DNA of 35,908 nucleotides from Folioceros fuciformis (lineage: Eukaryota): the NCBI GenBank assembly GCA_049999805.1, contig JBNGIO010004596.1, positions 1 through 35,908 on the forward strand, read 5' to 3'. The translations under genes were made by a program, and so were the position numbers. Below are positions 1-35,908 of the stretch, piece after piece (the stretch's first letter is position 1; every line of letters begins with the position of its first letter). Under the pieces are notes generated by a model that saw only the letters and a list, made by a program, of their open reading frames with translations, had not been told where the DNA came from and did not search any database.

Positions 1-11795: not shown

Positions 11796-12640
11796 ATGGT
11801 AAGTCAGGCAACCAGATTGGAGAGCGGTTGTTCTTGGATCAGCACTAGGCGTCGAGAAGGAGCATTGTTGCATATACGGGCCGTTGTGGAAGGAGGCATC
11901 CACAAGCAGTCCATTGCTTGTTGACAAAAGTTGGCATGCAACTGCTGCATATTCAATTTGAGCTGCTCACAAATCGACAGGGCAAAGTGCGATTGTCGAA
12001 ATGGTACTCGCCTTACTCTCAAAAGGAGAGAGCAAAGGTCGGTATCTAAATTTGAGTTTTGGTTTGCATCTTCTCGTTGAACTGTCTGCTCCAGAATGGT
12101 ATACAGATTTCCAGATCATCCACAGCTTAGTTCTCTGCTCCTTGGAAGGGAACCAAAACTCTAGAAGGTCGTGGAATGGCGAGGTTTGCAAGCTGTCTGT
12201 AACTTGCTGGAGCTCTTAGTCTGTCTTTACTTTTTTGTCGTTGTGTTGTAAATCCAAAACTTGACCTTGCAGTACGCGAGTCTTCACTATTTGCATGTGT
12301 CTGAGTCGGATGACAATAAGCTGGAAACGCGAGGGATAGTACACCACAACGATACTTCCGCAATGTGTGCTCTTCCAGTATTGGATTTTGAGTCTTTGTT
12401 CCTTGCAGGTGTATAAGCTAGATCTGGTCTTCAATTTTCACAAGAAGGTATGTATATCACAAGACCAGTTTATGTACATACGGAGCTGTTGGTGACAATT
12501 GTCAACCCTATCCAGTAGCCCAATATTAGTCCTGAGACATAGCTCCTTCACTATCCTGCAATGTTTTGGTAAGAGCTTGGGACGTAGAGGAAACTATACT
12601 GCATAGGCTTGGGACCAAGGTAGTAGCCCGGTTGCCACAC
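11796..12640 (+). pseudogene. Unprocessed pseudogene of AP-1 complex sigma (small adaptin) subunit
   Basis: ATG|GTAAGT micro first exon (11796-11798). Exon 11951-12037 IQFELLTNRQGKVRLSKWYSPYSQKERAK (acceptor AG mutated to AT). From 12115 IIH/LSSLLLGREPKL*KVVEWRGL (frameshift and stop). From 12273 YASL...DDNKLE..IVHH. 12409-12447 VYKLDLVFNFHKK. KVVARL remnant near 12620. The 3' boundary is approximate. Confidence 0.88.
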
Positions 12641-12875
12641 AGCAGATCTATGTAATTCGCTGAACATCCTGAATGCTAGGTCAGAATTGATCAGCATCTG
12701 AAATTTAATAGAATGGTACCAGACAGCCAAGAGTCTTTTGAGTAAAACCCACAAGAGGTCTTTAGTTCTGAAGGCCTGCTTCTTGAGTCCTGCCGGACAG
12801 GAAAGACTGCAAGAACGCTTGCAACGCGTGAAAAGGAATACTCAGCTGAAGCAGCCCTTGGATTCTCTGCCCTCT

Positions 12876-14000
12876 TCAAATTTCCACAGTGCAGGAAGAA
12901 TGGGTAAGGCCATTCTGAAACGGCTCCCTGTCCAAAGTGACCCATTCACCCACCTCACCCACTCCAAAGTCCCCACCGCCAGCCTTAAGAGGCCTGTAGA
13001 GGAGCCCGGATCCGCGCCCCTCAACAGACCCCGTCAAGAAGATGGAGCCCTGTGCGGCGGTGGCGTGAGGACTGAACCACCCGCCCTCGGGCACTCCGTC
13101 AATTTGTGCCCACGAATTGGAGGCTGGTTGGTATCTGAACATCTTCTGCAGGTAGAAGGAGTAGAGGCAGCTGTTTGCAACAACCAAGGCGCAAGGGCAC
13201 ACTCCTATAGGCCAGAAATCCTCGATCCTCTCCCAGGAAGAGGTAGCAGGATCATAGACATCCGCGCTCCTCACAAACCGGCCCTGAGAATCCGTGGGAT
13301 ACCCACTCACAACGTGAAACCTGGAGTTCAGGAGATATCCGGAGCACTCGTCCCGACCCTGGCTAAGGGGCGGGATCATCTCCCATCGGTTGCTCGCAAT
13401 ACTGAACACTTCAGCGGAAGTGAGCGCATTTTTGCTGTCGTCGTGTCCTCCTGCAACGTAAATCTTGCCGCCCCCCGCTGCACACGCGAAGAAGGAGCGC
13501 ACGTTGAGCATGTCTGCACACCTCGTCCAAGAGCGCGTGGAGAAATTGAAAGCGTAGACGGTCTTCATCGCCTCCCATGTGGTGGGATTCCACCCTCCGA
13601 GCACAAACAAGGTCCCCTCGTGACCCACCGCCTGGCAGAAGAGCGGCATCCCCTGCGGGAGCTCGGGAATCAGCGGCAACTTATCCCAGCTCCCGGTTCT
13701 CACATCATACACCGCGACTGCATACACTGGAGCCGCCAAAAGCTTCCCCACGACCGGCGCAGGCAAAGCCTGGACGAGGCACACGGCCTGGCTCGTCGTC
13801 CCGGCCCTTCTCCGCTGCTCGTAGAAGTCGTGCCCGCTCACCAGCCGCTCCCACCTCCGGCACACCCCCAGCAGCTGCGGATGACACTTGTAGGAAACCC
13901 GCAGCAGGCACTCCATCGCAATGTCCTCCGGCAGACCCGGTATGAGTTCCCCATCCGCGGCTCCGCCCTGCGCATGGGCCAAAGCCACGGCCGTAGCCAT
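12876..14000 (-). CDS. F-box/kelch-repeat protein of the KFB/KISS ME DEADLY-like group, intronless, about 374 aa
   Basis: F-box LIPGLPEDIAMECLLRV...VCRRW. Kelch motifs LFCQ, VLGGWNPTTW, RSFFAC, VAGGHDDSKNALTSAE, RDEC, SADVYDP. First in-frame ATG is at 14000; the frame stays open to 14069. Confidence 0.92.
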   Translation of the reverse strand: MATAVALAHAQGGAADGELIPGLPEDIAMECLLRVSYKCHPQLLGVCRRWERLVSGHDFYEQRRRAGTTSQAVCLVQALPAPVVGKLLAAPVYAVAVYDVRTGSWDKLPLIPELPQGMPLFCQAVGHEGTLFVLGGWNPTTWEAMKTVYAFNFSTRSWTRCADMLNVRSFFACAAGGGKIYVAGGHDDSKNALTSAEVFSIASNRWEMIPPLSQGRDECSGYLLNSRFHVVSGYPTDSQGRFVRSADVYDPATSSWERIEDFWPIGVCPCALVVANSCLYSFYLQKMFRYQPASNSWAQIDGVPEGGWFSPHATAAQGSIFLTGSVEGRGSGLLYRPLKAGGGDFGVGEVGEWVTLDREPFQNGLTHSSCTVEI

Positions 14001-15810
14001 GGCCACCGCACAAGCTCCCCTTCCCTCCTCCGATCCCACCAGGTCGATACCGAAACCGATACCGATCAATTAGCCAGGGCGTCGCCTGCATGCAAGTCCG
14101 CACTCACTCTGGCTGAACCCGAACCCACAATAATTGGAAGAGACCCGAAACCAGGTGGAGAATCCCACACTCGTTTCAACGACAACCCACAACAACAATT
14201 GAGAAGGAGACCCACATCTAACAGCAGCAAGAGATGCAGCAGATTGCAGAATCAGACATGCCCGCAAAGCGCGTGTGGGCGGACTTTATATGCATGTCAC
14301 CGCAAGCCATAAAGCAGGACAACGCAATGGAGTGGCAGAGGGGCATCAGCCACGAGGAAACCCGCGCACTCCTTCTCTCTGCGGTCCCACGTCTGAGAGC
14401 GCGCAGTATTGGATGGGGCCCAAAGCATGCCCGCAGACGACTGCTGCGACACGCACAGTTTGCCGTTTGAAGACATACTGGGTACCGTGGTCCCCAGGCG
14501 GCGCTGCCGACACGTTTGCAGGCCTCTGAAGTGGAAATAGCAAGACTGGGTGCTATTGGGTTGCTGAACAAGCAGCCAAAGCGCGAACCAGTGTACGTAC
14601 ATTCTACTGGTACTGCTGTCCAACTTGCTATGGCCCGCCCATTCCACCGCACCCCACTCCACCCACCTTCTGCGCCACTCGCTCCAGCTACTCCAATGCA
14701 TTGTAGCCCCGAAAGCAAAGCTTCCCAACCCGGTCACCTGCTGCCACACGCTTTTCCGTTTTCGTTTTCTGACCAGGGATGACATGTTGGCGGTTGCTTG
14801 GCCCCCCTCCACCACTGTACGTCTGCTCGCAAGTGTCACCTCATTGGTGTAGGAGGAGAGGATAAGCCTTCTGCCTTCTGCCGTCTGCCTCCACCTCCTG
14901 GCCTGAGCCCACACGACAGCATTTTGCCGCGCCATCCACTGCGTGGGAGACTGCCTCCGCTTTTCCATACCCTTTATTCAAACAACGAACTGGACTTGAG
15001 GTATCTATCCTGTGACAGCCAATCGGATTCTGGCACTTGCTCTTCCATGGGATATGGTGACAGCCGCCATTTGTCCGTATCCCGTTGCCTCCAAGATTTT
15101 TTTTTTTTTATCTGCCGAGATATTTAGGAGGAACAGTTGCTAGAGCCCTGGCCCGCCTCCCTGACTGCTTCCGGTGTCGGATAAGGTCGCATTTATCCAG
15201 CTGCAAGGCTCCTGCCTACCCTTAGAAGGTGGGCTCATCGGCTCATTTGCGTCGATGGCGCGGGACACTGGAGATATTTACAGTATGTACTTAGCTTCTT
15301 CTTCATTTGGCTCCATCATACATGATGGGACCAAAATCTTCTGACTACATGCTGTACCTACCGCGGTTTACTTCCGGCCTCCCAGCGACCAATACTTCCT
15401 GAAACCAACACTGCTATGCAGTGACCAGACTTGGAGGACTGACACATCCCAGACAAGCTTTTTTTTGGTCTTATCGCTGCTTGGATGGGCGATTATCTTC
15501 TCCCTCCCACCTTGATCTATTACCTTGCAAAATCCATAAAGGATACCTATGAGGTACTTGGGATAGTTAGTGATTTGAACTTCAATTAGTACTTAAATTA
15601 GCAGGAAGACACGAAAACTCTTAAGTTTATCAAACTAAATGACATCTAGTAAAATCCTTATCATTTTTAACTAATAAATATAAAAGAGGAGAAGCTTGCA
15701 ATTGGGGACATAATGCCTTTCTAGGTGAAGCATGTGAAAAAGTATATGGCCACATCTCTTCTTCTTGTTTAAACATCAAACAAAGCAGTTGTTGTAATAC
15801 TCTCTACTTT

Positions 15811-16515
15811 TACAGTTGTGGGGTGCGACTAGACAACTCTAGTGCTCATCTTGCCTATTGCCCGATTAAGGGTCAATGGATTGCTATGCACGATACTATG
15901 TGAGATATTAAGGGTCAATGGATTGCTATGCACGATACTATGATGTGAGATGTCATGTTTTGGTTGGCCAAGGAGGCTAGTTTTCTACCCTTTATGGAGC
16001 GCCAATACAATGGACTTAACAATGTTTCTGTTCGAGAAAACCTTTTCCTCATCCATGGAGAACAGCGGGTTTCTATTATTGACGTGATTATAGCTAACCC
16101 CACACGAGTCTTGGTATGCGGGCATGTTGTCCTCAACTCCCCAAGGTGGGTGGCAGAGGGGAGCACATCGACTAAGATTCACTAGTACACCCCTCTACAA
16201 GTCGCACACACTTCTATCCCTCTTACCATAGAGATCCATGAGGCCATGTATAAGGCATTTTCCAAGTTTTTGAAATCTTGCGCCAATGTGGTTTAACAAC
16301 TTTGGTGGTAGGTAAACCCTTTCTCCTTCCAAACCATGATATTTAGGTATCTCTTTCCAGACCATAATATTTAGGTGCCTCTTTCCAGACCATGATATTT
16401 AGGTGCTATTGGTAGTCATTAGGATTTAGGGGGTTAGCACTTAGTGTACCAATTGATAATTCATCTTCTCTATAGGAGTAGATGGATTTTCCATCTTGTT
16501 TTTCTAAAATAAATT
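15811..16515 (+). mobile_element. 5'-truncated CRE-like (restriction-like endonuclease) non-LTR retrotransposon fragment, copy A
   Basis: Degenerate zinc knuckle SCGVRLDNSSAHLAYCPIKGQWIAMHD, then RDVMFWLAKEA, DVIIANPT, K...Y and IPLTIEIH. The 3' UTR ends in an AAATAAAT tail. Homologous to 21284-22235 in inverse orientation. Internal 42-bp duplication (15865/15907) and a 28-bp x3 repeat (about 16321-16407). Confidence 0.7.
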
Positions 16516-18593
16516 AAGAAAACATAATTTTAATAATAGATGGCTTTTAACTTCATTTAGGCAACAAAGTATTTCCTACTTGAATAGTTAAGTGAGAGAA
16601 TCTTGGAAACTATAGATGATAGGGTCCACAATCAAAAGCTTTTGTGGCTGCAATGCTGCATGGGCATCCCTTACACACTTGGGGTTGCAAGAATAGTGAG
16701 TAGGCAAGGAATCTTTTACTGGAAGGGCGTATGGCAAGTGCTTCAAGCCCACCCCTTACATTCTTGGGGATACAAGAATAGTGAGTAGGCAAGGAATGTT
16801 TTATTGGGGAGGGGCTATGGCAAGTGAAAAGTGTAGCAGCTTTTGAAAACAAAGGGTAGAGCTTTGTTCTTGTCCTATTAGTTCCAAAACATTGCCCAAC
16901 CTGGCGAAGTTGAGAGGTACCTAACTATACACTAGCGAAAGAGCCCAACCTCGATCATCAGAGCACCAAAACAATGACAACTTAAGTTTTGGCTTGGTGT
17001 GTCACCTTGGAGGGTTTTTCTGGATGGGGCTTTATGCAAACCATACCTTAGTGCCACAAGCCCTACCCCAAGTTGTCAGGCCGTGCGCTCCTCGTACCTC
17101 AACCTTGGTTTGTTATTCCTTCTTCCAATCCCCCACTCCTCATGGCTAACATACTATGAACATACTCTACTCCTTAACCTTAAGGTAATTACAATGAAAA
17201 AATTATTTGAAATGAGATGAAAAAAATCTATTTATCCCAAGAAAAGAAAATGGCTGAAAAAAAGGAAAAAAATAGGACTAACGCCCAACCTTAACTGGAC
17301 AGGCAGGCTAACACACTTTCATCGCCACAACATCTTGGCCTCGTGATTAGTCTGGGGAGATTGTCCCAGGGTTGGGTTTAGGGTTGTCCTCGGGGAAACT
17401 AGAACCTTGCATCTGCCCCAGTTCCGACGAAGACTGTGACTGGACGTAAATCCACGCAAGGAACGAAAGCAGTTTGAGTCGTCTGGGTGAGTATGGCCGT
17501 GAGAAAGAAGCAAGGAATCCAATGAGCCCGTTTGGATCCCAGGATCCCACAAGCTCAAGTGGCCACCGAGAATGCGAAATTTGCGCATCCGAATCGCCCA
17601 CTTGGGTTTCCGTGAGCTGCAGGCTCTCCCAGTCAGCATGTCAGGTACCCGCACATCTTTGTCATTCGGATAGTCAGCCCACGTCATGCGGATAAGCCTG
17701 GAAGAAGCACTGTTGCTGTGTCCCGGGCTTCCAGGCTCCATCTCTTTTGTTCAGTCCTGGATCTCTCTGACCCGTCTTGGTCGGTCTGTTTCCAAGTACC
17801 AACCGAGCCCTGTGGACGACAAGCTGGGCACTCGGCTGAATCTGAAGGCCAAAGTGCCCCCAACTTCAAGTCGGTCCCACATGCTTGTTTGATTCAGGGA
17901 TATTGCATGTGACTCGATATGTACTCGTCACACGAAGCATGGGCCATGGCACGGTCGATACCCCTGTTGCCGGTGCCGCTGCTGCTTGACAGCGTCGTCA
18001 CAACTGGCTCATCATCCTTGTCTGGCATCCGGAAGCCGAGCTCCTGTCCAGCACTTTTGTTCCATGTCTGTCACTGTCACTAGCGGCCCTGTCCTTGTAA
18101 AGCAAGCGGGGACGTATAGAATTTGGGTTGTGAGGATAGAGTTCACATGCGATAATAAACAGGTGTATATTTTATTGCAAAAAGGGATGGGAGACCCATC
18201 ACCCATATGTGAGGAAAGCCAATCTGCCAAGGGCAAAGGCCAGGAATGGATACAAATGTCTGCTGCCTTTTCAAGACAGAACAGAGCCAGTAGTAGAACA
18301 GAATGTCTTGTCTCCTGTCTCTGCCGCTTCTGATTTTTGCATCTGATGAATGCGACTAAGTTTATTATCTTCAGGTCGACTCCAGTTGTTCTGGAGCGTG
18401 TTGATGTACATACATCACAGACTCCTTCCATGCATCGTTTCAGGAGTAGCAGGGGGCATAGAGCATCTTTGTCGTGAAGACTCAAAACCTGCCAAGATAA
18501 AAGAAGGGCTCCCTCGCCCTTGCCGGCGGCTCCTACGCTTGAATAATTGTCATGAATTCTGTATTTCTGAAAAATGCGTCACTGTAGATGTGT

Positions 18594-20157
18594 CTAGAGC
18601 ATCACATCAGCTGGCGAGATGGACACTGAAGGAATCATGGAAACTGCGGCTGAGTACGTGCCATAAATTGCGAAGATGGCACCTGTCACCATGAGAATAT
18701 AGTCAACCACCCTTTCCACCGAGGACGCGTTGTCCTTGAACACCCGGATGTGCAATAGGGCGGGCAACAGGAACGCCAGCATAGCACAGACGGTGCTGCC
18801 CACCAAAGCAACAAATGCTCCAAACCCAGGTACCGAGACGGCCAAAAGGGCTGCAAAAATCACAAGGCCTCCGCGCGCCAAGTTCAAGAGAATTGGCTGC
18901 AGTCGGGGCGATGGCATCACATACACCTGGAACCATTCACTGAGCAGCAGCTTCCTTTCAAAAATCTCATGAACTGGATACATCATGACAGGGAAGGTGA
19001 AGACAAGCGCAATGCATAGCGCAGCCTTTACTGCCGATGTAGTCCAGTTGAGAGGCAAATTTAGGGTGATTATGTCCATGGTCGCCTGGCCAAATGCAAG
19101 ATAACCGACAAATCCGAAGGAGACGTATAACACGGTGATGAAGATGAATGCGTAGCCCAATACCTTTGGAAATTTCTTAGGCTCCCGCATAGAACCTTCC
19201 AGGGTTAGAGTCATCCCAAATCCCTCGAAACAGAAAATTGCTACACCCAGGGCGAAAGGAAGACCCCCCCAACTACAGAAAGGTAATACCTGCCAATGTC
19301 AAGGGAAGTCATCGTCAAAAAAACAGCAACGCCTGCAACAACGGGAAAGACCTGCAAAAGTATCCGATACCTCAACAGGGAAGGTGGTGGAATTGGAAGC
19401 TTAACAGCACTTACCTTATCAAACCCTGAGATCAGATGGAAATCGTCGTTGAAGACTATTGTCATGGCCAGAACGTTGCAGATGTCAGCAAAAATGCTAA
19501 AAGGTGCCAGACCAGCCAACGATCTCACACATGCCAAAACGATCTCCACCGGCACCAAAAAGAGAATAAAAGTTGAAAACTTGGAAGAACTGGACTGGAA
19601 GAACAGAGACGAAAGATTCTGGCCGATAAATATGAGGTAAGTCACGCAACATCCCACTTGAGAAATGACCACCAAAGTATCCACTACGCGCTGCCCAACC
19701 CTTCCACATGTTTCATAAGCGAGATCGCTGTATGTGTAGATCCCTATCCGGCCTTCCCGAACCAGCTGATCCCTGCTCCTCACCTGCAATAAAACCATCA
19801 CTTAAGTTAAGATAAGTGCGATTGCACACAATTGTACTGCCCGATCATAGCTCTGCTGCACACACGGGCAGTCCACAATACGTTCACTGCCAGACACCAA
19901 AGATAAGTCACGCATCCTAAGACAAGCAAGCTTACCAGAAGTACCATACAATAATACGATACCGAACCCGCCAGTACCACAATTCCTGTACCAGCTGCCC
20001 ACCCTGCAACCTTGAACGCGTATGGCAAGCCCAGCACACCACCACCCACGATGGAGATGACTATGTTGCCATAAGTTCTCAGCACTGAGGCTGTCCCTCC
20101 ACGGCTCTGCCCTAACAGGGGTGTTGATTCATTGGGCTTACGCGCACCAATCGTCAT
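18594..20157 (-). CDS. Amino acid transporter, ANT1/AVT3-like (Aa_trans), 3 exons: 20157-19936, 19783-19415, 19289-18594; about 428 aa
   Basis: N-terminal ESTPLL dileucine motif, GNIVISIVGGGVLGLPYAF, TYSDL, YLIFIGQN, LAPFSIFAD, GLPFALGVAIFCFEGFGMTLTLE, ALVGSTVCA. Two GT..AG phase-0 introns join the three ORF pieces in frame. Confidence 0.92.
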
Positions 20158-21283
20158 AGTGTCTCAAGCTCCTGAAGCTGCCAGGCAAGATTTCTTTTTT
20201 TCCTTTTCTTTCTAATTCTTGCTCAGTCCTCTCCAACGACGTTGTACAAGCTTCCACTCCCAGAGCTTGCACGATCCCACGCTGCACTCGTAATTCTAGA
20301 TCTCCCAGTCCTCCTTCCGATGGTGTCGAGTTGCAGAAAGGAGGCAAAATGCTTACGAATGGGTGTACCGTCTCGCAATCGCTCCTACCTCAGTGAATCA
20401 CTCTCTCAGACCCTGTGCCTTCGCTCACACTATCCCGCACGTCCCTTTCCCAAGAGGAACTGCGACTCCTGCCAAGAATCTCCAAAACCGAGTGTTCAAG
20501 GTCCAGGAGTTGCAGGAGACGTAGTTTCACGCCAATTCCTGAATCGAGAACCGCGCCGCCAATTACTTGGTTGCGAAGCTGTCCCTGAGTCCGACAAGGA
20601 CTCGCATCGGTGGCTGGTTGGCGCGTCAACTGAGAACCATGCCGTTTGTGGGAGTGGGAGGGCAACCGAGTTATAAGTCCCACAATGCCAGAGCTTTTCA
20701 AATGGTGGCTCAGGGAGTTCAAGGCCTGTCGCTACTCGCCTTCAGCTGCCTCGGTGGCGGTTATGCTTGTCTCGCGAGGCCGACAAATCCGAAAGGGGCG
20801 ATGTCGCCTGGCAACACTGTAGTCGCCAAGGATAAGAGAACCAGCGGTTATGAATTACAGTGAATTTTTATTATCTCAATCTCGATTTTTTCGTGTAAGA
20901 AAATGTTAGTAAGGGAATATGAAAACTTGAGGAATAAGACAATGCGTTTTGTGTCCGTTGCCACAATGTGGAGGCGGAACCCGCATTTATACCACCAGGA
21001 AGGAATCAATGTGGATACTATACTTCACACTTCTAAAAAGGAATCAATGTGGATACTATCTTTCACACTTCTAAAATTAGGACTTTCTATACGGATCACG
21101 AAAGTTAAGCTAAATAAAGAAAGAATCTTATATGGGCATGGGTATGGATGGTTCAAACCTATTCTAAGTTGAAACTTCTAAACTTGGGTTGGGATGTATT
21201 TTTAAAATTAATTATAAATATTTGTATATAAATTTAATATTAGGATATAGATTATGTGTAATCCAATAAAAGATAAAGTAATG

Positions 21284-22235
21284 ATTTATTTATTTTAAAA
21301 AACAAGATAGAAAAACCCATCTACTTTTAAAGAGGGATGTAAACCATGATAAGAACACTAGGAACTAGCCCCCTAAAGCCTTATGACTACCAATAACACC
21401 TAAAACATCATAGTCTAGGAGGAGAAAGGGTCTACTACTACCATTGGGGTTGTTAATCCCGCCTCTAGAAAGGGTCTACTACCACTGGGGTTGCTGATGC
21501 CAGCTCCAGAAAGGGTCTACTACCACTAGGGTTGCTAACGCTACCTCCAAAAAGGGTCTACTACCACTGGAGTTGCTAAGGCTGCCCGCCTCCAGAAAGG
21601 GTCTACTACCACTGGAGNNNNNNNNNNNNNNNNNNNNNNNNNNNNNNNNNNNNNNNNNNNNNNNNNNNNNNNNNNNNNNNNNNNNNNNNNNNNNNNNNNN
21701 NNNNNNNNNNNNNNNNNAAATGGGGTTGCTAACGCCTCCTCCAGAAAGGGTCTACTACCACTAGAGTTGCTAAGGCCGCCCGCCTCCAAGTCTGCTACCA
21801 CTGGGGTTGCTAACGCCTCCTCCAAAAAGGGTCTACTACCACTGGAGTTGCTAAGGCCGCCTACCTCCAAATGGGGTTGCTAACGCCTCCTCCAGAAAGG
21901 GTCTACTACCACTAGGGTTGCTAACGCCGCCTCCAGAAAGGGTCTACTACCACTAGGGTTGCTAACACCGCCTCTCTTACCAACGTTATTGTCTTGGCAT
22001 TAGCCAATGCACCCTGTAGAGCAATAGAATCCCTCTACCGAACAAAAATGCTACAAGAAGACCAAGGCCATTTTTCCTATTGTGAAACGCCTTGGCGCAA
22101 TACTTCAAAAACTTGGAAAATGCCTTGCACATGGATTTGTGGGTCTCAATGGCAAGGGGATAAAGGTGTGTCCAACCTGTAAAGGGGTGTACTTGTAAAC
22201 CTTGGTCGATGCACTCCCCTATGCGGTCCAACCCA
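21284..22235 (-). mobile_element. 5'-truncated CRE-like non-LTR fragment, copy B, containing an expanded minisatellite
   Basis: YPLAIETHKSMCKAFSKFLKYCAK aligns with copy A (16150-16300). The 3' UTR at 21284-21430 aligns with 16320-16515 and has the same AAATAAAT tail. Confidence 0.7.
21423..21975. repeat. 41-bp tandem minisatellite (AGAAAGGGTCTACTACCACTGGGGTTGCTAACGCCGCCTCC) spanning a 100-N gap at 21618-21717
   Basis: Unit starts at 21467, 21508 and 21549 (period 41). Variant and truncated units follow the gap. Confidence 0.92.
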
Positions 22236-22540
22236 GAGAGTTGAAAGACAAAGTCAAGGACATAAACATTTCTAATCTACTCGAGATGCTAGGTCAAGCC
22301 TAATATTTTGGAGATGGGATTGCATTAGATGTTATATTTAACTTGTTGTGTGATATATCTTTGATACAAGTCTAATATAGTTGTCATTATTAACAAAGGC
22401 ATAGATCCAAAAGAATTCCTTTGGTACTTAGAAGATAGAGGATCTTTCAAGCGATGATCGATCATGGCCTTTGTACACAAATGGATGTATGAAAGAGTTT
22501 TAATTCGACTAGAATTTCTTCCCTTAATAAAACAACCTAA

Positions 22541-22680
22541 GAGAAAGAGTCCATACTCAATCTATGCAAATGGATTCAGCATCTTAAGACAAAGAGTCTA
22601 TACTCGATCTATGCAAATGGATTAAGCATCTTCAGAGAAAGAGTCTACACTTGATCTATACAAATGGATTAAGCATCCTA
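22541..22680. repeat. Tandem repeat of about 47 bp x3
   Basis: GA(G/C)AAAGAGTC.A.ACT..ATCTAT(G/A)CAAATGGATT.AGCATC repeated three times. Confidence 0.8.
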
Positions 22681-23534
22681 TGCTCAAATATGTGATTAAA
22701 GCAAAGATGCTCTTTAAACGTTCTTAATGGACTCTAATGAAATTCTTCTTCTCCTTCCTATTCTATTCTAAGTAGTCTCTAAATAGTGTTTAGGGAGAGG
22801 AGTTTTTGTTTTTTTTTTCTTGTGCTTGGTTGGCATGATGAAAACTTAAAAGAAGGTAGGTAAGGAAGCCGGCATTCAAGGTCTTTGTATCTTTAAAAGT
22901 TGAGTCATGTGTGGGCANNNNNNNNNNNNNNNNNNNNNNNNNNNNNNNNNNNNNNNNNNNNNNNNNNNNNNNNNNNNNNNNNNNNNNNNNNNNNNNNNNN
23001 NNNNNNNNNNNNNNNNNTGTGTGGGCACATGTTTCCATAAACACTAGAAAATGACTTTCATTAAAACTAGAGCTATTAAAAAAGCCGATTAAACAACAAC
23101 TCCTACATGTGAGGGTGAGTTTAAACCCTTTACCTAAAAACTAATTTAGTGAAGTTTAAATCAAATATATTTATATTATTATATATTTAAATAACTATTT
23201 TTTTATGTAAGTAGAGAAAAAGACTTCTAAGTAGCAAAGTCATTATTTAAAGTACCCAAAGTTTTAAGAAAAATCATTTTTTTCAATTATAAAATAGACG
23301 AGGTCTCATCTCTTACTTTATAGTGAAGTTTTGAATTGTATGTGAGTATTTTAAAAAATTGAAGCAAAAATTAATATCTGTTAAATAATCATTCTTGTTC
23401 ATTTTATATAAATTGTAATTTGTCCTTGTCCATAATTCCTAGCTCTGAGGACTGGGGGATTTTGAATTGGTTCACTCTGGTGCAGGAATCTGTCGGATCA
23501 ACTAACCGGGCAAGAGAGACAGAAAATCCTGCGG

Positions 23535-26500
23535 ATGCAGCTTTCCTGCATACGTAGTGTGGTTTCAGGGAAGCAAGCTTGGGGGCTCGATGGCGGACGG
23601 GCATTCGAAGAATTGCATTTCAAGAACGCACGTTGGCCATACAACAAGGGGGCAGATGATCAGCTTGGATTTGGGAGGGGGCCATCTGCCCACAAGCTTG
23701 ATGGATGCGAACCATCTCCAGCTTGTGGTGGAAGGACGCGCACAAGTAATGGCGTTGCGCAGAAGGAGAGTCAGGATGTTCTGTGGCAGCTGTTCTTTCA
23801 GGATCCTGCAGAGTGGTGGGACAACAGGGTGGAGAAGCGGAGTTCTCGCCATCCCGACTTCAGGCACAAGACGTGCGACCAGGCTCTGTGGTTGAACGGC
23901 TATGGGAAGCCTGTTTGGGTGGATTCGGAGCTGGCCAGGTGGGATGCAGAGAAGGAGTCTGCGATTGCAGGAAATGGGGAAACTAGAATTATGGTGGATG
24001 GGGGCTTCAGGAATGGTTGTGAGCTGAGAGACGCTGTTGAAGGGTTGGAGTTTATGGTTAAGGAAGGGCGTAGTGTTGGAAGGGGTCTTGTCTATCGTGT
24101 GCTGAAGAAGTGTATGGCACAGAAGGATTTGGGGCTTGGGAGACGTGTTCATGCTCTTTCTCGCAGAGCTGGGTACGAAGGGGATGTGTTTCTGGCCAAT
24201 CACATCATTGGCATGTACGCTGTTCATGGGAAGTTGGAGAAAGCGTTGCAGGTGTTCGTTGATTTGACTGCCCCAGATGTTTATGTGTGGGGGACGATTA
24301 TTTTGGCGCATGCTCGACATGGTAAGTCCAGGGAAGCTATTGCACTGTATCGACAAATGCGGGAGTCTGGTGTGACGGGAGACAACCATGTGTTTGTTGC
24401 AGTTCTTAAGGCCTGTGCTGCTGCAGGGGATCTGGTCTCGGGGAAGGAGGTTCATTGTGATATTCTGGAGAGTGCTGTTGCAGCCGATGTCTTCGTTGAT
24501 AGCAGCCTTGTGACCATGTATGCCAAGTGCGGAAGTTTGGAGGAAGCTCGAAAAGTGTTTGACGCATTGCCCACCAGATCTGTGGTGACGTGGAATGCTA
24601 TGATAGCTGGATATGCTCAGAATGGGCTCGGTCAGCAGGCCCTCGATCTATATGAGATTATGCAGCAAGAGGGATTGACTCCAGCCGATCACGTGACGTT
24701 TGTGTGCCTGCTGAAAGCATGTGCTAGTGTTGCAGCGTTGCGTCAGGGTAAGCAGCTCCATGCACTCATCTGTGAAAGAGGTCTTGAGGCTGATGTGTCC
24801 GTAGGCAGCAGCTTGCTGGACATGTATGCGAAATGCAAGAGCTTAGAAGATGCTCGCACCGTGTTTGACAGCTTGCCGAGTAGAAATGTGGTAACCTGGA
24901 ATGCCATGATGGCAGGGTATACTCAGCATGGACTTGGTGAAGAAGCCCTGGCTCTGTATGCAAGTATGCCACGGGAAGCCAAGTCTGCAGCTGATGTTGT
25001 CACGTTTGCATGCCTCCTGAAGGCATGCGCTCGTGTTGGAGCTCTTCATTACGGGAAGGAGCTTCATGAACAGATGAAAGAAAGGGGGTTGGAAACTAGT
25101 TTGCTACTTGGAAATTGCCTGGTGGACATGTATGCAAAATGCGGGAGCTTGGATGATGCTCGTGGAGTGTTCGACACGTTGCAAACAAAAGATGTGGTGT
25201 CATGGACTGTTATGATTGCAGGATATTCTCACCGAGGGAAGGGACATGAAGCTCTGGCTCTCTACGAGAACATGCTAAAGGAGACTATCACTCCAGCGGA
25301 TCATGTCACATTTGTCTGTCTCCTTCAAGCATGTGCCAGCATCAAAGCGCTGTCTCAGGGAAAGCAGCTTCATCAACAGATCCGTGAAAGATGCCTAGAA
25401 ACGGATCTTGCAATAGGGAGCAGCCTGGTGGACATGTACGCAAAATGTGGAAGCCTGGACGCTGCTCGCAGAGTGTTTGATTTGCTCCCCACAAGGAATG
25501 CGGTTACATGCACCGCCATGATTGCTGGATATGCGCAGCAGGGCCTGGGGTCAGAAGCTTTGGCTCTGGCTGCCAGGATGCAACAGGAGGGCGTGATGCT
25601 AGACAGTCATATCGCGTTTTTGTGTCTCCTTCAAGCATGTGCCAGCACAGGAGGTCTGGAGCAAGGGAAGCAAGTTCATGCTCAAATCCAGCAAAAAGGG
25701 CTCCAAGCTGACGTAGTTATTGGCAACTGCCTGATGGATATGTACTTAAAGTGTGGCAGTGTGGAGGATGCCCAGAGTGTGTTTGACAGTTTAACTGCAA
25801 AAGATGTGGTAACATGGACTACCATGATTGCAGGATACACTCAGCTTGGTCTTGGTCGACAAGCCCTGGCTCTCTATGCGAGTATGCAGCGGGAGGCCAT
25901 GACTCCAGCTGACCGTGTTACATATGTGTGTCTCCTTCAAACATGTGCCTCCGTGGGCGCTTTGCAGCAGGGGAAGCAGCTCTATGCACAGATTCGTGCA
26001 AGTGGCCTGGACGCTGATGCATCTGTTGGTAGTAGCCTGGTCGACATGTACGCAAAATGTGGAAGTTTGGCAGAGGCTCGGGAAGTGTTTGACAGATTAG
26101 CCACAAGAGATGTAGTGACATGGAACTCCCTGCTTAATGGCTACGCTGAGCATGGCGATGGTGAACTGGCCATGCAATTCTTCACGGAAATGCGTCAGCA
26201 AGGTGTTAGACCGGATGGTGCTACCTTCATTTGCCTTCTGGTTGCTTGTAGTCATGCGGGTTTGGTGGACCGGGGCCAGGAGTTTTTCAGGATGATGGTT
26301 GAGGACTATGGCATTCTGCCCACGGAGTGCCACTATAATTGCATGGTCGATCTTCTTGGACGGTCAGGTCATTTGGATGAGGCTGAAGATCTGCTGCAAT
26401 CTAGCTGTTCTGAGAATGATGCTGTGGGCTGGACCTCGTTGTTAAGTGCGTGCAGAAGCCACGCGGACATGGAGCGTGGAAGGCGATGTTTTGACCGTCT

Positions 26501-27026
26501 TGTGCAACTGGAACCCAATAATGCCAGCTCCTATGTGCTCCTAGCAAACATCTACGCAGAGGCAGGGAGGTGGGACGAGGTAGACAGGATAGAAAGTTTG
26601 AGAAAACTAGCAAGTGCTGTAAAGAAACCTGCAAAGGCGTGCATCGAAGTGAAGTCTGAGGTACACGAGTTCCGAGTGGGAGACGAGAGGGCTGACATAG
26701 CCTCAAAGCTCAAAAGCATGAATAGTAGGTTGAAAGAAGAAGGTGGCCATGTCCCGCAAACGGGCTTGGTCCTGAAGGCCGTATCTGAACAGGGGAAGGA
26801 AGATGCCCTGTGTGGACATGCTGAGAAATTGGCGCTGGCGTATGGTCTCGTGAACACTCCTGACGGCACAACCTTGATAGTCACGAAGAATCTTCGCATG
26901 TGCAATGACTGTCACAGCAGCACCAAGATTATGTCACGACTTGAAAAGCGAGAAATCGTTGTTAGAGACGCACACCGAGTACACCGTTTCTTGGACGGCA
27001 TTTGTTCCTGTGGCGATCGGCATTGA
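23535..27026 (+). CDS. PLS-class PPR protein with E1/E2 and a DYW:KP ('DRH') deaminase-like domain plus an N-terminal PDF motif; candidate organellar U-to-C RNA editing factor, 1163 aa
   Basis: Intronless ORF. About 23 motifs (L-S, 6x P-L-S, P2-L2-S2), then E1 and E2. KKPAKACIEV replaces the PG box. HAEKLA and CNDCH zinc ligands. Terminal CSCGDRH. Confidence 0.95.
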   Translation: MQLSCIRSVVSGKQAWGLDGGRAFEELHFKNARWPYNKGADDQLGFGRGPSAHKLDGCEPSPACGGRTRTSNGVAQKESQDVLWQLFFQDPAEWWDNRVEKRSSRHPDFRHKTCDQALWLNGYGKPVWVDSELARWDAEKESAIAGNGETRIMVDGGFRNGCELRDAVEGLEFMVKEGRSVGRGLVYRVLKKCMAQKDLGLGRRVHALSRRAGYEGDVFLANHIIGMYAVHGKLEKALQVFVDLTAPDVYVWGTIILAHARHGKSREAIALYRQMRESGVTGDNHVFVAVLKACAAAGDLVSGKEVHCDILESAVAADVFVDSSLVTMYAKCGSLEEARKVFDALPTRSVVTWNAMIAGYAQNGLGQQALDLYEIMQQEGLTPADHVTFVCLLKACASVAALRQGKQLHALICERGLEADVSVGSSLLDMYAKCKSLEDARTVFDSLPSRNVVTWNAMMAGYTQHGLGEEALALYASMPREAKSAADVVTFACLLKACARVGALHYGKELHEQMKERGLETSLLLGNCLVDMYAKCGSLDDARGVFDTLQTKDVVSWTVMIAGYSHRGKGHEALALYENMLKETITPADHVTFVCLLQACASIKALSQGKQLHQQIRERCLETDLAIGSSLVDMYAKCGSLDAARRVFDLLPTRNAVTCTAMIAGYAQQGLGSEALALAARMQQEGVMLDSHIAFLCLLQACASTGGLEQGKQVHAQIQQKGLQADVVIGNCLMDMYLKCGSVEDAQSVFDSLTAKDVVTWTTMIAGYTQLGLGRQALALYASMQREAMTPADRVTYVCLLQTCASVGALQQGKQLYAQIRASGLDADASVGSSLVDMYAKCGSLAEAREVFDRLATRDVVTWNSLLNGYAEHGDGELAMQFFTEMRQQGVRPDGATFICLLVACSHAGLVDRGQEFFRMMVEDYGILPTECHYNCMVDLLGRSGHLDEAEDLLQSSCSENDAVGWTSLLSACRSHADMERGRRCFDRLVQLEPNNASSYVLLANIYAEAGRWDEVDRIESLRKLASAVKKPAKACIEVKSEVHEFRVGDERADIASKLKSMNSRLKEEGGHVPQTGLVLKAVSEQGKEDALCGHAEKLALAYGLVNTPDGTTLIVTKNLRMCNDCHSSTKIMSRLEKREIVVRDAHRVHRFLDGICSCGDRH

Positions 27027-27269
27027 CGAACTGTTGTTGGGGCCTTGGTGGACGGCAACACCACGTAGGGCACTGCTGAGGGCCCCCATGCCGGTGATGC
27101 TTTTAAGAATTAACCTATCAGAAAACTGACCGCCATGTCTGCACGCATTGCAAAACTGCGGACACAGCATCCCGAAATGTTGTCGTGATGTTTGATCTAG
27201 GCCAGGTACTTAATTGCCCAAATACCGAGCTACAAGGCACACCTCAGTAACGAGTTATGGTCGAAGCAA

Positions 27270-28445
27270 ATATTATAATTCTATGCTCTCCGTTTCTTAT
27301 TTTTAATTTAGAGATATTACTATAAAAATAGAGTTAGACACTTCTTCATAAGATTCTGGAATTAAGTATCCTACGCTTAGATTGGTACTTAGATGCTGAG
27401 CCATATGCCACACTAAAGTAAGGAGTCATAAGCAACTTTAGGTTGAAGCGAAGGAAGATTATAATTATATGTTCTCAGATATTACAACAAAAATAGGGTT
27501 GGACACGTTTCATAAGACTTTGGAATTAAGTATCCTACGCTTAGATTGGTACTTAGATGAGATGCCTAAAGGGAAGGATAGCCTTGGAGAAAATAACTAG
27601 GTATACCATGGTATACAAGGTGCATAAAATCTAAAGATGGATTTCTACGGCACTTGGTACTTCATAATTTTTGTCATTGGTACCTAACAATTTTTTTTCA
27701 TAGTGCCAAGTGCTATGATGGAAATCCATCATTAGGATTGTTAAATACCAAGTGCTATGATGGAAATCTAGCATTAGGATAGAATTCTTCTTCATCTACT
27801 CTTAAAAATAGGAGAATAACCTAATGAAAGGCACGGAAACCAAGAATTCTTCTCCATCTACTTCTAAAAGAAAGAGGAATAGGAACAACATAGTAAATGA
27901 AGTGGAAACTAAGAATTCTTCTCTTCTACCCTAAAAGAGTTCTTCTTCGTCTACTCTTAAAAGAAAGAGGAACAACCTAGTGAATTGTGTGAGACCAAGA
28001 ATTTTTCTCTTCTACCCATAAAAGAAAGAGGAACAACCTAAAAAAAAAGCATAGAAACCGATGGACTAGTACTCGCAATCATGTCTCTCAAAATAACGAA
28101 CCACTCAAAGAACTTCATGATGAACAATGTGAAAGAGTGTACCTAAAAGGTGCTTCTTCTCCAGCGCTTATTGGCATCTCATATGCCACATTGGCCCATG
28201 CTCTCTATAGAGCCATGAATATCTTGTGCCAAAAGAAAGTAACAATACAAGATAGCGGAAAACTAGTTGTGGTAGCAAAACCTTAGGCTTACCTACTAAG
28301 GCTCTACCTTTTAGCATCCAAACTTATCTCACTATCATTGAGACATTAAGTTTCATCGCATAGAGAGCGGTGGAGCTCTTTTTCATCGCATAGAGAGCGG
28401 TGGAGCTCTTGACATGAGAGCGGTGGAGCTCTTGACATGACAGAT
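27270..28445. repeat. AT-rich patchwork of local repeats, probably a decayed non-autonomous element
   Basis: An ~85-bp duplication (27311-27395 / 27477-27560), an imperfect inverted repeat at 27627-27740, degenerate 55-70-bp tandem units at 27780-28040, and GAGAGCGGTGGAGCTCTT x3 at 28351-28440. Confidence 0.6.
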
Positions 28446-28672
28446 GAAGGGTCACCCTAAACCCTTACATAAACCTTTAAACAATTTCTAGCATGTTCTC
28501 TCTATTAGCTCTCAAATTCACCACGGACAGACTAGTGAGTTTCCCAACTAACTTGCGAACAATCTCTTGGTTGACATAACGTCAGATGTTCCTCTCTTCT
28601 TAACAGCTTGCCTCTAGCTTCTCTCCATATCTGGTTAGACGGTTTTTCAATTTAGTCTTTTCTTGGTTTATC

Positions 28673-31600
28673 TTTTTTTTTTTCGCGAAGAAAAGGATTC
28701 TGATTAATCAATGGAAGATGTCTTCCACTTACAAGACATAGGGGGGGGGAACCCCAGCTAACGTATGTACAATGCATGAGCACCATTAGAGGGGGGAAGG
28801 CTGACCTCGTGTCCAGGCCTCAAAGCATGACACTCAGAGAGCCCACCCCCATTCAATGGTGTCAGTAACTGCTAAGACCCTTAGACTTAAACCTCAAAGT
28901 CGAACAAAGATTATAAGGGCTCACCTTCCCCAGGGACACGTGTGATTCCACTGCTCATCATTTCCAAGATCAAGAAAGCCCGCTTGCCTCCATTCTTTCC
29001 GCTTGAACTGTTTCTGACGAGACTGCCTCAAAGCTTATGCTGCAATCAGTAAGTGCTCCCATATGTGCCATAGTAGAGCCTTAGTTGAGGCTGACTCTTG
29101 TCCTCCATAGACTTCTAAGGACCAGTTAACCCAAAGAGAGAAAAGGCACGAAGACCACAGCAAGCCCCACCATTGTGCCTGGATGAGAGGCTTGCCCGAG
29201 ACTGCATCAACCCAAATAAGGCTGATTGTTTCTTGATCCTGAGATTAGTACCAGGAAAAATCTTTTGCAACCACCTATCCACCTCCCTCCAGATTTCTTG
29301 AGCAAAGCTACAATGAAAGAACATGTGTTGACTTTTGTTTGGGGCACTAGAGGTGCAAAGTCGACACAACTCCTCTCTCGTCGCAACTAACAACCCATCC
29401 CAACGGTCCGCATTAGGTATACATGCTTGAAAAAAACACCACACCGTAGTCCTCAGCTTGGGAGGGATTCTTGAAGACTTCCATAGTAGCTTGATAGCTT
29501 CCCTTTGTCGCCGTGCAGATAGTTGCAGCCTGGGAGCCATTGTGTTAGGATGTGTTGTGAAACAAACACATTGGTTGTCGTTGATTGCTTTTATGCGCTC
29601 GAACCATCCAGAGGAAAATGTTTGCCGTAGGGAAGTTGAAGAAAGATCTATGGCAAGCCTCCCTGCAACCTGGACGCCTTGGCCATTTGTATAGGTGTGG
29701 TCTTAAGATCAAACCCAGTTTTCCACCAGCCAAAATCAGCACTGTACCATAGACTTGTCCGAGGGTTGTGGCCCATTAGGTCGTTCGTCTTGAGTGCACC
29801 ATCGCCCTGCTTGAGCAGACTTAGAGAGGACCGTGATAGCCCGCAACTCCCCTCTTCGGATTCCTCCATCTTCAATGCCCTGATCTTCCAAAAGGCCTTC
29901 CAGCGACATGACCTTGAACGTCTGTAACTGCTCTTGAACCGTCGTACTAGAGAGCCAAACAGCCATGTCTAACTCTACGGCATCCTCTTGTTCTTCCTCC
30001 TTAGAGTCCACACCCTGACTGTCCATGGAGTATGCATACCACCCTCAGCGCCCGAGCTAGGAGGTTGCCGTAAAAACTATTGCACCTTATCCTCTAACCC
30101 CTCTCGCAACCATGTAAAAATGAGTTTGACGTGTCGAGCCACTAATCCTAACTCCCCCTTAACCTCGTCCATCTCCTTCCAGTGAGACTCTGATCTACTC
30201 CATAGATGCCCCAGCTGGAAAACTCCTTTTTGGCACGCCAACCCGAAGATTTGAGACCGAAATACCCATAACCTCGAGAATCCTTGCAAAGGAATACCAA
30301 GGACATTATCAATATGCGAAGGGTTACAAGGAATAATGTACTATTTTACCTCTAAGTAACTGCTCCAGATGAACTTGAAGAGTGGGGAGCACTCTGTAGT
30401 ATCAAGTAACGGCTTGTCAGCAAGAATGTTGTCTATAGATCTCCCTCCCCTAGGGACAGCTTGGGTGCAATCCAGATGTTGCGTTAGCCAACTGTTCCAA
30501 GGGTAGTAGGCCGGATCAGCTGCACCGACAACCCATTGAGCATGCAAAACTTTCATCTTAGCAACTGGATCCACTACACCTAGACCCCCCAAACTACGAG
30601 CTTGGATGATGTGGTGCCAAGCCACTTTAGAGCACCCGGCCATGCTATCCCCCAAACGTTTCCATAAAAATGAGGTCAGCACTTGTTGCAACTGCTTCAC
30701 CTCTATCTTGGAGGGGGGCCACAAGAACAAGTAGTACCATAATGAGGCTATAAGCATATGGTTAATCACCACCAGCCTCCCTGCCAGGTTAAGCTCCAAC
30801 AGCTGCAAGCTCGCCGCTTTTCGAAGTAATCTGAGGCACACATACTTCCCTACCTCACCATTCTCATCCCCCTCCTGAAAGGGAAGCCCTAAGTACTTGT
30901 GGGTGGAACCCAAAGTCACACGCCTAATGTGGCTAATGCATTGGGGAAGCTCGCCTTCCATGTGCAGACACATCATGCGAGTCTTGCTCCAATTAACCAG
31001 GCAACTCGATAACTCCCCAAATACCTTAACCTGCTCGAGCAAAGCCTTCAATGAAGCCTCCTCAGCCCAGGAAAAGAGGAGAGTATCATCTGCAAACGCC
31101 AATACCCTTAGCTGCGTTCCGTCTGGATTCCGGATACCTTCCACTGCTGGGTCTTGCTCAACTGCTCGTAGAAAGAAGTCAGTAACAATAATAAACAAGA
31201 ACGGAGCAAGGGGGCACCCCTGACGTACCAAACGACGAATGCCAAAACGCTCCATAAAAGACCCATTGACAGCCACCTTGGCACCTGCATCTTCACACAA
31301 AATGGCTATCCATCTATAGAAATTATTCCCGAAACCAAAACTACGCAGGCATCTCCACAAGAAATGCCACTCAACGGAGTTGTATGCCTTGTAGAAGTTA
31401 AGGGAAATGAAGACGGCAGCTTTCTTCTGTACCTTTATATTGTACTTACTTTCTCGTAGGAGAAGGAGGTTGTTCAAGATGCACCTATTTTGAATGAACC
31501 CTTGCTGCTCCTTCTCTATCCAGTCATCCATAAAGGTTTTGATGCGATTGGCCAAAACTTTAGCAATTACCTTGTAAGTGGTAGTGAGCAAGGTGATTGG

Positions 31601-34600
31601 GCGCCAGTTGGATATAGACAGACTGGCGTCCTGCTTAGGGAGCAAGGAGATGACCCCCATATTGAACCAACTTCCCATGCTACCATCTTCCCAGATCATG
31701 TTCACCACCTCCATGAATAAAGGCTCCATAAACTCCCACCCCCAAAGCAGGATTCATGTTCATGGTGGGATACCTTCATGACCTGGGGATTTATCTCTTG
31801 GCATCCCCTTGAGAGCCAGAAACACCTCCTCTGCAGTTATCGGCTTATCCAGGGCCCTGCGTTGGTCCTCGGAGACTTACCCGAGAGTGAACCATAGGTA
31901 GCTGACCAAAGCTGCTCCCATCCAGCTATCTTCCCCACAAAGAATAAGGTAATGAGTTTTAAGCCTTCTAGCGAGTCTTGCACCACGCCTTGCGCATCGG
32001 AAAGGGCGGGAATTCGCGTCCTACGCCAGTTAGAAGCCACCTTATCGAAAAAGAATTTAGAAGGGCCGTCTCCTTCCCTTACCCACTTAACCTTGGCCCA
32101 CTTAAACCAGCCTCTAGCTCTGTCCTCTTCCAACTTGGCCAAAGCGCACTGCACCTCAATTTTCCTGGCTTCTTCTTCATTTGTGAAGTCCCGGTCTTCA
32201 CAAGCTCTTTGAAACCAGCAGAGCTCCTCCCTCAAGAAACATTCTTGTTGGTGTTGCTCTTTTGCCCGTTGAACCCCTCGCCTCCTCAAATACCTAGTCG
32301 CTTTAGTGTTAGCACACATCAATTTAAGCACCGCATGTTCTGGTCCCTGTTCAACCCCCTGCTAGATGTTCTTGACATCATCAAATACACCTTTTACCTT
32401 CAATAAGGATGTGTTCATCCGAAAATTCTGCATATGCCTCCTTTGATGACAAGAGTTTGGAGCAAGACTCAAATGCAAATTGATTGCGTGGTGGTCGGAT
32501 AGGATCGTACTAGCGAGAATGCTGTACGACTGCGCAAAGGATAGCCATCCTGAAGGAACATAGAACCTGTCCAATCTGCGCGCTCCCAAACTCTGGTGTT
32601 GTTGGTTGGACCAACTGAACATCAAGGATTGTGGTTGGCGGTGCGTTGGGAGGGCCAACCACGGGTCCTGCACTACCAAGACCGTATCTCTCAACTCCTG
32701 CCAAGACATAGGCACCGCCCGGACATCAATTGGGCTATCTCCTCTAATGTCTTCCCGTCTTTCCACAAAGTTGAAGTCACCAGTCAACATCCACAGGATC
32801 TGATCATCCAACTGATCTCCCAGTCTACGCCAGAGACTGCTCCTGTCAAAGGCGGCGTTGGGTGCATAGATGTTGCATATTCTGATGGGGCCTTGTGGTG
32901 TCTGCAACACCAACCACACAAACCTTCCACCCTCATCCTGCCCCGATTCTAGGATGTTGTGAGCTTGTTCTGGGTGAACAGTAATGGACACCCCTCCATG
33001 GGACGCAGACACATGCTGTGTCGACCATTCTCCCCCTCTTGCGTCCTCTGCTCTAGCTGCCACCCATTCTGTTCTACCCGGGAGGAAGATTTTCTTCACT
33101 TTCTGAATATGCTCCATTGAGAGCTTATGTTCCTGCAAGCACACAACATCCCACGTAACCTCCTCGTCAAACAGATGCTTCAATCTTCTACACTTCAAAG
33201 CCGTCTTCGACCATCCTCCCAAACCTCTAATGTTCCAAGAAATGATCCGCAAGTGCATCCCCCTTTCATAGTCTTTCAGCGTGTCAATACCCATTTAACG
33301 GGGTTTGCTTGAAAGATTCTGGATAGCAGATGGCTTGGTCATCCTAGCCCAAGACCTAAACTTGGATCGCTCCAGCTGATCATTAGTTTTTGGCTCACGG
33401 GACCCTCTTTGAAGTCTTTCAGACTTGCGAATGGCTAGTGCACCTTTCCTGTCATAGCCTCCTGTGAGTCTAACAATTTCACCCATCGACGCCTCTAGAG
33501 TCCCCATCATGTCCTTCGTCCAAGGCACGTCCAAAGTCCACCTCCACTCGGGGATAAGCAGCATGGTTGGCCCATAAACATGTTTTAGACAGACTTCAGC
33601 TTAATACTACCCCTCCTTCTGGTAGACACCACTGAAAAACTCTACATCCTTACCGTCTTGACTCATTAGGACCCCTCTGGATGACAAGATGGCAAAAATC
33701 CTCTCTTGTCCTGCATGTAGCTGGTGTAATGTAATGATAAGTGGTAGCTGTTCCCCCCCACTTCCTATCATAACCAGAAAGGAGCAGAAGTCCTAAAACT
33801 TCCTCGTAACCTTTAGGATGACTGAGTAATGTCTGTTTTTCCTCCTAGATATTCCTTCCGACTCCCTGAATTCCTGGCCACTAAGCCTGCTCTTTTCCTC
33901 CTGCGCAGGGAGAGGAAGCCCATATTGTACCTCCTTGACCTGCGCAAGATCCCTCTCCCCAGACCTTAGCGGAGATGTACATCCTTCATCCCCAAAAAAA
34001 ACAGCTTGTACCTCATGCCAGTCCGTTTCATTATCCTCTTCGTCCTCAGCACAAGGAGTGGAGAAAAAGTCGTCCTCCGACGCACATACCGCATTCTCTC
34101 TCATGATGGGACTGTCAAAGGCAAGCATGGATTTATCCATACACGATGCACTAGATTCATCCTCTCTAGAACCCCTTCTCACTTCACTCCTGTGCAGACC
34201 ACATATTGCCAATGGAGCATTCGCATCACCAGACACAATCTTCCGGTGCGTTCTAATTTCCCCCCTCGGCCCATCCAATACTTTGATCTTTTTTCCATCC
34301 GGTGAGGTTATATCCAGGGCCAAGCGCTGAACCACTCTATGCAATGCCTTCCTTGCCTTGGCCACTACAATCTGGTCTTGACGCTTATGCCCTGAAACCG
34401 GATCCTCCGAGAACCGAGTCCTCTTCCCTACAGCTACCTCTTTACTCCTGTATTCAACTCCTTTCAAACCAAAAACTGCCGTTGAGTTCCAAACAGGAGC
34501 AGGCTGGGCAGAGCCTATAGCTGATTCTGGAGTTCCAGCAAGACCAATATCCCCCCCTTGATCCGGAGCCTGTTGAACTGGTGATGAGACTTTGCTTAGC

Positions 34601-34770
34601 AGTGAACCTTTCCCCTGGGAAACAAGTGCATGAGGACCATGAAAAACCATTGAGGAATTCTTCCTCCAATCATTCTCATCCTCTTTAGAGAGGATTTCAT
34701 GCCCTGGCCTCTGGTTCGAGGCCGGAGGAGGCACCCCAACAATGGAATCCTGGGGAGGCAGTCCCGACGA
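28673..34770 (-). mobile_element. L1/Tx1-type LINE, decayed; ORF1 cut at about 34770
   Basis: T11 run at 28673-28683 (polyA tail on the minus strand). ORF2 has APE, RT and zf-RVT domains. Low-complexity ORF1 C-terminal remnants at 33295-34770. Confidence 0.9.
28921..33294 (-). pseudogene. LINE ORF2 (endonuclease-reverse transcriptase) with stops and frameshifts
   Basis: APE motifs ISWNIRGL, LQEHKL, NIYAPN, GDFN, RLDRFY, SDH. RT motifs NWRPITLL, QGCPLAP, FADD, KYLGLP, with LDF.KAYD mutated to LNFYKAYN. C-terminal CRLC...HMFFHC. The 3' boundary is approximate. Confidence 0.9.
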
Positions 34771-35908
34771 TGCTAAACCAACACAAACTGACGGACTTTA
34801 AATACAAAACTGTGTGTAACCCTAAGTTACATAAATAACCCTTATTAATTATAACCCAAGAGTAGGGTTAAACCTATTCACTAACACTCCGTCTTAACCC
34901 AAGTGCGGGTTAAAGCAGCAGAGCGTGCAAATCATTACGTGTAAGAGCGACCAGTTCCTCGCGGCAGTCCCTTCGAATTCCTCTGTACAGACATGGAGAC
35001 CACGCCTGCTGAGCCATGGAGCCTCCTACTTATAGCCCTCATCACCCCGATCCTTCTGGCAGCAATTGTGGTGAAGAGCACAATGGTGAGATCGAAGAGC
35101 TGCGGGCTCACCAGCCAGAAACGGCCTCGATTACCAAGGGAGCAGGAGGAGACTTGCTACAGCACAGACGAGGAGGACAGTGACCAGCCAGCTCACAAGC
35201 AAGAGTCCAAGCAGGAACATGGTGACAGCAGACAGAGGGCTGAGCACACGGCTCCCTCTGCAATTCCACAACACATCGGTAGCCATGACCCCTGGTGGCC
35301 TAACCATGCTGATAGAAACCTCTTGTGGCACCTCCTCAAAACCTTGGAGAAGTGCGACGAGTTGAAGACTGTTCTGGATTCTGCAAAGGAAAGGAGAAGG
35401 GAGCTGGAGGAACTTATGCAGAAGATGCCATCCACGGATATCCTGGCTCATCCTTTGACTCTAGCCGAATGCTGAGTAGTCATCAGAGAGCTAGAGCTCC
35501 TTGGATACATATATTGCCCACCAGTCTGAAAATTGGTAAGTCTCTGATTTGTTGTTTTGCCACTCACTTTCTGTACTTGGCAGCATCCACGACTAAGTGT
35601 AGCAACTAAGCTTCATCCACTGAATGTTTCAAGTAACTTATACTGACACTCACCCGTATGCAACAAAAAATAGAGGGACAGCACGAGTACATGCCCTGTC
35701 CACAAAGGGCCCAGTGACATTAGCCGAAGACTGGTCCCTGCGAGGACATGTCATTTTCTTGGCAGCTGTGGAGACCACATGGTGGATAGGCCCCTTAGAA
35801 AATGGGTAATATTTGTTTTTTTTAGAGTTTTGATCGAATTCCTTGGAGAGGTAATTAGGAAACTATGTTAGATAAGGCTAGATTAAATAGGATGATCAGG
35901 AGATAGTG
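34771..35908 (-). mobile_element. Probable LTR element nested in LINE ORF1; candidate 116-bp 3' LTR at 34771-34886; element runs off the window
   Basis: Abrupt composition change at 34771. Minus-strand TGTTAG...TTAGCA termini, preceded by the purine-rich TTAAGACGGAG (PPT-like). The second LTR and target duplication are not visible. Confidence 0.5.
34993..35475 (+). CDS. Orphan 160-aa ORF: N-terminal transmembrane segment, acidic linker, C-terminal coiled coil
   Basis: Good start context (GACATGG). Hydrophobic WSLLLIALITPILLAAIVV, acidic YSTDEEDSD, helical LLKTLEKCDELKTVLDSAKERRRELEELM. Confidence 0.5.
   Translation: METTPAEPWSLLLIALITPILLAAIVVKSTMVRSKSCGLTSQKRPRLPREQEETCYSTDEEDSDQPAHKQESKQEHGDSRQRAEHTAPSAIPQHIGSHDPWWPNHADRNLLWHLLKTLEKCDELKTVLDSAKERRRELEELMQKMPSTDILAHPLTLAEC

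Follow-up and report, generated by a model that had tools for sequence, protein, structure and literature searches.

An intact nuclear gene in the window, a stretch of 35,908 nucleotides from Folioceros fuciformis, encodes a PLS-class PPR organelle protein that ends in a DYW:KP domain, and what is, by its sequence, a true OSB-type PDF motif lies between the leader and the first PPR of this protein. The gene belongs to a large, old PDF-PLS-PPR subfamily of liverwort, moss, lycophyte and fern sequences.

Translation of the window gave a single uninterrupted, intron-less ORF on the forward strand (23535-27026; 1163 aa plus stop), with the reading frame open already from 23466, upstream of the ATG at 23535. 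This complete ORF consists of leader, PDF motif, PLS-PPR array, E1/E2 and DYW:KP domain, all on the forward strand. The leader (residues 1-70; 23535..23744) is a putative organelle-targeting peptide with a poorly conserved sequence, a pLDDT below 50 and no Pfam match. The PDF motif, located by HMM, BLASTP, phmmer and AF2, spans residues 77-138 (23763..23948) in the extent given by a profile built from OSB motifs only, and its core of 51 residues (residues 83-133, LWQLFF...VDSEL) is the exact translation of 23781-23935. The PLS-type PPR array occupies residues about 146-961 (23970..26417; Pfam PPR and PPR_2, 102-aa register, AF2), the E1/E2 extension motifs residues 962-1030 (26418..26624; Pfam E_motif, sequence register), and the DYW:KP deaminase-like domain residues 1031-1163 (26625..27023; Pfam DYW_deaminase, sequence criteria). 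The first-pass annotation had placed the motif in the same uninterrupted frame as the PPR array and the DYW:KP domain, between the leader and the first PPR, and both placements held, with PPR-like helices beginning from about residues 148-161.

The PDF-PPR fusion is not a gene-model artefact, because the ORF is single, the same layout occurs in a Pteridium transcriptome, contig X2 spans the fusion, and there is no OB-fold upstream of the motif. The Pfam scan returned nothing in residues 1-188, the region over which it is silent because Pfam has no PDF model. Contig X2 covered 23483-24632 with 0 differences and joined the ATG, the PDF motif and the first PPRs; X2, X6 and X11 are labelled 'RNA?' by guess, and none of the listed runs is on record as RNA. 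X2 gave no cover outside about 23407-27627, where the DNA run X1 continued. Contigs from three studies started at 23483 (X2), 23516 (X6) and 23524 (X11), which at best suggests, weakly, that transcription begins shortly before the ATG. Contigs X6 (23516-24610) and X11 (23524-24070), from two other organisms, had about 92-93% identity; their sole insertion, 9 nt long and in frame, lies after 24020. Summed depth over 23809-24009 was above that of the single matching contig and gives no copy number; paralogues or other PDF genes may be the source of the higher depth.

The segment had been annotated at first pass as an OSB-type PDF motif, and a scan with a PDF HMM had been proposed as its check. 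The profile used comprised 115 motifs from 61 OSB-type (non-PPR) proteins (63 model positions). It matched the window motif over model positions 2-62 of 63 (71.2 bits, E 9.2e-22), a result that is partly circular because the source proteins had been retrieved with the window motif itself, and the 23535-27026 ORF was its sole match among the 690 window ORFs of at least 30 aa. BLASTP against the Amborella 'protein OSB3, chloroplastic/mitochondrial' served as the independent check and gave four HSPs, one per OSB3 motif (40-50% identity; E 3e-16 to 8e-13). A phmmer search of 1.84 billion representatives with a 65-aa query gave 658 matches at E ≤ 1e-3, 183 of them at E ≤ 1e-10. Sixteen columns were at least 80% conserved in both 115 OSB-linked and 160 PPR-linked motifs, and residues conserved in OSB motifs are equally conserved in PPR-linked ones. 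The window motif agreed at 15 of the 16 columns, the exception being a K to R change in PDF[K/R]HK. The profile match, the OSB3 alignments and the conserved columns bear out the annotated identity.

The PPR families were matched with an E of about 1e-108 (Pfam), and the array consists of eight 102-aa P-L-S triplets (24 PPRs), the first degenerate and the last P2-L2-S2. The 5th/last residue pairs of its P and S motifs read, from N to C, GD, SS, ND, SN, ND, ND, TD, SN, TS, ND, TD, SD and ND. Pfam also matched E_motif at residues 976-1037 (E 5.2e-17) and DYW_deaminase at residues 1071-1161 (E 1.3e-34), but Eplus_motif was absent by Pfam, unlike in the PG relatives P0144 and P0145. With P-L-S triplets followed by E1/E2, the protein has the make-up of a candidate PLS-class PPR editing factor. 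In the available text of PMC11845758, DYW:KP domains are defined by a Lys-Pro pair in place of the PG pair at the domain start, Ala or Cys in place of Ser after the zinc-binding His (HxE), a C-terminal triplet not conserved as DYW, a length of 132-133 aa and a conserved Lys88. The window protein has KPAKA at residue 1031, HAE (HAEKLA), CNDCH and a C-terminal DRH; its domain is 133 aa long from the K of KPAKA to the protein end, and the Lys of TKNLR stands at domain position 88 (89 if counted one residue earlier). The DYW:KP assignment made at first pass agrees with these features. The type is linked to U-to-C editing, which would be a candidate activity only; according to the available text of the same source, what natural KP proteins catalyse has yet to be established.

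The PDF motif modelled alone was predicted by AF2 as a helix, a small sheet and a helix (pLDDT 85.5). In an AF2 model of 300 aa, pLDDT was below 50 for residues 1-70, 78-94 for the PDF motif, 57-61 for hinge residues 141-160 and 87-98 for the PPRs, with PPR helix pairs predicted from residue 161 onward. The last helix of the motif (residues 127-146) extended to the PPR helices in the model. These models predict the motif, with good confidence, as an independently folded mini-domain behind a disordered leader of 70 residues. With the motif model, Foldseek found nothing in the PDB at E ≤ 0.001 (best E 4.9); the highest Z from VIA-align wide, 5.1 (9ltp_C), falls within the background range and yields no fold assignment; and ESM Atlas gave no usable match. 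A PDB sequence search with residues 1-188 returned nothing at E ≤ 0.001; its best match was a designer PPR (E 0.16, residues 119-178). No solved structural relative of the motif was found by these searches, and hence none to back a nucleic-acid-binding fold; fold novelty does not follow from this.

Among the matches listed by the PDF profile search, 119 of 120 were PDF-PPR proteins (68 from Diphasiastrum complanatum, 27 from Sphagnum spp., 6 from Calypogeia fissa, 4 from Adiantum and 14 further records), and the OSB-only HMM confirmed the motif in all 120. These listed proteins carried one PDF copy in 86 cases, two in 26 and three in 7. The first PDF started at a median residue of 49 (IQR 31-98), and every PDF was N-terminal of the first PPR match in 118 of the 119, with a median gap of 15 aa. 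The window protein fits this layout, its PDF motif ending at residues 133-138 shortly before the PPR-like helices. PDF-PPR proteins also made up 13 of the best 150 of the 658 phmmer matches, and the Pteridium transcriptome ORFs P0232, P0090, P0147, P0120 and P0106 had the same layout. No named seed-plant PPR protein was among the matches listed by the profile search. Word-index searches with the single motif, at near and longer lengths, gave no match; the alignment query alone gave matches. A motif tree (310 motif rows, 69 columns, 165 of 305 branches open) was poorly resolved, and on it the PPR label changed 12 times against a shuffled mean of 17.7, which gave no demonstration that the fusion arose only once.

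The KP box was found in none of the 47 DYW-bearing relatives among the matches listed, of which 36 had HSE and 43 the DYW ending; where classifiable they were of the PG type. Canonical PG/HSE/DYW domains occurred in PDF-PPR proteins of Sphagnum and Calypogeia, and the window protein was the sole KP-type member among the matches listed. The PDF module is independent of catalytic type, because PG-type relatives carry it too, and the suggested link of the motif to U-to-C chemistry found no support among the matches listed. The premise that a targeting peptide is normally all that precedes the repeats of PLS-DYW proteins also fails outside seed plants, given the 119 listed PDF-PPR proteins. The earlier interpretation was thus right only in part, since the fusion also occurs elsewhere and is not confined to the KP type.

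In the usual view, a PLS-PPR editing factor consists of a targeting peptide, an array that reads RNA and a deaminase. Searches of the main texts of accessible papers found no description of the PDF-PPR architecture, in line with the annotation that it was undescribed, and the literature they found on PDF motifs covered OSB proteins and no PPR proteins. Neither 'OSB' nor 'single-stranded' is present in the available text of a 2026 kingdom-wide survey, and domain-fusion surveys are blind to the motif because Pfam holds no model of it. Heterologous assays routinely remove everything upstream of the first PPR, according to the available text of PMC10482289. Should dozens of such factors in each lycophyte, Sphagnum, liverwort and fern genome bear a conserved OSB-type ssDNA-binding motif, the editosome would have a functional component that has escaped notice. 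The known range of the PDF motif is broadened beyond OSBs, and the finding offers a direct, cheap handle on a possible physical coupling of organelle RNA editing to the nucleoid and on how editing factors work in lineages without MORF partners.

By a modest balance of judgement, the PDF motif would most likely serve as an accessory module, either for binding single-stranded nucleic acid or for tethering the factor to the nucleoid. The available texts of PMC6963530, PMC4166229 and PMC6451138 report that PDF motifs of OSB1 and OSB2 bind ssDNA. The motif would be retained on the mature protein and act biochemically as it does in OSBs, contacting single-stranded nucleic acid with its Trp/Phe/Arg/Lys face. 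In an RNA-bound PPR array the N-terminus lies toward the 5' side (PMC10482289, available text), so that 24 repeats would put the module at least about 28 nt upstream of the edited base. It might there give a sequence-independent grip on RNA 5' of the PPR footprint. Alternatively, it might hold the factor on nucleoid ssDNA, such as transcription bubbles, R-loops or replication intermediates, where nascent transcripts would be met early. The version with an RNA clamp is weakened because OSB1 and OSB2 are reported, in the available text of PMC4166229, to bind ssDNA in preference to RNA.

A structural or protein-protein module, which would cap the PPR solenoid at its N-terminal end, oligomerise, or dock onto OSB, SSB or other nucleoid proteins without itself touching nucleic acid, is an unlikely explanation with several observations on its side. 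In 118 of the 119 listed relatives a gap of just about 15 residues separates the motif from the first PPR, the predicted last PDF helix reaches the PPR helices, and OSB2 is reported as a tetramer (PMC6963530, available text). However, according to the available text of that review, the PDF motif of OSB1 alone suffices to bind ssDNA. The conserved columns are Trp, Phe, Arg and Lys, residues that typically stack on bases and contact phosphates, and the lower-confidence hinge parts the motif from the array, both of which argue against a purely structural part.

A role in import or sorting, in which the working enzyme would lack the motif because it is cleaved together with the presequence or serves merely to direct sub-organellar sorting, is quite improbable. 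The motif does lie near the N-terminus, behind a leader of just about 70-80 residues, but targeting peptides evolve fast, and the 16 columns conserved at 80% or more are shared across liverwort, moss, lycophyte and fern PPRs. The same columns are held in OSBs, where the motif is C-terminal, up to three copies occur in tandem, and in the predicted models the motif folds confidently whereas the leader does not.

An adaptation specific to the KP type, by which U-to-C editing would be tied to the displaced strand of the DNA or the DYW:KP domain would be led to ssDNA to modify its bases, is very hard to reconcile with the listed relatives, none of whose 47 DYW domains is KP, and with the PG/HSE/DYW domains that accompany the module in Sphagnum and Calypogeia. 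The KP type of the window protein speaks for it, as does the ssDNA binding by OSB PDF motifs reported in PMC6963530, PMC4166229 and PMC6451138, but the PPR array, being sequence-specific, suggests that the target is RNA, as in other editing factors. DNA editing is the least likely among the functional ideas. A decaying, functionless relic of a PDF-PPR ancestor is hardly credible, as nothing specific favours it beyond the K to R change, the sole departure from consensus, against 15 of 16 conserved columns in an intact frame, a 71-bit profile score, and the in-frame 9-nt insertion as the only one in the X6 and X11 contigs.

The accessory-module reading can be extended, tentatively and with considerable doubt, to a helper that editing factors would themselves carry in plants apparently without MORF-type partners. 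The module would couple editing to transcription through nucleoid ssDNA, or clamp RNA 5' of the PPR footprint, within an ancient, large PDF-PPR clade lost by seed plants. If true, such a helper could explain the poor heterologous performance of natural factors assayed without their N-termini.

Membership of the window protein in the OSB family was considered and rejected, as it has no OB-fold and the motif lies at residues 83-133 of 1163; the 82 residues upstream of the motif core had no Pfam match and no PDB sequence match and were predicted to be disordered. OSBs and the window protein are both plant organelle proteins and share the PDF motif of about 50 aa with its W..F..P..WWD.R..K.....PDF.HK....LW.....P.WV columns. 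OSBs have a central OB-fold/SSB-like domain and C-terminal PDF motifs, whereas the window protein has no OB-fold and an N-terminal PDF motif, with 24 PPRs and a deaminase-like domain downstream of it.

Public PDF-PLS-PPR proteins, annotated merely as 'hypothetical' or 'pentatricopeptide repeat', include Diphasiastrum KAJ7558666.1 (P0144), Sphagnum P0145 and P0122, Pteridium P0232 and Adiantum P0051. They share with the window protein the order leader-PDF(1-3)-PLS-PPR-(E)-(DYW) and the short gap between PDF and PPR, but the 47 listed with a DYW domain have no KP box, whereas the window protein is KP. PLS-class PPR-DYW:KP proteins are the candidate U-to-C factors of hornworts, lycophytes and ferns, with the synthetic KP2, KP3 and KP6. 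They have in common with the window protein the PLS triplets, E1/E2, the 133-aa domain, the KP pair, HAE, Lys88, CxxCH and a non-DYW C-terminus. Published PPR-DYW:KP proteins are described, in the available texts, with only a signal peptide upstream of the array, whereas the window protein adds a PDF module predicted to be folded.

The 51 residues quoted in the first-pass annotation were exactly the translation of window positions 23781-23935 (+), and formed the PDF core (residues 83-133) of a single uninterrupted ORF of 1163 aa (23535-27026), the same ORF that encoded the PPR array, as had been claimed. The reading frame was open from 23466, with the first ATG at 23535. Pfam assigned the protein to PPR families (E about 1e-108), the E motif (residues 976-1037) and DYW_deaminase (residues 1071-1161; E 1.3e-34), and gave no match in residues 1-188.

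Because Pfam has no PDF model, the identity of the motif was tested in three ways (phmmer, BLASTP and an HMM). With a 65-aa query (window 23760-23954) against 1.84 billion representatives, phmmer returned 658 matches with E ≤ 1e-3, of which 183 reached E ≤ 1e-10 and 18 reached E ≤ 1e-30. Most of the 150 matches listed were 200-560 aa long with 1-5 motif copies in the C-terminal half; one (P0013) was an Amborella record named 'protein OSB3, chloroplastic/mitochondrial'. In BLASTP, the window motif aligned with each of the four motifs of this OSB3 in a separate HSP (40-50% identity; E 3e-16 to 8e-13). An HMM built only from OSB motifs, the check proposed by the first-pass annotation (115 motifs of 61 OSB-type proteins: non-PPR, 280-560 aa, first motif past residue 150), matched a single ORF among the 690 in the window that reach 30 aa, the PDF-PPR ORF (71.2 bits; E 9.2e-22; model positions 2-62 of 63). 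The HMM training proteins had themselves been fetched with the window motif, so the independent test was BLASTP against P0013. Sixteen columns held the same residue in at least 80% of both 115 OSB-linked and 160 PPR-linked motifs, and the window motif kept 15 of them (exception: R for K in PDF[K/R]HK). The HSPs, the HMM score and the conserved columns upheld the proposed close match to the OSB motif, which reviews describe as the ssDNA-binding element of OSBs (PMC6963530; PMC4166229; PMC6451138).

PPR anchors recurred every 102 aa. Eight P-L-S triplets, of which the first was degenerate and the last P2-L2-S2, occupied roughly residues 146-961 and were followed by E1/E2. The DYW domain began with KPAKA at residue 1031, was 133 aa long, carried HAE, CNDCH and Lys at domain position 88, and ended in DRH. 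PMC11845758 places DYW:KP domains in hornworts, lycophytes and ferns, which limits where the window is likely to come from, and defines them by a KP pair replacing the PG pair, a His followed by Ala or Cys, a C-terminal triplet that varies, a length of 132-133 aa and Lys88; the window protein had every one of these features, in agreement with its first assignment to the KP type.

The DNA around the gene was plant nuclear. The gene region was flanked by copia-type retrotransposon pieces (gag, integrase, RVT_2; 6287-9649, -) and by a LINE-like element (RVT_1 plus an endonuclease/exonuclease/phosphatase ORF; 30344-33294, -). The window also held an ORF with a DUF1685 domain (1731-2627, +; E 3.8e-16) and an F-box/Kelch plant gene (397-aa ORF, 12879-14069, -; F-box E 4.8e-6, Kelch repeats E 1.3e-30). 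A 536-aa ORF on the opposite strand to the latter (12702-14309) had no Pfam match and looks like its antisense shadow. A contig of sequencing run X2 spanned 23483-24632 with zero differences and joined the ATG, the PDF motif and the first PPRs. Contigs from two other organisms covered 23516-24610 (run X6; 77 of 1104 letters different) and 23524-24070 (run X11; 46 of 547 different), each with an in-frame 9-nt insertion after 24020. Contig starts of the three runs, whose RNA label is a guess, clustered at 23483-23524, and a DNA contig continued upstream; at most, this hints weakly that transcription begins shortly ahead of the ATG.

PPR repeats followed an N-terminal PDF motif in 13 of the 150 phmmer matches listed, and Pfam confirmed PPR in 7 of the 10 long matches submitted. 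Named examples came from Diphasiastrum complanatum (P0144, P0151), Sphagnum (P0145, and P0122, which stands for a 39-member cluster) and the ferns Pteridium aquilinum (P0090) and Adiantum (P0051). When longer proteins alone were searched with a profile of 15 short PDF sequences (A2), 393 of 7999 scored candidates had E ≤ 1e-3. The best 120 of these 393 comprised 68 from D. complanatum (66 different locus tags), 27 from Sphagnum spp., 6 from the leafy liverwort Calypogeia fissa, 4 from Adiantum capillus-veneris, 14 without organism name and 1 OSB3 (Microthlaspi). The OSB-only HMM found the PDF motif in all 120, as one copy in 86 proteins, two in 26, three in 7 and five in the OSB3, and 119 of the 120 were PPR proteins. 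Every PDF motif preceded the first PPR match in 118 of these 119 (exception: P0186), at a median gap of 15 aa (range 3-152). Among the PDF-PPR proteins listed, the median start of the first PDF motif was residue 49. No named seed-plant PPR protein was among the matches listed from either search. Five Pteridium members were transcriptome ORFs, so that in a fern the layout is carried by single transcripts.

Right behind the motif, a linker (..PGT[VI]Q....F.WN..) was conserved in moss and lycophyte proteins (P0144, P0145, P0122, P0084, P0083, P0150) and absent from the fern members and the window protein, which suggests two sub-architectures.

AlphaFold2 modelled residues 71-147 (34-sequence alignment A1) as a helix, a small sheet and a second helix (mean pLDDT 85.5). 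In a 300-residue model (A3), pLDDT was below 50 for residues 1-70, 78-94 for the motif blocks, 57-61 at residues 141-160 and 87-98 for the PPR helices; this regional contrast points to a motif that folds as a module of its own, attached by a short hinge and preceded by a disordered leader. Foldseek against the PDB gave nothing at E ≤ 0.001, and the highest Z among the 48,161 chains compared by VIA-align was 5.1, inside the tool's described background.

Numbering in PPR arrays runs backwards from S2-1, which is aligned with position -4 on the 5' side of the edited base (PMC10482289), so repeats nearer the N-terminus lie further 5'. An array of 24 repeats would put the PDF module at about -28 and beyond. 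OSB-linked and PPR-linked motifs retained a common set of aromatic and basic columns, and on the simplest reading the module would keep the OSB-like activity, single-stranded nucleic acid binding. It could add a non-specific RNA grip 5' of the PPR footprint, or tether the protein to single-stranded DNA of the nucleoid; the preference of OSB1 and OSB2 for ssDNA over RNA, reported in PMC4166229, counts against the RNA grip. Nucleic acid binding in one of these two forms is somewhat probable. A protein-protein or capping role for a folded module set directly ahead of the repeats is unlikely beside the shared aromatic and basic columns. That the motif acts as a sorting signal and is cleaved is improbable for a predicted folded module behind its own leader. 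With its columns so retained, the motif is very improbably a relic.

A KP-specific or DNA-editing role is equally remote, the KPAxA box occurring in none of the 47 DYW-bearing relatives examined (45 from the best 120 of 393, plus P0144 and P0145). Their visible boxes were PGCSWIE or PGRTWIE, 36 of the 47 had HSE (the other 11 did not match the HxE pattern used), and 43 ended in DYW. The window protein was the only KP member among the PDF-PPR relatives examined, and is the first KP-type example among the proteins examined here. The first-pass annotation of a PDF motif in a PPR-DYW:KP ORF was borne out, its interpretation in part: the fusion is not unique, and among the proteins examined it was not specific to the KP type.

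In the main texts searched, no paper linking the PDF motif or OSBs to PPR or DYW proteins was found, and the text of a kingdom-wide survey, from 2026, of domain fusions in editing factors had 0 occurrences of 'OSB' or 'single-stranded'; the view that the PDF-PPR-DYW:KP architecture is undescribed agreed with this. PDF-PPR sequences were public, annotated merely as hypothetical or PPR proteins, and constitute a known editing-factor class with a widespread accessory module, apparently overlooked.

Other PDF contexts were also seen. The phmmer match P0052 (1526 aa) had three PDF motifs (185-394) before a kinesin motor domain (458-765; E 1.8e-86); either the motif has a further setting outside OSBs here, or the gene model is fused. 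Five PDF motifs were present in P0005 (521 aa), from a MAG of the green alga Sanguina aurantia. This fits the range given for the motif in PMC4166229, which extends to green algae. P0003 (Kingdonia uniflora, 1160 aa), with no Pfam family whatever, and P0004 and P0009-P0011 were made of 8-12 tandem PDF motifs, far above the 1-5 copies described for OSBs.
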